The notes under the pieces: generated by a model
Told to the model about the DNA's origin: nothing
The model's input: only the letters and a program-made list of their open reading frames with translations
Database searches by the model: none
Translations under genes and position numbers: made by a program
Origin: Chthonomonadales bacterium
GTDB lineage: Bacteria > Armatimonadota > Chthonomonadetes > Chthonomonadales > CAJBBX01
Direction: 5' to 3'
Length of the DNA: 64,000 nucleotides
Assembly (NCBI GenBank): GCA_012517255.1
Contig: JAAYVH010000044.1
Location: forward strand, 2,295-66,294
In this document: piece by piece, positions 1 to 64,000 of the stretch
How the letters are laid out: each line of letters begins with the position of its first letter
Numbering within the stretch: position 1 is the stretch's first letter

Positions 1-459
1 GGGCTGCACCCGGCGCAGGAACATCTGGCCACGGAGATGGTGCGCGCCCAGTTGGTGCGGCTGCTATCGGCGAACCAAGCGGAGGCCGATGCTCCCGTTG
101 CCGTCGTCGCGACGCTGCGCGGACAGGTCCACGATCTCGGCGCGCTGCTTGCCTCCGTCGTTGCCGCTGTGGCAGGCTGGGGAGTGCGATTCCTGGGCTC
201 GTCGCTCCCGGCCGAAGAGATCGCGTGGGCCGCCCGGGCTTCTGCGGCACGGGCGGTTCTGATCAGCATGGTCTATCCGCCGGACGATCCGCGGGTGCAC
301 GTCGAGCTGGCGGAACTTCGGCGCATTCTGGGCGAAGGCTTCCCGATCGCAGCCGGTGGGCGCGCAGCTTCTGCCTATGCCCCCATACTCGAGACCCACG
401 GCATCACCCTGGTCGCTGACCTGCGCGAGCTTCACGCCCTGCTCGACGGCATCAGGTAG
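1..459 (+). CDS. Cobalamin (B12)-binding domain protein, C-terminal portion; the 5' end lies outside the window (possibly a MerR/CarH-type B12-dependent regulator)
   Basis: The frame is open from base 1 to the stop at 457-459 (ORF track 37..459). It carries a B12-binding-domain-style xHxxG motif (RGQVHDLGALL), followed by LGSSLP and AAGGRA segments in Rossmann-like spacing. Assigned by eye. Confidence 0.55.
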   Translation, partial: GLHPAQEHLATEMVRAQLVRLLSANQAEADAPVAVVATLRGQVHDLGALLASVVAAVAGWGVRFLGSSLPAEEIAWAARASAARAVLISMVYPPDDPRVHVELAELRRILGEGFPIAAGGRAASAYAPILETHGITLVADLRELHALLDGIR

Positions 460-464
460 CGAAA

Positions 465-490
465 GAGGACGCTGCCCCTGCAGCGTCCTC
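465..490. terminator. GC-rich hairpin between convergent genes (possible bidirectional terminator)
   Basis: Perfect 11-bp inverted repeat GAGGACGCTGC / GCAGCGTCCTC (465-475 and 480-490) with a 4-nt loop, 6 nt after the stop at 457-459. There is no clear U-tract on the + strand and only TTT on the - strand. Confidence 0.35.
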
Positions 491-517
491 CTGTGTGCGG
501 TTGCCGTATTCGGTCGG

Positions 518-1099
518 TCAGACGAGGTCGCAGGCCTCTGCCGGCATCCAGTGGGCCTCTTTGCCTTCCCACTTCACGTTGCAGCCGATGGGGTTGGTCA
601 GGGGCTTCGCCACCGGGCGCCCCGCGAGCACATCTTCCAGAGCGGCTTCCAGGTCGTTGACGGTGGCCTTCTCGGGCTCGCGCGGGTTGTCCAGCGCCCG
701 GCCCGTGTAGACAAGCTCGCGGTCCTTGTTAAACACGTAGAAATGGGGGGTGCGCAGCGCGCCGTAGGCGAGCGCGGTCCGCTGGCTCTCGTCGCGCAGA
801 TAGACCCATGGGAACCGGTGCTGCTCCATCCGCTCGATCATCCTGGCGAACGAGTCCTCGGCATACGTCAGCACGCTATTGGCGTTGATGCCGACAAAGC
901 GGACCCCCCGCGGCGCGTACTTCTCCGCTGTGGCCCGCGTGCTCTCGTCTGAACCGATGACGTACGGACAGTGATTGCAGGTAAAGAAGATCACCAGCAC
1001 GTCGGCGTCAGCGAAGTCTCCGAGGCTGTAGCACTTACCGTCGGTTGCTGGCAGCGCAAAGTCCGGCGCCTTCGCGCCGATCGGCAGTGTAAATGGCAT
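518..1099 (-). CDS. Thioredoxin-fold thiol:disulfide oxidoreductase (redoxin/AhpC-TSA-like)
   Basis: ORF track 518..1099 (193 aa). Redoxin-like N-terminus ([22 protein letters not shown]), beta-strand VLVIFF and CxxC motif FFTCNHCPY. Confidence 0.8.
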
Positions 1100-1293
1100 G
1101 GACGGGCTCCTTTCAAGTCCTGAGGCGTTCTAGTCCTGGTTTCGTATACTGCCGCCATTGCCGAATCGTTCTGCCAGGGCTCCATGCGCCATCGCCGCGA
1201 GGTCCGATCCTTCGGCGCAGGAAATGCTCCTGCGGTCGCTGAACTTCCTGACAACGGGAAAGCACGTCCGCCCGTGCAAGGGGGTTCGACATC

Positions 1294-4065
1294 ATGATTG
1301 CGTCATACGCGGCCGCTCTGTGCCTGACGGCCATGCAGAGCAATGCCGCGCTATCCATACAGACTGCGTCGTTCACCGACGCGAAGATTGCCGCCGCCGT
1401 CGAGCGCCTGCAATCGGGTCCGATACCGTCGTGCCCGGGCGCTCTCGGCAGAGGCGTCAGGCCATCCGATGCCGTTCGGTTGACGGGATTGCGCATGAAT
1501 CCCACCGAGGGACTGATCGGCATCTGGATTCGCCCCGCATGGCCCGGAGCCGACGGGAAGCGCCACCGCATCCTCGCAACGGAACCGGCTGCGGGCCGAC
1601 AGCTCGTGCTCGAGAAGGCTCCCAACGGATTGCTGCGGGCGGAGATCCGCACGCCGCAGGGCATGACCGTCGCGCGCGCTGACGCCAGCCGCTGGAGGGC
1701 CCGGGAGTGGCGCCATATCGTCATAGGGTGGATCAGCAATAAGGGACGCAACGTGGGCCTTGCTCTCTGGGTGGATCGTGTCGCATCGGACGGGCCGATC
1801 ACCCCCTATGGCGTATGGGATGCCGGCGCCATGCCCGCCGCTCTCATCCTCGGGGATGCCACCTCCGAGTGCGACTACGACGAGCTCATCGTGCGTCCTG
1901 ACCTGAGCGCCGAGGGCCGCTACGGCATGATTGCCTGCGTGTATCGCGATTACCTGCGCACGGCCCCCTACGATGCCATCCGCTTCGATCTCGAACCGAC
2001 GCGCGTGCCATCGGACTCTCGCGCCGTGGCCGGTCACGAGAAGCAGCTTGGGCTGATGGGCCGCAAGGCTGGCGGCTGGGAGCCGGTGGTCGAAAACGTC
2101 GTTCGCTACAGCCAGTGGGCCTACTTCGATGCCAAGCCGCTCATCGTATGGTCTACCGACGATCCCTCCATCGCCACGATCAACGATCAAGGTCGGCTCA
2201 AGGCCGTGAAGCCGGGCAAGACCGTCGTCCGAGCTGTGTTCCACGGCATGACGGCGACCTATCCGTTGACAGTGATCGCCGCCGACCGGCCTGACCTCGG
2301 CGTGATCGGCATCGAGCTCCTGCCCCGCTATCGCAATGACGCCGTGAAGAACCGCCCGGCGCCGGGCGAGACTGTCACCGCTCGCGTCCGTTTCGGCAAC
2401 TTCGGCACCGTGGCTCTGCCGCCGGGCGCACAGATCCGCCTCTCGCTCGTCCCTGAGCGAAACGGCAACTACCGGCTCGATCCGAACGAGAAGCCGGCAT
2501 CCACATTCGGGAGTGCAACCGATCGAGCCCTGGCTCCCGGCGAGGAGGCCGCCGCCGAGTTCCGATGGCCGTTCCCCGAGCGCTCTACGTGGATGAAGCT
2601 CGAGCTCGATCCGGGCAACCGCATCGAAGAGATCTGCGAGGCCAACAATGCCATCGCCGAGCTGACCGACGCCCGCCCGGTCCAGATGGGCTACGCGCCG
2701 AAGGTCCTGCGCGAGTGTCTGACCGAGCGCAAGATCAACCACGTCGGGTCATTCAGCTACTACGACTGGATCCGGGCGGAGAAGCTCCGCATGGATGTCA
2801 TGCTCCGGGAGGCAGTCTGGCCGACCACGGGGCCCAACGGCGTCGAGGAGGCCTATCGGATTGACGCCTTCACCGAGCTCAAGGGCGGCGAGTGGGACAA
2901 CGAACCGTACCGCAAGCAGGAGATCCTCTTCGACGGCGGCTTCCCGGTCAACGAGCCCGTGGACCTTATGGCCATTGACTGCGCCATCATCCACGAGTTC
3001 GGCCACACGATGCTCAGCCAGCCGGACCTCTACGGCTATCCCGTGAGCGCCTCCAACGTGCTGATCACCGACGCCGATGGCAAGCCCATTGCGGGAACGC
3101 CCGAGCTGCCCATCGTGCGCGGCAACGACACGCTGCCTGCGTCACCCGGCGTGAATGTGGCCTGTTACGTCGGCTATCCGTCGCTCATGGACGGCTGCCA
3201 GCTTTGGCTCCATTCGTCGCAGGCGGGGCATATCATGCACTACAAGGGCTATCGGCAAGACCGCTTCTGGGGCACGCAGGGGCGGCTGATCCCGACACGC
3301 GCCAACTGGCTCATGATCACCGACGTGAACGATGAGCCCCTCAAGGGTGCGGCTGTTTATGTCTACCATGTATCGCAGGCTCCCGTTCAAGACAGCGGCG
3401 CCAAGTTCTTCGCCGATCGGCCCAAGTTCATCGGACACACCGACGACGAGGGCAGATTCGCCTTTCCCGGAGATACCGACGAAGACTGGGACGACCCCGA
3501 GACCGACGAGACCGACGGCTCCAAGCCCGTGTGGAACCCGTTCGGCACGCCGGCAAGCGACACTGCTTTCACGCCGAATGTCTGGGAAGTCGAAGGGCTG
3601 CTGCTCATCCGCATCGTGGCCGACGACCGCACCGAGTACCGTTTCATGGACCTGACTCAGTTCAACGATGCCTTCCTGTCGGGCAACCAGGTTCTGGGCA
3701 TCTATCCGTTGCGGACCAGTCTTCCGCCGTGCCGCAAGGAGACCCCGATCGTCCGCAAGCCTGTGCCCGAAGCGGTTCGGAAGGTCAACAAGGCGCCGGT
3801 AGCCGCCGCTCCTGCCGAGATGACCGTCCGTTGCGGCGAGGAGTTTGTCATTGACGGCTCAAAGAGCTACGACCCCGAAGGACAGCCGCTGCTGTTCCGG
3901 TGGAACGTTGGCGAAGGCTGGCTCATGGGCAATCTCTCGCAGTCCAGCACGCTGAAGCAGACGGCGCCCAACGAGCCCAAGGACCTCGAATACAAGCTCT
4001 GGGTGCTCGACGGCGTCCGCTCGAGCGAGCCGGTCATCGTGAAGGTGCGCGTGGTCAAGGAGTGA
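1294..4065 (+). CDS. Large multidomain protein with a zinc-metalloprotease HExxH motif (LamG-like, Ig/Big_2-like, CARDB-like, HEFGH core, C-terminal PKD-like)
   Basis: ORF track 1294..4065 (923 aa). HExxH in AIDCAIIHEFGHTM. Ig-like segment IVWSTDDPSIATINDQGRLKAVKPGKTVVRAV. CARDB-like PDLGVIGIELLP...GETVTARVRFGNFG. PKD-like C-terminus VIDGSKSYDPEGQPLLFRWNVGEG. Domain names assigned by eye. Confidence 0.6.
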   Translation: MIASYAAALCLTAMQSNAALSIQTASFTDAKIAAAVERLQSGPIPSCPGALGRGVRPSDAVRLTGLRMNPTEGLIGIWIRPAWPGADGKRHRILATEPAAGRQLVLEKAPNGLLRAEIRTPQGMTVARADASRWRAREWRHIVIGWISNKGRNVGLALWVDRVASDGPITPYGVWDAGAMPAALILGDATSECDYDELIVRPDLSAEGRYGMIACVYRDYLRTAPYDAIRFDLEPTRVPSDSRAVAGHEKQLGLMGRKAGGWEPVVENVVRYSQWAYFDAKPLIVWSTDDPSIATINDQGRLKAVKPGKTVVRAVFHGMTATYPLTVIAADRPDLGVIGIELLPRYRNDAVKNRPAPGETVTARVRFGNFGTVALPPGAQIRLSLVPERNGNYRLDPNEKPASTFGSATDRALAPGEEAAAEFRWPFPERSTWMKLELDPGNRIEEICEANNAIAELTDARPVQMGYAPKVLRECLTERKINHVGSFSYYDWIRAEKLRMDVMLREAVWPTTGPNGVEEAYRIDAFTELKGGEWDNEPYRKQEILFDGGFPVNEPVDLMAIDCAIIHEFGHTMLSQPDLYGYPVSASNVLITDADGKPIAGTPELPIVRGNDTLPASPGVNVACYVGYPSLMDGCQLWLHSSQAGHIMHYKGYRQDRFWGTQGRLIPTRANWLMITDVNDEPLKGAAVYVYHVSQAPVQDSGAKFFADRPKFIGHTDDEGRFAFPGDTDEDWDDPETDETDGSKPVWNPFGTPASDTAFTPNVWEVEGLLLIRIVADDRTEYRFMDLTQFNDAFLSGNQVLGIYPLRTSLPPCRKETPIVRKPVPEAVRKVNKAPVAAAPAEMTVRCGEEFVIDGSKSYDPEGQPLLFRWNVGEGWLMGNLSQSSTLKQTAPNEPKDLEYKLWVLDGVRSSEPVIVKVRVVKE

Positions 4066-4153
4066 CAGGGGCCGCCCTTGCGGCATCCGTCGTCGCAGGC
4101 CCGGCGATGAGGACCGGACAGCGGATGCCCGAGGACGTATGCCCGACGAAGCA

Positions 4154-4179
4154 AAGCCCGACGTCGAAACGTCGGGCTT
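4154..4179. terminator. Hairpin between convergent genes (terminator-like)
   Basis: 10-bp inverted repeat AAGCCCGACG / CGTCGGGCTT (4154-4163 and 4170-4179) with loop TCGAAA, located between the stop at 4065 (+) and the stop at 4227 (-). No U-tract. Confidence 0.3.
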
Positions 4180-4226
4180 GCATGACGAACCCCGTCTGGG
4201 CGGGATGAGTGGTCAGCCGAAAGAGG

Positions 4227-5462
4227 CTACTGCTCGGCTACCACCTTCTCGACTTCGGCGCGGAACCTGGCATGCAGGGGCTCGCTAAAGCCGATGCTCA
4301 TGCCGCGCACGATGCCCTTGCGGTCGATGAGGACGTAGTGGGGTATGCCTCCGACGCCGTAGTTGTCCTGGTTGGTGCGATCGCCGAAGACAACCGGCCA
4401 GGGGATCTCGAACTCCTTGAGGTGCTCGGCGTATTTCTCGAACTCCTGATCGGGGGTCAGGTTGCGCTCGGTCTTATAGTAGCCGTAGTAGGTGGTCACC
4501 TCGACGATCTCGAGACCCTTGGGCTTCAGATCGGCGAGCATCTTCTTCATCGAGGGATAGCCGAGCTTGCAGAAGCCGCACCAGTGGGCGCCAAAGTCGA
4601 GGACAACCACCTTGCCGCGCAAGGCTTGCAGGCTCTCGAACGGGCCGTAGCCGCGCTCTTTCTTGATTTCGGGGGCAGGGGAACCGATGAGTTTGGCCTG
4701 GGTTAGCTTGCCGCTGAGCTGGCGGGCCAGACGGTTGTCGGGGCCGAGCTTCGCCATACCGTCCTCGAGAGCCTTGAGCGCGCCGGCGTTGTCCCCCTTG
4801 GCGGTCAGGATCTCGTTGCGGCCGAGGGCGAGCTGCACGATGGCTGAGTCCGCAGCGCCCTTATCCTGCTCGGAGGTCATCTTGTCGAACGGAATCTTCG
4901 CTTCGAGCTTGGCCAGCAAGTCCAGCGCCGCCTGTGGCCCTAGCTGTTCGGCGACGGTATCCGCGTAGGTCTGAGCTGCCGCCGCGGCGAGGAACGCCGC
5001 GGTTCTGTTGTCCGGCGGCTGCATCTCAAGAAGCAATCCGATGAGCCCCTGCGCGTCTTTGCTCGCCTGCATTCCGGCCAGCACCATCTGCTGGGCCGAG
5101 TACTTCAGGCGCGGTTCCGGGTTCGTCGTAAGGAACTTGCGGGCGGCTGCGCCGGCATCTTTCGACATGCCGGCGGCCTGATAGAGCTGGGCCAGCGCGT
5201 AGCACCGAGGCGCCTCGACAGAATCCAGACTGACGCCGGCTACCGCATCCTTGGCCCGCCTGGTTCTTTCGGTCATCAACGCGCGGAAATCGGGCGTCTT
5301 GTTCGCGTCGCGCGCCTTCTGGATCTCGCCCGCGTACCAGGTGTTGAGCTCCTTGAGCGCGGCTTCCGGATCTGGCGCCGACAGCGCCCGGGAGCCCACA
5401 GACAGCAGAAGTACCGCGCCCAGGGCGTAGACCGCCCGCAGCGCCGTGCCGGAGTATCGCAT
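4227..5462 (-). CDS. Secreted helical/TPR-like domain fused to a TlpA-like thioredoxin domain
   Basis: ORF track 4227..5462 (411 aa). Signal peptide MRYSGTALRAVYALGAVLLLSVGSRALSA. C-terminal thioredoxin fold with a WCGFC active site (VVVLDFGAHWCGFCKLGYP). Confidence 0.7.
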   Translation of the reverse strand: MRYSGTALRAVYALGAVLLLSVGSRALSAPDPEAALKELNTWYAGEIQKARDANKTPDFRALMTERTRRAKDAVAGVSLDSVEAPRCYALAQLYQAAGMSKDAGAAARKFLTTNPEPRLKYSAQQMVLAGMQASKDAQGLIGLLLEMQPPDNRTAAFLAAAAAQTYADTVAEQLGPQAALDLLAKLEAKIPFDKMTSEQDKGAADSAIVQLALGRNEILTAKGDNAGALKALEDGMAKLGPDNRLARQLSGKLTQAKLIGSPAPEIKKERGYGPFESLQALRGKVVVLDFGAHWCGFCKLGYPSMKKMLADLKPKGLEIVEVTTYYGYYKTERNLTPDQEFEKYAEHLKEFEIPWPVVFGDRTNQDNYGVGGIPHYVLIDRKGIVRGMSIGFSEPLHARFRAEVEKVVAEQ

Positions 5463-5616
5463 GGGTCACCTCATGTGTTGGAGGATGGATTGGTAGGTAC
5501 TACGAGTACCTTGACGTTTCCTGTGCCCGTCGGTAACCGCCCCGTACCATACCATACGAGAGAGTACCCCGACCGATGGCCACGCCCTGCGGCAGCCATC
5601 CGTGACACCTGCTTGC

Positions 5617-6177
5617 TCAGGCGGAAGGGATCTCGCGCGGGGCTATGATGATGCGACGGTCCGGTTCTTCGCCTTCGCTGTACGTCATCACGTCGGGATC
5701 TTCGCTGAGAAGCTTATGAATGATCCGGCGCTCGTGGGGCGGCAGCGAGTCGATTTCGCACTCTTCGCCGCGCGCTTTGACCTCGGCCGCATACTCGCGA
5801 GCGAGATCGGTCAGCATCTTGAGGCGCCGCTCGCGATAGCCGCCTGCATCGAGCAGGACCCGGACCCCCGGCCCGAGCTTGCGCGAGATGATGAGGTTCG
5901 CCACGAACTGGAGCGCGTCCAGCATCCTGCCATGCTCGCCGAAGATTCTCTCGGCATCCTCGCCAATGAGCTCGATCTTGAGATAACTGCCTTCGACGCC
6001 GCGCACTTCCGGGCGCATGTCGAGCCCGCTAACCTCACAGAGCTCTCGTATGCTTTCGACCGCCGCGAGATCGCGGTCATCAGGCTCGGCCTGCACCTCC
6101 GGCTCCTCGGCGTGGTCTTGTTCCACCTCGTCGGGCCGGAGCTCGGGATCCGGAGCTGTTGCCTTACGCATGGGCAT
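5617..6177 (-). CDS. jag: Jag/KhpB RNA-binding protein (KH + R3H domains)
   Basis: ORF track 5617..6177 (186 aa). C-terminal R3H motif LPPHERRIIHKLLSEDPDVMTYSEGEEPDRRIII. It lies immediately downstream of yidC, as in the conserved yidC-jag pair. Confidence 0.8.
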   Translation of the reverse strand: MPMRKATAPDPELRPDEVEQDHAEEPEVQAEPDDRDLAAVESIRELCEVSGLDMRPEVRGVEGSYLKIELIGEDAERIFGEHGRMLDALQFVANLIISRKLGPGVRVLLDAGGYRERRLKMLTDLAREYAAEVKARGEECEIDSLPPHERRIIHKLLSEDPDVMTYSEGEEPDRRIIIAPREIPSA

Positions 6178-6180
6178 CGC

Positions 6181-7587
6181 TTACCTCTTCTTCCTGCGGG
6201 GACGCACGCGGGCTGGAGCGCTGGTCGGCGTGAGCGAGGGCGTGGAAGCCTCGGGAGCCGCGCTCGCCGGAATGGGGTTCACCGGTACAGAGGCCGCAGC
6301 CCCTCCGTTCTGGGCGGCGGCCAGCTTCGCCGGCTGATAGATGAGCTTGTACTGCTGCCAGATCGAAAGGCCGTTGAGGGCGAGCCAGTATAGAACGAAC
6401 GCCGATGACCACTTGTAGGTCAGGAACATCCAGAAGAACAGCACGGAGGTGAACAGCGCCATGGTGTTCTGCTGCTGCTGCTGCTGCGGGTCGGTCGCGG
6501 GCATCATGCGCATCGTGATGTAGTTCGTGATCACGTAGAGCGCGAGCAGGGGCACATCGGGCGATGCGAGGTTCCGACCGAGGAGGTTCTGGCCCAGAAC
6601 CTCGATGTTGGTGTGGGACATCGGGCTGCCGATCCAGAGGAACTTCCCGTGGGCGAAGGCTATCTCATATTCCCGGATCGCGTTGAAGATCAGGATCAGG
6701 AACGGCACCTGCAGAAGTCCCGTGAAGCAGCCGGCAAACGGATTCACCCTGTGCTGCTTGTAGAGCTCCATCGTCTTCTGGTTCAGCTCGGCTCCCTTAT
6801 ACTTCTTGCCCAGCTCTTTGACGAGGGGCTGCATGCGCTGCATTTCGCGCATGGACGCGTACTGCTTGATGGTTAACGGGAGCATCAGGAGCTTCACGAT
6901 GATGGCGAGGAGGATCAGGGCGGCGGCATAGCTGAACGCGGGCTGCTTGCCTGTCGCCCGGACAAGGAAATCAATGATCTGATACTTCCAGTCGGCCGCG
7001 TTGCGTCGGTCAATCCGATCCATGAGGGCCTGCATCGGGCCGTCCGGTCCCTCTATGCGCCGCGCCGCAGCCGTCTTCGGGTATTCGTCGCGCAACTGCC
7101 GCCAGAGCTGATAGGCCGTGTCCAGAGCGTGGTTTTTCTGGGTGATCGTACCGGGGAAGTCCGGGCTGCTCGCGTAGAGACCCCCCTGATAGAGAGCCTC
7201 GGCCGCGCTCTCGACATCCTTGCCCCGGTTCTCCTTGACGATCTGGGAGTACTCGTTCAGGGCGTCCTGCTGACTGCGCATCTTCTTCAGCAGCTCGGCC
7301 TTGGCGAACCGGGCCTTGGTGGTCAATGCAAGATCGGTCGCGGCGTATTCCTTGATGATTCTGGCGTACTCGGCCAGGGCATCGGCGTCCTTGCCGGCGC
7401 GGGCCAGATCTTCCGCCTTCGAGAATGGCCCGGCGCTGTCGGATGCGTCCTGCGCTCGTATGCCCGTGATGCACAGGCACAGCAGAGCCGCCGCGATCCA
7501 CATCCCCGCTCGTCGTCCCAAACGCATCCGTCTCCTCAATCCGGCGCCCTCGCGCCCTTCCCTGGTTCGTCCTGCAGTCTTCGTCAT
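6181..7587 (-). CDS. yidC: Membrane protein insertase YidC
   Basis: ORF track 6181..7923. Conserved YidC/Oxa1 core ([55 protein letters not shown]). The start was trimmed to the ATG at 7587 (MTKTAGR...), which forms an ATGA overlap with the yidD stop. The upstream 112 codons overlap yidD and rnpA. Confidence 0.85.
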
Positions 7588-7790
7588 GGCACCGGGTCGT
7601 CGCCGCCCATGCTCCACGGGTTGCAGCGCAATATCCGCCAGCATCCCAGGCCGATCCCGCGTATGACGCCGTGCTTCGCGATGGCCTGAGCCATGTACTC
7701 CGAGCACGTCGGTTCGAACTTGCACATGCGCGGCCGCAATCGCGAGGTGCGCTGGTAGGCCCGAATCAGCGCGATGCAGAGCCGGCGCAT
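7584..7790 (-). CDS. yidD: Membrane protein insertion efficiency factor YidD
   Basis: ORF track 7584..7790 (68 aa). Hallmark [10 protein letters not shown]...RCNPW motif. Sits between rnpA and yidC. Confidence 0.85.
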
Positions 7791-8173
7791 GGCGGCTCCT
7801 CCTCGGATCGAGCCGGCGCTTCGCCGCCGTTTGCACCCGAGACCAGCCCCGCCTTCGATGCCAGCTCGGCCACGGCGGCCTCGACGGCTCTGAACGAGGC
7901 GCCCCGAATGGCGACGCGAGCAACGAGCACCACGTCGGCGCCGGGGCGCCAGCGGCCCACGTGCATTCTACATGCCTCGCGCAACAGGCGTTTCACGCGG
8001 TTGCGGCATACGGCGCGACCGATGCGTTTGCTGACCACAAGGCCCACGCGTGGCGAAGGTCCCTCATGATGGCGCACGACCATCTTGAGGAACCTGTGGC
8101 CATACGACTGCCCTCTGGCGAACGCCTCGCGAAAATCTGAGGTACGGCGAAGGCGATTGGCCCTTGGCAGCAT
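7766..8173 (-). CDS. rnpA: Ribonuclease P protein component
   Basis: ORF track 7766..8173 (135 aa). [18 protein letters not shown]... and [11 protein letters not shown] motifs. Directly downstream of rpmH. Confidence 0.85.
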
Positions 8174-8234
8174 GGGCGTCTATGGCAGTGAGCCGCCATG
8201 CGTAGGCGCGGCGCTAACCCCTGGACGGGGCGCG

Positions 8235-8369
8235 CTAGACCGTAATGCGATGCCGACCCTTGAGACGCCGTGCCTTGAGCACGCTGCGTCCATCTTTGGT
8301 GGCCATTCGTTTCAGAAAGCCGTGAACCCGCTTCCTCCTGCGGTTCTTCGGCTGATACGTGCGCTTCAC
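8235..8369 (-). CDS. rpmH: 50S ribosomal protein L34 (absent from the ORF track because it is under 60 aa)
   Basis: Hand translation of the minus strand from the GTG at 8369 to the TAG at 8237-8235 gives (M)[43 protein letters not shown] (44 aa), a canonical L34. A GGAGGA RBS lies upstream. Confidence 0.85.
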
Positions 8370-8401
8370 TCTATTGAATCCTCCGCTAGCAGTGCGCAGA
8401 G

Positions 8402-8407
8402 ATTATA
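8402..8407 (-). promoter_or_regulatory. Perfect TATAAT -10 hexamer upstream of rpmH
   Basis: The minus strand reads TATAAT at 8407-8402, about 33 nt upstream of the rpmH GTG. No convincing -35 was identified. Confidence 0.3.
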
Positions 8408-8522
8408 GCACAGGGGCATGCGACAAACGGTGCCGCTTGCGAACGTTACGCAGGTAGGCAGGATGCTGCGGCTCGCCGGGCGAACTACGCGACGGCATGT
8501 CAACCGGGAGGGATCATCTGCC

Positions 8523-9512
8523 ATGAACATAGCTCCTCTGGTATTGGGAATGGTCCTGAACTGGGCAGCGGATCCCTGGCTCACGATCCAGCCGGGCCAC
8601 GGGCCAGCCGCAGGCAAACGTGTCGTGCTCGTGAGCGGCGACGAGGAGTACCGCTCCGAGGAGATGCTGCCGCAGCTCGCGCGCATACTGGCGCGGCAGG
8701 GATTCTCGTGCGTGGTGCTCTTTGCCGTCGACCCGCAGGACGGCGCTGTGTGCCCCAATGTCACCGACAACATCCCGGGGCTCCACCATCTGCGCTCGGC
8801 CGATCTGTTGATCCTGTTCACGCGTTTCCGCAATCTCCCTGACGATCAGATGCGGCATCTTGCGGCGTATGTGGAGAGCGGCAAACCGATCATAGGCCTC
8901 CGGACCGCGACTCATGCGTTCAAGCTCTCCGAGGGGGCGTTTCGTCGTTTCTCCTGGGACTCCGCGGAGCCGCAGTGGGAGGGCGGATTCGGCAGACGCG
9001 TCCTCGGCGAGACATGGATCAGCCATCACGGCATTCACGGCAAAGAAGGCACGCGCGGCGTGCCTGCGCCCGGACAGACAGCGCATCCCATCCTGCGGGG
9101 CATCAAGCCTGGCAGTCTGTTCAGTCCCACCGACGTCTACACGGTGCGCCTGCCGCTGACCGGCGATGCTGTCCCGCTCGTGCTGGGGGAAGTCACCGAG
9201 ACCATGGACCCGGGTTCCGCACCCGTGGCGGCGAAGAACGATCCCATGATGCCCGTCGCGTGGATCCGCTCGTACCGGGGCGAGTCGGGCAAGACGGCGC
9301 GCGTGTTCACGTGCACGATGGCCTCCGCTCAGGACCTCGTCCACGAAGGCAATCGCCGATTGCTGGTCCATGCGGGGCTGTGGGCTGTTGGGCTCGAGGA
9401 TCGGATCCGCGAGGGGCTCGATGTCTCGCTGGCAGGCAGATACTCGCCGTCGCCGTTCGGCTTTCGCGACCATGCAGCATGGAAGCCCGGCAAGACGCCC
9501 GCCGCATGGTGA
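8523..9512 (+). CDS. ThuA-like (class I glutamine-amidotransferase-like fold) protein
   Basis: ORF track 8418..9512, with the start trimmed to the ATG at 8523 (MNIAPL...). The pattern GKRVVLVSGDEEYRSEE...ADLLILFTRF...GKPIIGLRTATHAF resembles ThuA-domain proteins. Assigned by eye. Confidence 0.55.
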   Translation: MNIAPLVLGMVLNWAADPWLTIQPGHGPAAGKRVVLVSGDEEYRSEEMLPQLARILARQGFSCVVLFAVDPQDGAVCPNVTDNIPGLHHLRSADLLILFTRFRNLPDDQMRHLAAYVESGKPIIGLRTATHAFKLSEGAFRRFSWDSAEPQWEGGFGRRVLGETWISHHGIHGKEGTRGVPAPGQTAHPILRGIKPGSLFSPTDVYTVRLPLTGDAVPLVLGEVTETMDPGSAPVAAKNDPMMPVAWIRSYRGESGKTARVFTCTMASAQDLVHEGNRRLLVHAGLWAVGLEDRIREGLDVSLAGRYSPSPFGFRDHAAWKPGKTPAAW

Positions 9513-9515
9513 CGA

Positions 9516-11495
9516 TTACAGCGGTGTCACCACCTTGGCAACCAGACGGCTCACGAACGAGTCGGCATTCGGGTCGCCGAGGATGAGAAAGTACTCGGTA
9601 CCGCCGTAACCCGACTTGCGATAGCTGAGGTAGCCGTTGGTGCCGCTGCGCCGTCGGATCAGCCTGCCGCCGAGAGCCTGATCCCGGGCGATGTCGTAGG
9701 CGAGAGTCAGGATGTGCTGTTCGCGGGTGCCGTTGCGCCGAACTACTTCCGATGAGAGACCTGCCGACAGACGATCGAAGAATCGCCACGTCACCGAGGG
9801 TCCGAACAGGCTGTAGTTCGAGCCCTGAATGCGGCCGGTTGCGGCCCTCAGCGCTCCGTAGCGGAACTGCTCTCCGGCGGGGTACTTGAGGTTCACGGAA
9901 AACCGTCGGTCGTATTGTCCTTCGAACGTGCCGGAGCTGACCTCGGCCCCCAGCGCCCACTGGCTAGCCGTTTCGAAGTCGCTTTCAACCGAGATCTGAT
10001 CGCGGAAGCTCGATCCGTCCAGATGGTCGTACTTGTCGAAGCGAAGTTCGAACGAGCCGCTCCGGAACGGTCCGCTGCGCCACTTCGACCAGTAGCCGAT
10101 CTGTGTTGCCGCGCCCTTCTGATCGAGAAAACTGACATAGCCGTTGCGCGCGCGCAGATTGCGACTGGTCTGCTCGTAGTTAATGCTGCCGTACCATCCC
10201 AGCGAGCCCCAATAGAGCCAGATGTCCGTCATCTCGCCCGGTCCCGTCGTGTCGGCGGACTTGCCATAGGCGCCCTGCAGCATCCAGTCGCCTCGGCGTA
10301 TGCGCCCCACGGCGACGCCGATCTGATTGTTGATGCCGGCGCCCGTGCTGCTCACTCCCTGCAACGTCAGCGTGTCGAACGGCGAGAACTGATGCCGCAC
10401 GTTCACTACGGCATCGGTCTTGCCGCCGCCGTCGAAACCGGCCATCACCCCGAGGTCGGTGCTTGCGCCCACCCTGCCGAATAGCTTGGCTCCGGCATCG
10501 AGCGCGCCGAGCCGGACGCTGGCGAACGGGCGCACGCTGTAGAGCGGCGACTTCACATAGTCGCCGCCTTCGAGGAAGAAGGGTCTCCGCTCGTCGGGCA
10601 GGATCTCCGAATACGAGAAGTCAATGCTCGTCACGGCGCCCTCGACGTTGGAGAAGTCCGGGTTCAGCGTGAACACGCCGGTGAATGAGGGATTGAAGCG
10701 GTAGCGCGCATCCAGTCCGGCTCGTGCGGCTGCGGTGCCGTCATCATAGCCGCCATAGGCATAGAGAAGCGCGGACAGCGGCCTTTCCGCAGGGACCGGC
10801 GGCAGGACCACGCCGACCCATTGTCCGCCAAGCTCTCGCCGCTCGTGTCTGCCGAGGTTGCTCCAGTAGGACTTGATCTGTGTGCGGGCCTGGTATCGGT
10901 CAAAGTTAATGCCGATCGTGGTGGGTTTCCCGTCCGACGGTGGCCGCACGAAGCACGTCCAGGGCACCGCCATCTCGGCGATCCATCCATCCTCCACGAT
11001 CCGAGCGGCGCCCTGCCACGCTCCCTCCCACTCCTGCTTGTTGGCGCGCCCGCCGGCGAACTCGGCCATCTGGGTGCCGAGGGCGTTGAGGTTGATCTCG
11101 CTCTCGTCTTCCTGGCGCTTGCTGTTGAACGGGTTCACCCGTAGCCGAACACGATCTTCCCTGAAGAACTCGGCTCCGCGCTTGGTCTCCTGAGCGATGA
11201 TGCCAGCGGGATTGGCATCGAGGGCATGGAACGCTGCATAGATCGCGATGTCGTCGTAGCCGATCCAGACAATGGTCTGATCCTTCACCGGCGTGCCCAG
11301 CATCTCATCGGTGAATCCCGATGTCGGCTCGATGCTCTTCCAGCATGCGTCGTCGAGCTTGCCGTCAATCGTCGGCGGCGCCGACACGCGCACTGCCTGC
11401 AGTTCGCGCCGGACAGTCGAGTCGGCAAGACTGGGAGTGATGAGCATGGGCGTCATCAACGACAGGACACACAGCAGTTGGAGGCGCAGAATCAC
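9516..11495 (-). CDS. Secreted CBM9/DOMON-like domain plus large beta-rich domain protein (DUF5916-like, possible outer-membrane protein)
   Basis: ORF track 9516..11495 (659 aa). Signal peptide MILRLQLLCVLSLMTPMLITPSLA. The PPTIDGKLDDACW motif is typical of CBM9-like modules. Long region of alternating beta-strand character. Confidence 0.55.
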   Translation of the reverse strand: MILRLQLLCVLSLMTPMLITPSLADSTVRRELQAVRVSAPPTIDGKLDDACWKSIEPTSGFTDEMLGTPVKDQTIVWIGYDDIAIYAAFHALDANPAGIIAQETKRGAEFFREDRVRLRVNPFNSKRQEDESEINLNALGTQMAEFAGGRANKQEWEGAWQGAARIVEDGWIAEMAVPWTCFVRPPSDGKPTTIGINFDRYQARTQIKSYWSNLGRHERRELGGQWVGVVLPPVPAERPLSALLYAYGGYDDGTAAARAGLDARYRFNPSFTGVFTLNPDFSNVEGAVTSIDFSYSEILPDERRPFFLEGGDYVKSPLYSVRPFASVRLGALDAGAKLFGRVGASTDLGVMAGFDGGGKTDAVVNVRHQFSPFDTLTLQGVSSTGAGINNQIGVAVGRIRRGDWMLQGAYGKSADTTGPGEMTDIWLYWGSLGWYGSINYEQTSRNLRARNGYVSFLDQKGAATQIGYWSKWRSGPFRSGSFELRFDKYDHLDGSSFRDQISVESDFETASQWALGAEVSSGTFEGQYDRRFSVNLKYPAGEQFRYGALRAATGRIQGSNYSLFGPSVTWRFFDRLSAGLSSEVVRRNGTREQHILTLAYDIARDQALGGRLIRRRSGTNGYLSYRKSGYGGTEYFLILGDPNADSFVSRLVAKVVTPL

Positions 11496-11512
11496 GATAC
11501 TCCGTTGGGGGA

Positions 11513-12328
11513 TTGCCGGGCCAAGCGACCCAAGACTGTTTACCTCATTCTCGGGCCGATCCAGACACGTGCCTTACGCGATTGGCAGCGCCAACCGATA
11601 TCGTGTCATCGCATGCAGGAATCTCCGCGACGAACGGCCTATTGGATACAGGTTGGGAAACGACCCGTAACCAGACGAAGGGACTGTACGCATCCATCCT
11701 TCCCTCTGTCTCTCCGGCAACCAGGGTCAGCTTTGATTGGACCTGCGGGAACGCGCACGGAGTGCTGAAGAGCGACTCCGGCCAGTCCGCCCCCTTCACA
11801 ACCTCAAGCTCCTATGTCGCCTTCTACGCAGGGGACAGCCCGGGCTCGGACACGGCAAGCGTGACCGCGTACCGTGAACTGACGGGCGGCAAGCGCATTC
11901 CAATCGGGACGGCAACGCGCACGATCCAGGTCCGCGATCCGAACGCGTCTGTGCGCAAACTAAGCTACATCGCCAGCGACTGGACGCTGGTCAGCACAAC
12001 GCGCCCCTACAGGTGGCATGCCGCGCTGGGAGTCTGGGCGGTTTGGAAGCTCGACCCGAACGCCTCCGGCTATTTGATCTACGAGACCGTCAACGGCGTC
12101 GAGCTGCCTCCCTATTACAAACCCGTGTCTGCCCTGTTGCGTGCAGACGCCATCCCGGGCTGCCGCGACGACGAAGGCGGCATCATGTGCGGCGGGGCCG
12201 CGCGCTCATGGGAACAGGACATCTACGATCCGGACCCGGTGAAACCGCCGTGGACCGGCTGGACCGACGATGACATGCGAATCTTCAACGAGGGGATGGC
12301 GAAGCAGATACGGGTCGTGGCGCAGTAG
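11513..12328 (+). CDS. Hypothetical protein (start uncertain)
   Basis: ORF track 11513..12328 begins on a TTG only 18 nt from the divergent gene start. The first ~60 codons look less coding-like, and no recognisable motifs were seen. Confidence 0.35.
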   Translation: MPGQATQDCLPHSRADPDTCLTRLAAPTDIVSSHAGISATNGLLDTGWETTRNQTKGLYASILPSVSPATRVSFDWTCGNAHGVLKSDSGQSAPFTTSSSYVAFYAGDSPGSDTASVTAYRELTGGKRIPIGTATRTIQVRDPNASVRKLSYIASDWTLVSTTRPYRWHAALGVWAVWKLDPNASGYLIYETVNGVELPPYYKPVSALLRADAIPGCRDDEGGIMCGGAARSWEQDIYDPDPVKPPWTGWTDDDMRIFNEGMAKQIRVVAQ

Positions 12329-12465
12329 CGCACACTCAGGCGCGTGATTCGGCAAGCGACCACGGGCCGTACAGATGATGTAGTGACGAGGGCCTGACGC
12401 TCCGCAGGGTCGGACGTGAGGGTCACGATGGCGGGTTGCCGGGGGACTCGCCGTCCTCGGATTCC

Positions 12466-12507
12466 GGAGGCTCTGCGACAGCCGCTCGACGCCGTCGCAG
12501 AGCCTCC
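12466..12507. terminator. Long perfect hairpin between convergent genes
   Basis: 14-bp inverted repeat GGAGGCTCTGCGAC / GTCGCAGAGCCTCC (12466-12479 and 12494-12507) with a 14-nt loop, located between the stop at 12328 (+) and the stop at 12533 (-). No U-tract. Confidence 0.35.
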
Positions 12508-12532
12508 GTCGTGTCCGTGATATGAAGCGTAT

Positions 12533-13369
12533 CTACTGCGGTCCGGGACCTCTTCGGGCTCCGCCTGCGCCGGGTTGCCCGCCCGGACGGCCCATGCGTC
12601 CGCCGGGCGCTCCGGGACCGCCCATGCGTCCGCCGGGACCACCCATACCGGGGCCCCCCATGCCGGGCCCGCCGAACTGGCGCCGTGGATGCTCCTTCTC
12701 CCACTTCTCCACGGCAGCCTTCTGCTGGGCGTTCAGAACCCCCATAGCTTCCTTCCGGGCCGCGTCCCGCAACTGGCCCATCTGCTGAAAGGCCAGACCC
12801 GGGTCACCGCTCTGTTGCATCTCGGCGAACGCCTTCTGCTGCTTGAGGCTCCGCGCCTTGCCGATGCCGTCCAGTTTGGCGAGTTGGGCTGCCGTCAGCT
12901 TCAGCGAGCCCGCCAGAGACATGGGCAAACCCGCGCCGCGGAGTGCGTGCATCTCCTTCAGCATTGCGGGCACGGCCTTACGCTGGGCCGGCGTAAGCAC
13001 GGCGCTGATCTCGGCATCCGCCTTCTTCATGCGCGCCTCGAACTTCGGCATGGCGGCCTGGATCGCCTTCTGGTCCGGTCGCTGTCCACGCTCAGCCCGG
13101 GGGAAGAGTCCGCGCACGTCCTGCCCGGCCTTCTCTTGAATCGCGGCGATCTTTTTCTCCTGATCCTCGGAGAGCTTGAACACCGCCTTCAGCGTAGCCG
13201 ATGGGGTCATCGAGAGGGTCAGCGGTCTGTCCATCATGCGCATGCCCGGCATGCGCATACCGCCGGGGCGACCGCCGCCGGCTCGCTGCTGCCCTCCGGG
13301 CCTGCCGGGCTGGGCCATGGCTGACGACGCCATGACGAGGACGGCACACCCGATCAACACTCTGTTCAT
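12533..13369 (-). CDS. Periplasmic LTxxQ-repeat (Spy/CpxP-like) protein with a Gly/Pro/Met-rich C-terminal tail
   Basis: ORF track 12533..13420, with the start trimmed to the ATG at 13369 (MNRVLIGCAVLVMASSAMAQ signal peptide; GAAGGGA RBS). Repeated L(T/S)xxQ-type helices (KLSEDQEKK, VLTPAQRKA, KLTAAQLAK, VLNAQQKAA). Tail GGPGMGGPGMGGPGGRMGGPGAPGGRMGRPGG. Confidence 0.5.
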   Translation of the reverse strand: MNRVLIGCAVLVMASSAMAQPGRPGGQQRAGGGRPGGMRMPGMRMMDRPLTLSMTPSATLKAVFKLSEDQEKKIAAIQEKAGQDVRGLFPRAERGQRPDQKAIQAAMPKFEARMKKADAEISAVLTPAQRKAVPAMLKEMHALRGAGLPMSLAGSLKLTAAQLAKLDGIGKARSLKQQKAFAEMQQSGDPGLAFQQMGQLRDAARKEAMGVLNAQQKAAVEKWEKEHPRRQFGGPGMGGPGMGGPGGRMGGPGAPGGRMGRPGGQPGAGGARRGPGPQ

Positions 13370-13574
13370 CGTTCGGTTCCCTTCATGAGAAGCCGCACCC
13401 GATACCGTACGACGCGACAACGGATGCGTAGCCTGTTACTATAGACCGCAGGCGGGCGCATTCGGGAACACCTGACCCTTCGCGGCAGCATTTATGACGA
13501 TGCCCGATATGGCTGAGTGTTTTGGCGCCGATGATTCGTCTAATCGGTCATAGAAGCGCAAAGGGAGGCGGCGC

Positions 13575-14159
13575 GTGCATGGCGTGAAGGCGCAGCACGC
13601 GGCAGACGGTCAACCTGAACAGACCGTCTCCGACAAGGAGCTGATGATTCGATGCCGGGCGGGGGATCGCCTCGCGCTCGAACGGCTCCTGACGCCCTAC
13701 GAGAAGCCGCTCTACCATCTTTGCCTCGGCATCCTACGCAATGCCGCCGACGCCGAGGATGCGGTGCAGGAGACCTTCCTGCGGGCTATGCGCGGATTGG
13801 CCGGATTTCGAGGCGAAGCCTCAGTCCGAACCTGGTTACAGAGGATCGCGGTGAACGTGTGCATCGAATGGAAACGCTCTCGCAAGCCGACGGCGCCCAT
13901 GGAGGCGGCCGAGCGAATGGCCAGCACGAGCCCGGATCTTGAGGAGACCACGATCCGCCATCGGCTCGCGCTCGATGCCCTCGGGGTCCTGACCGAAGCG
14001 CAGCGCGCCGCGCTGATCCTCAAAGACGTGCAGGGCCTGAGCGTGGAAGAGATCGCGGCCACCATGAGCTGGAATGCGAAGAAGGTCGAAAACGAGCTCT
14101 ACCGGGCGAGGAAGGCGTTGGCCGTGTGGCGAGCCAGGACCATCGAGGCGGAGGGCTGA
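13575..14159 (+). CDS. ECF-type RNA polymerase sigma factor (sigma-70 family)
   Basis: ORF track 13575..14159 (194 aa). Region 2 (LYHLCLGILRNAADAEDAVQETFLRA) and region 4 HTH (LSVEEIAATMSWNAKKVENELYRARKAL). Confidence 0.85.
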   Translation: MHGVKAQHAADGQPEQTVSDKELMIRCRAGDRLALERLLTPYEKPLYHLCLGILRNAADAEDAVQETFLRAMRGLAGFRGEASVRTWLQRIAVNVCIEWKRSRKPTAPMEAAERMASTSPDLEETTIRHRLALDALGVLTEAQRAALILKDVQGLSVEEIAATMSWNAKKVENELYRARKALAVWRARTIEAEG

Positions 14160-14160
14160 C

Positions 14161-15315
14161 ATGGCAGAGACAGAGCCCCTGACTCCCGGTGAGATTGCCG
14201 ACATACTGGCCGGTCTGGAGGACGCGCCGGTGCCCGAGCGAATGGCGCGGCGCGCAGTGAACCGCTGGATCGAGGAGTCGCGCCGCGAGCGTCCGCGGGG
14301 CCGATGGGCAACCGTGCTGAGCTTCCCCGGACTCCGACCGGCGCTGGCCCTGGCAGCCGCAGCGGCGCTGGTGGTGGTGATCCGCGGTCGCCTCGGCGAC
14401 GAGGCGGCTCCGCCCATACAAACCCCAAAGGCAGCCGAACGCGCTGAAAGGGCGGACGCGCCCACTCTACAGAACACCACGGCGCAGAAGGCGCAAGGCG
14501 AGAAGCGTGAGGCGAGAGGCAAGCGGCTAGAGGAGAGGGCTGAGGCGAAGGGGGCAGCCGGTCCGGGACGAGCGGCCACCGCCGGAAGCGCGCCTGCTCC
14601 GCCTGCCGCCGGTTTCGCCGACAGGCCGGCGGCGCCGTTAGCTGAGCGGGATGTTGCGCCGCCTGCACGGAAGGTGCAGGCTCCCGAGTCGGCCCCTGTG
14701 CCTGCGGTGAGCGAGAGAATGGCGCTCAGGGCAGCCCGGACGCCGGAAGCCCCAAGCGCTGACGTTGCCTATCTCAATCGTACCGAACCGCTCAGCCGCG
14801 ATCTCGTCAAGGACTCCTCCGTGGGCGACGCGCGTCTCCTGCAGAGGATCACACTGGCCGAGGACGAGATCGCTCTGGCGGATCTCGCCGGCAAGATCGG
14901 CGCAACCACGGGCGTCGCCATCGTTCTATCGGAGGCAATCGCCACCGAGCCCCTGGCGGTCCATTGCGAGGATAGGCCGTTGCGCGAGGTGATGCGCCAG
15001 ATGGGACGCGCGCTGGGCATCCGCTGGGAGCTGTCACATCAGGGCGACGCAATCCGCTATGCCGCACGACCGATCGCCGAAGCCGAGGAGACGCGCGCCT
15101 CGGACGATTCCGCCGCCCGATCGGCGCCGGCGGGTCTCGGCGGGGGAATGATGCGCGCGGGCCGGGCCCCGGCGGCCATGCAGGCCGACAGCAGTAAGAG
15201 ACGCGACGTCGAAACACGCAACATCATAGGCTCGCCCGAACGCGTCCGGGCTCTGCGTCAGGGGGTCGCGCCTCCGGACGCCGTACAGACCGAAGGTTGG
15301 ATCATCGTTCGATAG
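14161..15315 (+). CDS. Putative membrane-spanning anti-sigma factor
   Basis: ORF track 14074..15315, with the start trimmed to the ATG at 14161, 1 nt after the sigma-factor stop. Short cytoplasmic N-terminus, one TM segment (ALALAAAAALVVVI), an Ala/Pro-rich linker and a folded C-terminal domain. Function inferred from position only. Confidence 0.5.
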   Translation: MAETEPLTPGEIADILAGLEDAPVPERMARRAVNRWIEESRRERPRGRWATVLSFPGLRPALALAAAAALVVVIRGRLGDEAAPPIQTPKAAERAERADAPTLQNTTAQKAQGEKREARGKRLEERAEAKGAAGPGRAATAGSAPAPPAAGFADRPAAPLAERDVAPPARKVQAPESAPVPAVSERMALRAARTPEAPSADVAYLNRTEPLSRDLVKDSSVGDARLLQRITLAEDEIALADLAGKIGATTGVAIVLSEAIATEPLAVHCEDRPLREVMRQMGRALGIRWELSHQGDAIRYAARPIAEAEETRASDDSAARSAPAGLGGGMMRAGRAPAAMQADSSKRRDVETRNIIGSPERVRALRQGVAPPDAVQTEGWIIVR

Positions 15316-15363
15316 CTTGGCCCTGCAGCCGTGGCGGCCTCGGGGCAGAACGGAGAACGCATC

Positions 15364-17952
15364 ATGAACACACCGACATGGACCAGGGCAAGGATGTTCC
15401 GCTATGGAGGAGCGCTGGCGGCGCTGATCGTCCTCTCAGCCTGCGCCTCCATCCAGCGAGTCGGCGGACAGACGGGGCGCCGATCGGGATCCGCTCAGGC
15501 CGCGGCCAGGGCATCCCGTCAGGGCCAGGACGCCGTCACCGTCTCCCAGCAGGAGACGCCCGGCGCACTGCAGATACTCGACAAAGCAGGCAAGCCGGCC
15601 GGCTTCTGTCCGCTTCAGCACACCGACGTTGTCGCGGACATTGCGGGCTACGTGGCCCGCGTCACCGTGACGCAGCAGTTTGCCAACCCGTCGAAAGAAC
15701 CCATCGAGGCGATCTACACGTTCCCGCTGCCCGAGGACGCGGCCGTTGACGACATGACGATGGTCATCGGCAAGCGGGTTATCAAGGGGCAGATCATGCG
15801 GCGTGAAGACGCTCGTGTCGTCTACGAGGAGGCAAAGGCCCGCGGGCAGGCAGCGGCATTGCTGGATCAGGAGCGGCCCAACATCTTCACGCAGGCCGTG
15901 GCCAACATCATGCCCGGCAGCGACGTGAAGATCACCATCAGCTATGTGAACTTGCTCAAGTACGAAGAGGGCCGCTACGAGTTCACCTATCCCATGGTGG
16001 TCGGTCCGCGGTTCACGCCGAGCGGCGGCTATCGCAGGCCCGGCGAGAGGGGCGCGCCCAGCAAGGATAAGGTCATCTATGACGACCCCGGGAAGACCTC
16101 CGTCGTCACGGACGCCGACAAGATCACGCCGCCCATCACGCCGCCCGGAACGCGCGCCGGGCACGACATATCCGTCACAGTGAACCTCGACGCGGGCCTG
16201 CCGATTCAGGAGGTCAGGAGCGCCTTGCACAAGGTCACTGTGACTCCGAACGGCCCCAACCGCGCCCTAGTCAAGCTGCAAGATCAGAAGACCATCCCGA
16301 ACAAGGACTTCGTGCTCCGCTTCACGGCGGCTGGATCGCAGCTCGCAGAGGGAATCCTGACTTACGTCCGGCCGGGCTCGGATGATGGCTACTTCACCCT
16401 CATCATGCAGCCGCCGGCGGCTCCGCCGCAGGACATGGTCTCGCCGAAGGAGATGGTCTTCGTCATTGACCAGACTGGCTCGCAGAGCGGCTGGCCTATC
16501 AAGAAGGCCAAGGAGACCATGGCGCACTGTCTGAAGAACCTCAACCCCGGCGACACGTTCCAGCTCATAGGCTTCAACACCGAGGTCTTCCCCTGCTTTG
16601 AGGCCCCCGTGCCGGCCACGAAGGCGAACATCGAGAAGGCGCTCAAGTGGCTGGAGCCCATCGAGGGACAGGGCGGCACCGACATCCTCAAGTCGGTAGA
16701 CTACGCCCTCCAGATACCTCGCGATCCGGGGCGTCTGCGCATCGTCTGCTACCTGACCGACGGCTATGTCGGCAACGACATGCAGATCATCGAGTACATC
16801 GGCAAGCACCGCGGAGAGGCGCGCATGTTCCCCATCGGCATCGGCAACTCCGTGAACCGGTTCCTCATCGAGGGCATGGCCCGCGAGGGCAAGGGCGCCT
16901 CTGACTACGTGTTCCTCGACGCTCCGGGCGCCTACCATGCCGCGCGTTTCTATCGCAGGATCTCCTCGCCTCTGCTCCTGGACGTCTCCGTAGACTGGGG
17001 CGGACTGCCCGTTGAGGAAGTGTATCCCCGCCACATTCCCGACGTTTTCACCGCGCAGCCGGTCATTCTCAAGGGGCGCTACACGCGGGCAGCCGAGGGC
17101 TATATAACGGTCAGCGGGACGCTGCGCGGCCAGCCGTGGAGCCGCCGGATCAAGGTTAGCCTTCCCGATAAGGACGCCGACGGCGGCGCCATCTCAACGC
17201 TGTGGGCTCGCGAGAAGATCGAAGACCTCCAGCGCCAGGACTGGGTGGGAGCTCAGACGGGCAACCCCAACGGCGACATCAAGGATGCCATCGTGCGGGT
17301 CGCTCTCGAGCATCGGCTCATGAGTCAGTACACCTCATTCGTCGCCGTCGAGCAGAAGGTCGTCAACGTCGGCGGCAAGCAGCGCACGGTGGGTGTGCCG
17401 GTAGAGATGCCCGAAGGCGTCGCATACGAGGGAATCTTCGGCGAGTCGCGCGACAGGGGTGTTGCGCTCAAGATGGCGCGGTCAGCCGGACGGGCGCCTG
17501 CAATCGCTGGAGGACTCGGCGGAGCAGGCATGGCTTACTCGCTTGGCAGCCCTGCGGCCGCTGCACCCGCAAGCCGCGTGAAACTTCGATCCGACAGCGC
17601 GCCCAATGAAAGCCTCGAACAGGCCGCCGGCAAGAAGGTTCTGAGCGAAGAGGGTGAGAAGGCGCTGGAGCGCATGAAGCCCGAGCAGCGGCGCGCCGCT
17701 CTCCGGCAGGCCAAGCTCAGCAAGGAGCTTCGCGAGAGGCTGGCGAAGGGAGCCGCGGGCAAGCTGGAGATACAGGTGTGGCTCACCGATCTGCCCGCCG
17801 ACGGGCTGAAGAAGCTCAAGGAAGCCGGGTTCGTGCTCTCTGCTGAACTGCGCCCAAAGAAACTGCTGCTGGGCACGATCGCTGTTGAGAAGCTCGATGC
17901 GCTCCTTGCGCTCGACTTCGTCCGAGCGGTCGAGCTGCCCCGCATGCGCTGA
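15364..17952 (+). CDS. VIT domain + von Willebrand factor type A (vWA) domain protein
   Basis: ORF track 15331..17952, with the ATG at 15364 (MNTPTW...). VIT signature (VARVTVTQQFANPSKEPIEAIYTFPLPEDAAVDDMTMVIGKRVIKGQI...LLDQERPNIFTQAVANIMPG). vWA MIDAS-like VFVIDQTGSQSG. Confidence 0.8.
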   Translation: MNTPTWTRARMFRYGGALAALIVLSACASIQRVGGQTGRRSGSAQAAARASRQGQDAVTVSQQETPGALQILDKAGKPAGFCPLQHTDVVADIAGYVARVTVTQQFANPSKEPIEAIYTFPLPEDAAVDDMTMVIGKRVIKGQIMRREDARVVYEEAKARGQAAALLDQERPNIFTQAVANIMPGSDVKITISYVNLLKYEEGRYEFTYPMVVGPRFTPSGGYRRPGERGAPSKDKVIYDDPGKTSVVTDADKITPPITPPGTRAGHDISVTVNLDAGLPIQEVRSALHKVTVTPNGPNRALVKLQDQKTIPNKDFVLRFTAAGSQLAEGILTYVRPGSDDGYFTLIMQPPAAPPQDMVSPKEMVFVIDQTGSQSGWPIKKAKETMAHCLKNLNPGDTFQLIGFNTEVFPCFEAPVPATKANIEKALKWLEPIEGQGGTDILKSVDYALQIPRDPGRLRIVCYLTDGYVGNDMQIIEYIGKHRGEARMFPIGIGNSVNRFLIEGMAREGKGASDYVFLDAPGAYHAARFYRRISSPLLLDVSVDWGGLPVEEVYPRHIPDVFTAQPVILKGRYTRAAEGYITVSGTLRGQPWSRRIKVSLPDKDADGGAISTLWAREKIEDLQRQDWVGAQTGNPNGDIKDAIVRVALEHRLMSQYTSFVAVEQKVVNVGGKQRTVGVPVEMPEGVAYEGIFGESRDRGVALKMARSAGRAPAIAGGLGGAGMAYSLGSPAAAAPASRVKLRSDSAPNESLEQAAGKKVLSEEGEKALERMKPEQRRAALRQAKLSKELRERLAKGAAGKLEIQVWLTDLPADGLKKLKEAGFVLSAELRPKKLLLGTIAVEKLDALLALDFVRAVELPRMR

Positions 17953-17964
17953 GGGGATCAGGAA

Positions 17965-17991
17965 CGGGAGCGCGGAGCCACCGCGCTCCCG
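17965..17991 (+). terminator. Hairpin downstream of the VIT-vWA gene
   Basis: 11-bp inverted repeat CGGGAGCGCGG / CCGCGCTCCCG (17965-17975 and 17981-17991) with a 5-nt loop, 13 nt after the stop at 17952. No strong U-tract. Confidence 0.4.
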
Positions 17992-18128
17992 TAAGCGCCG
18001 GCGTCTCGCCGGCATGTTGCAGCTCCCACCGCACCATCGTCAGCGGTCCCCCGAACCAGCCCGCGTCAAGAAGGAGATACGAATCTCCGCACAGAACCTC
18101 CCTTCCATCAACCGGAGGTGACGATACG

Positions 18129-19061
18129 ATGGAACAGGAGACTGCGACCACTCGACGCGAGTTCGTGGCGGCTTCGGGCGCGCTGGCGCTCGGCCTGGCT
18201 GCGAGCGGCGCGGATGCACAGACGAAGACCTATCGCACGAAGCTGTACGGCGCCATGATCGTCGGCAAGCCCGACGAGGCTGCCCTGCGTCCGCTCAAGG
18301 AGGCCGGCTTCGAGGGCGTCGAGGCGGGCGTCATACACGAGGATGAAGCCCGAGAGTGCCGACGAATCGCCGAAAACATGGGCATGCGGATCCATTCGGT
18401 GCTGGCCGGATGGGACCCGGGCATTCTGGAGAAGGCGCTGCGCGCCGCGCACGCCTATGGGGCCGACGCGGTTCTCATCGTGCCCGGCGCCGTCCGCGGC
18501 ATGAAGATGCCCGAGCCGTGGGAACTGGACATCAAGTTCGACCCCAAGACCGGCTATCTGAAGCAAGTGGTGGCCGGCGACAACGCGCCCTACCGCGAGT
18601 ACATGGAGGCTCATGATCGAGCGACGGACAAGGCGCACGCCGACATCGGACCGCTGGTCGCTCTGGCTGCCGAGCTCAAGGTGGCGATCGCTCTGGAGAA
18701 CGTCTGGCACAACCTGTGGTCGCGCCCCGACCTGTTCAAGAACCTCGTGACATCGTTCAAGAGCCCGTGGGTCAAGGCCTACTTCGACGTGGGCAACCAT
18801 GTGAAGTATCTGGTGCCGCCTGAGGTCTGGATCCGCACGCTCGGCAGGCTCATCGCCAAAGTGCACATCAAGGACTACAAGCTCGCGCCCGACGGCCGCA
18901 GCGGGAGTTTCGTGCATCCGCGTGATGGCAGTGTCAACTGGCCCGCGGTGCGCAGCGCGCTGGAGGCCGCGCGCTACAACGGCTGGCTCACGATCGAAGA
19001 CGGGGGTCTTCCGCTGTCCGAGTTCCGCAAGCGCCTCGACGAGATCATCGCAGGCCGTTAG
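18129..19061 (+). CDS. Sugar phosphate isomerase/epimerase (xylose-isomerase-like TIM barrel) with a Tat-type signal
   Basis: ORF track 18129..19061 (310 aa). Twin-arginine-like N-terminus (TTRREFVAASGALALGLAASGADA). The VAIALENVWHN and HIKDY motifs are typical of the AP-endonuclease-2/TIM-barrel family. Confidence 0.75.
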   Translation: MEQETATTRREFVAASGALALGLAASGADAQTKTYRTKLYGAMIVGKPDEAALRPLKEAGFEGVEAGVIHEDEARECRRIAENMGMRIHSVLAGWDPGILEKALRAAHAYGADAVLIVPGAVRGMKMPEPWELDIKFDPKTGYLKQVVAGDNAPYREYMEAHDRATDKAHADIGPLVALAAELKVAIALENVWHNLWSRPDLFKNLVTSFKSPWVKAYFDVGNHVKYLVPPEVWIRTLGRLIAKVHIKDYKLAPDGRSGSFVHPRDGSVNWPAVRSALEAARYNGWLTIEDGGLPLSEFRKRLDEIIAGR

Positions 19062-19067
19062 GCGGGC

Positions 19068-20372
19068 CTAACGGCTGGCGCCGATCTGGTCGCTCTCCAG
19101 ATAGAGGACCTCGCCGTCGTCGTCATACTGCAGCAGCTCGGCATAGCGCCCCCACTCGATGGCTAGGTCCAACTGACGCTCGGCTTCGTCGGGAGGAAAC
19201 TCCAGCTCCAGAGCCTTCAAGGCGACATCGTATTCCAGCCGCCGGTCGTTGGCAGCGTTCAGCAGGCCCAGCAGCCACTGGATGAGCGGGAGACGACGCA
19301 GGCGCGTGGCGAATATCTCCCTGCGGGCGACGATTCTGGCCTCGGCAAATGCCTCGCCCAGCGGCGTCAGATCAATGTCGCCCTGCGCCACCGTGGCAAA
19401 GCCAAGGAGCTCGGCCGCTTCCGACAGACGAAGGACGTAATCCGAATCGATGTGAAGCGCTTCCGTGAGTCGGAAGAGGTCTGCGGGCTTCCCGAGGTCC
19501 GCCACGTACTCGAGCAGCGTCTCGAGAACATCCACTGGCACGTTGGGCAAGGCGCGCGTGCGGCCCGGCTGGCCCGGGGCCGTGCCGATCTCGACATGCT
19601 CCGGCTGTGTCTGGCCTGCGAGGGTCGCATACGCATGGTCAACAAGCGCAGCAAAGCGCGGCGAGCTCCGATCGCGAGGGTGCGGCAGATCCACGATGAC
19701 ATCGGCCACGACTCGGCCTGGCTCCTTGTCCATCACGACGATGCGGTCGGACATGAAGACCGCCTCCTCGATGCTGTGGGTCACCATCAATATCGCCTTC
19801 GTGGGCATCGTGCCGCTCGTCCACATCTCAAGGAGTTCGCCTCGGAGGCTCTCCGCGCTCAGCACATCCAGAGCCGAGAACGGCTCGTCGAGGCATAGGA
19901 GCTCCGGCGCTACGGCCAGCGCGCGTGCGAAGCCGACCTTCTGGCGCATGCCGCCCGACAGCTCGCGCGGGAACGCCGTCTCGAATCCGTCGAGTCCGAC
20001 GAGGCTGATCAGCTCCTCGGCTCGCTGGGCGCGCTGCTCGGGCGAGAAGCCGCGGGGCTTGAGAGCCACTTCCACATTCTGCCGCACGGTCAGCCACGGA
20101 AACAGTGCGAAGGTCTGAAACACGATCGTGGCGTGCGGATTCACCCCATCGAGCGGTCTGCCGCGATAGAGCACCCGGCCTTCCGTGGGCTTCTGGAGGC
20201 CGGTTGTGATGCGCAGCAGGGTGCTCTTGCCGCATCCCGATGGACCGAGCAAGGCCACAAACTCGCTCTCTCCGACGGTGATGTTGACGTCGCGGATGGC
20301 GACGAACTCCTTGCGCCCCGATCGGTAGGTCTGGGTGATCTGCCGCAGTTTGACCAGCGCGTTGTCGTTCAT
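19068..20372 (-). CDS. ABC transporter ATP-binding protein (nitrate/sulfonate/bicarbonate-type NBD) with a ~190-aa C-terminal extension
   Basis: ORF track 19068..20405, with the ATG at 20372 (MNDNALV...). Walker A GPSGCGKST, signature LSGGMRQKV and Walker B LLCLDEPFSALD. Confidence 0.85.
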   Translation of the reverse strand: MNDNALVKLRQITQTYRSGRKEFVAIRDVNITVGESEFVALLGPSGCGKSTLLRITTGLQKPTEGRVLYRGRPLDGVNPHATIVFQTFALFPWLTVRQNVEVALKPRGFSPEQRAQRAEELISLVGLDGFETAFPRELSGGMRQKVGFARALAVAPELLCLDEPFSALDVLSAESLRGELLEMWTSGTMPTKAILMVTHSIEEAVFMSDRIVVMDKEPGRVVADVIVDLPHPRDRSSPRFAALVDHAYATLAGQTQPEHVEIGTAPGQPGRTRALPNVPVDVLETLLEYVADLGKPADLFRLTEALHIDSDYVLRLSEAAELLGFATVAQGDIDLTPLGEAFAEARIVARREIFATRLRRLPLIQWLLGLLNAANDRRLEYDVALKALELEFPPDEAERQLDLAIEWGRYAELLQYDDDGEVLYLESDQIGASR

Positions 20373-20373
20373 A

Positions 20374-22098
20374 TCACCCCTCGATTCTGTAGCGTGTCTC
20401 GGCAAGGCGGTACAGCCGATGCCAGAAGACGCGGTTGATCAGCACCACCGAAACGATCATCGCCAGAGTAGCCGCCAGCAGCAGAGGATAGTTTCCCGCC
20501 GCAGTGGCCCGGGCGATCATGGAACCGATGCCGGCGGTGAAGACCGTCTTGCCGCCGAACTGAGAGTACTCGGCGACGATGCTGGCGTTCCATGCGCCGC
20601 CGCTCGCGGTGATCGCGCCGGTGATGATGTAGGGAAAGAGCGCCGGAATCACGAGCGTTCGCCACCGCTCCCATGGGCTCATGCCGATCAGGGCCGAGGT
20701 GTACTTCAGGTCCTGCGGTATCGCGCTGGCGCCCGCAATGACGTTGAACAGCAGGTACCACTGAGTGCCCATGAGCATCAGCATGACGGCCGCAATGTTC
20801 AGTCCGCCGGGGAGCCCCAGCATGAACAACAGCAGGACCGGGAACAACGCAGTCGCAGGCACCGATGCCGTGATCTGAATCACGGGCTGCAGCCAGTCGG
20901 CGATCTTGCGATTGGTTGCGAGGGCAACTCCGACCGGAACCGTCCAGGCAAGCGCAATCGCCATCGCCGCTGCGACCCGCGCCAGAGTCGCGAGGAGACC
21001 GAGCGCGATCCCGGTCCACTCGTCTGCAGGGACGTGCAGCAACATCCCGACCGCCCGGACGGCCCCATAGGCCAGCCCCACGGCGGCCAGCACGATGAAA
21101 GCCGATGCGCATCCGCTCCTCCTCGTATGAGCCGTGCCGGGCCGGATGGGCGCCAACCAGCGCGCCATGGCTGCATCAAGCCGCTCGCCGATCGGACGGA
21201 TGACGCTCGCCGTGAACCAGCTTGCCACAGCCGAAGTGCGCAGTATGTCGAAGAACCACGAGCTCGGCTCTGTCGCGCCGCTCACCATCTCCAGCTTGAA
21301 GCGGTCGGCCCACACCAGCAGAGGTCGCCAGACAAGCTGATCGAGGCCGACGATGACGAGGATGAGCGTGCCGAGCCCCCACCCGATGGCGGTCATGTCG
21401 CCCCGATCGGCTGCTGTCTGGAGATAGCTACCGATGCCGGGCAGACGGAAGTCCCGCTGTCCCACGGTGAACATCTCGGCGGCCATGAGGAAAAACCACC
21501 CGCCCGCCCAGCTCATGATGCTGTTCCACAGCAAGCCGATCGCCCCGAAGGGCAGCTCCAGATGCTTGAGCGACAACCAGGCATTGAACCGAAAGATCGC
21601 AGAAGCTTCCCGCAGATCACCCGGCACGGTGGTAAGCGACTGATACCAAGAGAACGTCATGTTCCACGCCTGACTGGTGAAGATGAGCACCACCGACGCC
21701 GCTTCTGCCGCCACGCGCTCGGGCAGTACGGTGGCCAGTCCGAGCAGCACGACGGGGAGGAACGACAGGATCGGCACGCTCTGGAGCACATCGAGTAACG
21801 GCAGGAGAAACTGGCGAATGGTCGGACTCTTCGCGGCTGCATAGCCGTACACCAGCGTGAACACAAGGGACAGCGCGTAGGCCAGCGCCATCCGTGAGAC
21901 CGAGAGCGCGGCATAGAGCGGCAGAGTCGACGGCTGCAATGAGACCGCGGGTCCACGCGTGATCGCCGGCGCATGGGCGGCGAGTTCCGCGCCTACGTAG
22001 ACGACCACGGCAATGCCGATGAGTACCACGCCGTCGGCCCATCGCAAGCCGTGGATGAACGGTCCTATCGGGGAGAACCTGCGAAGCAGCCCATTCAT
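20374..22098 (-). CDS. ABC transporter permease, duplicated (two fused permease domains)
   Basis: ORF track 20374..22164 (TTG start). I prefer the ATG at 22098, which is preceded by GGGGG; the start remains uncertain. Many TM segments in two repeated halves. The stop lies 1-2 nt before the ATPase start. Confidence 0.8.
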   Translation of the reverse strand: MNGLLRRFSPIGPFIHGLRWADGVVLIGIAVVVYVGAELAAHAPAITRGPAVSLQPSTLPLYAALSVSRMALAYALSLVFTLVYGYAAAKSPTIRQFLLPLLDVLQSVPILSFLPVVLLGLATVLPERVAAEAASVVLIFTSQAWNMTFSWYQSLTTVPGDLREASAIFRFNAWLSLKHLELPFGAIGLLWNSIMSWAGGWFFLMAAEMFTVGQRDFRLPGIGSYLQTAADRGDMTAIGWGLGTLILVIVGLDQLVWRPLLVWADRFKLEMVSGATEPSSWFFDILRTSAVASWFTASVIRPIGERLDAAMARWLAPIRPGTAHTRRSGCASAFIVLAAVGLAYGAVRAVGMLLHVPADEWTGIALGLLATLARVAAAMAIALAWTVPVGVALATNRKIADWLQPVIQITASVPATALFPVLLLFMLGLPGGLNIAAVMLMLMGTQWYLLFNVIAGASAIPQDLKYTSALIGMSPWERWRTLVIPALFPYIITGAITASGGAWNASIVAEYSQFGGKTVFTAGIGSMIARATAAGNYPLLLAATLAMIVSVVLINRVFWHRLYRLAETRYRIEG

Positions 22099-22464
22099 GC
22101 TGAGCCCCCGTGCCATCGGGCATGTGCGTAGCAGGCCGTTGGCATGGACAGACTGGTGCGGCAAGGGGCTGCGGCATTCAGACCGAAAGCGAGGGAGCTA
22201 CACTGAGGAACGCATCGCGCCAGGACAGTGCCATGCTTCGGATGCCCCGGCGCACCCGTGCGCAGACAACGCACCGAAAGGCGCGCGTTGCGGCGGTATG
22301 TCGGGGTCATCCGATCGAACCATGGAGGGTTTCCTGCTAGGCGGTGCAGCATGACAGTATACCCGACCGCCGGTCGGAATCCCCCGATCCAGATCGGCTT
22401 GCCGAATGCGGCTCGTATCGGTTACCATACCATGCGCGGATCGGCGCGAGCAAAGGAGCACGTC

Positions 22465-22674
22465 ATGTCACCGGCACGAGTTCGCAAGCAGATCGTCTGC
22501 CCGGAGTGTGGGCGACCTGTTCGGGTGGTGCCTGCTTCGGCAGCCAAGATTCAAGCCGAGAACTTGCCTGACGAGGATGCGCTGGCCGAGGTAGTCGCTG
22601 AGCCCGGCTCGTCGTCCGCCGTCGAGGTGATCATCGAGGAGGGGCCCGTCTGCCCGAGATGCGCCGGGCATTAG
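22465..22674 (+). CDS. Small zinc-ribbon protein (CPxC...CPxC)
   Basis: Internal ATG of ORF 22228..22674, preceded by an AAGGAG RBS. The 69-aa product is MSPARVRKQIVCPECGRPV...GPVCPRCAGH, with an acidic middle region. Confidence 0.45.
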   Translation: MSPARVRKQIVCPECGRPVRVVPASAAKIQAENLPDEDALAEVVAEPGSSSAVEVIIEEGPVCPRCAGH

Positions 22675-22704
22675 GGTCCCGTTGTCGCTCTGCCCGAGCA
22701 CCAC

Positions 22705-22732
22705 GGCCCCTCCGGTTCGCACCGGAGGGGCC
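22705..22732. terminator. Perfect hairpin between convergent genes
   Basis: 12-bp inverted repeat GGCCCCTCCGGT / ACCGGAGGGGCC (22705-22716 and 22721-22732) with loop TCGC, located between the stops at 22674 (+) and 22768 (-). Confidence 0.4.
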
Positions 22733-22767
22733 GTCTGTTGGGGAGGGGGAGGATGAAGTCCCGTACG

Positions 22768-24294
22768 CTACGGCGCTACAACCGTGACGAGGGTACGAGC
22801 GTTCTCTCGACGAATGACCAGCGGAATCCGGTCCCCTGACTTCACGCCGCTGAGGGCTCGGTCAAGGTCGGCGGGCGCCGTCATCTCTCTTCCGTTGGCC
22901 CGCAGGATCACGTCGCCGGGCTGCACACCTGCCTCGTCGGCCGGGCTGCCGGCTTCGACCTGAACTACCACCACGCCGCGCTGGATGTCGCCGAGGTTGT
23001 ACTTGCGCGCGCTGTCCGGCGTCACGCGCTCAACCTTGATCCCCAGTTTGCTTCCGCCGGCGCTCGGGCCGGAGGCGTCGGCGACCCCTAGGTCCGGAGC
23101 TGCTTCGAGCTTGGCGGTCAGCTTGACGTCCTTGCCGCCTCGCCGCACGACGATCTCGACGGTCTCGCCAGGATTGGTCCAGGCAATGACGTTGCGGAAG
23201 TCCACGTCATCCTCGATGTCCTTGCCGTTGACCTTGACAATGACGTCCTCGGGCTGAAGACCTGCCTTGGCTGCAGGCGTGTTCTCGCTGACCGTCTCGA
23301 CGAGCGCGCCGCCCGACTTGACGCCGTACTTCTCACGCTGGGCCGGCGTCAACGCGGTGGGTACGACGCCAAGGAAACCGCGAACCACCTTGCCTTTGCT
23401 GATCAACGCGTCGGAAATCTGCTTCGCCGTGTTGGACGGGATGGCGAAACCGATACCCACGTTGCCGCCCGTCGGCGACTTGATCGCCACGTTGATCCCG
23501 ATGACCCGGCCCGTAGCATCCACCAGCGGACCGCCTGAGTTGCCCGGGTTGATGGAGGCATCGGTCTGCAGCAACGTTGGATAGAACCGCCCCTCGGTTC
23601 CCTCGGCGATGGCCTGCTGGCGTTTCTTGGCGCTGATGATCCCGAGGGTCATCGTGTCGTCGAGCGCCAGCGGCGCGCCGAACGCGAGCGCCCACTGTCC
23701 CACGCGCACCTTGTCGGAGTCGGCGAACTGAGCGACGGGGAGATCCCTGGCATCAATCTTGACGACGGCGAGGTCGCTGCGGTAGTCGCGTCGAACGGTG
23801 CCGTCGAACTCCCTGCCGTCCTCAAGCTTCACGGTCACTTTGTCGGCTCCGCCAACCACATGATCGTTGGTGAGCACCCAGCCATCGGGACGAATGACGA
23901 CGCCGCTGCCGCCGCCCTCGGCGCGAAAACCGCGCGGGAACTGGCGGAACTCCGGCCCCTCGCCGCCCGGTCCTCGGAAGAAGTCGCGGAACAGGTCATT
24001 GATATCCGGCACATCGCCGCCGGCCTGCACGGTCCGGCGGGCTCGAATGGAAACCACCGTCGGAAGCACGCGCTGCGCTATGGCCACGAAGCCATCTTCG
24101 AGCGAAGCCAGACCCGACGTCCGCTGTGCAAGCGCGGCATCGCTGATCGCGGCGGTCTGGGTACGTGCCTGATAGGCTCCTTCGGCCAGACTGGGCCGCG
24201 TCAACAACGAACCTGTCAGAGCGCACCCGACCAGGAACGCGGCGATCAGCATTCCCGCACGCGCCTTCGGGCGCGACCATATATCTGCAACCAT
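22768..24294 (-). CDS. htrA: HtrA/DegP-family periplasmic serine protease with two PDZ domains
   Basis: ORF track 22768..24411, with the ATG at 24294 (GAGGAGGG RBS). Catalytic motifs TNDHVV, DLAVVKI and GNSGGPL. Two PDZ-like C-terminal repeats. Confidence 0.85.
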   Translation of the reverse strand: MVADIWSRPKARAGMLIAAFLVGCALTGSLLTRPSLAEGAYQARTQTAAISDAALAQRTSGLASLEDGFVAIAQRVLPTVVSIRARRTVQAGGDVPDINDLFRDFFRGPGGEGPEFRQFPRGFRAEGGGSGVVIRPDGWVLTNDHVVGGADKVTVKLEDGREFDGTVRRDYRSDLAVVKIDARDLPVAQFADSDKVRVGQWALAFGAPLALDDTMTLGIISAKKRQQAIAEGTEGRFYPTLLQTDASINPGNSGGPLVDATGRVIGINVAIKSPTGGNVGIGFAIPSNTAKQISDALISKGKVVRGFLGVVPTALTPAQREKYGVKSGGALVETVSENTPAAKAGLQPEDVIVKVNGKDIEDDVDFRNVIAWTNPGETVEIVVRRGGKDVKLTAKLEAAPDLGVADASGPSAGGSKLGIKVERVTPDSARKYNLGDIQRGVVVVQVEAGSPADEAGVQPGDVILRANGREMTAPADLDRALSGVKSGDRIPLVIRRENARTLVTVVAP

Positions 24295-24456
24295 CGAATG
24301 CCCTCCTCGCGGGAGCGCAAGGTTGTGCATGGCGCACCCGCATCTTTCGTGCATTTCATACGCGTTGGCGCCGTGGTGCAGTTCCCCTCCGGCAAGCGTA
24401 CGGACGAGCACTTCCGGTGAGCCTGTGCGAGCGTGGGGGATGGTGTCTGGGCACGC

Positions 24457-25383
24457 CTAGTACGAGGCGACGATTCTGGCGGTGTCCTGGACGTCCCGGG
24501 CGATCTGGGCCGTCAGTGCGTCGCGACTGTCGTAGCGCTGCTGGTCGCGCAAGCGGCGCAGGAATGCCACTTCGATCACGCGGCCATAGAGGTCGCCGGC
24601 GAAGCCGATCAGATGCACCTCGATTACGCGGTGCGTGCCTCCCATGGAGGGGCGCGTGCCGATGCTGCAGGCGCCTGCGTAGACGACCCCATCCAGGTGG
24701 ACTGTCGTGGCATAGACGCCGTCGGCGGGGGTGGCCTGCCGCACGGCGCAGCGCAGGTTGGCCGTCGGGTATCCGAGCTCCCTGCCGATGCGATCGCCGG
24801 CAACCACGGTACCGGCCAGCTCGAACGGTCGTCCCAGCAGGCTGGCTACGCCCTCGACGTCGCCTGCCTCCAGCGCGGTGCGGGCGCGACTACTCGATGC
24901 GGGGAACCCGCCGACGAGAACGGCGGGCACGACGTTGACCGTGAACCCCATACGGCGGCCCAACGTGCGCAGGAGGTCGGCATCGCCGCGCCGCCCTCTC
25001 CCGAACACGAAACCCTGTCCGACGTGCACCGTCGAAGCCGCCATGCCCCGGACCAGCACCTGGGTGACGAAGTCCTCGGCCTCCATGCTCCGCATGGCAT
25101 CGTCGAACGGCGCGATGAGCAGGAGATCAACCCCGAGTGCGGCGATGTGGCGTTGGCGCTGGTCGGGCGTATCGAGCAGGAGCGGAGCTCGGCGGGGATC
25201 CAGCGTCTCGAGGGGATGGCGATCGAACGTGAGAACCGCTGATCGGATCAGGCCTGTGTGGGCCTGCTGTACCGCGGATCGGATGAGGGCCTGATGACCC
25301 AGGTGGACGCCGTCGAACGTCCCGATGGCTACGGCAGTCGGACCCTCGCACGGCGCCAGGGTCAGTCCGTGCACGGTTCTCAT
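24457..25383 (-). CDS. ribF: Bifunctional riboflavin kinase / FMN adenylyltransferase
   Basis: ORF track 24457..25383 (308 aa). GTFDGVHLGHQALI nucleotidyltransferase motif and a C-terminal riboflavin-kinase domain. Overlaps the truB stop. Confidence 0.85.
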   Translation of the reverse strand: MRTVHGLTLAPCEGPTAVAIGTFDGVHLGHQALIRSAVQQAHTGLIRSAVLTFDRHPLETLDPRRAPLLLDTPDQRQRHIAALGVDLLLIAPFDDAMRSMEAEDFVTQVLVRGMAASTVHVGQGFVFGRGRRGDADLLRTLGRRMGFTVNVVPAVLVGGFPASSSRARTALEAGDVEGVASLLGRPFELAGTVVAGDRIGRELGYPTANLRCAVRQATPADGVYATTVHLDGVVYAGACSIGTRPSMGGTHRVIEVHLIGFAGDLYGRVIEVAFLRRLRDQQRYDSRDALTAQIARDVQDTARIVASY

Positions 25384-26324
25384 CGGGTGGTCTCCGCTGC
25401 GTTCAGGACCTTGACAGGCCTCAGCTCCCGATCGTCGCGCGTTACGATGGCATAGCGCGCTGCGTCACACACAACCAGGATCGGCCCCTCCGCACTCACG
25501 AGAAGATCCGGCGGGCACGCCACGGCGCAGCCATCGCGCAGCCGAGCGAAGGTGTTGCCGTCCAGTCGGACCTGCGGCATCGTGCTGAGGGCCTTCTCGA
25601 TGGGCAGAAGCGTCAGCGCCCCATCCGGTGTCTGCGCCTCTTCGAGGGTGAAACGGCCCGCGCGCGTTCTCCGCAGCGCCGTAAGCGCACCGCCGCATCC
25701 CAGAGCAGCGCCCAGGTCGGCGGCGAGCGTGCGGACATAGGTGCCTGCGGAGCACACTACCGAGATATCCGCCGTAGGCGGAGGTTCCGCTGAGAAATCC
25801 TGCAACGTGAGCGAGTGCACGGTCACCGCACGAGCCTCGCGTTCCACCTCCAGACCGCGGCGGGCCAGATCGTAGAGGCGCTCGCCGCCGACATGGCGTG
25901 CGGATACCATCGGCGGGACCTGCAGAATCGTGCCTCGGAAGCGGGCGAGGGCATCTTCGACCGCAGCGCGCGTCAGATGGCTGGCATCGCCTGTGCGTGT
26001 CACCGTGCCGGTAATGTCCAGCGTGTCGGTTTCGATGCCGAATGCCACCGTGGCCTCGTACGCCTTGGGGTCTGTCTGAAGATACTCCATCACGCGAGTC
26101 GCCTGACCGACGCAAACGACGAGCACGCCGGTCGCCATCGGATCGAGCGTGCCGGCGTGGCCGACCCTGCGGCACCCGAGGCGACGACGCACGAGGTTCA
26201 CGACGTCATGGGAGGTCATGCCCCCGGGCTTGTCTACGACGGCGACGCCGAGGAGAGGGCTCTTACCAGACGCTTGTTCGAGCGCCGCAGGCTGTTGGTC
26301 CGAGGTGTCTGAGCACGCAGTCAT
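25380..26324 (-). CDS. truB: tRNA pseudouridine(55) synthase
   Basis: ORF track 25380..26390, with the ATG at 26324 (ATGA overlap with the upstream gene's stop). VDKPGGMTSHDVV and GHAGTLDPMATGVL motifs. Confidence 0.85.
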   Translation of the reverse strand: MTACSDTSDQQPAALEQASGKSPLLGVAVVDKPGGMTSHDVVNLVRRRLGCRRVGHAGTLDPMATGVLVVCVGQATRVMEYLQTDPKAYEATVAFGIETDTLDITGTVTRTGDASHLTRAAVEDALARFRGTILQVPPMVSARHVGGERLYDLARRGLEVEREARAVTVHSLTLQDFSAEPPPTADISVVCSAGTYVRTLAADLGAALGCGGALTALRRTRAGRFTLEEAQTPDGALTLLPIEKALSTMPQVRLDGNTFARLRDGCAVACPPDLLVSAEGPILVVCDAARYAIVTRDDRELRPVKVLNAAETTR

Positions 26325-27223
26325 GGGGCGGCGTTGAGCGCTCCCAGAATGCTCGTCACGGCCTCGTTCAAGCTCGTCTCGAGGGTGCACCCGGCTGCCG
26401 CCACATGACCGCCTCCGCCGAAGCGCTCGGCGATGACGCTGACGTCCGTGTCGCGACGTGATCGGAGGCTCACGCGGACCTTGCCGTCGGGCAGTTCCCG
26501 CAGCAGGACTCCCACGTCGGTCCCGCGCACAGCGCGCACATGCGTGACGATGCCTTCGGTGTCCTCATCCGTTGCGCCGAGCTCGGCAAAGTCCTTCGCG
26601 GTAATGACGGTCCAGGAAATCCTGCCGTCGCGTGTCACCTGCAGGGCATCCAGCGCCCTTCCCAGCAGCTTCAGGCTCGGCAGTGATCGCGTCTCGAACA
26701 CCAGCTCGCTGATGCAGGCAGGGCATGCGCCATAGTGCATCAGGGCGGCAGAAACGCGGAAGGTCGCTGCCGTCACATTCATGAAGCGGAAAGAGCCCGT
26801 ATCCGTCACGATAGCGCACAGGAGGCAGTCGGCAATGTCCTTGGTGAAGGGCAGCCGCATATGACGCAGCAGCGAGTAGACGATTTCGCCGGTGGCCGCC
26901 GCACGAGGGTTCACCACCCTAACGCGGCCGAACTCGCTCTCGCTGGCGTGGTGATCAATGACGACCGTGTCGGCGGCCGAACGCGCAAGTCTGCCGACGT
27001 CGCCCACGCGATCGGGCGTGGCGGCATCGCACAGAATGGCCAGATCGAAGGGACCTTCGGCATCGGCGGCGAGCTGATCGGCGCCTGGGAGCCAGCGGTA
27101 TATCTCCGGCACGCCGTCAACGGACAGCGGCGTCACCTCCTTGCCGATGGCTCGCAAAGCATGTGTCAGCGCAAGGACGCAACCGAGCGAATCGCCGTCC
27201 GGGGTAACGTGCCCGGTGATCAT
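26321..27223 (-). CDS. nrnA: DHH/DHHA1 phosphoesterase (NrnA-like oligoribonuclease / pAp phosphatase)
   Basis: ORF track 26321..27223 (300 aa). DHH motifs HVTPDGDSLG, DHH (IDHHAS) and C-terminal GGGH. The N-terminus looks short and no canonical start codon exists further upstream in frame. Confidence 0.75.
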   Translation of the reverse strand: MITGHVTPDGDSLGCVLALTHALRAIGKEVTPLSVDGVPEIYRWLPGADQLAADAEGPFDLAILCDAATPDRVGDVGRLARSAADTVVIDHHASESEFGRVRVVNPRAAATGEIVYSLLRHMRLPFTKDIADCLLCAIVTDTGSFRFMNVTAATFRVSAALMHYGACPACISELVFETRSLPSLKLLGRALDALQVTRDGRISWTVITAKDFAELGATDEDTEGIVTHVRAVRGTDVGVLLRELPDGKVRVSLRSRRDTDVSVIAERFGGGGHVAAAGCTLETSLNEAVTSILGALNAAP

Positions 27224-27257
27224 AATCGTTCGCGCGCACGCTATGGCATCGGCGGCA

Positions 27258-27626
27258 TCACGAATCGACTGGGCTATCGGTGCGGCTCTCAGCCTCTATC
27301 TCCTTGAGCAACTCGAATATGCGCGCGCCATGCTCGATGCCCTTGTCGGGCCGGAAATCGATCTCCGGAGCTATGCGCAACCGCGCGCGCCGCGTGAACT
27401 CGCCTCGAATATACCCGCTCGCGCTCCTGAGACCGTCCAGAGCCTCTTGCTGCCGATCGGGCTCCATGACGCTGACGTAGACGCGCGCATGCCGAAGATC
27501 ACGCGATATCTCCGCATGCGTGATCGTCACCATGCTGAGGCGTGGGTCCTTCAGGTCCCGGAGCAGCATGGCGCTGATCTCCTCGACCATCAGGCGCGCT
27601 ATCTGCTCCTGTCGTACTGTGGACAT
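27258..27626 (-). CDS. rbfA: Ribosome-binding factor A
   Basis: ORF track 27258..27626 (122 aa). RLMVEEISAMLLRDLKDPRL...VTITHAEISRDLRHARVYVS is typical of RbfA. Confidence 0.85.
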   Translation of the reverse strand: MSTVRQEQIARLMVEEISAMLLRDLKDPRLSMVTITHAEISRDLRHARVYVSVMEPDRQQEALDGLRSASGYIRGEFTRRARLRIAPEIDFRPDKGIEHGARIFELLKEIEAESRTDSPVDS

Positions 27627-27691
27627 TGCCGTGTCTTCCTGTGGACGCGATGGACGGTATCGGCATCACAGATGCTGCCTCTGCGCCCCGC

Positions 27692-27970
27692 TCACAGCAT
27701 CTCGACTGAGACTTCACAGAGAACCACCTCGGGGCGGCTCTCGACGGTTGCGCGCACAGCCTCCAGCACCTTGTGCGCGAAAGCGGCATCATTGGCCACG
27801 ACAGCGAAACCCAGCGTGGCCTGCTGGTGGGAGTCGAGATCGTCCAGCTCCGCAGCCGATACGTTGTAGCGACCTCGGACTCCCTCCAGAATGCTCTTGA
27901 TCACATGCCGTTTGTCTTTCAGCGATCTCGACTGCGGAATGTGCAGCGAGAGCGTCATGAAGCCGATCAC
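27692..27970 (-). CDS. DUF503 family protein
   Basis: ORF track 27692..28054. I call the GTG at 27970, which forms a GTGA overlap with the infB stop and gives (M)[25 protein letters not shown]..., matching the DUF503 N-terminal pattern. It sits between infB and rbfA, as is common. Confidence 0.7.
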   Translation of the reverse strand: MIGFMTLSLHIPQSRSLKDKRHVIKSILEGVRGRYNVSAAELDDLDSHQQATLGFAVVANDAAFAHKVLEAVRATVESRPEVVLCEVSVEML

Positions 27971-29898
27971 GACGGCTCGACCTGGCGCACCTCGTAGGCC
28001 TCGATGAAGTCTCCCACTTGATAGTCGCCAAAGCCTTCCATGACGATGCCGCACTCGAAGCCCTGAGCCATCTCGCGCACGTCATCCTTCAGGTGCCGTA
28101 GCGAATCGATCTTCCCCTGGTAGACCACCTCGCGGCCGCGACGCAGGCGGGCCTCGGCGTTCCGCACGACCTTGCCTTCCGTTACGTAGCAGCCGGCGAT
28201 GACGGTGCCGCGCGGCGTGCGGAATGTGGCGCGCACCTCGGCCTTACCCAGGGCAATCTCCTCATAGACTGGCGCGAGCATGCCCTTCATGGCGCGCTCT
28301 ACGGCCTCGGTGAGCTCGTAGATCACCTGGAACGTGCGGGTCTCCACATGCTCCCGGTTGGCAGCGGCTTGAGCCTGCTGATCGGCCCGCACGTTGAAGC
28401 CGAGCACAACGCCGCCCGTGGATGAGGCCAGCATGATGTCGTTCTCGCCGATGGTGCCCACGCCGGTGTGGATGATCTGCAATCCGACTTCGTCTGTTGG
28501 CAGGGCGTTCAGCGCTCCCACGATCGCCTCCGCCGAGCCCTGCACGTCGGCCTTCACAATGAGCCGGAGCTCCTTGGCCTCGCCTTCCCGAATGTCGCGC
28601 CCGAAGTCGGCCAGCGACACTCGCCGACGCCCCGCGCCCAAGCGCTCGGTGCGCTGGCGCTCCTGTCGTCGCTCACACTTTTCGCGAGCGGCCCGCTCGT
28701 TCTTGACAGCCTCCAGGGCGTCTCCAGCTCGGGGCACGGCCGATAGGCCGATGATCTCAACGGGGGTGCCGGGAGTGGCCTTCTGCAGCTTCTCGCCCCG
28801 TTCGTTGGTCATGGCTTTCACTTTGCCATAGGCCACGCCGGCCACGACACAATCACCCACGCGCAGGGTTCCCTGCTGAACGAGGACGGTCGCGACTGCG
28901 CCGCGTCCGACTTCCTGACGCGCCTCGATGATGACGCCCGAGGCGCCGCCTGAAGGATCGGCGCGCAGCTCGAGCAGATCGGCCGCGAAGAGGATGTGTT
29001 CGAGCAGCTCGTCAATGCCGTCGCCCTTGAGAGCCGAAATCGGCACGCATTCGACGTCTCCGCCGTAGTCCCGCGGCACCAGGCCATGCTCGGTGAGCTG
29101 GGTCTTGATACGATCGGGGCTCGCGCCAGGCTTATCCATCTTGTTGACGGCGACGATGATGGGCACTTCTGCGGCGCGCGCATGGTTGATGGCCTCGATC
29201 GTCTGCGGCATGACGCCGTCATCCGCCGCCACGATGAGCACGACGATATCCGTAACGCTCGCGCCTCGTGCGCGCATAGCAGTGAAGGCAGCGTGGCCCG
29301 GCGTATCGAGGAAGGTGATCTTGCGTTTCTCGCCTTCGACCTCGACGTCCACCTGATAGGCGCCGATGTGCTGGGTAATCCCTCCGAACTCGCCTTCGAC
29401 GACGTTGGTATTCCGAATCGTATCCAGCAGCGTCGTCTTGCCATGATCAACATGGCCCATGATGGTCACCACCGGCGGCCGCGGCTGAGGACCTCCGCCG
29501 GGGCCCCGGTGTTTGGTAGCCGGCTTGGCAGCAGCAACGCTGTCTTTCTTGGCCTCCACCTTCACGCCATAGAGCGCGGCGAGCCGCTTGATGACGTCCG
29601 GCGACAGGCGCAGCGTGAGGGATGCGAGAACGCCTTCGGCCATCAGTCTCTTCTGGACTTCCGATGCCGAGACACCGACCAGCTCGGCGAAGTCCTTGAC
29701 GGTCGCATTGGGCGGCAGCTCGATGGTCCTTCTGCCGGCCGCTTCGGCGAAGAGCTCGCGGACCGTCTGGGCTACATCCGAGTCCACCAGCGCCGTGGGA
29801 CCGGAGACAGGCTCTCCGAGGTCTTTGAGGGATACGAGGAGTTCGGCGGGGGTAATGCCAAGCTCTGTGGCGAGTTCCGATACGCGTATTGCTGCCAT
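27967..29898 (-). CDS. infB: Translation initiation factor IF-2
   Basis: ORF track 27967..29898 (643 aa). G-domain [19 protein letters not shown] and NKMD motifs. GAGGT RBS. Confidence 0.9.
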
Positions 29899-29994
29899 GC
29901 TGTGCCTACCTCATTTCATCGGTTTTCTCCCAGCGCGCGGGTAGGTTCATCGCCCGCATTGCACCGAAGTGATTGGCGCGCGGCACGCTTCGTC

Positions 29995-30023
29995 AAAAAA
30001 GAGAGTGAGCCACTTGCTCACTC
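29995..30023 (-). terminator. Canonical intrinsic terminator (minus strand) about 100 nt upstream of the infB start codon
   Basis: The minus strand reads GAGTGAGC-aagtg-GCTCACTC (30023-30003), followed by TCTTTTTTG (T-run at 30000-29995). No minus-strand gene lies upstream of it. Confidence 0.5.
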
Positions 30024-30050
30024 CCGGGTGTCGTGCCTTAGCCTCGCTGC

Positions 30051-30080
30051 ACTATACCCGAAACGCTGCGGCCCCGACAA
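30051..30080 (-). promoter_or_regulatory. Candidate sigma70 promoter directed toward infB (-35 TTGTCG, -10 TATAGT)
   Basis: Minus strand: TTGTCG at 30080-30075, an 18-nt spacer and TATAGT at 30056-30051. The terminator hairpin begins about 28 nt downstream of the -10. Confidence 0.35.
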
Positions 30081-30342
30081 ACCGCCGCGGTGCGGCACGT
30101 TCCGCCGTTCCCCAGGTGGTTCACGGGACGAACCGACCGCGTGAAGCCTCGTCGCCACGGACGTCACCCTCCGGCGGCGGTCGATTCGCCCTGTGGTGCC
30201 GCACTCCTGAAGGGCGCACCGACCGGCACACGTGCACGGCATGGCACGCGAAGCGGCCCCGCGCACGACGCGCGTCATTTGCAGAGCCGACGGTAGGCCG
30301 CCGTACTGGTACAATGCCGCATTATCACCACAGGAGTCTGTT

Positions 30343-31482
30343 ATGCGCCTCGAAACGCTCGCGATCCACGCCGGCCAGCCCCCTGATCCTGCGTACGGAG
30401 CGGTCATGCCGCCGATCTATCAGACCTCGACGTTCGCCTTTGAGGCTGTGGGCAAGCCGGGCGCCTTCGACTATACCAGGAGCGGCAACCCGACCCGCAA
30501 GGCGCTGGAGGACTGCCTCGCGGCTCTGGAAGGCGGATCGCGCGCCTTCTCGTTCGCGTCAGGAATGGCGGCGGTTGCGACGGCCCTGGCGCTGCTGGAT
30601 GCCGGCGACCATGTGCTGGTCCACGACGATCTATACGGCGGCACGTACCGCTATCTCACCAACGTGACGGTCCGCCAGGGTGTGGAGGTTGGTTTCGTCA
30701 ACATGCGCGATCTGGATGCGCTTCAGGCGGCCATCCGGCCCGCCACGCGCATGATCTGGACGGAGACGCCAACCAACCCCCTCATGAACCTGCAGGATCT
30801 TGCCGCTATCGCCGCGATTGCCAGGGATAGGCGCATCATCACAGTCACCGACAACACGTTCGCGTCGCCCTACAACCAGCGCCCGCTCGACCTCGGCATA
30901 GACATATCGTTGCATTCGATGACCAAGTACATCAATGGCCATTCGGACGTGATCGCCGGCGCGCTGATCGTGCGCGACGAAGGGCTGGCCGAACGGCTCG
31001 GATTCCTTCAGAACGCGCTGGGCACGCCGCTGTCGCCCTTCGATTGCTTCCTCGTCCTGCGCGGCATCAAGACGCTGCCCATACGGATGGAGGCCCACAA
31101 CGCGAACGCGCTCGCCATCGCTCGGTGGCTGCAGGAGCAGCCAGCCGTCGCGGAGGTGCTGCATCCGGGCCTGGATTCGCATCCTCAGCGCGATCTGGCT
31201 GCGAGGCAGATGCGCGGCATAGGCGGGACTTTCTCCTTCAGGATGCAGACCGGCGATGCGGCGGTCCGATTGCTCGAGCGGGTGAAGCTGTTCACCCTGG
31301 CCGAATCGCTGGGCGGCGTCGAGTCGCTAATCGAGCACCCGTGGACCATGACCCACGTCTCGGTGCCCGAGGATGCCCGGCGGCGCATGGGTATAGACGA
31401 GCGCATGATCCGCATTAGCGTCGGGATCGAGCACCGCGACGATCTGATCGAGGATCTGGCTCAGGCCATGGGCGCCGGCTGA
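30343..31482 (+). CDS. Cys/Met-metabolism PLP enzyme (cystathionine gamma-synthase / beta-lyase / gamma-lyase family)
   Basis: ORF track 30232..31482, with the ATG at 30343 after an AGGAG RBS (MRLETLAIHAGQ...). PLP-lysine motif SMTKYINGHSD. Confidence 0.85.
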   Translation: MRLETLAIHAGQPPDPAYGAVMPPIYQTSTFAFEAVGKPGAFDYTRSGNPTRKALEDCLAALEGGSRAFSFASGMAAVATALALLDAGDHVLVHDDLYGGTYRYLTNVTVRQGVEVGFVNMRDLDALQAAIRPATRMIWTETPTNPLMNLQDLAAIAAIARDRRIITVTDNTFASPYNQRPLDLGIDISLHSMTKYINGHSDVIAGALIVRDEGLAERLGFLQNALGTPLSPFDCFLVLRGIKTLPIRMEAHNANALAIARWLQEQPAVAEVLHPGLDSHPQRDLAARQMRGIGGTFSFRMQTGDAAVRLLERVKLFTLAESLGGVESLIEHPWTMTHVSVPEDARRRMGIDERMIRISVGIEHRDDLIEDLAQAMGAG

Positions 31483-31617
31483 CGCGGATATCTTCGGCCG
31501 ATCGCCTCCAAGGCAGGAAGGACTGCCGCGACATCATAAACTGATGGCGGAAGGCCGAGCGGATCCCTTTGACCCGGCGCACCGCCGGAACCCATCACCC
31601 TGAAGGAGCGCGGACGC

Positions 31618-34600
31618 ATGCCACGACGCACGGATATCCACAAGGTCCTCATCATCGGATCTGGCCCCATCGTAATCGGCCAGGCATGCGAGTTCGACTA
31701 CTCCGGCACGCAGGCATGCAAGGCGCTGCGCTCGCTGGGCTACGAGATCGTTCTCGTGAACTCCAACCCTGCGACGATCATGACGGATCCCGTGATGGCG
31801 GATGCCACGTACGTCGAGCCTCTCACCGTCCAGAGCCTGACCCAGATTATCGAGAAGGAGCGGCCCGATGCGGTGCTGCCGAACCTGGGAGGCCAGACCG
31901 GCCTGAACCTCACCGCCGAGCTCCACAGGGCCGGAGTGCTCGATCGGTACGGCGTGCAGGTCATCGGCGTGCAGGTGGATGCCATCGAGCGCGGCGAGGA
32001 CCGCATCGAGTTCAAGAAAACGATGAACGAGCTCGGTATCGAGATGCCCCGCAGCGATCCCGCCCACAGCGTCGAAGAGGCCGAACGCATCGCAGACAGG
32101 CTGGGGTATCCGGTGGTGATTCGTCCGGCATACACGCTGGGCGGCACCGGCGGCGGGATCGTGTACAACGTCGAAGAGCTTCGGACGATAGCTGCGCGAG
32201 GAATCTCGGCCAGCATGGTGGGGCAGATTCTGGTCGAGGAATCCGTCCTCGGCTGGGAGGAGCTGGAACTCGAGGTCGTGCGCGACGTCGAGGGGAACAA
32301 GATCACCGTCTGCTTCATCGAGAACGTGGACGCGATGGGGGTCCACACCGGCGACAGCTACTGCGTCGCGCCCATGCTCACGGTGGCTCCCGAGCTTCAG
32401 GCGCGCCTGCAGGACTACTCCTATCGGATCGTGGACGCCATCGGCGTGGTCGGCGGCACCAACATCCAGTTCGCCCACAATCCGACAACAGGCCGCGTTG
32501 TGGTCATCGAGATCAATCCGCGCACGTCACGTTCGTCGGCGCTCGCCTCCAAGGCGACCGGATTTCCCATCGCGCTGGTATCGGCCAAGCTGGCCTGCGG
32601 CCTTCTGCTGCGGGAGCTCCCCTACTGGCGAGACGGCACGCTCGACAAGTACACGCCTTCGGGCGACTATGTCGTGGTGAAGTTCGCGCGGTGGGCGTTC
32701 GAGAAGTTCCCCGGATCGGTGGATCGGTTGGGAACGCAGATGCGCGCCGTCGGCGAGGTCATGAGCATCGGCAAGACCTACAAGGAAGCGCTCCAGAAGG
32801 CCATCCGATCGCTCGAGATCAAGCGCTATGGACTGGGCTTCGCCGCCGACCATCATGAAGCGCCGCTCTCGGAGCTGCGCAAGCGGCTGGCAGAGCCGAC
32901 ATCCGAGCGGCAGTTCGTCATGTATGAAGCTCTCCGGAAGGGCATGTCCGTCGAGGAGCTCCACGCCATCACGCACATCGGACGGTGGTTCATCCAGCAG
33001 ATGAAGGAGCTGGTCGAGCTCGAAGAGGAGATCCTTCGCTATCGGGGCAACGTGCCGCCGGACCACCTGCTTGCGCAGGCCAAGAAAGACGGCTTCTCCG
33101 ATCGCTACCTCGCCGAGATCCTGGGGGTGTCTGAGGATACGATCCGCGCACGACGGCTGCAGATGGGTGTGCGGCAAGCGTGGGAGGCGGTGCCCGTCTC
33201 CGGGGCCGACGCAGCCTACTACTACTCGACCTACAACGCGCCCGATACGGTGCCGGTGTCGCGGCGCCGTAAGGTCATGATCCTCGGGGGCGGTCCCAAC
33301 CGTATCGGCCAGGGCATCGAGTTCGACTACACATGCGTTCACGCCGCCTTCGCGCTGCGCGATATGGTGGTCGAGACGATCATGGTCAACTGCAACCCCG
33401 AGACCGTCTCGACCGACTACGACACGTCCGACAAGCTGTACTTCGAACCCTTGACGCTCGAAGACGTCCTCGGAATCTACGAGAAGGAACGCCCCGAGGG
33501 AGCCATCGTGCAGTTCGGCGGGCAGACGCCTCTGAACCTTGCCCAGGAGCTTAGCCGAGCCGGAGTCCGCATCCTTGGCACGAGCCCCGAGAGCATAGAC
33601 CTCGCCGAGGATCGCAAGCGCTTTGCCGAGGTGGCGCGCCGACTGGGCATACCGCAGCCTGAGAGCGGGGCAGCATCGTCGCTGGACGAGGCGCTGGCAA
33701 TCGCCCAACGGATAGGGTATCCGCTCATGGTTCGGCCTTCGTATGTGCTGGGCGGCCGGGGCATGGAATGCGTGTATGATGAAGCCATGCTGACGAGATT
33801 CGTCAACGCGGCCGTCGGCATCACGCCGGACCATCCTATGTTGCTCGACAAGTTCCTCGAGAATGCCGTCGAGGTCGAAGCGGACGCCGTATCCGACGGC
33901 GTGCAGGTCTGTGTGCCTTCGATCATGGAGCACATTGAGCTGGCCGGCATACATTCGGGCGACAGCGCGTGCGTCATCCCTCCCATCACCATCTCGCAGG
34001 AGCACAGACAGACCATCGTTGACTATACGCGGCGCCTGGCCATGGAGCTCGGGGTGGTGGGCCTCATGAACGTGCAATACGCCATCGCCGACGACTGCGT
34101 CTACATTCTGGAGGCCAACCCGCGTGCCTCGCGCACAGTGCCGCTGGTCTCCAAGGTCACCGGCGTCTCGATGGCGCGCATGGCCACCCGCATGGTGATG
34201 GGCGACTCACTCGAAGAGCGCGATATGCTCATGCCTGCGCTGGCTCACTACGGCGTGAAGGAGGCCGTGTTCCCGTTCAACATGTTCCCCGAGGTGGACC
34301 CCCTGCTCGGGCCCGAGATGCGCTCGACGGGCGAGGTGCTCGGCCTCGCGGAATGCTTCGGCATGGCCTACTTCAAGGCGCAGGAGGCCGTCGGCGGGCG
34401 GTTGCCGCTGGAAGGCACGGTGCTCGTGACCGTGGCGGATCAGGACAAGGAGGCTGCGCTCGGCGTCGCGCGGAAGCTCCGCGACATGGGCTTCCGGCTG
34501 GTGGCAACGCGCGGCACCCAGACCTATCTCGAGGAGCACGGGGTCGAGGCGCAGGCCGTTCGAAAGCTCCACGAGGGGCGCCCGAACTTGATGGACGACA

Positions 34601-34812
34601 TGCAGAACGGCGCCATCCATCTGGTGATCAACACGCCGGCCGGCAAGGATGCGGTCTGGGATGACAGCTACATCCGCAAGACCGCGGTGCGCCTCAAGAT
34701 CCCGTATCTCACGACCACGGCGGCCGCCGTGGCTGCGGCCGAGGGCATACGCGCGGCCCGCTCGGGCCACACCACGATCAGGTCGCTGCAGGAGTATTCC
34801 CGCGGCGGTTAG
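31618..34812 (+). CDS. carB: Carbamoyl-phosphate synthase large subunit
   Basis: ORF track 31618..34812 (1064 aa). Duplicated ATP-grasp halves (VLIIGSGPIVIGQACEFDYSGTQA and VMILGGGPNRIGQGIEFDY) and an MGS-like C-terminus. GAAGGAG RBS. Confidence 0.95.
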   Translation: MPRRTDIHKVLIIGSGPIVIGQACEFDYSGTQACKALRSLGYEIVLVNSNPATIMTDPVMADATYVEPLTVQSLTQIIEKERPDAVLPNLGGQTGLNLTAELHRAGVLDRYGVQVIGVQVDAIERGEDRIEFKKTMNELGIEMPRSDPAHSVEEAERIADRLGYPVVIRPAYTLGGTGGGIVYNVEELRTIAARGISASMVGQILVEESVLGWEELELEVVRDVEGNKITVCFIENVDAMGVHTGDSYCVAPMLTVAPELQARLQDYSYRIVDAIGVVGGTNIQFAHNPTTGRVVVIEINPRTSRSSALASKATGFPIALVSAKLACGLLLRELPYWRDGTLDKYTPSGDYVVVKFARWAFEKFPGSVDRLGTQMRAVGEVMSIGKTYKEALQKAIRSLEIKRYGLGFAADHHEAPLSELRKRLAEPTSERQFVMYEALRKGMSVEELHAITHIGRWFIQQMKELVELEEEILRYRGNVPPDHLLAQAKKDGFSDRYLAEILGVSEDTIRARRLQMGVRQAWEAVPVSGADAAYYYSTYNAPDTVPVSRRRKVMILGGGPNRIGQGIEFDYTCVHAAFALRDMVVETIMVNCNPETVSTDYDTSDKLYFEPLTLEDVLGIYEKERPEGAIVQFGGQTPLNLAQELSRAGVRILGTSPESIDLAEDRKRFAEVARRLGIPQPESGAASSLDEALAIAQRIGYPLMVRPSYVLGGRGMECVYDEAMLTRFVNAAVGITPDHPMLLDKFLENAVEVEADAVSDGVQVCVPSIMEHIELAGIHSGDSACVIPPITISQEHRQTIVDYTRRLAMELGVVGLMNVQYAIADDCVYILEANPRASRTVPLVSKVTGVSMARMATRMVMGDSLEERDMLMPALAHYGVKEAVFPFNMFPEVDPLLGPEMRSTGEVLGLAECFGMAYFKAQEAVGGRLPLEGTVLVTVADQDKEAALGVARKLRDMGFRLVATRGTQTYLEEHGVEAQAVRKLHEGRPNLMDDMQNGAIHLVINTPAGKDAVWDDSYIRKTAVRLKIPYLTTTAAAVAAAEGIRAARSGHTTIRSLQEYSRGG

Positions 34813-34880
34813 CCGGCGAGGGGTGCGTCCTCATGGTCCGGCCGGCTGCGCGATTCCGATGCAGCCTGCCGTGGATGGCG

Positions 34881-35477
34881 TCAGTGCGTGTGGCCCTCGT
34901 GCCCCTCGCCGGGACCGTGGTCATGGCCTGCGTGGTCGCCCTGCCCCTTGTCCATCTCGGTGCCCTTGAGCAGGGGATCGAGCAGGGGCTCATCGGTCAG
35001 CTTCTCGACCTTCAGGACCTCGATCTCAAATCGCAGCGTCGCGTTCGGCGGGATCTTGCCGTCCTCCGATCCCTTCTCGCCATAGGCGAGTTTGGGCGGA
35101 ACAATGAGGCGCCGTTTGCCGCCTTCATGAACGCCCTGCAGCCCGATATCCCAGCCGGGCATGACCATACCGCCACCGAAGAGGAACTTCAGCGGCTGGC
35201 CTTTGTCGCGGCTGGAATCGACCTTCTTGTTGCCATCCACCAGGTACACGTCGTAATGGACGGTCACCATATCGCCGGGCTCGGCGAGACGTCCCGTGCC
35301 GGCACGCAGCTCGACGATCTCGGGCTTCTCAGCCGGCTCGGCCTTCTGGGCGCTGGCGCCATGGTCGTGCCCATCGCCTGCAGGGCGCTGCTCCGACTCG
35401 GGTTTCGGAATGAGCGCAGCGATGACAAGGGCAAGGATGACGATGCCTATGACGGCTCCGATGCTCTTGAGGGCCAT
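34881..35477 (-). CDS. Membrane-anchored FKBP-type peptidyl-prolyl cis-trans isomerase with His-rich segments
   Basis: ORF track 34881..35477 (198 aa). N-terminal TM (IGAVIGIVILALVIAALI). FKBP core GDMVTVHYDVYL...GMVMPGWDIGLQGVHEGGKRRLIVPPKLAYG. His-rich tail GDHAGHDHGPGEGHEGHTH. Confidence 0.8.
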   Translation of the reverse strand: MALKSIGAVIGIVILALVIAALIPKPESEQRPAGDGHDHGASAQKAEPAEKPEIVELRAGTGRLAEPGDMVTVHYDVYLVDGNKKVDSSRDKGQPLKFLFGGGMVMPGWDIGLQGVHEGGKRRLIVPPKLAYGEKGSEDGKIPPNATLRFEIEVLKVEKLTDEPLLDPLLKGTEMDKGQGDHAGHDHGPGEGHEGHTH

Positions 35478-35685
35478 GTTCTCCAGTCCGTTGCGATGGT
35501 ATTGCGCGTCGGGCGGGCGCTGTGCGGCGTGCGTAATGCTACCCCATCCCGTCCATCAGCGATACGGATGTCCTGGCCGGTGCGGGTTCCGCATGGTCTC
35601 GAAGCAACGGAAGCGGCAGTAAGCATCGAGGGGCGCGACGTGCGCCGCGCCCCTCGATGCCAGTCTGTCTGGTTGTTCGCGTCGT

Positions 35686-35943
35686 CTACTTGTTCTTCAG
35701 CGGGCAGTTGGGGTTGGGGCCGCTGCCATCCCGCAGCCTGAGACCGTTGCCTCTCCCCTGTCCCTGCCGGAGCTGTCGGCCCATGCCGCTCCCGTCGCGG
35801 AGCCTCTGCTGAATGCGCTGGCCTGTGCCGTTGCACTGCCCGTTGCCGTAGCCGCCGCCACGTCCCTGCGCAAATGCGGGTCCGCCGATCAGAGCAGCGC
35901 CCAGCACACCCGCCGCAACCATGGTCCAAATCCGATTCTTCAT
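35686..35943 (-). CDS. Small secreted Gly/Arg-rich protein with an internal RLRDGSG repeat
   Basis: ORF track 35686..36009, with the ATG at 35943 after a GAAAGGAAAGAGGA RBS. Signal peptide MKNRIWTMVAAGVLGAALIGGPAFA. Mature region of about 60 aa with two Cys and RLRDGSG twice. Confidence 0.4.
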   Translation of the reverse strand: MKNRIWTMVAAGVLGAALIGGPAFAQGRGGGYGNGQCNGTGQRIQQRLRDGSGMGRQLRQGQGRGNGLRLRDGSGPNPNCPLKNK

Positions 35944-36202
35944 TGTCCTCTTTCCTTTCTTCTGGCTGTAGTCGCCGTATTCTGACCTCAGGACGACGCC
36001 GGCAGGCATCGGTTCCCCGACGTTGCCACGTTCGCGGGAATGACGATCGTGGGCTGGCGGCGATTGGTAGGGGCACGTTTTAGCGTGCCCCCTTCACGGC
36101 TGCCCGTCGTCCTGTCGCGGCATGCGCGACCGTAGGCCGCGCGAGCCGAACAGAACAGTCCCGGCCCTTCAGGCCGAACAGCCCGCTATAGGGATGAACA
36201 TC

Positions 36203-36362
36203 GCCCGCCTTGATTTCGACACGGCGCTTCGCGCCGGCTCAATCACCGGCGGGCTACGTGCGCGCCCCTACGGAGTGCCAGAGCGCGCGGTCCGTGGCGA
36301 GCGACGATCCGCCCACGTCATCGCGAGCGAAGCGACGCGATCCCGAACAGTCAGGGCCGATC
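36203..36362. repeat. Composite repeat copy (modules A+B)
   Basis: 36203-36306 matches 37008-37111, and 36263-36362 matches 36581-36680. The two modules overlap on CGCCCCTACGG. Confidence 0.8.
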
Positions 36363-36559
36363 AGGATAGTAGCGGCAATCGCCTCGTCGTCCTGCCGCGG
36401 CTCGCGCGGCTGTCGTAGGGGCGTATCAACCGGACGACCGACGGGGCGATCAGATGATGGGAGGTCACAACCGGCTGGAACGCCCTTCGCCGACGAATGG
36501 CGAGATCACAGGATGACCTGGGCGAACCAACCGCGCGCTGCGGCGTTCCCCTTCATCGA

Positions 36560-36680
36560 CGTTCCGGTCGGCGGTTGATTCGCCCCTACGGGCCTCCGGA
36601 TCGCGCGGTCCGTGCCGAGCGACGCTCCGCCCACGTCATCGCGAGCAAAGCGACGCGATCCCGAACAGTCAGGGCCGATC
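36560..36680. repeat. Composite repeat copy (modules E+B)
   Basis: 36560-36590 (CGTTCCGGTCGGCGGTTGATTCGCCCCTACG) recurs at 36867-36897. 36581-36680 is the second copy of module B. Confidence 0.8.
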
Positions 36681-36720
36681 CGCGTATCGGCATCGCCAGA
36701 CGTGACGGCCATAGGCGCTC

Positions 36721-36750
36721 GGGATTGCCGCGCTTCGCTCGCAATGACGT
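36721..36750. repeat. Module C copy 1 (GGGATTGCCGCGCTTCGCTCGCAATGACGT)
   Basis: 30-mer repeated at 36966-36995 with one mismatch. Confidence 0.8.
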
Positions 36751-36866
36751 GTGGAGGCAGCGAGACGAAGCGGCCACCTTACGGCCGAAGGCCGTGTAGC
36801 AGAGGGTTCACCCCACGCGAGAACACAACGTTGAGCGCTGCCCGATGCCGCGTTCCTCGTGGCGGT

Positions 36867-36897
36867 CGTTCCGGTCGGCGGTTGGTTCGCCCCTACG
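36867..36897. repeat. Module E copy 2
   Basis: CGTTCCGGTCGGCGGTTGGTTCGCCCCTACG has one mismatch to 36560-36590. Confidence 0.8.
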
Positions 36898-36965
36898 AGT
36901 TGCCGCTACGCGGTCGCACCGGCGTCCTTGGTAGGGGCAACGCGGAACCCGACGGACTAACCTTC

Positions 36966-36995
36966 GGGATTGCCACGCTTCGCTCGCAATGACGT
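36966..36995. repeat. Module C copy 2
   Basis: GGGATTGCCACGCTTCGCTCGCAATGACGT has one mismatch to 36721-36750. Confidence 0.8.
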
Positions 36996-37007
36996 ATCGG
37001 CGTCGCG

Positions 37008-37111
37008 GCCCGCCTTGATTTCGACACGGCGCTTCGCGCCGGCTCAATCACCGGCGGGCTACGTGCGCGCCCCTACGGAGTGCCAGAGCGCGCTCTCCGT
37101 GGCAAACGACG
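37008..37111. repeat. Module A copy 2
   Basis: The first 86 nt (37008-37093) are identical to 36203-36288, and the next ~18 nt are similar. Confidence 0.85.
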
Positions 37112-37170
37112 TTCCCTCCTTCGCTGGAACACTGGTCGGGCAACAACGGAATGGCCGACGGCGTAGTGTT

Positions 37171-37256
37171 AAGCACGCGCGCACGCGCGAGCATAGCCAG
37201 CTGTCCACGGATAGTTTGTCACTACAGCGTAAAGCACCCGCGCACGCGCGAGCATA
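37171..37256. repeat. Pair of 25-bp direct repeats just upstream of the dioxygenase gene
   Basis: AAGCACGCGCGCACGCGCGAGCATA (37171-37195) and AAGCACCCGCGCACGCGCGAGCATA (37232-37256) differ at one position and are 61 nt apart start to start. The second copy ends 18 nt before the GTG at 37275, next to the GGAAAGGAG RBS. Confidence 0.7.
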
Positions 37257-37274
37257 AGGAAAGGAGCGATAACC

Positions 37275-38057
37275 GTGAACCCCTATCCGCTCACCGACGA
37301 GCACATTGCCTTCTATCGCGATAACGGGTTTGTGCAGTTGTTCGACGTCCTCAGCCCCGCCGAGTTGCAGCAGGCGCGCGAAGCGCTCGAGGATGCCAAT
37401 CAGCTCGTGCTGGATGCGAGCCATCACACCAGCAAGTTGAACCCTGAATACGAGAAGGTCTTCGTCCAGAAGGTCAACCTGTGGCGCGTTCACGACGGCA
37501 TGCGGGAGTACGTGCTCTCGTCCAAGCTGGCGGACATCGCACGGCGGTTGGCCGGATTCGAAGCCGTGCGTCTGTGGCACGATCATGCGCTGATCAAGAT
37601 GCCGGGCGACAGCAAGGAATCTCCGTGGCACCAGGATCTCCCCTACTGGCCGATGAACGAGCCCGGCGCCCTTTCGTGCTGGATGGCGCTGGACGACGTC
37701 GACGTGGCGAACGGCTGCATGCAGTTCGTGCCGAAGTCGCACACCTGGGGCATCTTCGAGCCGATCAAGCTGGTAGACGCCCAGGACCTGTTCAGTTTCG
37801 TGCCGGATCCCGAGACCAAGGACTTCACGCCCTTCGTCGCACGCATGCCGGCGGGAAGCTGCACGTTCCATGACGGGCGCACCTTCCACTATGCCGGGCC
37901 CAACACCACCGACAGGCCGCGGCGAGCCATCATCACCATCTATATGGCCGACGGTACAACCTACAACGGCAACCCGCACGTGGTGACCAATGGCCTGGAG
38001 CTCGTTCCGGGAGAGCCCTTCACCCACGAGTCATTCCCCGTGCTGTCTCGCGCGTAG
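37275..38057 (+). CDS. Phytanoyl-CoA dioxygenase (PhyH) family Fe(II)/2-oxoglutarate dioxygenase
   Basis: ORF track 37275..38057 (260 aa, GTG start). HxD iron motif (PWHQDLPYWP) and a distal His (GRTFHYAGPN). The N-terminal LTDEHIAFYRDNGFV is typical of the family. Confidence 0.8.
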   Translation: MNPYPLTDEHIAFYRDNGFVQLFDVLSPAELQQAREALEDANQLVLDASHHTSKLNPEYEKVFVQKVNLWRVHDGMREYVLSSKLADIARRLAGFEAVRLWHDHALIKMPGDSKESPWHQDLPYWPMNEPGALSCWMALDDVDVANGCMQFVPKSHTWGIFEPIKLVDAQDLFSFVPDPETKDFTPFVARMPAGSCTFHDGRTFHYAGPNTTDRPRRAIITIYMADGTTYNGNPHVVTNGLELVPGEPFTHESFPVLSRA

Positions 38058-38096
38058 CCGGGGCTGCTATCCCCCGCCGTGTCCCCTACAATGCGG

Positions 38097-38130
38097 CCCG
38101 ACGCTGTGTTCTTGAGCACAGACCGTCGGG
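38097..38130 (+). terminator. Imperfect hairpin downstream of the dioxygenase gene
   Basis: CCCGACGCTGTG-ttcttgag-CACAGaCCGTCGGG, with one bulge, 40 nt after the stop at 38057. No U-tract. Confidence 0.3.
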
Positions 38131-38326
38131 TCGCAACCACGACTCCGATCCTGTCCGGTTGACTGCGGCCATGCAACGGCGAAAAAAGTGAAAAATATCT
38201 CAATCTCTTGAAGGATACGCGGGCAGCCGCGTGGAATGATAACGGCGCAAGGCATCGCGCCGGCGCTGCGGCCCGTCTGTGCGGCTCAGTCCGGTCGCCG
38301 AGACCCCACAGTGCGAGGAGGAGCCC

Positions 38327-39361
38327 ATGGCTCACAGCAGCACAAAGAAGAAGGTTCGGGGGCACGCCCTGGTCCTGCTTGCCGCCACCCTCGGGCTTGT
38401 TGGCCCGCTCATGCTGAGCGAAGCCCAACGCAAGCCGCGGCCGCCGCAGTATCCGATGACTCTGTTTGCGGACGCGCAGCCCGACGACTACCTCGATGAT
38501 GCCATGTGTGCCGGGTGCCATGCAGAAATAGCGGCGGACTTTGGCCGCAGCTACCATGCCGCCCACGGCAAGGACCCCAAGCTGCCGCCGGAGAGGCGAG
38601 GATGCCAGTCGTGTCATGGTCCCGGCAAGAAGCACGTCGAGAACCTGGCGGACCTCCCCAAGGCCCGCGAGGCCGTGGTCCGCTACACCGCCATCAAGCC
38701 GGCACAGAGCAGCGCCGTGTGCATGCGTTGTCACGGCGGCACGATGCATACGGCCCAGTGGCAGCGCACAGAGCACGCGCGGGCGGGTCTGGGATGCGTC
38801 AGTTGCCACACGGTCCACCACGGACCGGGATCGGCGTTGCCGGCCGAGACGAAGGCCCGCGCCGACAGCATCGCGACGGCGCTCGCGCCCGCATCGGTGC
38901 CGACAGCATCGCCGGTGCGCCACCTGAAGGCCGAGGAAGCCTCGCTATGCGGCGCATGCCATCGGCGCGAGGCGGGCGAGTTTCGCAGGAACTTCCATCA
39001 TCCGGTGCCCGAGGGCCGCATGATCTGCAGCGACTGCCACGAGGTTCATCCGACGAAGGCGACCCCGCGCAAGAAGACCGCGATCAAGAGCGCATGCGTG
39101 CGATGCCATGCGGAGATGGCCGGTCCCTTCCGCTACGAGCATGAACCCGTGGCCGGCTGGACCGGCGACGGCTGCGTCGAGTGTCATCGCCCGCATGGAT
39201 CGCACAATCCGGGGCTGTTGAACTCGTTTTCCCGCGGCCTCTGCGCCCAGTGCCATACCGATATGACCACGACCCACTACCCGGGTCAGACGTGCTGGAA
39301 CTCCGGTTGTCATGAGGCCATCCACGGCTCCAATCGCGACCGGACCCTGCTCACGAGGTGA
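38327..39361 (+). CDS. Secreted decaheme c-type cytochrome (MtrA/MtoA/PioA/DmsE-like)
   Basis: ORF track 38279..39361, with the ATG at 38327 after a GAGGAGGAG RBS. Signal peptide (ALVLLAATLGLVGPLMLSEA). Nine CxxCH motifs (CAGCH, CQSCH, CMRCH, CVSCH, CGACH, CSDCH, CVRCH, CVECH, CAQCH) plus CWNSGCH. Paired-CXXCH signature GPFRYEHEPV...CVECHRPHGSHNPGLL and the ending CHEAIHGSN. Confidence 0.85.
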   Translation: MAHSSTKKKVRGHALVLLAATLGLVGPLMLSEAQRKPRPPQYPMTLFADAQPDDYLDDAMCAGCHAEIAADFGRSYHAAHGKDPKLPPERRGCQSCHGPGKKHVENLADLPKAREAVVRYTAIKPAQSSAVCMRCHGGTMHTAQWQRTEHARAGLGCVSCHTVHHGPGSALPAETKARADSIATALAPASVPTASPVRHLKAEEASLCGACHRREAGEFRRNFHHPVPEGRMICSDCHEVHPTKATPRKKTAIKSACVRCHAEMAGPFRYEHEPVAGWTGDGCVECHRPHGSHNPGLLNSFSRGLCAQCHTDMTTTHYPGQTCWNSGCHEAIHGSNRDRTLLTR

Positions 39362-41067
39362 CCGCCATGAGCATGCAATTCATTCGGGCACATGCCTGCG
39401 GCGCCGGCCGTGATCCTTTGAGGCTGCTCATGCTGCGCGCCGCGATCATGCTGGCAACGGCAATGCTTGCTGCCATGTGCGCGGCGCAGGATGCCGGTTC
39501 GGAAGAAGAGCCGGAGGAAGAAGAGGCGAAAGAGGCTGCTCCCCGGATCGTGCAACTAGAGCTGGGAGCGGGGGGATGGCGGACCAGCGGGAACGCGGCC
39601 AAGTTGCGCCAGTATGCATCGCCGGCTGGCGGCGTGTACGTGCGCGAGCTGACATTGCAGCCCGCGGGATTCCCCTATGATGGCTACGCCCTGCTGCGAC
39701 TGAGCGGGGTCGGGTCCGACGATGCCGCCAACGGCCTCGAGCTCGGGTTCAACGGCGACCGCACGAGAATCTGGTACCACGGCGCACGCAACCGCTTCTA
39801 CGAGCACACGTCGCTGGTTATCCCCGAGAGCAACAGGAAGACCGAGGGGATCACCGTGCGGCTGTTGCCGCATCCTGACTTCGGTCTCACGTGGAGCTAT
39901 AGCGTGGACAATCAGGATCGCTACTTCGAAGCTCCGCGCGAGGCGACGCGCAGGCGCATCCGTCAGTGGGAGATGTCGGCCAACGGCAAGGTCGGCGACG
40001 GCAATCTGGGCGTCACGGTGTCGGACTTCCGCTTCTACGACCGGATGCTGACACTGCCGGACACGAGCGTCCAGAGCTGGAGCGTGAACGGACTCTGGTC
40101 GCAGAGCCCCGAGGCAGACCTCTACGGCTCTGTCACCGGCCGAACCATCGAGCGGTCCGGCGCAGGGGTCGGGCGCGTCAACGAGATCGCCGCCGGCGGA
40201 ACCCTCGACATGGGAGCGCTCGGCGATCTCTCCGTCAGAGGCGAGACGCAGCATATGAACTGGCCCGGTATGGAGAGCTCGTATGTCACGGACCGGCGCA
40301 TGGCCGAGACCATGCTCGTCTCGCGGCTGGGCTCCATGGGCATGCGGCTGAAGTGGCAGTATCACGAGGCCGAGCGGGTGCGCGCGGGCGGCGACGATCT
40401 CGATGTGCCCAAGTGGACAGTTGTCAGCGGGCGCATGGCTGGCCGCATAGGCAAGCTTCTGCGGCTGACCCTGAAAGGCAGCAGCGAGCGCATGTGGCAG
40501 CGGCCACAGATGGTGATGACCGATACCCGATCGGCGCTCTGGGACGCGCGCGACGGGTTGGAGATCAAGCTGGACGGCTCCGGGGAGAGCCTCCAGGGCT
40601 ACGCCGCATGGAAGTTCCAGCGACGCGGCAACACGCCGCGCGGCACCAATGTCACCTGCGGGACGGCGACGGCGGGGCTGACGGTGAATCTCGCCCCCAA
40701 TCTCGAGATGTTCGGCGAAGTCGCCTACGAGACGTGGCGAGGCCGCTCCGAGGCGGTGGCCTACCCGACGCTGGGCAACTTCATGCCGGACAGCCGCATG
40801 ACGGCGCTCGGCCTGAGCTATGCGCTGACCCAGAGCACGTTCTTCTGGGCAGGATATACCGACACTGCCACCAACAACGACAATCCCCTCTTGCTGCGCG
40901 ACGGCAACACGCGCAGCCATTACCTCACGCTCATGGTGCGGCATCGTTTCGCATCCGGCGAAGAGGTGTCGCTATCTGTTGCGCCATGGACATATCGCGA
41001 CGAAGTGGACCCCACGATGAACCTGACTGCCACTACCGTGGTCATGTCGGCGAGAGGCAGGTTCTAG
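39358..41067 (+). CDS. Putative outer-membrane beta-barrel partner of the decaheme (MtrB/MtoB/PioB-like by position)
   Basis: ORF track 39358..41067 (GTG overlapping the upstream TGA as GTGA). Alternative starts are 39367, 39373 and 39430. Signal peptide MLRAAIMLATAMLAAMCAAQ, then an acidic run SEEEPEEEEAKE. Alternating-residue strands throughout. C-terminus ...TTVVMSARGRF (terminal Phe). No heme motifs. Confidence 0.6.
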   Translation: MTAMSMQFIRAHACGAGRDPLRLLMLRAAIMLATAMLAAMCAAQDAGSEEEPEEEEAKEAAPRIVQLELGAGGWRTSGNAAKLRQYASPAGGVYVRELTLQPAGFPYDGYALLRLSGVGSDDAANGLELGFNGDRTRIWYHGARNRFYEHTSLVIPESNRKTEGITVRLLPHPDFGLTWSYSVDNQDRYFEAPREATRRRIRQWEMSANGKVGDGNLGVTVSDFRFYDRMLTLPDTSVQSWSVNGLWSQSPEADLYGSVTGRTIERSGAGVGRVNEIAAGGTLDMGALGDLSVRGETQHMNWPGMESSYVTDRRMAETMLVSRLGSMGMRLKWQYHEAERVRAGGDDLDVPKWTVVSGRMAGRIGKLLRLTLKGSSERMWQRPQMVMTDTRSALWDARDGLEIKLDGSGESLQGYAAWKFQRRGNTPRGTNVTCGTATAGLTVNLAPNLEMFGEVAYETWRGRSEAVAYPTLGNFMPDSRMTALGLSYALTQSTFFWAGYTDTATNNDNPLLLRDGNTRSHYLTLMVRHRFASGEEVSLSVAPWTYRDEVDPTMNLTATTVVMSARGRF

Positions 41068-41129
41068 GCCATGCGTCGTGATCCAATGTCGTTCCCTGCA
41101 ATGCAAACCCAAATCTCAGGAGAGCATCC

Positions 41130-42647
41130 ATGATGAAACGACCGTGGTTTGCGCTGATCGCGGGCGGCCTTGTGCCGTTCGTAGCTACGCTGATCATTGC
41201 CGGATGTGGAGGTTCCGGCGGTCCGTTGAAGCCGCCTCCCACCGGCGACATTGGCCCATCGGCGGAGTTCATCCAGCTTCTGCCGGCAGCCCAGCGCACT
41301 GCGACGTACGTCGGCGGCACGCCGTGCGTCAACTGCCATGAGACCGGCGTGGGCGGCGCGCCCGTGGTGGACTTCGCCAAGTGGGAGGCCACCAAGCATG
41401 CCCAGGTAGGGCTCGGTTGCGAGCAATGCCACGGGCCGGCCAGCGCCCATGTCGCCGCCCCGTCCGATGACAACATCCTCGCGCATCCCAACGTCACGCG
41501 ATCGGTTGTGTGCGGCCAGTGCCATGGCCCCATGTACGCGGAGTACAAGGCGTCTCCCCATGCCGAGGCCGTCGAGGAGGTGATAGAGGACGTTCAGGCC
41601 GCGACCAATACCGGCACAGGACGGTGTCTGCGGTGCCACAGCGCCTCGCTGCGAGCCAGGATGATCGACGCGCCCATCACGGCGGGCAAAACGGCGAATG
41701 AGATAGATGCGGGGCTCACTGCCCTGACTCTCGACCAGCTCAAGGCCGCGGCCGCATCAACCCACGAGACGGCTACGTGCGTCAACTGCCATTCGCCCAT
41801 GCAAGAGACTGGCAAGCCGATGCTGTCGGGCAAGCTCGCCCTGCTGCGTCACAAGACCCACAACACCGACACGTCGGTTGTGGGCGTTCCCGGGGCAGCG
41901 CTGAAGGACACGCAGGTTTTCGACCATCAGTGCGGCGCATGCCATCTGGCCGGAACATCCTCGACCCCGAAGACCGACGATGCCACGCTGAACGCCTCAA
42001 CGTCTCGCGTGAACTTCCACTACAGCCCGCAGTACTACATGCTTGCCGGCATGGGCGGAGTGGAGATCACGCCGCCTGTCGTGCGCAACTCGGCTCACTT
42101 CTCGACGGCGGAACAGTGCGTGAAGTGCCATATGCCGAACTCGAAGCACACCATGACCGTCGCTTTCGATCAGAGCTGTTCACCTTGCCACACGCCAGCC
42201 GACGCGGCCGCACGCTACGCCATTCGCGGCAACACGGAGCTGCAGCTCTATGCTCTCCGCACACGCATGGAGAACTGGGCGCGGGCTACCACCTTCACCA
42301 GCCCGAACATCAGCAACGATCCCGACATGTGGATGTACACCGCCGACATCACCGCGCTCGGCAAGACACCGCCTGCTCAGGCTCAGGTGCCGATCGAGAT
42401 CAAGCGAGCCCGCCACAACTACTGGTTCATCCTGCGCGACGGCAGCTTCGGCGTTCATAACGCGCCCTACACGCGTCACCTGCTGAATGCGGCGAACAAT
42501 CAGCTTGCCGCGCTGGGCAGGGCCGCGGCGCCTGTGCCGCTGAAGAACGTTTCGAAGGCCGAGATGGCGCGCATCAGCGCGATCCTCGATGCCGACCGGA
42601 AACGCGCGCGGCGCGTGGATATGGAGGAGCTGCTCCGCGAGCCTTAG
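41130..42647 (+). CDS. Lipoprotein octaheme c-type cytochrome (candidate surface-exposed partner)
   Basis: ORF track 41130..42647 (505 aa). CAGGAGAG RBS. Lipobox LIIAG-C. Eight CxxCH motifs (CVNCH, CEQCH, CGQCH, CLRCH, CVNCH, CGACH, CVKCH, CSPCH). Helical C-terminal region RARHNYWFILRDGSFGVHNAPYTRHLL. Confidence 0.8.
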   Translation: MMKRPWFALIAGGLVPFVATLIIAGCGGSGGPLKPPPTGDIGPSAEFIQLLPAAQRTATYVGGTPCVNCHETGVGGAPVVDFAKWEATKHAQVGLGCEQCHGPASAHVAAPSDDNILAHPNVTRSVVCGQCHGPMYAEYKASPHAEAVEEVIEDVQAATNTGTGRCLRCHSASLRARMIDAPITAGKTANEIDAGLTALTLDQLKAAAASTHETATCVNCHSPMQETGKPMLSGKLALLRHKTHNTDTSVVGVPGAALKDTQVFDHQCGACHLAGTSSTPKTDDATLNASTSRVNFHYSPQYYMLAGMGGVEITPPVVRNSAHFSTAEQCVKCHMPNSKHTMTVAFDQSCSPCHTPADAAARYAIRGNTELQLYALRTRMENWARATTFTSPNISNDPDMWMYTADITALGKTPPAQAQVPIEIKRARHNYWFILRDGSFGVHNAPYTRHLLNAANNQLAALGRAAAPVPLKNVSKAEMARISAILDADRKRARRVDMEELLREP

Positions 42648-42706
42648 GGGCAATCACTCAGGCTGCGCCCACCCTCGGGCGCAGCCTGAACCTCGCTTGG
42701 GACCGT

Positions 42707-43873
42707 CTACGGCTTGCCGGATCCTGAGCGCTTGCCTCCAGGATTGACCAGCTTGCCGCCATCCTGAGACCGAGCGCCTCGATTCTGCGCGCCGCCTCGC
42801 TCTTGATAGGGGCCGGGATTCACAACGTTGCCCATACGATCGCCTCGCAGTCCCGGGGTGTTGGCGGCGCGATCGTCGGGCCTTCCCCGCGTTCCTGGCC
42901 TGCTGCTGCGGAACGTCAGCCAGGCTTCGCCGTCGGGCCCTGCCTTGCCGTTGGCGTAGTACGGCGAATCTGGGTCCACGTTTCGGTCAATGTTCTCAAG
43001 GATTCCCTTGTGGTCGGGCTCGGTGCGGATCGTTTCGGTGTAGCTGCCGGTTCGCCCCTCGCGTGAACGAGTCACGCTCAGACGGTAGAGGCCGGCGTCT
43101 GTGCGGTGAACGGTCTGACTCTCGGTAGAGCCGTCTGCGTCACGATCCACTACGTGGCGGGAAACCAGACTGTCGAAGGTTCCGTTCCCGTCGGTGTCGC
43201 GCCGGACCTCAGTCACTTCCTCATGCTCGCCATTGGGTGCGTCATAGCGAACGTGGAGGCTCGCCGTGGTCCCATCCTGACTGATGGTTACCGAGCGCGA
43301 GTATATCTTGCCGTCCTCAGTGCGGGTCCATGTGGATGTGTTGGGTCCATCGCCGTCTTCGCCGTCACCGGCCAGTCCGCCCACATCCCGGGGATCAGGC
43401 GCACCGAACCGATTCCGATAGCGGTCGGCGTCGCCTCCCGTACGGCCCTGTTTGGGCAGGATGGTGTCCAGGCCGTCGGACTGGCCGCGCTGCCTGCCGA
43501 ACGCTCGGGGATCAGGCTTGGTCGAGCCTGCACCGACCGTGTCCCTGGCGCCGCCCTGACCGAGCTGGCCGAACTTGCCCGTTTCAGGCCGGTTTGCCCC
43601 GCCCCGTGGTCCGCCAAGAGCATCTCTGGCCGCCGCGCCCTCTTTGCCGAGAGCGGCTCCGCCAGCCGTCTTGCCCAACCGATCTTGCTTGAGAGCCGCG
43701 CGGTTGTCCCTGGACGGCAGAGAGCCGACATTGCCGGTCTTGCCGCCCTGAACCGCCGGCGGTTTCGTCTCCTTCTTATCCTGTGAGACCTTGGGATCAT
43801 CAGCCAGAGCGCCTGCCGTCAGCACCAGCGCCGCAAGCAGCGATGCGCTCGCACGTCCGATATCGTGTCGCAT
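42707..43873 (-). CDS. Secreted low-complexity Gly/Arg/Lys-rich protein with DxDxDG-type (calcium-loop-like) motifs
   Basis: ORF track 42707..43873 (388 aa). Signal peptide (ASASLLAALVLTAGALA). Long disordered G/R/K/P-rich N- and C-terminal regions. Central folded part containing DTDGNGTFD and DRDADGSTE. Confidence 0.5.
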   Translation of the reverse strand: MRHDIGRASASLLAALVLTAGALADDPKVSQDKKETKPPAVQGGKTGNVGSLPSRDNRAALKQDRLGKTAGGAALGKEGAAARDALGGPRGGANRPETGKFGQLGQGGARDTVGAGSTKPDPRAFGRQRGQSDGLDTILPKQGRTGGDADRYRNRFGAPDPRDVGGLAGDGEDGDGPNTSTWTRTEDGKIYSRSVTISQDGTTASLHVRYDAPNGEHEEVTEVRRDTDGNGTFDSLVSRHVVDRDADGSTESQTVHRTDAGLYRLSVTRSREGRTGSYTETIRTEPDHKGILENIDRNVDPDSPYYANGKAGPDGEAWLTFRSSRPGTRGRPDDRAANTPGLRGDRMGNVVNPGPYQERGGAQNRGARSQDGGKLVNPGGKRSGSGKP

Positions 43874-44130
43874 GGGGAGTTCCTGTCGCCGTCAAAGAGT
43901 GTGTGGGCCGAGCGCCGGCCCGGCCCACACTAGGGCATACTCCCGGAAACGACGTTTCGCTCCCCGCAGCGCGGATCAAGATCGGGCGGGCGTTTCTGGC
44001 TCGCCGAGGAGTCTCACCTGCTCCGCCGGTGCTCGAGGGGACTCCGGCGGTTCGGGTGTGGCTCGGACGAATGCGCTGAACGCAAGCGCCAACAGCGCGT
44101 GGCCGATGCCCGGACAGCGAAGCGGACCTG

Positions 44131-45063
44131 CTATCGCTCGGCCACGATTCTCAGCGTCTCGCCTGTATCCTCGACTTCGAAGATGCGACAGCGTTCCTCG
44201 GGCGAGCGGTTGGGCGCATGGAGGGCGACGCGCAACTTGCGGTCGAAGCCGCGGAAGATCATAGCGTGCCCGCCGTCGTCGCGATAGAAAGGCTCGGCTT
44301 GCTGTCGCCAGGGCCCGGCGACCTTGCCGGAGTCCGAGACGGCAAGACCGGTGGTGTAGCCGGTGTCGCTGAAGCTTGACCAGAGCATAAACAGCCTGCC
44401 CGACTTGCTCCGGTAAAGGGCCGGGCCATCCGTTACATAGCGCTCGCTTCCGCGCGGGGCCCATGGCGCGTCGCTCCCCCTGAACAGCACGCGCGGCTCT
44501 CCTTCGGACGCCGAAAGATCCCGCTTCAGCCGAATCAGGTTCATGCCGCCGTCGCGAATCTGCACCCATTCATGGCAATAGATCATGTGCGGCACGCCGC
44601 CCTCCACCCACAACGTTCCGTCCAGAGCCATCTCGTCGTCCGGCGTGTGGGGCCGGTTGTCGAAGGGAACGAACGGCCCCTCCGGTCTGTCGGCGACGAG
44701 TATCTGCGTGCCTCGACGCACCAGCGGCGGCCAGCCGGGACGCTGGGGCGCAAGCGGCCTGTCATCCATGAACGTGGCAAACACATAGTACTTGCCGCGG
44801 TAGCGATGCATTTCGGGGGCCCAGATGGCGCTGGGCCCCCAGTGCCCCTCCGGAAGCGCGAACACGGTCTGGGGCTCGCTCCATGTCCGCAGGTCCTTCG
44901 AAGCGCGCACGGTCACGGAACGACCGCCTGACGCTACCAGATAGTAGGTGCGCGAGGCGGTATCCGGCAGGATGAACGGATCCCGGATAGCGATGTCGGC
45001 GAGCGGAACGCCATGCTCGCCGCAGGTCGCAAGGAGCATAGGCGGGATGGGCAACGCTATCAT
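44131..45063 (-). CDS. Glycoside hydrolase family 43-like protein
   Basis: ORF track 44131..45288, with the ATG at 45063 (ATGA overlap with the upstream stop). IRDPFILPD..., WAPEMHRYRGKYYVFATF and the five-bladed-propeller pattern are typical of GH43. Confidence 0.75.
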   Translation of the reverse strand: MIALPIPPMLLATCGEHGVPLADIAIRDPFILPDTASRTYYLVASGGRSVTVRASKDLRTWSEPQTVFALPEGHWGPSAIWAPEMHRYRGKYYVFATFMDDRPLAPQRPGWPPLVRRGTQILVADRPEGPFVPFDNRPHTPDDEMALDGTLWVEGGVPHMIYCHEWVQIRDGGMNLIRLKRDLSASEGEPRVLFRGSDAPWAPRGSERYVTDGPALYRSKSGRLFMLWSSFSDTGYTTGLAVSDSGKVAGPWRQQAEPFYRDDGGHAMIFRGFDRKLRVALHAPNRSPEERCRIFEVEDTGETLRIVAER

Positions 45064-45755
45064 TTCGCTTTCGGCTTGACGGCCGGTTTCTGAGTCTGGG
45101 GTTTGGCCGGCGCCGGCGGGGCTTCGGCGGTCTTGCTCATGCCGAGCATCATCAACTGCATCAGGTCGAGGCCGCCTTCGCCGCCCTCGGCGAGCTCCTT
45201 TTGCAGGTCGAACGGACGCACGCCCGACAGCGTCTGGATCGCTCGGACGTTGATGAGCGTGAGCGAGGCGACTGTGTCCTCGGTCCACTTGCTGCCGCCG
45301 AACAGCGCCGCCATATCGGGCTCCTTGCCGCTCTGCTCGGCCTCCATGATCATCTGCAAGAGGTTCGGCGACTTCTGCTCAACGGCGTATGCGACGAGGA
45401 AGGTCTCGGAGCCGATGGCGAGCGTCTGTCCCTGCGTGAAGCACGTTCGCTGCGGACCTCCGCCCATGCCGCCGAGCATCGAGAGGCCAAGGGCAGCTTC
45501 CATGCCGTCGCCCTTCATCTTGCCGCCGTCGGCCATCATGCCGATCTGGGCAAGCTTCGACAGCATGTCGCCGGTCCCGGCAGCGCCGGCGTCGGACTGT
45601 TTCACCGACACCCGGAGCCAGGCCGCATTGAACTGCTTGAGCTGCATCGTATGGGGCGTCCTGGCGAGCAACGTCGCGAGCGGGTTGGGCTCCTGTGCCA
45701 GGGCTTGCGGCATACAGACGGCGATCAGAGCGACCGCCAGTAGTGATCGTGTCAT
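45060..45755 (-). CDS. Secreted Met-rich hypothetical protein
   Basis: ORF track 45060..45836, with the ATG at 45755 (GGGAGAA RBS). Signal peptide MTRSLLAVALIAVCMPQALA. Met-rich stretches (IGMMADGGKMKGDGM, LSMLGGMGGG, LMQLMMLGMS). Lys/Pro-rich tail. Confidence 0.45.
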   Translation of the reverse strand: MTRSLLAVALIAVCMPQALAQEPNPLATLLARTPHTMQLKQFNAAWLRVSVKQSDAGAAGTGDMLSKLAQIGMMADGGKMKGDGMEAALGLSMLGGMGGGPQRTCFTQGQTLAIGSETFLVAYAVEQKSPNLLQMIMEAEQSGKEPDMAALFGGSKWTEDTVASLTLINVRAIQTLSGVRPFDLQKELAEGGEGGLDLMQLMMLGMSKTAEAPPAPAKPQTQKPAVKPKAK

Positions 45756-45789
45756 GGTTTCTCCCTGTTGGATGGATGATGGACGTCGG

Positions 45790-47508
45790 TCAGCCGAGCT
45801 TCGGCCAGCCGCCGGGCGTTCCCATGGCGCGCTCAAACACGTGGCCGACCCGCAGGATGGCGTCCTCGCGATAGAGCTGGCCTGTGAACTCGATCATGAT
45901 CGGTTTGCGACCGTCCATGCCGGCGCGCGTGATGAGCGTCGGATGCCCGGTAAGGTTGGTGAGAACGAGCGTCGCATAGGGCGGCGTTACGTAGCAGTCG
46001 AAGTCCGCCATGGCCGCCGCCATCTCTCGTTGAAGCTGAGCTCGAAGCTGCATCATGGCTATGTAGTCCACGCCGGCAACCGTCGTGCCGACGCGGAAGA
46101 TGTTGGGCCAGTTGTTGGGGCCTTGCTGAGCCAGGTCGGCCAGCTTGCCTTGCGCGATCAGCGAGGCGAACGAAGCGGCGCCCTCCACATCAATCACGTT
46201 GGTCAGTTCGGCATAGGCTCCCGCCATGCTGGGAAGCCGGATGGGCTTCAGTTCCGCTCCGGCTTTGCGCAGCACGTCGAGCGCACGGTCGTAGACCGCC
46301 CTGGCCGCTTCGTCCTTCTGAGCGGCAAACCCGGCCTCATCCAGACCGATCTTCAGACCCGCGAGGCCTTTCGCCGGTTCCCACGAGAATGGCACGGGCC
46401 GCACGGTCATGTCCGCGCCGTCTGGCCCTGCGATGGCATGGAGCACGAGCGCGCAGTCTTCGACGGAGCGCGTGATGGGCCCGATCTTGTCCATGGTCCA
46501 CGAAAGGGCCATGGCGCCCGTGCGCGGCACGCGGCCGTAGGTGGGGCGCAGACCGGTCGTGCCGTTGCGCACGCACGGGCTGACAATGCTTCCGAGCGTC
46601 TCGGTGCCAATGGAAAAGCCGACAAGCCCTGCTGCAGTGGCCGCTCCGGGCCCGGCAGAGGAGCCGCTCGATCCCTGGGTCAGATCCCACGGGCAACGCG
46701 TCATGCCGCGAAACCACACGTCGCCCATGGCCAGCTCACCGAGGCTGAGTTTCGCCACAAGCACCGCGCCGGCCCGCTCGAGCCGTTGCACAACAGTGGC
46801 ATCGGTCGGCGGAATCTGATCCTCATAGGGCTTCGCGCCGAATGTCGTTCGGATGCCCTTTGTGAACAGCAGATCCTTGGCGCCCCACGGCACGCCATGC
46901 AGCGGGCCTCGCCATCGCCCGGCGGCTATCTCGCGATCGGCCTGTTCGGCCTGACGCATGGCCAGCTCCTCCGTGAGCGTAACGACGCACAGAAGCTGCG
47001 GGTCGAACATTCGGAGCCGCTGAAGGTACATCTGCGTGAGCTCGACGCTGGTTACCCTGCGCGCGCGGAGCATGGCCGACAGCACGCTCACGGGCTGAAA
47101 GGCCAGGCTGTCGGGATCAATGGCATCGGCCGGCGCCACGGGCTTTGTCGGTCGAAACGCCGACCTGCCGGAAGGCAGAGGCACGCCGGGCACCCACGGG
47201 TCAAACCGGATCGCAGGCTCCGCGCCCTGCGGGATCGCAGCCATGCGAACCTGACGCATGGCGCGTCGCATCTCGCGTACGCTCGGCAGCATCAGCGCGC
47301 GTTCTGCCTCGGAGTAGGCCCTATCCGTAACCCTCAGCGCGGCTCCCAGATCCGCTTCCGTTATCGCGTCGGCATCTTGCGCTGTTGTCGGTTCCGATGC
47401 CAGCGTCACCACGCATGCCGCTGCAGCGGCCCTGAGCGCCGCACGCCTGCCGACGCGGCCGCCAGTCGGGCTATCGCCACGGTCCATCCCGCCCCTCTCC
47501 CCATTCAT
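45790..47508 (-). CDS. Amidase-signature family enzyme with a Tat-type signal peptide
   Basis: ORF track 45790..47508 (572 aa). Twin-arginine region GRRAALRAAAAA. Amidase signature GSSGSSAGPGAATAAG. The alternative start at 47487 has a better GGAG spacing. Confidence 0.8.
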   Translation of the reverse strand: MNGERGGMDRGDSPTGGRVGRRAALRAAAAACVVTLASEPTTAQDADAITEADLGAALRVTDRAYSEAERALMLPSVREMRRAMRQVRMAAIPQGAEPAIRFDPWVPGVPLPSGRSAFRPTKPVAPADAIDPDSLAFQPVSVLSAMLRARRVTSVELTQMYLQRLRMFDPQLLCVVTLTEELAMRQAEQADREIAAGRWRGPLHGVPWGAKDLLFTKGIRTTFGAKPYEDQIPPTDATVVQRLERAGAVLVAKLSLGELAMGDVWFRGMTRCPWDLTQGSSGSSAGPGAATAAGLVGFSIGTETLGSIVSPCVRNGTTGLRPTYGRVPRTGAMALSWTMDKIGPITRSVEDCALVLHAIAGPDGADMTVRPVPFSWEPAKGLAGLKIGLDEAGFAAQKDEAARAVYDRALDVLRKAGAELKPIRLPSMAGAYAELTNVIDVEGAASFASLIAQGKLADLAQQGPNNWPNIFRVGTTVAGVDYIAMMQLRAQLQREMAAAMADFDCYVTPPYATLVLTNLTGHPTLITRAGMDGRKPIMIEFTGQLYREDAILRVGHVFERAMGTPGGWPKLG

Positions 47509-47521
47509 ATGCGTTGTCTTG

Positions 47522-47632
47522 CCTCAGCCTTCAGCCTTCACCCTTCACCCTTCGCCCTTCAGCCTTCAGCCTTCGCCCTTCAGCCTTCACCCTTCGCCCT
47601 TCACCCTTCAGCCTTCGCCCTTCGCCCTTCAC
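47522..47632. repeat. Tandem heptanucleotide array, 15 x CCTTCNN (NN = AG, AC or GC) plus one degenerate unit
   Basis: Units fall at 47528, 47535, ... 47626 with strict 7-nt phasing: CCTTCAG x6, CCTTCAC x5, CCTTCGC x5 including boundaries as read. They are preceded by CCTCAG at 47522. The array fills the spacer between the stop at 47636 and the start at 47508, both of minus-strand genes. Confidence 0.9.
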
Positions 47633-47635
47633 CCC

Positions 47636-48364
47636 CTAACGCCTCTCAATGACGAGCTTCTGCGCGGCCATCGTGTAGCGAATCATCTCACCCGTGGCCT
47701 TCGACAGATGGAGTCGGGCCTGTATGGGAGCCACATCGCACACGACGCACTCCACCTTCTTGCCGCCGACGGTGATCGTTTCTGTGGTCGGCTGGGCCGC
47801 GAAGGTGATATCGAGACTGCGCATCATCTCCACCGCAAAGAGCGGCGCTTTGACCGTCTTTCCGGGCTGGATGTTCAGGGCGCGCGTTGCTATGGACATG
47901 AGCGTCATCACGTTGTTGATCGAGAGGAACTCCTTGCCGCTTATTGCGGCGTCACGGTTCATCGTCTGGCCGCCAGCCTGCGCCGTGATCTTCGCCTTGC
48001 CGCCTCCGAAAGAGCCGGTCAGTTTCTGGGCCTGGCCGTTGACGTCGGCATTCAGCGTCACCGCGGTCGGATGTCCGCTGTCGTTGACCGTGAAGGTTCC
48101 GTTCATCGTGAGGTTGACCTGCTGACCCTGAACCGGCAGAGCGAGCTTCAGGTTGTACTTCCAGTCGAAGAGCTGCTGCTTGCCGGATCCGGCACGAACG
48201 GCGGTGCAGGCGGCGTCCATGGCGCCAACCGACTTGCCGTCCATGGCGAATGACCACTTTTCGGTGTCGCCGACTTTGAATGCGAGGGGTTTCTGGGCCC
48301 ATGCCGGCGCTGAGCAAACGGCAAGCGCCATCACGGCCATCGGCATACGTCGCAGTGCGATCAT
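47636..48364 (-). CDS. Secreted hypothetical protein (beta-rich)
   Basis: ORF track 47636..48364 (242 aa). Signal peptide MIALRRMPMAVMALAVCSAPAWA. No recognisable motifs. Confidence 0.5.
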   Translation of the reverse strand: MIALRRMPMAVMALAVCSAPAWAQKPLAFKVGDTEKWSFAMDGKSVGAMDAACTAVRAGSGKQQLFDWKYNLKLALPVQGQQVNLTMNGTFTVNDSGHPTAVTLNADVNGQAQKLTGSFGGGKAKITAQAGGQTMNRDAAISGKEFLSINNVMTLMSIATRALNIQPGKTVKAPLFAVEMMRSLDITFAAQPTTETITVGGKKVECVVCDVAPIQARLHLSKATGEMIRYTMAAQKLVIERR

Positions 48365-48401
48365 GAGGTCCTCCCTGGTCCCCTGGTGAGTTGCCTGAGG
48401 C

Positions 48402-50294
48402 TCATCGGCCGTTCCGACGCCGCCATATTTCTATGCCGGAGAAGTTGGCCGCGCCTCCGCGGCTGGTGATCTCGATGTTCCCGTCCGTAACGTCCACGAT
48501 CCATGGCCCTGCGCGGCGCCATTCGCCGGTCACGCCGCTGATGTGCCTCGCGACGACCTGCTTGCCGTTGACCATGATGCGGAAAGTCTCCGGGTCGTTG
48601 TCCTCCCAGATGTACGCATAGACGGCATACGTTCCTGCGGGCGCTCCGGTTACACGGATGCGCGGTTCGCCGCTCCAGCGGAACGATCGGATCATCCGCT
48701 CACGCGCAGGATCCGTGGATGGGCGCAACCGCACATCGGCGACGTTGAGCGGCGTATCGGAGCAGACGTAGTTCGGCGAGCCCTCACCGTCCCATCGGTT
48801 GCCGTCGATGGTGATGGCGGGCCCGTTGATGTTGATGCCACGGTAGAAGATCCAGTCCCCGGCGGCAGGGGACGGCCCGGACAGCTTCATGATGGGCGTG
48901 TTGAGATACGCCGCGTCGCTGTCGGCGCCCTGAGGCACCGGTTTCGGCTCACCCATGACGTCGATGATGACCCGCCGGTAGGCGGCCAGCGGCGGATCGC
49001 CATCATCCTGAACGCGCAGAATCACATGGAGAGTTCGCCCCGAAGCTTCCTGCGGCACAACAAGGCTCGCCGTGTCGGTTCGGTTGTTGCGGATGGGCGC
49101 CTCGAGCCAGAACGTGCCTGCATCCTTGTAGTTCCACCATTGGAAGCTCAGGCGATCCCTGTCAGGGTCGGAGGAGCCGGCCGCGCTGAGCTTGACCGTT
49201 GCGCCGGGCCTGACACGCATGCGCACAGGGTCCTTCGTGCGGTCGCCATTGCAGACGGGCCGCGGAGCATGGTTGGCCTGAGCATAGGGGCGCACGCACC
49301 AGTCGGCCCGTGCCGCCCAGTCATTCTGGAAGTCGCGCGCCCATCGCAGGATGGCGGCGTAGATATCGCGGTTGTCCCGCGCCGAGACCCAGAGCTTGCC
49401 GTCTCGCTGGAACCGCCCTCCCCAGCCTCCGTAGGCGGGGTTAAGGTGGCTCGCCAGTCCAAGATCGATGAGGTGCATGAAGGCGGGCGAGTCGCCCTCG
49501 GATAGGAACGAACCGTCGCCGCGGGCCTCATACAGGGCGCAGAGGGGGCCGTGCCCTTGCAGGATGTTGCGTTTCATCCATGCGCCGTCGAAGTAGGCAT
49601 GATCCTCGGCATCCACGATGTCGCGCCATCCGTAGGCGATGGCAGGGAAGGCCCTGCTGGTTATGGTCAGCAGATCCGGCCATTGCCGGGCGATGTACGT
49701 GCGATAGGTGTTGTCCTGCTCTTCGATGAGGAACAGGCGGGCCTTGCGTGTGACCTCGGCCTTCCGGTCGGGATGCTCCTCCTCGATGGTCTTCAGCGCC
49801 TGCGCGATCGTGTTGGGGCCGCCCCATGCCTGGAGCCATACGGGACGCGGGTCGCTCTTGAGCAGCTCTGCAACGATCAGTCGCGATCCGGGCGTCGGTC
49901 CCGACATATCGCCCATGGTCTCGACGTTGCCGATGGCGGTAACCGAGCGGAGATGGTCCGGTGTCGGGTACCGGGGGTCGTGCCGTTTCAGGTTCGGATA
50001 GACGGCGGCATATGCGTCGAGCTGGCGACCGAGCCACTCCTCGCCTTCCCATCGGTGCGGCTTGACCTGCGCATTGCCTTTCCAGTGGTAACGCGAACTC
50101 GATAGCACGATCCCGCGCACGTCGAACTCGCTGGCATACAGCAGGAACCGGATCATGCTGCATCGGTCGTCAATCTCGCCGTCGGTTGTGGCAATGGTGC
50201 GGGTTCGATGGGTGGAAAGCGCGATGGGAGCGCGCTGTCCCGTGGCGAGACCCGCCACCATGCTCACGAGGGCGAGCGAGAACAAGCGAACCAT
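48402..50294 (-). CDS. DUF1593 (nucleoside-hydrolase-like) domain protein with Ig/PKD-like and carbohydrate-binding-like C-terminal domains
   Basis: ORF track 48402..50438, with the ATG at 50294 (MVRLFSLALVSMVAGLATG signal). DUF1593-type motif TTDGEIDDRCSMIRFLLYASEFDVRGIV. GSSDPDRDRLSFQWWNYKDAG. C-terminal lectin-like module ending ANFSGIEIWRR. Confidence 0.65.
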   Translation of the reverse strand: MVRLFSLALVSMVAGLATGQRAPIALSTHRTRTIATTDGEIDDRCSMIRFLLYASEFDVRGIVLSSSRYHWKGNAQVKPHRWEGEEWLGRQLDAYAAVYPNLKRHDPRYPTPDHLRSVTAIGNVETMGDMSGPTPGSRLIVAELLKSDPRPVWLQAWGGPNTIAQALKTIEEEHPDRKAEVTRKARLFLIEEQDNTYRTYIARQWPDLLTITSRAFPAIAYGWRDIVDAEDHAYFDGAWMKRNILQGHGPLCALYEARGDGSFLSEGDSPAFMHLIDLGLASHLNPAYGGWGGRFQRDGKLWVSARDNRDIYAAILRWARDFQNDWAARADWCVRPYAQANHAPRPVCNGDRTKDPVRMRVRPGATVKLSAAGSSDPDRDRLSFQWWNYKDAGTFWLEAPIRNNRTDTASLVVPQEASGRTLHVILRVQDDGDPPLAAYRRVIIDVMGEPKPVPQGADSDAAYLNTPIMKLSGPSPAAGDWIFYRGININGPAITIDGNRWDGEGSPNYVCSDTPLNVADVRLRPSTDPARERMIRSFRWSGEPRIRVTGAPAGTYAVYAYIWEDNDPETFRIMVNGKQVVARHISGVTGEWRRAGPWIVDVTDGNIEITSRGGAANFSGIEIWRRRNGR

Positions 50295-50464
50295 TGGGCA
50301 GGGATCCTCCTGTGGGGTCCGGTGTGCGGACGGATGACCCATTATGCGCCCATTCGGGCGGCTTGTGCACGGATTGCAGCATGGCGTCGCCATTCGCATC
50401 CGATCGAAGGCAATCGTCATTGGCTTGCCGTGTGCCAAGGGTCAGCCTCGGGTACCATCGCGCC

Positions 50465-52489
50465 ATGGTAACCGTCCTCATCGCCATGCTGGCGTCGCCG
50501 ACGTCAGTGGCGCACGCCGCTGAGCCTCCGTTCACGGTGGTCGGCGTCATCGTTACGCCCCACGTGAGAGCTTCGACCATGCGGTATCGTCGCGATCCGG
50601 GGATGGCGGACGGGGCCCTCGTTCGCGTCATTCTCCGGGCTGGCCCGCAGGGGCGGGCATGGTCGCGCAAGGATGTTCGTTTTTACGGACGAACGGGCAA
50701 GGAGCTCGTTGACTCGGGCGTCTGGGCGTGGTGCGACTTCCCGGGAGACGAGATTGGCGCCTCAGAGCCTGTGCTGCCGGGCGAGCTCACTGTGCTGACG
50801 TTCAACACGCGCGCGAGCGACCATGGGATAGGCACGACCGTTCCGATTGCGCTCGACGGGACCGACAGCGCTGCGACGATCACGCTGATCCCCGACGATG
50901 TGTGCATTGCGGCTGCAACGTTCTTCGGCCCCGAGTCAGCGGTCCGCGTTGACGAGGCGGTGATCCATGTGGTGAACAATGGCCGGTCCGCCGTGCGTAT
51001 CGGCGACGTCCGATTCCGGCAGCCGGTCGCTCGGAACCGCTTCGGGACGCTCGGTTCAGCCACCATCCGTGCGCGCGTCCGCACGCTCCCATCCCACAGG
51101 AACGTTGCGCCGGGCGAGACGGCGATCCTTCTGGCGGACGCGCCGCTGGACCTGACGCATACCCTCGTCGAGGTGGATCTCCGGCAGGGACGTCACGCTC
51201 GGACGATCTACGGCTATCTCAGAGCCAGGCCTGAGTCCTTCGATATCTCCGGCGGGTGGGTCAGCTCGCCGGCTTCCGACGGACGCTCCACCCTGACCCA
51301 TGAGGAGTTCCTGAAGACGCTGGCGGGACTGCACGTCAACACGGCGCATTACACGGAAGTGGAGGGATACTCCGATCGAACCGAGCCGGACGGCCTCTAT
51401 GCCCGATACCCGCTGAAGCGATTCGGCCATATGCAGCCCGTGGAACGGTACGATCGCGACGACATGCTGCCACGCATTCATGGCGTTGAGTTTCTGGGTG
51501 AGCCGCAGTACGGCGGCGGCAAACCCGTGCCGCCTCAGGAGGTCTGGCGGCAACTGCATCCCTATGCCCCGACGCGTCTGCCCACCACGGTAACCCACAG
51601 CGAAGAGGCCGTATGGCGCTTCTATGCGGGTCTCTCGGACTACCCCCACTATGATGCCTATCGCGTGAATGCTCCGGCCGCCGATGCATGGAGGATGTAC
51701 GATCGGTGGCACGGCCAGCGCATCGGCTGGGGAGCTCCTCTGGAGACCATCGGCGACATGTGCCGATCACTCCGGGACATGAGCCGTCCGGCTCCTACGG
51801 CGTACTGGTCGCAGGGTCCGCACCACGGATGGTCATCCTACGGCGGGCGCAAGCGGACCAGCCCAACGTGCGACGAAATCCGTCTGCAGGCCTATCATGC
51901 CCTTGCCAGTCGAATCACCTCGCTCTACTGGTTCAACCTGAGCCTGAAGAGCCTGCTGGCGTATCCCGACACCATGGCGGAGCTGCGCCGGATCGGCCGC
52001 GAAATCCGCATGCTGGAGCGGGTGTATCTCCGCGGCAGCGCGTTCCGCTACGCGCAAGTGATGGAGGACGGCACGCCGTCGTGGGATCTTGCGTCCATTG
52101 TCGCGCCGGAAGCGGCGGCCATGTTCGCGCTCGATCTACGATACCGGCCCGATCCCGACGAAAAGGTCTTCGTGTTCGGACCGCCCCGCAAGGCGACGTT
52201 CGCGTTCGCTTTGCCCGCGTTCCTGCGCAACCCGACCGATGTGTTCAGGGTGGATGCCGACGGCGTGCACGACGTCAGCTTTCGACGCACGCGCACCGGC
52301 GTGACGATAAGCGACCGGACCCACAAGGTCGCCGTCTATATCGCCGCTCAGACGCCCGATATCCGCCAGGACATCCTCAAGCGGCGCCTTGAACTCATTC
52401 AGCGGGAGCGCGACCTCGGATTCGATCCTGTCGGTAACCCGTCGGATCTCGAGGCGCTGCGGCGCCTGCTGCCCCGGCAGGCGCGGTAG
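50465..52489 (+). CDS. Secreted hypothetical protein (674 aa), function unknown
   Basis: ORF track 50186..52489, with the ATG at 50465 (MVTVLIAMLASPTSVAHA signal). No motifs recognised. Divergent from the DUF1593 gene. Confidence 0.5.
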   Translation: MVTVLIAMLASPTSVAHAAEPPFTVVGVIVTPHVRASTMRYRRDPGMADGALVRVILRAGPQGRAWSRKDVRFYGRTGKELVDSGVWAWCDFPGDEIGASEPVLPGELTVLTFNTRASDHGIGTTVPIALDGTDSAATITLIPDDVCIAAATFFGPESAVRVDEAVIHVVNNGRSAVRIGDVRFRQPVARNRFGTLGSATIRARVRTLPSHRNVAPGETAILLADAPLDLTHTLVEVDLRQGRHARTIYGYLRARPESFDISGGWVSSPASDGRSTLTHEEFLKTLAGLHVNTAHYTEVEGYSDRTEPDGLYARYPLKRFGHMQPVERYDRDDMLPRIHGVEFLGEPQYGGGKPVPPQEVWRQLHPYAPTRLPTTVTHSEEAVWRFYAGLSDYPHYDAYRVNAPAADAWRMYDRWHGQRIGWGAPLETIGDMCRSLRDMSRPAPTAYWSQGPHHGWSSYGGRKRTSPTCDEIRLQAYHALASRITSLYWFNLSLKSLLAYPDTMAELRRIGREIRMLERVYLRGSAFRYAQVMEDGTPSWDLASIVAPEAAAMFALDLRYRPDPDEKVFVFGPPRKATFAFALPAFLRNPTDVFRVDADGVHDVSFRRTRTGVTISDRTHKVAVYIAAQTPDIRQDILKRRLELIQRERDLGFDPVGNPSDLEALRRLLPRQAR

Positions 52490-52525
52490 ACGAGACGCGA
52501 TCGAACGAATCCCTCCACTGGAGGG

Positions 52526-52792
52526 CTACTTGCCGGAACGCGATTCGGGCTGCGCCGTCGCCTCGGTCTTCGCGTCGCCTTTGGGACCGGCCTTTGCATC
52601 CGGCTGCTTTGTTCGCGGCATTTCGGGCATGGCGCTCTGGTTACCGGGCGCAGGAGGCATGGACACGCCGGACGGAGGACCGATGGTGCCCGTTTCCTGA
52701 CCGGTTAGCACGCGCGTATACACAAACCATACCGCCGCCAGCGCGATCGCGATGATCAGCACCGCGACCAGCGGATTGACTTGCTGTTTCAT
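52526..52792 (-). CDS. Small single-pass membrane protein with a Pro/Lys-rich tail
   Basis: ORF track 52526..52792 (88 aa). TM segment LVAVLIIAIALAAVWFVY. Last gene of the minus-strand pseudopilin cluster. Confidence 0.45.
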   Translation of the reverse strand: MKQQVNPLVAVLIIAIALAAVWFVYTRVLTGQETGTIGPPSGVSMPPAPGNQSAMPEMPRTKQPDAKAGPKGDAKTEATAQPESRSGK

Positions 52793-52849
52793 GGTGGCGT
52801 CCCCAGTGTCGGCATGAGCGCACGGTGATCCGCCGCTCGGGCGCCCGGA

Positions 52850-53119
52850 CTATCTGCCGGGATTGACCGGCGCTGTGGTGGATGGACGGACCGGCGGCGC
52901 GGGCTGCGTCGGCTTGACGCCGCTCTTCCAGAGATCCTGCATGGCGTTGAACCCGCCCTGCGCCTCCACCGGCGCCACGCGCGTCGGATTGCCCTTGGCA
53001 TCAACGGGCAGCGTGTCCTTGGAGAAGAAACGCCATGCCGAGTAGCCCAGAATGCCCAGCGCGACCACCAGAATCCCGATAGCCACGGGCACACTGATCC
53101 GGATCGTCATAGTCCGCAC
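52850..53119 (-). CDS. Small single-pass membrane protein
   Basis: ORF track 52850..53119 (89 aa). TM segment ISVPVAIGILVVALGILGY. Pro-rich tail. Confidence 0.45.
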   Translation of the reverse strand: MRTMTIRISVPVAIGILVVALGILGYSAWRFFSKDTLPVDAKGNPTRVAPVEAQGGFNAMQDLWKSGVKPTQPAPPVRPSTTAPVNPGR

Positions 53120-53212
53120 CCCTCTGTCGATCGGCGAGCGGCCCCATTCCGGTTCTCGATGGCCGCTCTATAGGCCGGTGCGGTCATTTCTGACCGCACC
53201 GGACCAATCAGG

Positions 53213-54010
53213 TTACCTCCAGGACCAGCAGTTGTCCGATCGCTGCCAGCAGTCCTGAATGTCGAAGTAGGCCTCTGGAATGCCCCTCGGGCGCATGGCC
53301 TTAGCATGGCCATCGTAGAACGACAGGTTCATCATTTCCGAGTGGCGGCCCTTGCCGAAGTAGCCACCGTAGGTAGCTTCCTCGACCCCCGATGCCCAGT
53401 CGGCATAGCTCGTCCGCAGGCCGCAGCACGATGCAAGACCCGGATTGGGTCCGCCCACAACCGCGTTCTGGGTCTCCAGCAAGACGATGCGCTCGGCCGG
53501 GAAGTTCACGGCTCCGTCGCTAACGCCGCCAAACGCCTGGCTGCCTGGCGGATTGCCGGCGATCGCCATGCCCCACTGGCCTGCATCAGTCCACTGAGGC
53601 GTGTACCAGTTCAGCCCAATGCCCGACTCGTAGCGATAGCTCGAGTCTGTTGGACTGATCCAGCTGCTGACAGGCGCAGTCTCGCCGCCGAAGACCGGGT
53701 TGGAGATGCTCGGGCATGCGAAGATGCCCACGTTCTTGACGTACGGGTAGACCCCGAACTGCCACCAGAAGCGGCCCGGGCCTTCACCGTACTTGTTCAT
53801 GAACATGCCCTGCCACCCGAACGGGTTGACGCCGTCGTAGTCCTGAGCATACATGCGGAACGCCAGCCCCAACTGCTTCATGTTCGAGAGGCAACTGATC
53901 GCTCGGGCCTTCTCTCGGGCCTGTGCGAAGACGGGGAAGAGGATCGCTGCCAGGATCGCGATGATGGCGATCACAACAAGCAGCTCGATCAAGGTGAATC
54001 CTTTGCGCAT
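53213..54010 (-). CDS. Prepilin-type N-terminal cleavage/methylation domain protein (DUF1559-like pseudopilin)
   Basis: ORF track 53213..54109, with the ATG at 54010 after GGAAAGGAG. N-terminus [48 protein letters not shown]. Confidence 0.8.
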
Positions 54011-54117
54011 TACCTTACGAGCTCCTTTCCGCCTGACAACACGTGATGTATGACCGACGGTCGCCCTCGCATTGTCCGGCATGACATCGCAAGCGCTCTC
54101 GTCGGACACGTATGCCT

Positions 54118-54146
54118 ATTGTAGGGTCGATTCCGTGCATTGTCAA
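54118..54146 (-). promoter_or_regulatory. Near-consensus sigma70 promoter for the pseudopilin gene (-35 TTGACA, 17-nt spacer, -10 TACAAT)
   Basis: The minus strand reads TTGACA at 54146-54141 and TACAAT at 54123-54118, about 105 nt upstream of the ATG at 54010. Confidence 0.55.
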
Positions 54147-54215
54147 CGGTCTTGACGGGCTCTGGCACGCGGCGCGCCGATCGCGCGCTAACGACCTGAC
54201 GCAAGCAGAGGAGGC

Positions 54216-55040
54216 CTATCCTTTGAGGCCGGTAAGCACGACGCCGCGGATGATGTGACGCTGGAACAGCAGGAAGATGATGATCACAGGGATGGTGGCG
54301 ACCACCGCGGCGGCCATCACCAGCCCGTACTGCATCGTGTAGCGACCCAGAAAGATCATGAGACCAACGGGCAGGGTGCGCATCTCATTCTCATTCACCG
54401 CAATGAGGGGCAGCATGAAGTCATTCCACGAACCGAGGAAGGAGAAGATGCCAAGCGTGGCGATGGCCGGCTTGCCGATGGGGAGGATGATTCGGCGATA
54501 GATGGCCGCGCGCGTGCAGCCATCCATGACGGCCGCCTCTTCGAGCTCCCGAGGGATGGTCAGGAAGAACTGCCGCAACAGGAAGACGCCGAACACTCCC
54601 GACAACCCCTGCACGATCAGCGCATAGTAGGTGTTGAACCATCCCAGCCTCTGCAGGATCAAGAACACGGGAATGATGGTCACCTGACCCGGTATCACCA
54701 GCGTCGCCAGGATGAGGAAGAACAGCGGATCACGCCCCGGGAAGTTGAGCCGCGCGAAGGCGTAGGCCGCCATGGAGCTCAGCAGCAGATAGGAGCTCGT
54801 GCCGACGGCGGCGACCAGCGCGCTGTTGAAGAACCAGCGCGGCACGGGAGCCTCCTCGGCTCGTTTCCACAGCTCGAGGTAGTTGCTCCACGTGGGGTGC
54901 TCGGGCCACCAGTGGGGCACCGGCTGGAAGATCTCGCTCTCGGGGAGGAAGGACATGACGAGCATCCACGCCACGGGAGCGACGAAGGCGATCGCTGCGG
55001 CGGTCATGGCAAGGTGCAGCGCGATGCGCCCGGCCTTCAT
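54216..55040 (-). CDS. Carbohydrate ABC transporter permease (MalG-like)
   Basis: ORF track 54216..55040 (274 aa). EAA loop EAAVMDGCTRAAIYRRIILPIGKP. ATGA overlap with the upstream permease. Confidence 0.85.
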   Translation of the reverse strand: MKAGRIALHLAMTAAAIAFVAPVAWMLVMSFLPESEIFQPVPHWWPEHPTWSNYLELWKRAEEAPVPRWFFNSALVAAVGTSSYLLLSSMAAYAFARLNFPGRDPLFFLILATLVIPGQVTIIPVFLILQRLGWFNTYYALIVQGLSGVFGVFLLRQFFLTIPRELEEAAVMDGCTRAAIYRRIILPIGKPAIATLGIFSFLGSWNDFMLPLIAVNENEMRTLPVGLMIFLGRYTMQYGLVMAAAVVATIPVIIIFLLFQRHIIRGVVLTGLKG

Positions 55041-55921
55041 GCCGCCATGTCCTCGCGTCGGCCCGCCACGAGCCGATACTGAATGACGGTCAGCCCCAGC
55101 ACGAGGGCAAACAGCACATAGGCCACGGCGCAGGCATAGCCCATGCGGTAGAGGCTGAAGCCCGTCTGGTACATGTAGAGGACGACCGTGAGGGTGCTGT
55201 AGTGCGGCCCGCCTCCGGTGAGGATATAGCTCTGACCGAAGACCTGCGACGACCCGATGAGCGACATAACCAGGCAGAACAGCAGCGCCGGCCTGAGCAG
55301 CGGCAGGGTCACATGGCGGAAACGCGCCAATGCGCCGGCCCCATCCATGCGCGCCGCCTCGTAGTACTCATCCGGGATGCCGCGCAGCCCTGCCAGATAG
55401 ATCAGCATGTTGCCGCCGGCGCCCCACCAGATGCTCATCACAGCCAAGGACGGCATGGCCAGCGCCGGGCTGTTGAGCCAGGCCGGACGAGGGCCGCCGA
55501 GCAGCGACAGGTAGTGGTTGATGATGCCGAACTCCGTGCTGTAGAGCCACCGCCAGATGATGGCCGTCACGGCGACCGACAGTACGACCGGCAGGTAGTA
55601 GAGGGTCTTGAAGAGCGTCTCGCCTCGCACGCGCGCGTTCAGAGCCAGGGCCAGCAGCAGCGACACCGCATTGCCCGGGATAACGGTCAGCAGCGCGAAG
55701 TAGGCCGTGTTCATCAGGGCGCGATGGAACAGATCATCCTGAAGCAGCGCGGCGTAGTTGGCGAGGCCGACGAACGGCCGGCTCTGCCCGAGCACGTGCC
55801 AGTCATGGAGGCTGATGTAGAGGCCGTAGGCCACCGGCGCTGCCAGAAAGGCGATGAAGAGCGCCAGATAGGGCGCAATGAACGCGTAGGCCGTGAGCCG
55901 TTCTTCTGTGCGTTGGGTCAT
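55037..55921 (-). CDS. Carbohydrate ABC transporter permease (MalF-like)
   Basis: ORF track 55037..55921 (294 aa). EAA loop YEAARMDGAGALARFRHVTLPLLRP. Overlaps the SBP stop. Confidence 0.85.
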   Translation of the reverse strand: MTQRTEERLTAYAFIAPYLALFIAFLAAPVAYGLYISLHDWHVLGQSRPFVGLANYAALLQDDLFHRALMNTAYFALLTVIPGNAVSLLLALALNARVRGETLFKTLYYLPVVLSVAVTAIIWRWLYSTEFGIINHYLSLLGGPRPAWLNSPALAMPSLAVMSIWWGAGGNMLIYLAGLRGIPDEYYEAARMDGAGALARFRHVTLPLLRPALLFCLVMSLIGSSQVFGQSYILTGGGPHYSTLTVVLYMYQTGFSLYRMGYACAVAYVLFALVLGLTVIQYRLVAGRREDMAA

Positions 55922-57198
55922 GGGCGGGCCATCACCTGTCCGATGCGCCGATGGGCCTCGTCCAGCGCCTGCTGCGGGCTCTGGATGCCCAGCAGCGACG
56001 CCTCGATGGCGGCATCGTAGAACGGCATGATCTCGGTGGACTTGTGCGATGCTGGCTCGAAGACCACATAGGGCAGCTCACGCGCGAATGCGCTCTGGAC
56101 GCGCATGGCTCGGAACCGGGGATCCTTGAGCAGCGACCGGCGAATGGGGATCTGCCCGCCTTCCGCCCAATCGAGGCTGTTATCCGAAAGGTACCGAATG
56201 AGCCGCCAGGCAAGCCTCACGCGATCGTCGGGAAGCTTCCGCGGCATGCACATGACGTGGGAGCCTCCCCATGCGGCCATGCGCCGTCCGAACTGCGGAA
56301 CGGGGGCGCCCGCATACGCGAGTCCTTGCTGCTCTTCGAGGCTCGACAGCATGTAGATCCCTTCGATGGCCATGGCGACGCGCCCCTGCCGGAACCCCAT
56401 CCACGAGTCGAAACCCTCGGGCTTGGGGGCGATCCTGTACCGCGTGATCATATCAGCCATGAGGCGCGTAGCCTCGACGTTGGCGGGCTGGTTGATCGCC
56501 GACCGCGTAAGGTCCTCGTTGAGGATCGAGCCGCCGAACTGGCTGATGAACGTGATCCAGTTGGTGCGGAGCCATGTGAAAGCGAAACCCCACCGATCCG
56601 GCCGACCGTCGCCGTCGGTGTCCTTCGTCAGTCGGCGCGCAGCATCGAGGAACTCCGCGAGCGTCGCGGGCGGTCTCGCGCGTCCGTCGGGTCCAACCAG
56701 ACCTGCCTCACGGAAGAGCTTCTCGTTGTAGTACAGCCCTTGCGGATGGCAGTCGAGGGGTATTCCGAACTGCTTCCCGTCGTAGCGCGCCGCGGCCAGG
56801 ATGTTCGGCAGCATGTCGCGCAGGTCGAGGCCTTCGTCGGCCGATATGAGGTCGTCCACCGGGCGCATCACGTCGTAGCGAGCGAACTCGGCGAGGCGAT
56901 TCGCATGGCAGATGAACACGTCCGGCGCGCCGCCGTAGGCCAGCGAGAGCGTCAGCTTGTCGTAGTAGGTGGCCCACGGGATGATCTGCATCTTCACGCG
57001 CAGGCCGGTGTCCTTCTCGAATCGCTTGACGATGCGCTCCATGGTGGCCCCGTCGGGTCCCGTGAATCCGTTCCAGAAGCGGAGAACGCCGGGCTCGGCC
57101 ACGGTGTCGGGCGCCTGACGGAGGCAGCCTCCGGAAAGCAGAACGGGCAAACAGACCCCGATCGCCAGCGCCGTTCTGCGGAGGGTCGGCAGCATCAT
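55918..57198 (-). CDS. Sugar ABC transporter substrate-binding lipoprotein (family 1 SBP)
   Basis: ORF track 55918..57198 (426 aa). Lipobox VLLSGG-C. Typical SBP_bac_1 layout. Confidence 0.85.
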   Translation of the reverse strand: MMLPTLRRTALAIGVCLPVLLSGGCLRQAPDTVAEPGVLRFWNGFTGPDGATMERIVKRFEKDTGLRVKMQIIPWATYYDKLTLSLAYGGAPDVFICHANRLAEFARYDVMRPVDDLISADEGLDLRDMLPNILAAARYDGKQFGIPLDCHPQGLYYNEKLFREAGLVGPDGRARPPATLAEFLDAARRLTKDTDGDGRPDRWGFAFTWLRTNWITFISQFGGSILNEDLTRSAINQPANVEATRLMADMITRYRIAPKPEGFDSWMGFRQGRVAMAIEGIYMLSSLEEQQGLAYAGAPVPQFGRRMAAWGGSHVMCMPRKLPDDRVRLAWRLIRYLSDNSLDWAEGGQIPIRRSLLKDPRFRAMRVQSAFARELPYVVFEPASHKSTEIMPFYDAAIEASLLGIQSPQQALDEAHRRIGQVMARP

Positions 57199-58217
57199 CG
57201 GGGTCGAGGCTGGGGCGTCGTGCTCGGACCGTTGACATAGGGCGCGTCGCCGCGCCAGAAGAGCCTTTCTATGCGCAGCGTGCGCCCCACGGGATTGGAG
57301 CCGTAGCGCGGCTCATTGCGATCGTCCCAGCCGTGATAGGCCATCCACATCTGCCCGCCTGGCGTCGTGATGATGCACTGATGACCGGGGCCGTAGACCT
57401 TGCCGGGAACCGTCTGGAGGACCAGCTCCTGCGACTTAACATAGGGCCCGCGGAGGTTGCGCGACGTCGCATGAGCTACGGCGTAGCAGGCGTCGGCCTT
57501 GTTCGACTGGAACCAGCCGATCGAGAAGAACAGGTGGTAGATGCCGTTCCGGTGGATGAGCGTCGGCGCCTCGGTCACGCCCCGCTCGCGCGGATGATCG
57601 GGCTGTACGAGGATCGTCAGGTCGTCCCGAACGCTCAGCAGGTCGTCGGCCATGCTGCGGATCACGATGCGCCGGGGTTCCTCCTCGGTATAGAGGAGGT
57701 ACGGCTTCTTGTCGCGATCGAAAAACACCGTGGTATCAATGACGCCGACACGGTTCGTTCCGGCGCGCACCAGGATCGCCCTGTGCTCGAAGGGGCCGAG
57801 GGGATGCGAGGCAACGGCGATGCCGATGTCATGCTTTCGCGTCTGCTGGTTCATCGCCGAGTACGTCATGTAGAACTTGCCGCGGTAGATGGTCACCTCC
57901 GGCGCCCACAGGTGCTCGCCGGACCAGGGCGGCTCGAAGCAGCCCCCTTTATGCGTCCACCGGACGAGATCGGGCGATTCCATCACCTGGAAGCCGCCCG
58001 GACCCGAATGGGTGGCGTAGGCGTAGTACTTGCCCTTCCAACGGATGATGTGCGGATCGGGGAAGTCGGCGCCCCAGACCGGATTGGTGTAGGTCGCTGT
58101 GCGGCGCGCCTGCGGCGACCTTCCCGGAGCCGTTGCCGGCAGCGCCGCCATGACACCCATCAGCAGGATGCCCGTTCGCATCCAATGTCCCATTGTTCCC
58201 GTCCGTTTGGCAGCCAT
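57195..58217 (-). CDS. Glycoside hydrolase family 43-like protein (secreted)
   Basis: ORF track 57195..58217 (340 aa). Signal peptide. NPVWGADFPDPHIIRWKGKYYAYATH and LWAPEVTIYRGKFYMTYS motifs. The 4-nt overlap with the SBP gene start (57195-57198) suggests translational coupling. Confidence 0.8.
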   Translation of the reverse strand: MAAKRTGTMGHWMRTGILLMGVMAALPATAPGRSPQARRTATYTNPVWGADFPDPHIIRWKGKYYAYATHSGPGGFQVMESPDLVRWTHKGGCFEPPWSGEHLWAPEVTIYRGKFYMTYSAMNQQTRKHDIGIAVASHPLGPFEHRAILVRAGTNRVGVIDTTVFFDRDKKPYLLYTEEEPRRIVIRSMADDLLSVRDDLTILVQPDHPRERGVTEAPTLIHRNGIYHLFFSIGWFQSNKADACYAVAHATSRNLRGPYVKSQELVLQTVPGKVYGPGHQCIITTPGGQMWMAYHGWDDRNEPRYGSNPVGRTLRIERLFWRGDAPYVNGPSTTPQPRPR

Positions 58218-58271
58218 CCAGGCGGCATCGCCGGGGCGCCGCTTGGAGCCCCGGCAATGATGCGCCGATGG

Positions 58272-59114
58272 TCAGGGCGCCTGATAGTTGCAGCGGTCGT
58301 CCCAACCGCTGAAATCGAGCCGCCACATGGTCGGCGTGACCATACGGCCGCCCTTGCTCACGTCTGGCCCCAGGCGCGCCCACGTAGCTGCCCAGGTCAT
58401 GTACTTGGCATGGCCATCCATGAACACGTAGTTGGAGCCGCCCACGCCGTTGGTTGAGACATTGTTGCGGTCGGAGACCTTGTTGTGGCGGTCGAAGTCC
58501 ACGTTATGCCCGAAGTCCCGACAGACATAGCCCTCGTCTGCTTCCCATGTGGCGACCTGATGCCACTCTGCGTCGCCCCAGCCGGGCCGGCTCTCGGCCA
58601 GCAGGATGGCCTCGGCGACCCGATCAATGGCGGCGAGCTTCAGGGCGTTCCAGGGACCGTTGGGGTAGTTGCTGAGGTTCAGCCTGTAGGACCCCGGGAT
58701 GTTGTCGGCCTCAGGCGCATCCGGCAGTCCGCTCCATGTGTCATTCCAGAGGCCCCGGGCCCAGCTCTCGGAGTCGGAGGGGCACTGGTAGATCTGCTTG
58801 TTCTTGATGTAGCCCTGGATCACGTAGTCCCAGCCCCACATGGGATCACGCCAGGGCCAGCAGTAGCGGCCGCCGTTCGGGCAGCCGTTCCAGCTCGGCT
58901 CGTCATTGAACCAGGCTTTGGGCAGATACTCGTCGTAGTCCTGCGCGAACATCTGCATGGCCATGCCGAGCTGCTTGGTGTTCGACAGGCACGAAATGGC
59001 CCGAGCCTTCTCGCGCGCTTGCGCGAAAACCGGGAAGAGGATCGCCGCCAGAATGGCAATGATCGCGATCACTACGAGCAACTCGATCAGCGTAAAGCCT
59101 TGCTTGCGTGTCAC
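58272..59114 (-). CDS. Prepilin-type N-terminal cleavage/methylation domain protein (DUF1559-like pseudopilin), paralog of 53213..54010
   Basis: ORF track 58272..59114 (GTG start after AAAGGAGGGTGAA). N-terminus (M)[49 protein letters not shown]. Confidence 0.8.
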
Positions 59115-59182
59115 TTCACCCTCCTTTGCTGGGTTGTCGTGCGGACATCGTGGTCCGCAACGGTTTGTCGGCGGACTCGTGC

Positions 59183-59563
59183 CTAGCGTCCGCCGTAGGG
59201 ACCTCCCTGCATTCCGCCGCTCGTACCGCGCACACCGACATCAGGCCGTTGCGGCATGCCTCCAGACATGGGGCCTCCCTGCATACCGGGACCGCCCGGC
59301 CGTCCGCCGTAGGCGCCGCTGTAGGGGTTGCCCGCACTGGTTGGAGCGCCTGCGCTTGCCGGGCGCTGTCCATACGGGCTGCCGCCGCTCTTTCCGCTGT
59401 ATCCTGGCGGCTGATAGGCCTGAGGCGGATATGTCTTGGGGTCGCGCGGACCTCCGGCTGTCAGAGCGCGGAAGCCCACGAAGATGAGCGCCGCTACCCC
59501 GACCACCACTACGACCGCCACCGCCCAGCCCGGCACGGTGGGGCCGCCTTCCAATCGCTTCAC
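59183..59563 (-). CDS. Small single-pass membrane protein with a Gly/Pro/Tyr/Met-rich disordered tail
   Basis: 3' part of ORF 59183..60016. I call the GTG at 59563 (GTGA overlap with the regulator's stop, preceded by GGAAGGAG). TM segment [19 protein letters not shown]. Tail ...[22 protein letters not shown]...[11 protein letters not shown]. Confidence 0.5.
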
Positions 59564-60555
59564 CGATGTTCTCCTTCCATGAAGCCCGGCTCCGATCCGT
59601 TGTTGCCCGACCGGACGCAGCGCGACGCGCCGGCCCGGGGAACGTAGTGGAGCCTGATCGTCGGATCCTGGTCGTAGTTGCCAAATTCTCTGCCGAAGAT
59701 ATTGAAGCCCCCCACATGCCGCGCGCCGGATTTGACGCCGATGCGCACCGATATCGGCCCGTGCGGCTCGAGACCGATCTGGTCGATCGTCGCCGACGAG
59801 GCCGCGAGACCGTCCACATACGAGCCGGAGGCATCGACCGACCAGACCTTCATCATGCCGAACTGCGTCATATGGTCCGACCACCAGGGCGGGTTCAGCC
59901 GTCCCCGCTTGCCGCCAAGGTCCCCGGGCGCCGTCCACGTGCCGACCTCGACATCGTTGACCCAGACCGTGATATCCGACGGGTAGTCGTTGTTGTAGTC
60001 GGGGCATTCGGCACACACTTCGGCCGCGTATTCGAGGCGAACGATCTGCATGCTCGATGGCAGGGTGTTGGGGAACATGTACTCGACGACGCCGTCAGCC
60101 ATCCAGAGCAGGCGAGCCGACGCTCGCTCGGGGTGATAGAAGGACTGCGGCTCATCGAGGAATCCGATGACACGCTCGGCGTTGGCGAGGCCGCAGGTCG
60201 GCACGGGTCTCGCGCAGGTGTATAGCCCGACCGGCATGGAAACCTCTTCGATGCAGTCGTCCAGCGAAGGCTCCGGACCCAGCGAGATCAGCAGCCGCTC
60301 GGCGTTCAGTCGGCACCGCTTCTGCATGCCCTGGGCTCCCGGCATGTATTCGCACACGACGAGCCCGACCTGTTCGAGCACCTGCATGTGCTTGGTCACC
60401 GTCGGCTGTGCGAGGCCGAGCGCGGCGCCGATCTCGACAATGTTGCGATCGCCGGAGCCGAGCAAGCGCAGGATGCGCATGCGCGTGTCCGATGCCAGTG
60501 CACGAAAGGTCTCGACGCCCCGTTCGCCGTCGATCTCGATAACGCCGGTCTGCAT
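59560..60555 (-). CDS. ArsR-family winged-helix transcriptional regulator with a ~230-aa C-terminal domain of unknown function
   Basis: ORF track 59560..60555 (331 aa). ArsR-type HTH FRALASDTRMRILRLLGSGDRNIVEIGAALGLAQPTVTKHMQVLEQVGLV. Confidence 0.75.
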   Translation of the reverse strand: MQTGVIEIDGERGVETFRALASDTRMRILRLLGSGDRNIVEIGAALGLAQPTVTKHMQVLEQVGLVVCEYMPGAQGMQKRCRLNAERLLISLGPEPSLDDCIEEVSMPVGLYTCARPVPTCGLANAERVIGFLDEPQSFYHPERASARLLWMADGVVEYMFPNTLPSSMQIVRLEYAAEVCAECPDYNNDYPSDITVWVNDVEVGTWTAPGDLGGKRGRLNPPWWSDHMTQFGMMKVWSVDASGSYVDGLAASSATIDQIGLEPHGPISVRIGVKSGARHVGGFNIFGREFGNYDQDPTIRLHYVPRAGASRCVRSGNNGSEPGFMEGEHR

Positions 60556-60572
60556 ACGGATCCTCGATTGGT

Positions 60573-60586
60573 TAGCTGATCAGCTA
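60573..60586. promoter_or_regulatory. Perfect 14-bp palindrome TAGCTGATCAGCTA (candidate operator)
   Basis: Self-complementary 14-mer, 18 nt upstream of the ArsR-like start codon and 2 nt downstream of the candidate -10 hexamer. Confidence 0.45.
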
Positions 60587-60588
60587 TT

Positions 60589-60617
60589 ACTATATCAAAG
60601 CGTGCAGGGTTATGCAA
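60589..60617 (-). promoter_or_regulatory. Candidate sigma70 promoter of the regulator/pseudopilin/GH43/ABC locus (-35 TTGCAT, 17-nt spacer, -10 TATAGT)
   Basis: The minus strand reads TTGCAT at 60617-60612 and TATAGT at 60594-60589. Confidence 0.45.
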
Positions 60618-60730
60618 TAGGTTCTTCGCGCATCACAGAGCGCTGGCTCGGCGCGGTAGAATGGGGCTGACGGCTGCGCGCGACCATGGCGCCTGCATGC
60701 CGCATTCCAACCGCCCTCTGGAGACCGCCC

Positions 60731-61957
60731 ATGATTCCTGCACAGGATCGGACCATTCTGCGCGATCTCGCGCGCCGTGTGGCCGAGATTGCCGCGCTCC
60801 CCGAGATGGAGGAGCGTCGCCGAGAGTGGAAGCGGCACAACAGCCTGCGCCACGGCCGACCGATGATGCTGATCTTCCCGGAGGGCTCATGGGGCGAGCT
60901 ACTGCCCCATACTGCGCTCCGGTGTGAAGACCCTCAGGCCCGCAACATGGAGTGGGATCTGCGTCACCGCATCTACACGTTCGAACACCTCGCATCGGAC
61001 AATGTGGTGGACGGCGAGTGGGTCGTCCACAAGGTGATCCACAGCACGGGCTGGGGACTGGAACCGAGGCACCATGACAGCCCGGAGGCGCGTGGGGCAT
61101 GGGCCTTCGATCCGGTCATCCGCGAGCCGGCTGACATGCGCAAGCTCCATCATCCCGACATCAGCGTGGATGAGGACGCCACACGGCGCTCCTTCGAAGA
61201 CGCTGTGGACCTCTTTGGCGACATCCTGCAGGTGAAGCTCAAGGGCGTCGCTCATATCAGCTATCACCTCATGAACCAGTGGACCGGCTGGCGCGGGCTC
61301 GAGCAGACCATGACCGACATGTGCGAGAACCCCGCGTGGGTCCATGAAGCCATGGCCTTCCTCGAGGAGGGTCATCGGCGCGTCCTCGGCCAGTACATCG
61401 AGATGAACCTGCTGAGCCTCAACAACGACAACACCTACCATTCCTCCGGCGGAAACGGATGGACCGATGAGCTTCCGGCCCCGGGTTTCGATCCTGAGCG
61501 TGTGCGCCCGTGCGACATGTGGGCGAGCGCCGAGGCCCAGGAGCTCGCGCAGGTGGGGCCGCGCATGCACGCCGAGTTCAGCATGCGGTACGAGAAGCGG
61601 CTGCTAGAGCCGTTCGGGCTCACGGGATACGGATGCTGCGAGGACCTGACCAGGAAGCTCGACGACGTCCTCACCATCCCGCACATACGGCGCATCTCGA
61701 TCGCTCCCATGGCCAACGTGGAGCGCTCGGCGGAGCGGCTCGGCGACGCCGCAATCTTCTCGTGGAAGCCCGATCCCAGCTTCCTCGTCGGCGACTTCGA
61801 TGAGGAACGGTTGCGAGCCTATCTGCTCCATGCCGTTCGGGCCTGCAGCGGATGTGTCATGGAGATGATCCTCAAGGACACCCACACCTGCGAATGGCAT
61901 CCCGAGCGCTTTGACCGGTGGACGCAGATAGCCCGCGAGGTGATCGAGACGGCCTAG
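60731..61957 (+). CDS. Conserved-looking cytoplasmic hypothetical protein (408 aa)
   Basis: ORF track 60686..61957, with the ATG at 60731 (MIPAQDRTILRDLARRVAEIAALPEMEERRREWKRHN...). No signal peptide, and I could not place the family with confidence. Confidence 0.5.
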   Translation: MIPAQDRTILRDLARRVAEIAALPEMEERRREWKRHNSLRHGRPMMLIFPEGSWGELLPHTALRCEDPQARNMEWDLRHRIYTFEHLASDNVVDGEWVVHKVIHSTGWGLEPRHHDSPEARGAWAFDPVIREPADMRKLHHPDISVDEDATRRSFEDAVDLFGDILQVKLKGVAHISYHLMNQWTGWRGLEQTMTDMCENPAWVHEAMAFLEEGHRRVLGQYIEMNLLSLNNDNTYHSSGGNGWTDELPAPGFDPERVRPCDMWASAEAQELAQVGPRMHAEFSMRYEKRLLEPFGLTGYGCCEDLTRKLDDVLTIPHIRRISIAPMANVERSAERLGDAAIFSWKPDPSFLVGDFDEERLRAYLLHAVRACSGCVMEMILKDTHTCEWHPERFDRWTQIAREVIETA

Positions 61958-61973
61958 TGGCCCGGGTACGGAT

Positions 61974-62017
61974 TCTCAATGAAAATTGAGCCATGAGTCT
62001 CAATGAAAACTGAGCCA
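61974..62017. repeat. Tandem pair of AT-rich 20-mers, each containing a small palindrome
   Basis: TCTCAATGAAAATTGAGCCA (61974-61993) and TCTCAATGAAAACTGAGCCA (61998-62017), with a 24-nt period. The first contains the perfect inverted repeat CTCAAT-gaaa-ATTGAG (61975-61990). Confidence 0.7.
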
Positions 62018-62172
62018 CCCGGAGAGCCAAGGCGGTCGAGCCGGGACGTGGCGTACACGACCCAGCGCAGCGCCCTGGGCCCAGATGTGACGGCCCTTCA
62101 GGCCGTATGCGTGGGCCAGGGGTGCGTCGTCTGCCCGCAAGGGGCGGGCCTGCCCGGTTTGTGACGCGGATT

Positions 62173-62190
62173 CCCCCTCCCCCTCCCCCT
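62173..62190. repeat. (CCCCCT)x3 homopyrimidine tract (G5A x3 on the minus strand)
   Basis: CCCCCTCCCCCTCCCCCT at 62173-62190, followed within 30 nt by GGGGCGGGGG on the + strand. Confidence 0.7.
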
Positions 62191-62347
62191 TGCCCGCGCC
62201 CGCCAGGGGCGGGGGTAACGAGTGCGCAGGGCTGAACACGGCGGGTGCAACGGCGGCCCAGCGCTGAATGGGGCCGGGGTTACGGCGGGTAGCGCCGGAG
62301 GCACCCTGGCGTTGGCGAAGCCGACTTCTCTGCCTGTATGGCGTATT

Positions 62348-63379
62348 ATGCTTACCATGCGGCTCATCACGGAGACATCGGCCACCATGGGCGAGCGGGT
62401 GCGCCGGGGCATCCTTCGCATCGAGGGGGCCATCACTCGCCGCACGGCCCCGCTCCTGTCACCTAGCCGGAAGCGGCTGGATCTGGAGGACCGCCGCACC
62501 GCGCCGCCGCCGCGGTTCGGCGATCTGCCGCTCAGTGATCCCATACGGTCCATGGTGGTGCGCGTCCGGGCCGGGGAGCCGCTGACCGAGGCCGACCTGT
62601 CGGCGCTGCGGGACGCTGTCGGCAAGCTCGACCGGCGCAACTGGGTACGCTCGCTTGTGACGGCGTGGGCTCTTGGGCGAGCCCGCGTGGATCCCAGTCT
62701 GCGGGATCGAGTGATTGAGACACTGGCGTCGTGCCTCCAGATGCGGCAGTACGCTATGAACGGCTGCACCACCACCCTCGCCGTCGGATGCCTGTTCAAC
62801 TCGTTGATCAGTCTGCCGTGGCTCATCTACATGATGGTGCGTGATGGGCGGGTCAACGCCATTCGAACCGAAGCAGCCGCCTCGCTCGCTCTGCTGGATT
62901 GCGAGTGGGCCGTGGGCGATCTGGCGCATGCGGCGCGCGTGCGCAACAGGCCCGGCTCCATCGCGCTGCGCGAGGTCGCCACGATGGCCCTCCAGCGTCT
63001 GCTGCCGCGGACCGGACCCGACCACTATGGACGCCTGTCGCCGACAGCGGTGACCTCGCTCTGCCTCTTGCTGGACCAGGCGCACTCTGATCTCCATCTG
63101 CCCGTGCTCGAAGCGCTCAAGCATGTGGGCGGCTCGAGCACCGTCACGGCGGTGGCGGCCATGACCAATGAAGGATGGCCGGCCGCAACGCGCGAAAAGG
63201 CCCGAGAGGTTCTGGAGATCGTCACAGCGCGTGCCGAGCGTGAGCGCGAGGCATCGCGGCTCCTTCGGCCTGCGCAGGCTCCCGGCTCGCCCGAGGATAT
63301 ACTGTTGCGTCCTGTCGAGGCGCCGCCCTCAGGCGACGTCGAGCTCCTGGTCAGGCCCGTCGAGGGAGATGAGGGTTGA
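62348..63379 (+). CDS. Hypothetical helical-repeat (HEAT/ARM-like) protein
   Basis: ORF track 62222..63379. The first ATGs are at 62348 and 62357. Helical repeats with EVATMALQRLL and LPVLEALKHVGGSSTVTAVAAM-type segments. Start and function are uncertain. Confidence 0.4.
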   Translation: MLTMRLITETSATMGERVRRGILRIEGAITRRTAPLLSPSRKRLDLEDRRTAPPPRFGDLPLSDPIRSMVVRVRAGEPLTEADLSALRDAVGKLDRRNWVRSLVTAWALGRARVDPSLRDRVIETLASCLQMRQYAMNGCTTTLAVGCLFNSLISLPWLIYMMVRDGRVNAIRTEAAASLALLDCEWAVGDLAHAARVRNRPGSIALREVATMALQRLLPRTGPDHYGRLSPTAVTSLCLLLDQAHSDLHLPVLEALKHVGGSSTVTAVAAMTNEGWPAATREKAREVLEIVTARAEREREASRLLRPAQAPGSPEDILLRPVEAPPSGDVELLVRPVEGDEG

Positions 63380-63425
63380 GCGACAGCCGGACTTGATCGG
63401 AAGGTAGCGAAAGGAGTTCATTGCG

Positions 63426-64000
63426 ATGCTTCTCTGGATGGCGCCGCTGATTGCCGTGAGCATGGGACAGCAGGCGAGGCCGCAGGGTGCGTGGCAGCGA
63501 GGCCCCGCCATGGGAGGCGACCACTTCCCCATAGCGGTTTGGCTTCAGAACCCGGCCAATGCCGAGCGCTACAAGGCCGCGGGTTTCAACCTTTATGTCG
63601 GACTCTGGAAAGGACCCACCGAGGAGCAGCTCGCCACGCTCAAACGCGCGGGCATGCCGGTGATCTGCGACCAGAATGCCGTCGGTCTGGCGCACATCGA
63701 GGATCCCATCATCGTGGGATGGCTCCAGCAGGATGAGCCCGACAACGCGCAGCCCATAACCGACTCGGCGACCGGCAATCAGACGTGGGGGCCGTGCGTG
63801 CCGCCGCAGAAGGTGGTGGAGGAATACGAGCGGCTGCACAAAGCCGATCCTTCGCGGCCGGTGCTGCTTAATCTCGGGCAGGGAGTGATCAACGACACGT
63901 GGGTTGGCCGCGGCTCCGGCGCCAAGCTTGAGGACTATGAGACCTACGTGAACGGCGGCGACATTGTCTCGTTCGATGTGTATCCGATCGCCGGCCTCGA
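63426..64000 (+). CDS. Putative glycoside-hydrolase-like (TIM-barrel) protein; the 3' end lies outside the window
   Basis: Not in the ORF track because it runs off the window. ATG at 63426, 9 nt after AAGGAG. Hand translation gives MLLWMAPLIAVSMGQQARPQGAWQRGPAMGGDHFPIAVWLQNPANAERYKAAGFNLYVGLWKGPTEEQLATLKRAGMPVICDQNAVG...VSFDVYPIAGL, open to base 64000. Confidence 0.5.
   Translation, partial: MLLWMAPLIAVSMGQQARPQGAWQRGPAMGGDHFPIAVWLQNPANAERYKAAGFNLYVGLWKGPTEEQLATLKRAGMPVICDQNAVGLAHIEDPIIVGWLQQDEPDNAQPITDSATGNQTWGPCVPPQKVVEEYERLHKADPSRPVLLNLGQGVINDTWVGRGSGAKLEDYETYVNGGDIVSFDVYPIAGL

Follow-up and report, generated by a model that had tools for sequence, protein, structure and literature searches.

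Three adjacent genes of a Chthonomonadales bacterium (Armatimonadota) probably encode an Mtr-type trans-outer-membrane electron conduit, which would convey respiratory electrons, most likely to extracellular acceptors. We assign this reading a probability of about 0.75. The conduit is most likely a divergent form of an already known system. We know of no study of an Mtr-type conduit in Armatimonadota, a phylum known for saccharolytic heterotrophs. The original prediction of a porin-cytochrome module like MtrAB, MtoAB or PioAB, extended by a lipoprotein cytochrome, is supported by the relationship of gene 1 to MtrA, the predicted MtrB-like fold of gene 2 and the synteny of the trio. Further support comes from the homology of gene 3 to OcwA and OmhA, and from export signals.

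The window, that is, the whole 64-kb stretch of DNA that was analyzed, contains the three open reading frames on the + strand at the predicted places (38327-39361, 39358-41067 and 41130-42647). Among all open reading frames of at least 60 aa in the six frames of the window, more than one CxxCH motif was present in genes 1 and 3 only, and the CxxCH content of these two genes is far above chance expectation. The features of the locus are as follows:

38327..39361, + strand: gene 1, predicted periplasmic MtrA/DmsE-type decaheme c-type cytochrome, 344 aa (motifs, HMMs, MtrA match)
38327..38425, + strand: predicted Sec signal peptide of gene 1, residues 1-33, with KKKVR n-region, hydrophobic core and SEA/Q (sequence and hydrophobicity heuristic)
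39293..39313, + strand: tenth heme site of gene 1, CWNSGCH, predicted exit heme (conservation in homologs)
39358..41067, + strand: gene 2, predicted MtrB-like 26-strand outer-membrane beta-barrel, 569 aa from GTG (AF2 model and Foldseek)
39358..39489, + strand: putative signal peptide region of gene 2, with a hydrophobic helix at residues 20-44 and ...CAAQ/DA (AF2 helix, conservation)
39550..41061, + strand: predicted barrel proper of gene 2, residues 65-568, plug-less (DSSP on the AF2 model)
41130..42647, + strand: gene 3, octaheme lipoprotein cytochrome of the OcwA/OmhA (NrfA-related) group, 505 aa (motifs, family profile)
41196..41207, + strand: lipobox of gene 3, I-A-G-C26, followed by the Gly/Pro tether CGGSGGPLKPPP (invariant Cys26)

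Gene products and predicted folds

Gene 1 combines nine CxxCH motifs (residues 61, 93, 132, 157, 208, 234, 257, 283 and 306) with a tenth heme site, CWNSGCH (CX4CH), at residue 323. The motif types and their 4+6 split by an Ala/Pro-rich linker are as originally described, and 20 of 20 cysteines fall within the motifs. A strong Shine-Dalgarno sequence (GAGGAGGAG) lies 5 nt upstream of the ATG at 38327, and the N-terminal hydrophobic core is kept in the orthologs. The best solved relative was MtrA (6r2q_A, E = 8.8e-27), which was matched by both halves of the protein: residues 31-172 correspond to MtrA residues 35-175, and residues 201-325 to 176-299. Heme motifs 1-9 are colinear, and the CWNSGCH site comes after heme 9. 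Judged by its sequence, gene 1 is a homolog of MtrA. The CX4CH site (consensus CWxxGCH) was found in 118 of 120 gene 1 homologs and was always the last motif, whereas heme 10 of MtrA has a CxxCH. Paired_CXXCH_1, one of two models suggested for this gene by the original prediction, matched with 80 bits; the other, TIGR03508 (DmsE family), narrowly missed its cutoff (184.6 versus 192.2 bits). In the Pfam/NCBIfam searches, the two halves of the protein were NrfB-like, and the GSU2203-family model (NF041028) scored 176.7 bits, below its cutoff of 325. Some homologs with 50% identity carry the NCBI label 'DmsE family decaheme c-type cytochrome'.

Gene 2 has no heme motif, ends in ...ARGRF, and its GTG at 39358 is joined to the gene 1 stop by a GTGA overlap. 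These observations agree with the initial description, except that the GTG is probably not the start. The in-frame ATG at 39367 has a Shine-Dalgarno sequence (GAGG, 39355-39358) at 8-nt spacing, none was found upstream of the GTG, and a 99%-identical homolog (P0001) is called from the equivalent ATG. We therefore regard ATG 39367 as the probable true start. With either start, genes 1 and 2 are at most 5 nt apart. A strong N-terminal hydrophobic core was present in 72 of the 81 gene 2 family members and a C-terminal Phe in 76 of 81; the AAQDA-type site is kept in close homologs.

A search of gene 2 against Pfam and NCBIfam returned zero models at E <= 1, and neither of the MtrB_PioB models proposed for it (PF11854 and TIGR03509) recognizes the protein. 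Each of these models matched only one of 81 relatives (PF11854 with E = 4.3e-4, TIGR03509 with 15.5 bits versus 240). Models of the MtrB/PioB and GSU2204 types gave faint matches (15-28 bits) in peripheral family members only; the GSU2204-family model (NF041027) was matched by 6/81 relatives, far below its cutoff of 350. Matches to Porin_4 and OMP_b-brl were found in 15/81 and 7/81 family members, respectively.

An AF2 model of gene 2 (81 sequences, pLDDT 91.9, pTM 0.81) consists of 26 antiparallel strands and lacks a plug. A small helix is present in the beta1-beta2 loop, and strands beta2-beta4 are short. Foldseek comparison with the PDB placed MtrB first (6r2q_B, E = 1.9e-11, TM 0.71), and other barrels among the matches listed had TM values of 0.51 or lower. 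The lack of a predicted barrel had been named at the outset as grounds for rejecting the proposal; the outcome was a confidently predicted, MtrB-shaped barrel of 26 strands. Strand amphipathicity was in modest excess over shuffled controls (1.69 versus 1.33 +/- 0.19). The protein is indeed far shorter than MtrB/PioB, as had been pointed out, but the model attributes this to short extracellular loops, with the strand count unchanged at 26. The would-be extracellular loops average 8.8 aa and sum to 114 aa, and the periplasmic turns average 3.6 aa. Since the strand number equals that of MtrB, the shortness of the modeled protein does not indicate a smaller pore.

Gene 3 contains eight CxxCH motifs and 17 cysteines, 16 of them in the motifs and one serving as the lipid anchor. 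Both the heme count and the lipobox had been recognized originally. The lipobox Cys26 is conserved in 35/35 aligned homologs, and Cys-[GA]-G occurs within the first 50 aa of 119/120 homologs. All eight heme motifs are invariant in the family, as are eight non-motif His residues and one Met. The family profile matched OcwA (6i5b_A, E = 1.2e-15) and OmhA (6qvm_A, E = 8.7e-14) in several colinear segments, including the C-terminal 'D.S.G(V/I)HN' helix motif; NrfA, ONR and MccA scored well below. Gene 3 has no CxxCK, no HH dipeptide and no cysteine outside the heme motifs and the lipid anchor. The absence of CxxCK and of spare cysteines means that a NrfA-type Lys-ligated heme and an MccA-type Cys/Cu site are missing. 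PF22113 (MtrC/MtrF II-IV domain) gave a partial match (38.7 bits, cutoff 30).

Proteins of the MtrC/OmcA/UndA type are characterized by ten or eleven hemes, a four-domain fold and a conserved CX8C disulfide. With eight hemes, no spare cysteines and OcwA and OmhA as best solved relatives, gene 3 was rejected as a member of this type. Its sequence places it with the surface reductases OcwA and OmhA and not with MtrC, which refines the original proposal of a lipoprotein cytochrome partner. The export signals that had been noted for the trio are conserved in all three protein families.

Synteny and genomic context

In 9/9 loci, with barrel identities of 23-65%, the 9+1 decaheme gene lies directly upstream of the barrel gene. 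The octaheme gene follows the barrel gene in every one of the nine loci whose contig continues. The flanks of the trio are unrelated among the nine loci, and the trio is thus a conserved syntenic unit. All homologs bearing organism names come from Armatimonadota (Chthonomonadales, Fimbriimonadaceae and others). In a distant relative (P0114), decaheme and barrel are annotated as one fused protein, which would hint at a decaheme sheathed by the barrel; as the call stems from one metagenomic contig only, the fusion may be an artefact. The P0114 cluster also encodes a cytochrome-b/multiheme protein, which could be an inner-membrane quinol dehydrogenase.

The 64-kb window contains no quinol dehydrogenase of the CymA/NapC/CbcL type, no cytochrome c maturation genes and no further cytochromes. 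Neither a sigma-70-like promoter nor a clear terminator was found at the operon. These absences weigh against the conduit reading, as do the narrowly missed TIGR03508 cutoff, the failure of the MtrB_PioB models to recognize gene 2 and the modest strand amphipathicity. The neighboring genes (GH43, GH127, fucosidase) are saccharolytic and heterotrophic. The original suggestion of an uncharacterized variant in an unusual host is likewise supported; the host belongs to Chthonomonadales, phylum Armatimonadota.

Known conduits and the direction of electron flow

MtrCAB of Shewanella (6R2Q) resembles the trio in having a periplasmic decaheme, a 26-strand barrel and a lipoprotein multiheme partner encoded in a three-gene cluster. 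According to Edwards et al. (2020, PMC7198977), the 26 strands of MtrB include four short ones at the N terminus, and its beta1-beta2 loop holds a capping helix; both the helix and the short strands recur in the gene 2 model. The gene orders differ (A-B-C in the trio, C-A-B in MtrCAB). Gene 2 and MtrB share only about 10% identity, MtrB_PioB models miss gene 2, and its extracellular loops are much shorter. Gene 3, with 8 hemes and OcwA/OmhA-like, lacks spare cysteines for the CX8C disulfide of MtrC, and the complex would contain 18 hemes in total, compared to 20 in MtrCAB.

From homology and fold, we infer that the Sec-exported gene 1 product threads lengthwise into the lumen of the plug-less 26-strand barrel. 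The two proteins would then make up an insulated wire of ten hemes that spans the outer membrane, as in the MtrA-MtrB pair. The outer end of the wire would be the C-terminal CWxxGCH heme of gene 1, an exit heme that would give electrons to or take them from gene 3, the Gly/Pro-tethered eight-heme lipoprotein, which would be surface-exposed. In a saccharolytic Chthonomonadales host, the most likely use of the complex would be outward transfer of respiratory electrons to extracellular acceptors. Fe(III)/Mn(IV) minerals, humics, particulate organic matter, an electrode or a partner cell are candidates. Electrons would reach gene 1 from unlinked periplasmic or inner-membrane carriers.

Inward flow through the same architecture, with uptake from Fe(II), reduced minerals, humics, a cathode or a partner cell, appears unlikely, if a good deal short of negligible. 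MtoAB of Sideroxydans and PioAB of Rhodopseudomonas, which serve Fe(II) oxidation or electron uptake, likewise have the gene for an MtrA-family decaheme ahead of the barrel gene. An Armatimonadota decaheme was annotated as 'MtoA' in a FeGenie-type survey, which placed it nearer to PioA/MtoA than to MtrA of Shewanella (PMC9671151). MtoA and PioA form no function-specific clade, so that the direction of flow cannot be read from sequence (Baker et al., PMC8805035). The likeness in gene order noted by the original prediction is real, but MtoAB and PioAB have no outer cytochrome, whereas the trio has gene 3, a homolog of terminal reductases. MtoAB and PioAB also have MtoD/CymA or PioC alongside, and none of these is near the trio; HiPIP, MtoD, Cyc2 and carbon-fixation genes were not found nearby. 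The saccharolytic, heterotrophic context likewise argues for outward flow. Inward flow would leave the structural model untouched, as it differs from the main reading in direction alone.

Among solved structures, OcwA of Thermincola potens (6I5B) and OmhA of Carboxydothermus ferrireducens (6QVM) come closest to gene 3. Both belong to the NrfA-related clade 3 and act as terminal reductases at the cell surface (PMC6703420, PMC9250108). OcwA has 9 hemes, OmhA 11 and gene 3 8. Two hemes of OcwA are penta-coordinate, with His-His motifs, whereas gene 3 has no HH pair. Unlike gene 3, OcwA and OmhA sit on monoderm cell walls or S-layers without a porin partner.

Gene 3 could alternatively face the periplasm, anchored in the inner leaflet of the outer membrane or in the inner membrane, and act as a relay to gene 1 or as an NrfA/MccA-like enzyme. 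A two-component, MtoAB/PioAB-like wire of genes 1 and 2 would then contact the outside directly. Diderm lipoproteins have a periplasmic topology by default, most members of the NrfA-related superfamily to which gene 3 belongs are periplasmic enzymes, and the NrfB-like halves of gene 1 recall NrfB, the electron donor to NrfA. MtoAB and PioAB function without an outer cytochrome (PMC8805035). We nevertheless consider this arrangement improbable. The closest solved relatives of gene 3 act at the cell surface, with NrfA, ONR and MccA scoring far lower, and the MccA-type and NrfA-type sites are absent. Moreover, the gene is strictly downstream of the barrel gene in every locus, and the lipid Cys is followed by a long Gly/Pro tether.

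The OmcK (GSU2203)/GSU2204 pair of Geobacter sulfurreducens is a further parallel to the proposed conduit: gene 1 and 6/81 barrel relatives match the respective models, far under the cutoffs of 325 and 350. The GSU2204 family is classed with the MtrB/PioB barrels (PMC13188914). Its proteins contain a selenocysteine and a CXXCH, whereas gene 2 is free of heme motifs. The genes for GSU2203 and GSU2204 are up-regulated with iron oxides (PMC4070692).

It is very improbable that the trio forms no conduit but a periplasmic NrfB-NrfA-type multiheme reductase, with gene 2 as an unrelated porin or substrate channel of the same operon: gene 2 is unmatched by MtrB/PioB sequence models and Porin_4 matches some of its family, but its model is plug-less, has 26 strands where general porins have 16-18, and resembles MtrB much more than other barrels (TM 0.71 versus <=0.51), barrel and decaheme are adjacent in all nine loci despite the low barrel identities, peripheral relatives faintly match GSU2204 and MtrB/PioB models, and a decaheme and a barrel are apparently fused in P0114.

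Conduit variants and implications

DmsEFAB of Shewanella combines a decaheme (DmsE), a barrel (DmsF) and an extracellular lipoprotein terminal reductase, and thus likewise has an MtrAB-type core with a non-MtrC partner. The outer partner is the molybdoenzyme DmsAB, whereas that of the trio is a multiheme cytochrome. Mtr-like clusters with OcwA-like cytochromes have recently been reported from peat Acidobacteriota and Verrucomicrobiota, in which divergent extracellular electron transfer clusters of four architectures have components 8-31% identical to characterized ones (bioRxiv 10.64898/2026.05.27.727921). Like the trio, these clusters contain syntenic porin, MtrA-like and OcwA-like multiheme cytochrome genes in non-proteobacterial heterotrophs, but they belong to other phyla, and Armatimonadota are not mentioned (bioRxiv 10.64898/2026.05.27.727921). 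The Armatimonadota trio would be a further variant.

We tentatively suggest, at slightly less than even odds, that Armatimonadota possess a phylum-wide conduit class of their own, with an MtrAB-type wire whose barrel is too divergent for current marker HMMs, a CWxxGCH exit heme and an OcwA/OmhA-type reductase. To our knowledge, terminal reductases of the latter type have so far been characterized only on Gram-positive cell surfaces. If the suggestion is correct, many Armatimonadota would be unrecognized electroactive organisms, and OcwA-type surface cytochromes would be an ancient, envelope-independent module that can join a porin-cytochrome core in diderms or a wall pathway in monoderms. The combination of an MtrAB core with an OcwA/OmhA-type partner would also link diderm and monoderm electron-transfer toolkits and support a modular evolution of conduits, with interchangeable outer partners around a conserved core (Baker et al., 2022, PMC8805035).

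The trio would allow poorly studied, mostly uncultured Armatimonadota to respire extracellular acceptors, which is relevant for electron disposal by such heterotrophs in anoxic habitats. FeGenie-type surveys and the Pfam/TIGRFAM MtrB_PioB models overlook the barrel, so that an 'MtoA/DmsE-like' cytochrome is all that they pick up. Because the marker models miss the barrel, the capacity for extracellular electron transfer is probably under-called in Armatimonadota. The alignment of 81 barrel sequences could seed a new HMM. The compact, short-loop MtrB-like barrel and the defined CX4CH exit heme also make the predicted complex appealing for structural work and engineering.

The operon and the decaheme cytochrome

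The original prediction of a porin-cytochrome module comprised three open reading frames. All three positions were confirmed:

38327-39361, + strand: gene 1, 344 aa; nine CxxCH motifs and one CWNSGCH, divided 4+6 by an Ala/Pro-rich linker
39358-41067, + strand: gene 2 open reading frame, without a heme motif; C-terminus ...ARGRF
41130-42647, + strand: gene 3, 505 aa; lipobox I-A-G-C26; eight CxxCH motifs

All 20 cysteines of gene 1 lie inside heme motifs, and 16 of the 17 cysteines of gene 3 do so as well, the remaining one being the lipid anchor. A six-frame search of the whole 64-kb window identified no other open reading frame with more than one CxxCH, indicating that the heme-motif pattern of genes 1 and 3 is not a product of chance.

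Gene 2 had been thought to start on a GTGA overlap with the gene 1 stop. The GTG at 39358 does overlap this stop, but the true start is probably the in-frame ATG at 39367. There is no Shine-Dalgarno sequence upstream of the GTG; the ATG has one (GAGG, 39355-39358, 8-nt spacer), and P0001, a protein 99% identical to gene 2, is called from the equivalent ATG. With either start, the distance between genes 1 and 2 is at most 5 nt, and strong Shine-Dalgarno sequences were found ahead of both gene 1 and gene 3. A scan detected neither a sigma-70-like promoter nor a convincing terminator, which says little, since the promoter types of Armatimonadota are outside the coverage of the tool. No RNA family was found in an Rfam scan of 35400-43000.

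Its sequence identifies gene 1 as a predicted MtrA-type decaheme cytochrome. It scored 184.6 bits against TIGR03508 (DmsE-family decaheme), just below the 192.2-bit cutoff, 176.7 bits against the family model of GSU2203 (OmcK), and 80 bits against Paired_CXXCH_1. The best solved relative was 6r2q chain A (E 8.8e-27), with both halves aligned and heme motifs 1-9 colinear. 6R2Q is the structure of MtrCAB from Shewanella baltica, and 6R2Q_A has been cited as the MtrA reference in a preprint; the molecule name printed for this chain is evidently a quirk of the deposition.

Altogether 1533 relatives of gene 1 were found, and motifs were counted in the best 120 of them. Nine CxxCH motifs were present in 119 of these 120. 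A CX4CH site (consensus C-W-x-x-G-C-H) was the last motif in all 118 of the best 120 that have one, marking the predicted non-canonical tenth heme site as a hallmark of the clade. In MtrA, heme 10 contacts MtrC (Edwards et al., 2020, PMC7198977), and by analogy the CWxxGCH heme of gene 1 would be the exit heme.

A divergent MtrB-like barrel

Gene 2 matched no Pfam or NCBIfam model, and the MtrB_PioB models, proposed as a check along with the original prediction, gave no match when run. The family at first looked very rare, with only 7 relatives in a word-indexed search, but 124 clusters emerged when 1.84 billion representatives were searched exhaustively with a profile; 81 had E < 1e-30, and most measured about 550 aa.

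An AlphaFold (AF2) model built with only 8 close homologs was unusable (pLDDT 50.5) and was superseded by a run with 81 sequences (pLDDT 91.9, pTM 0.81). In the model, a signal helix and a short acidic linker precede 26 antiparallel strands; there is a small helix between strands 1 and 2, strands 2-4 are short, and no plug domain is present. MtrB is a 26-strand barrel with shorter first four strands and a small capping helix in the beta1-beta2 loop (Edwards et al., PMC7198977). A Foldseek comparison of the gene 2 model with the PDB returned MtrB (6r2q_B) as the top match (E 1.9e-11, query-normalised TM 0.71, 10% identity); the remaining matches, mostly 22-strand TonB-dependent receptors, all had a TM of 0.51 or less. 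The connections between strands average 8.8 residues on one face versus 3.6 on the other, which in the model suggests the long loops and short turns of an outer membrane protein. MtrB has 649 residues in the PDB chain, about 120 more than gene 2. The difference involves no loss of strands and is explained by the would-be extracellular loops, which total just 114 residues.

Among the 81 family members, 76 end in Phe and 72 have a signal-like N-terminus, while Porin_4 was matched by 15 and OMP_b-brl by 7. Matches to the GSU2204 family model (6 of 81, 17-28 bits) and to TIGR03509 (1 of 81, 15.5 bits) were faint and confined to peripheral members. Strand amphipathicity was 1.69 versus 1.33 +/- 0.19 in shuffled controls; this is weakly positive and was therefore not relied on.

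The octaheme lipoprotein and a putative electron conduit

Gene 3 is predicted to be an octaheme lipoprotein resembling OcwA and OmhA. Across 35 aligned homologs (40-82% identity), the lipobox cysteine, followed by GG.GGP, is invariant, as are all eight heme motifs, eight additional histidines and one methionine. In a set of 120 homologs, Cys-G-G is kept in 119, and nearly all have eight heme sites, the first CxxCH being replaced by CX4CH in some. The conserved ligands would be numerous enough for six-coordinate hemes throughout, but some hemes may have an open site. The gene 3 family profile matched 6i5b_A (1.2e-15) and 6qvm_A (8.7e-14) over colinear segments, which also cover a C-terminal "D.S.G(V/I)HN" helix motif. 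6I5B is OcwA, a terminal reductase with nine hemes on the surface of Thermincola potens; its structure relates it to NrfA, c554 and MccA, whereas MtrC, OmcA and UndA are described as unrelated (PMC6703420). OmhA (6QVM) comes from the Carboxydothermus ferrireducens S-layer (PMC9250108). Unlike OcwA and OmhA, gene 3 has eight hemes and lacks a His-His motif, CxxCK and spare cysteines. The last two absences, together with profile scores far below those of OcwA and OmhA for MccA, octaheme nitrite reductase (ONR) and NrfA (and also MtrA), led us to reject an identity as an NrfA, ONR or MccA enzyme.

The trio is best supported as an Mtr-type conduit. We infer that gene 1 is threaded through the gene 2 barrel, which would create an insulated wire of ten hemes. 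The CWxxGCH heme at the C-terminus of gene 1 would exchange electrons with gene 3 at the outer face, and the conduit would be supplied with electrons by carriers not linked to the operon. The kinship of gene 3 to OcwA and OmhA, together with its tether, suggests that it is exposed on the surface. Lipoproteins of diderms are periplasmic by default, which counts against this placement. Outward electron flow through the conduit is favoured, because the outer cytochrome is homologous to terminal reductases and the gene context is heterotrophic; neither MtrA nor MtrB sequences reveal the direction (Baker et al., 2022, PMC8805035).

P0114, a distant relative (JGI metagenome 3300056388, 18.6-kb contig), is predicted as one protein of 1054 aa: ten heme motifs (the last CWQAGCH) come first and the barrel second, with about 90 aa of linker between them. 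The same cluster contains genes for a multiheme cytochrome of 337 aa, a gene-3-like cytochrome of 475 aa, a 220-aa cytochrome c, and a 604-aa protein in which Cytochrome_C7 and Ni_hydr_CYTB domains occur together, a candidate inner-membrane quinol dehydrogenase. The locus may encode a complete pathway from the inner to the outer membrane; alternatively, the fusion may have arisen in assembly. As P0114 is based on one contig, with predicted proteins but no DNA, we take it as a hint only.

Of the known systems, the Geobacter Pcc complex (OmaB/OmbB/OmcB) was rejected. It combines an octaheme periplasmic cytochrome with a smaller porin; by sequence, gene 1 is a ten-heme homolog of MtrA, and the modelled barrel has 26 strands. 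Baker et al. (2022, PMC8805035) found mtrCAB clusters in three phyla only, Proteobacteria, Acidobacteria and Gemmatimonadetes, and proposed a conserved MtrAB core with a modular outer partner. The locus fits this view and extends it. In Geobacter sulfurreducens, GSU2204, an MtrB/PioB-family barrel by description (PMC13188914), adjoins OmcK (GSU2203), and both are up-regulated with hematite and magnetite (PMC4070692). The two look like an uncharacterised MtrAB-like pair distantly related to the trio family. GSU2203 (NCBIfam NF041028) is a decaheme protein and GSU2204 (NF041027) a CXXCH-containing selenoprotein.

The literature on electron conduits in Armatimonadota yielded survey-level mentions only: one MAG with "MtoA" (PMC9671151) and a Fimbriimonadales MAG with unspecified "iron reduction genes" (PMC13055281). 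Divergent Mtr-like clusters in which porins are combined with multiheme cytochromes, some of them OcwA-like, are described from peat Acidobacteriota and Verrucomicrobiota in a May 2026 preprint that does not mention Armatimonadota (bioRxiv 10.64898/2026.05.27.727921), so that the general concept has precedent. Specific to this locus are the phylum, the loop-trimmed barrel undetected by current HMMs, the predicted CWxxGCH exit heme, and a trio in constant A-B-C order whose lipoprotein is OcwA-like and has eight hemes.

Conservation, distribution and neighbourhood

We compared gene order in nine loci (the window, L001, L004-L008, L010 and L011). The 9+1 decaheme lies directly 5' of the barrel in all nine, and the eight-motif cytochrome is next in line wherever the contig continues. 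The flanking genes are unrelated between loci. The trio is a conserved module and a self-contained operon. Compared with the window copy, the decaheme is 45-69% identical, the barrel 23-65% and the octaheme cytochrome 43-76%, making the barrel, with the lowest range, the fastest-diverging member.

An NCBI protein from a "Chthonomonadales bacterium" MAG matches gene 3 with 100% identity. A GTDB scan gave just two loci, both in Chthonomonadales, because the peptide patterns used fit the close clade specifically, and it sets no bound on taxonomic range. The named organisms of gene 1 and gene 3 homologs are all Armatimonadota (Chthonomonadales, Chthonomonadaceae, Chthonomonas, Fimbriimonas, Fimbriimonadaceae, "Armatimonadota/Armatimonadetes bacterium"), save "bacterium HR17", which we take to be classified in this phylum as well.

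In the window, a PhyH dioxygenase gene lies upstream of the operon; downstream, on the opposite strand, are genes for a secreted protein, GH43, an amidase and an Sde182-like protein. Two predicted secreted proteins, both Gly/Arg/Asp-rich, of low complexity and without a Pfam match, are encoded nearby:

35686-36009, - strand: 107 aa, two genes upstream of the operon
42707-43873, - strand: 388 aa, immediately downstream of the operon

The gene for the 388-aa protein also comes next after gene 3 in the same-lineage contigs L013 and L014. The glycan-degrading, pseudopilin-rich context noted in the original prediction recurs around the module in a related Chthonomonadales genome (L001/L002, JAANMX010000065.1, 844-8705 and 14076-14915). 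There the trio directly follows two GH127 beta-L-arabinofuranosidase-like genes and an alpha-L-fucosidase gene, with a prepilin-type N_methyl/SBP_bac_10 protein encoded downstream.

Local repeat families that look like REP/MITE-like elements and match no Rfam family crowd the intergenic region 36100-37260, upstream of the PhyH gene. They include direct copies of about 100 nt with 91-95% identity (for example 36203-36310 / 37008-37115 and 36263-36362 / 36581-36680), inverted arms of 46-52 nt, and a 39-nt core with 2 copies in the window versus 0 expected by chance. Between the amidase gene (45790-47508, - strand) and the following gene (47636-48364, - strand), a tandem array at 47524-47634 contains about 16 copies of the heptanucleotide TCACCCT, or alternatively 5.3 copies of a 21-nt unit with 85-88% matches.

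Follow-up and report, generated by a model that had tools for sequence, protein, structure and literature searches.

Bacterial heptamer repeats were described in cyanobacteria in 1990, and their over-representation across bacteria was recognised in 2007. The cyanobacterial STRR heptamers were reportedly described by Mazel and colleagues in 1990, in Calothrix and Nostoc. The classical STRR units are CCCCAGT, TTGGTCA, and CAACAGT, none of which is of the GAAGG type, and STRRs are defined as dispersed multi-copy families.

Earlier work summarised by Rehm et al. (2015; PMC4692102) found more heptamers than expected among long SSRs, above all in large genomes rich in GC. Rehm et al. (2015; PMC4692102) also report that intergenic heptamer repeats are over-represented in bacteria, and assign no function to them. 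The GGGNATC arrays of Xanthomonas and Nostoc lie between co-directional ORFs and are transcribed (Rehm et al., 2015; PMC4692102); related species carry them at corresponding positions between genes, where they vary extensively in length and sequence, and they show no association with phase-variable gene classes (PMC4692102). TAACTGA repeats are found just upstream of start codons, and S1, Csp, or CsrA-type proteins have been speculated to bind them (MacGregor, 2015; PMC4679880). In a Nostoc preprint, which offers no mechanism, heptamer repeats close to the recF and recO promoters had modest effects on reporters. In the literature that we searched, no report of heptamer repeats in Armatimonadota was found.

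Here we analyse a heptamer array in the genome of an uncultured, soil-type member of Chthonomonadales (Armatimonadota), a MAG whose amidase is 100% identical to a protein named 'MAG: Chthonomonadales bacterium' at NCBI. The analysis covered a 64,000-nt stretch of this genome (the window). The array is a real, clean, non-coding heptameric simple-sequence repeat, and it has every structural property of the repeats of Rehm et al. except a demonstrable quadruplex.

The array and its operon setting

The array fills most of the spacer between two genes of the minus strand. The features of the locus, in the order of transcription, are the following (names beginning with L denote contigs of other assemblies, which are described below):

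47636-48364, minus strand: upstream gene, 242 aa, with a signal-peptide-like N-terminus; syntenic orthologues in L123 and L124
47633-47638, minus strand: junction TAGGGG, consisting of the TAG stop (47638-47636) of the 242-aa gene and GGG
47528-47632, minus strand: 15 perfect heptamers, [G/C][T/C]GAAGG on the transcribed strand (GTGAAGG, GCGAAGG, or CTGAAGG); identical in L002, of the same length but reshuffled in L126
47522-47527, minus strand: decayed terminal unit at the 3' end of the array, CTGAGG on the transcribed strand, with one base deleted; kept in L126
47488-47521, minus strand: non-repetitive spacer sequence on the amidase side of the array, up to the amidase start, holding the amidase Shine-Dalgarno site GGGGAGAGGGG (47502-47492)
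45790-47487, minus strand: downstream gene, a PF01425 amidase of 565 aa from ATG 47487, with an alternative ATG at 47508 and an RR motif at the N-terminus

Read directly on the plus strand, positions 47528-47632 consist of 15 perfect, exactly phased CCTTC[A/G][G/C] heptamers, beside which the 6-nt decayed unit at 47522-47527 reads CCTCAG. Three heptamer types occur, CCTTCAG, CCTTCAC, and CCTTCGC, and their order on the plus strand, given by the variable ends, is CAG CAC CAC CGC CAG CAG CGC CAG CAC CGC CAC CAG CGC CGC CAC. Tandem Repeats Finder (TRF) reports a period of 7 with 15.9 copies (score 145) and, with a slightly better score of 166, a period of 21. A three-unit probe allowing up to 2 mismatches finds 14 matches in the array and zero elsewhere in the 64-kb window, where 0.15 matches are expected by chance (dinucleotide shuffles), and the window contains this one SYGAAGG array only. 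The preliminary description had listed 15 phased heptamers, one degenerate unit, and only three unit types; direct reading, TRF, and the probe count confirm the units, and the reading of 47528-47632 confirms the types. A second period-7 match of TRF, at 14496-14548, was not accepted as an array: it corresponds to charged, low-complexity sequence in an ORF that comes after an ECF sigma-factor-like gene.

The sequence of the junction on the transcribed strand is ...CGT TAG GGG, GTGAAGG GCGAAGG GCGAAGG CTGAAGG ... CTGAAGG CTGAGG, CAAGACAACGCATATGAATGGGGAGAGGGGCGGG ATG. The 5' boundary of the array is thus 4 nt past the stop of the 242-aa gene, and its 3' boundary is 40 nt short of ATG 47487. The spacer had been given as 127 nt, which holds if the amidase starts at ATG 47508, but ATG 47487, which the public gene calls use and which has the better Shine-Dalgarno site, is favoured and gives a spacer of 148 nt. 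The ORFs and the PF01425 match agree with the earlier assignment of the flanking genes as a co-directional minus-strand pair that encodes the 242-aa protein and the amidase. The 242-aa protein has no family match in Pfam or NCBIfam. The further claim that the amidase carries a Tat signal is borne out in part: a twin-arginine motif, GRRAAL, is present at the N-terminus, but the protein matched no Tat model.

According to the public gene calls on L002, the co-directional cluster comprises a Sde182-like hydrolase, the 242-aa protein, the amidase, a 231-aa protein, and GH43, and its other spacers are about 20-40 nt long (gene coordinates of L002, which has the same sequence as the window). The 242-aa gene and the amidase form an operon, as only about 29 nt separates them in the related contig L124. 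A promoter and terminator scan found no sigma-70-like promoter and no intrinsic terminator in or beside the array.

The array occurs in four independent assemblies, in one of them in part. Besides the window, an ENA MEGAHIT contig (L002) that is 99.95% identical to it over 13 kb carries an identical array with identical flanks; a JGI contig (L126) shares the array flanks with the window and has a variant unit order; and a Logan contig (L001) has the first 11 units in identical form and ends inside the repeat. The copy number is 15 in the three full-length copies (window, L002, and L126). Low-complexity repeats can be mis-built by short-read assemblers, and the break of L001 inside the array could be taken as a sign of this, but the array recurs in independent assemblies and is therefore not an assembly artefact. 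The concern of the preliminary description on this point is not borne out, and we consider the probability of an assembly or sequencing artefact negligible. A metagenome scan with the 242-aa protein as query added one locus, L126, and strain-level sampling is n = 3, which is too few for statistics on the equal copy number.

The array had earlier been called non-coding, on the grounds that 7 is not a multiple of 3 and that a single ORF, on the opposite strand, reads through it. In fact, all three plus-strand frames are open across the array, where they run antisense to well-supported genes. Of the sense-strand frames, two are densely interrupted by TGA; that of the upstream gene continues without a stop for 34 codons beyond the TAG, since GCGAAGG, which contains no TGA, recurs at every third unit (units 3, 6, 9, and 12 on the transcribed strand). 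The recurrence of GCGAAGG at every third unit also explains the period-21 signal. The argument from unit length does not suffice by itself, since a block of three units has 21 nt, but its conclusion stands on comparative data: the unit order of L126 closes the frame of the upstream gene after 12 codons (read from the sequence), and distant relatives carry unrelated units. The open frames of the window would permit a read-through extension of the 242-aa protein (34 codons, beginning GVKGEGRRLKGEGRR...) or a small repeat peptide on either strand, but neither the frame closure in the 99% identical L126 nor the unrelated units of the relatives agree with this, the plus-strand ORFs are antisense to genes, and the Shine-Dalgarno-like junction has no start codon within usable distance. 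A coding role is extremely improbable, and we rejected both a small ORF and a read-through extension from the array as not conserved in L126.

Divergence at the spacer and similar arrays in other phyla

We compared the array with that of L126, a contig that matches the window at 99.0% identity across 5.7 kb. The two differ at 58 positions, 8 of which fall in the 111-nt array, so that divergence is 7.2% in the array and 0.9% in the flanks, an excess of about 8-fold (Poisson P = 1e-5). Seven of the 8 array differences affect one or other of the two variable positions of the unit, a pattern that the shuffling of entire units through slippage or conversion would produce. Each array consists of 15 units and the identical decayed terminal unit, and the internal order differs between the two. 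Turnover is therefore far faster in the array than in the flanks, and nearly all of it consists of changes that swap whole unit types. The array is as mutable as slipped-strand or recombinational repeats should be, in line with the preliminary description.

A species comparison was based on amidase orthologues with 82-84% amino-acid identity (about 77-80% DNA identity). The gene order is the same in these relatives wherever the contig extends to the upstream gene, and the spacers contain the following:

L123, L131, and L132: about 7-8 ATCTGAN units, beginning 1 nt past the stop
L128 and L129: at least 14 AT(C/T)TGAG units; the contigs start within the array
L127: a decayed period-7 remnant (AGATTNN)
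L124: no array; the genes are about 29 nt apart

L127 also has a short second array with an AGATYTN-type unit that begins at the amidase's own stop codon, and the unit family thus occurs at two spacers. A period-7 array is kept at the spacer between the 242-aa gene and the amidase in 4 of the 5 related lineages. The arrays of the relatives contain 47-57% purine, have G4Hunter scores of about 0, and have mean anti-Shine-Dalgarno energies of -1.4 to -3.8 kcal/mol. At the junction, a period-7 array has thus been retained through replacement of its unit sequence, and the array is dispensable. Because the likeness to Shine-Dalgarno sites, the purine richness, and the G4 potential are found only in the lineage of the window, a function conserved at this locus cannot depend on them. 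The preliminary description had also proposed a check of array length in relatives: the length is constant (15 units) between the window and L126, and at about 80% identity the unit family is replaced, decayed, or absent. Head-to-tail iteration of 7 nt, a non-coding site, and variation between close relatives place the array among the intergenic heptameric long SSRs, the class of Mrazek et al. (2007) as given in the summary of Rehm et al. (2015; PMC4692102).

A genome scan for five phased CCTTCNN units, with one genome per species, gave at least 120 loci; the source genome of the window is not among the matches listed. The loci listed span filamentous cyanobacteria, Planctomycetota, Verrucomicrobiota, Acidobacteriota, Bacteroidota, Desulfobacterota, and others. 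Among these matches listed (at least 120 loci), filamentous cyanobacteria have many CCTTCTT and CCTTCTG arrays, and CTGAAGG arrays, with the unit that makes up part of the window array, are present in Hydrogenedentales, Vicinamibacterales, Desulfobulbaceae, and Terriglobia MAGs.

We also examined how these arrays are placed relative to genes, with crude ORF-based gene calls (ORFs of at least 100 aa) and with arrays oriented on the purine strand. Among the matches listed, the 5' boundary of a GAAGG-type array lies within 10 nt of a same-strand stop codon in 49 of 72 cases (median 4 nt), and the mirror arrangement occurs in 3 of 54 (Fisher P = 1e-13). Stop-free units among the matches listed keep the anchoring bias (17/28 versus 1/23, P = 2e-5). 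Many of the abutting ORFs among the matches listed are 400-1850 aa long and are therefore real genes. The 5' boundary often overlaps the stop codon among the matches listed, as in gcaTAAGAAGG, and 3' ends are fuzzier there than 5' ends, a fuzzy 3' end being typical of the class. The array of the window and those of its relatives obey the same stop-codon anchoring. Strand-specific anchoring of this kind was earlier reported only for GGGNATC repeats, and it now extends to a second unit family.

Origin and possible roles of the array

We consider the array to be, more probably than not, a slippage-maintained intergenic heptanucleotide SSR ('long SSR') with fast turnover, which is tolerated in an operon spacer. 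We judge it to be near-neutral for sequence-specific regulation, and its Shine-Dalgarno-like and G-rich character to be a by-product of the unit now fixed in this lineage. Slipped-strand mispairing or unequal exchange between units would create the array and keep its units homogeneous, and slippage or exchange that includes 3-unit (21-nt) blocks would account for the period-21 signal. The array would be transcribed within a polycistronic mRNA. Its RNA is 80% purine and 10% C and essentially unstructured, and would therefore be a poor Rho substrate and be tolerated inside an operon. RNA folding gave only a weak G-C/G-U ladder in the array (z = -1.7), with a centroid structure that is unpaired there and no predicted hairpins, and Rfam gave no match for the region at a relaxed threshold or for the whole window at the gathering threshold. 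The main physical effect of the array would be to stretch a gene junction of about 30 nt to 148 nt, and translation of the amidase would use its own Shine-Dalgarno site and not coupling to the upstream gene.

Several observations count against a reading by slippage alone. Selection for some heptamer array at the spacer is possible, because neutral persistence in 4 of 5 lineages needs continuing homogenisation. The presence of exactly 15 units in both order-variant strains (n = 2) could reflect a length constraint. The anchoring of GAAGG-type arrays to stop codons on the sense strand only is not predicted by a purely neutral, strand-blind slippage model, and is the only observation that this model leaves unexplained. 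The persistence of the array, the equal copy number, and the strand-specific anchoring keep a functional reading alive at low probability. Standby-ribosome, quadruplex, and binding-protein roles are possible only as lineage-specific additions.

One possible role is ribosome binding: evenly spaced GAAGG(G)UGA motifs could pair with the 16S 3' end and form a platform for post-termination or standby ribosomes, which would hold 30S subunits freed at the upstream stop or recruit new ones, feed the amidase start, or protect the transcript. Against the anti-Shine-Dalgarno of a generic 16S 3' tail, which may differ from that of the host, the array 12-mers have a mean energy of -6.0 kcal/mol and the background has -3.2 kcal/mol. 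On the same generic tail, GAAGGGUGAAGG in the array reaches -8.5 kcal/mol, as do five registers in all, which equals the amidase's own site GGGGAGAGGGG (about -8.5 to -8.9 kcal/mol), and the stop-codon junction with the first unit, UAGGGGGUGA, reaches -15.2 kcal/mol, the strongest match of the region, with no usable start codon downstream. The earlier characterisation of the GAAGG units as Shine-Dalgarno-like therefore stands. The predicted lack of structure in the array RNA agrees with such a platform, and the class-wide anchoring to sense-strand stop codons would be consistent with a connection to translation termination. The arrays of the relatives at this spacer are, however, at background affinity, which does not support standby binding, also put forward in the preliminary description, as a conserved role; the amidase has its own well-placed Shine-Dalgarno site, with the array ending 40 nt upstream of the start; and, in a first gene-call classification of the matches listed, 19 of the 64 CCTTC-type arrays that have a called gene on either side are flanked by a convergent pair, with no gene downstream. 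We regard a ribosome platform as unlikely. Alternatively, a G-quadruplex (in RNA or in non-template DNA) or an i-motif could form and influence how the gene junction is transcribed or translated, a role that has been proposed for GGGNATC repeats. The array contains nine GGG tracts and one GGGGG tract, 4 nt apart within clusters, its G4Hunter score is 1.13 on average with a maximum of 1.72 in a 25-nt window, and its G-rich coding strand just past a stop codon fits the pattern of Rehm et al. The quadruplex potential noted earlier is thus present to a modest degree, but the canonical G3N1-7 x4 motif is absent from the array (no four G3 tracts in a row with loops of up to 7 nt), no quadruplex is predicted by G4-aware folding, shuffles of matched composition reach far lower energies (-41 versus -25 kcal/mol), and the arrays of the relatives score about 0. 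Regulation through such a structure is decidedly improbable.

The strict 7-nt phasing, with an invariant 5-nt core and two variable positions, would suit a putative binding array, located either in the mRNA or in the DNA strand that is displaced, for a single-strand-binding protein that reads about 7 nt per domain (a cold-shock or S1/OB-fold protein, or a ring-shaped one like TRAP or HutP). The core is kept between strains, with 7 of 8 changes outside it; differing heptamers recur at the spacer and composite arrays occur in other phyla, which hints at the measuring of 7 nt; and S1, Csp, or CsrA-type binders were suggested for TAACTGA repeats by MacGregor (2015; PMC4679880). Whole-unit shuffling explains the conservation of the core equally well, though, no candidate binder gene is nearby, and a sequence-specific binder would have to co-evolve with a unit that differs among relatives, so we hold a binding array to be quite unlikely. 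A CsrA/RsmA sponge was rejected: GGA is absent from the array, which excludes the CsrA type, no hairpins are predicted, and Rfam has no match. The contingency (phase-variation) locus that the preliminary description suggested, in which slippage would alter the copy number and switch or tune amidase expression, is not supported and is very improbable. The array is a hypermutable tandem repeat, the neighbouring proteins are exported, and the break of the short-read contig L001 inside the array could mean heterogeneity; that break is nevertheless expected from k = 31 assembly of internal repeats. All three full-length copies have 15 units, the array has no flanking promoter elements, and in an intercistronic spacer steps of 7 nt alter neither the reading frame nor the -10/-35 spacing. 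Rehm et al. saw no tie of such repeats to phase-variable gene classes (PMC4692102).

Comparison with known heptamer repeats

Alone, the array is one more intergenic heptamer repeat, here in Armatimonadota. Its junction nevertheless offers a natural series, with no array, a decayed array, AGATYTG-type units, GAAGG-type units, and two order variants of equal length, which are ready constructs for asking whether bacterial heptamer repeats do anything. It is conceivable, although we think it unlikely, that sense-strand heptamer arrays with stop-codon anchoring function as RNA elements of 3' UTRs or intercistronic regions, make up one class across phyla, and are read in a 7-nt register by a conserved machine. 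Its members would be the window array, the ATCTGAN arrays of the relatives, and the GGGNATC repeats, and an OB-fold RNA-binding protein or the ribosome after termination would be a candidate reader. What would then count is period and position, and the unit sequence could drift freely; reading in a 7-nt register would explain why an array persists at the spacer despite the replacement of its unit.

Among the described systems, the SSR contingency loci of Haemophilus and Neisseria (e.g., PMC12721329) share with the array a slippage-prone tandem repeat between genes. Their units are 1-5 nt long (the neuO heptamers are coding), and they lie in promoters, 5' UTR elements, and 5' coding regions, where the copy number sets the frame or the promoter spacing, unlike that of the array. 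The array is of one kind with the cyanobacterial STRRs, the GGGNATC repeats of Xanthomonas and Nostoc, and the TAACTGA repeats of Beggiatoaceae. The TAACTGA repeats, known from marine Beggiatoaceae, cyanobacteria, and Bacteroidetes, are sense-strand intergenic heptamer arrays (PMC4679880) with a TGA inside the unit, as in CTGAAGG, GTGAAGG, and the ATCTGAN of the relatives, and a post-transcriptional role has been proposed for them. TAACTGA sets are short (2-6 copies) and lie a few nt upstream of the start, where they replace the ribosome-binding site, whereas the array adjoins the upstream stop, ends 40 nt before the start, and leaves a separate Shine-Dalgarno site, GGGGAGAGGGG.

The GGGAATC and GGGGA(C/T)T repeats of Rehm et al. 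are, like the array, head-to-tail 7-nt iterations in intergenic regions with a preference for co-directional ORFs (PMC4692102). Their coding strand is G-rich and lies 0-50 bp from a stop codon or overlaps it, and the array, 4 nt past the TAG and between co-directional ORFs, falls within this range (up to 50 bp). Both keep their inter-gene position among relatives with variable length and sequence, with no link to phase-variable classes. The array differs in its unit (SYGAAGG) and host phylum (Armatimonadota), in having 15 units where four are preferred in the repeats of Rehm et al., and in its interrupted G-tracts, which contain no canonical four-tract quadruplex motif.

With the cyanobacterial STRRs, the array shares the form of a non-coding tandem heptanucleotide array with a lineage-specific unit. 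STRRs are by definition dispersed multi-copy families, and here one array is present in the 64-kb window; its unit, SYGAAGG, is distinct from the described STRR units, and its host belongs to Chthonomonadales and not to the cyanobacteria. The kinship with heptameric STRRs of different sequence that the preliminary description pointed out is upheld by this comparison: the array is of the same kind, with SYGAAGG as its unit.

Stop-codon anchoring and composite arrays across phyla

Among the matches listed (L003-L122) from the one-genome-per-species scan of genome contigs, which comprises at least 120 loci, 49/72 arrays of the (NNGAAGG)n type, the CCTTCNN array read on its purine strand, follow a gene on their own strand and start within 10 nt of its stop codon, as judged by crude ORF-based gene calls, and the array start frequently overlaps the stop codon itself. 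Example loci are as follows:

L012, 6114-6148, (NNGAAGG)n array
L051, 1273-1307, (NNGAAGG)n array
L122, 350-405, (NNGAAGG)n array

The mirror arrangement accounts for 3/54 on the same calls and among the same listed matches (P = 1e-13 versus the anchored class), and the bias is kept among arrays whose units contain no stop triplet (17/28 vs 1/23).

Composite arrays also occur among the matches listed, in which an unrelated second heptamer array lies immediately 3' of the GAAGG array within one spacer (L004, L006, L033, L042, L074, L079, L086, L098 and L116). The units of the second arrays include CCCAATG, CACCTAN, GCAAGAC, CCAACTC, TTCATCA, CGCCATT and AACTCCT. That an unrelated heptamer array adjoins the first hints that the 7-nt period, and not any single sequence, may be what matters.

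A very long array of ~62 units of the CAGAAGG and GCGAAGG types is found at 5260-5692 of L058, a locus on the Zymobacter sp. chromosome (NZ_CP179930.1). The genome is complete and belongs to a cultured gammaproteobacterium, so that GAAGG-type arrays could be studied experimentally with this one as a model.

Reading frames and the stop junction in the window

The frame of the 242-aa secreted-protein gene upstream of the window array stays open for 34 codons beyond its TAG (GVKGEGRRLKGEGRRVKAEGRR...; 47536-47638, minus strand), because GCGAAGG is the unit at array positions 3, 6, 9 and 12. This recurrence at every third unit, which has a chance probability of roughly 1%, also produces the period-21 signal of the array, and it is not present in the 99% identical relative L126. 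Two long ORFs on the opposite strand read through the array:

45103-47652, plus strand, ORF of 849 aa
47519-48253, plus strand, ORF of 244 aa

They are antisense to the amidase gene and the 242-aa gene, and are artefacts, not genes, arising from the 65% GC content together with the stop-free CCTTCNN strand.

Nothing else in the region matches the anti-Shine-Dalgarno sequence as strongly as the stop-codon junction UAGGGGGUGA (47629-47639, minus strand), which reaches -15.2 kcal/mol with an assumed generic 16S tail; no start codon lies at a usable distance 3' of this junction.

Neighboring genes and the orthologous spacer

Several prepilin-like proteins with N_methyl and SBP_bac_10 (PF07596) domains are encoded near the array locus in this Chthonomonadales lineage (L002, a contig 99.95% identical to the window, 1-275; L125, 5915-9710). 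Because this family is known mainly from Planctomycetes, its presence here is a noteworthy overlap in gene content.

Small tandem repeats seem to be common in spacers of this clade. In the related-species locus L127, the amidase's own stop codon marks the start of another short array of heptamers (TTTGAGA TTTCAGA TCTCAGA; 1846-1875), and in L128 a 9-nt repeat, NNGTCCATC, occurs 3-4 times 3' of the amidase stop (1775-1815).

In related species, the orthologous spacer holds heptamer arrays whose units belong to different families (ATCTGAN, ATYTGAG and decayed AGATTNN):

L123, 3917-3975, heptamer array
L131, 150-215, heptamer array
L129, 1-105, heptamer array
L128, 1-40, heptamer array
L127, 75-140, heptamer array

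In L124, this spacer (3904-3932) is ~29 nt long and without an array. The heptamer arrays of the related species, too, start directly after the stop codon. The stop-codon rule seen for GAAGG-type arrays was already described in 2015 for GGGNATC repeats (PMC4692102).
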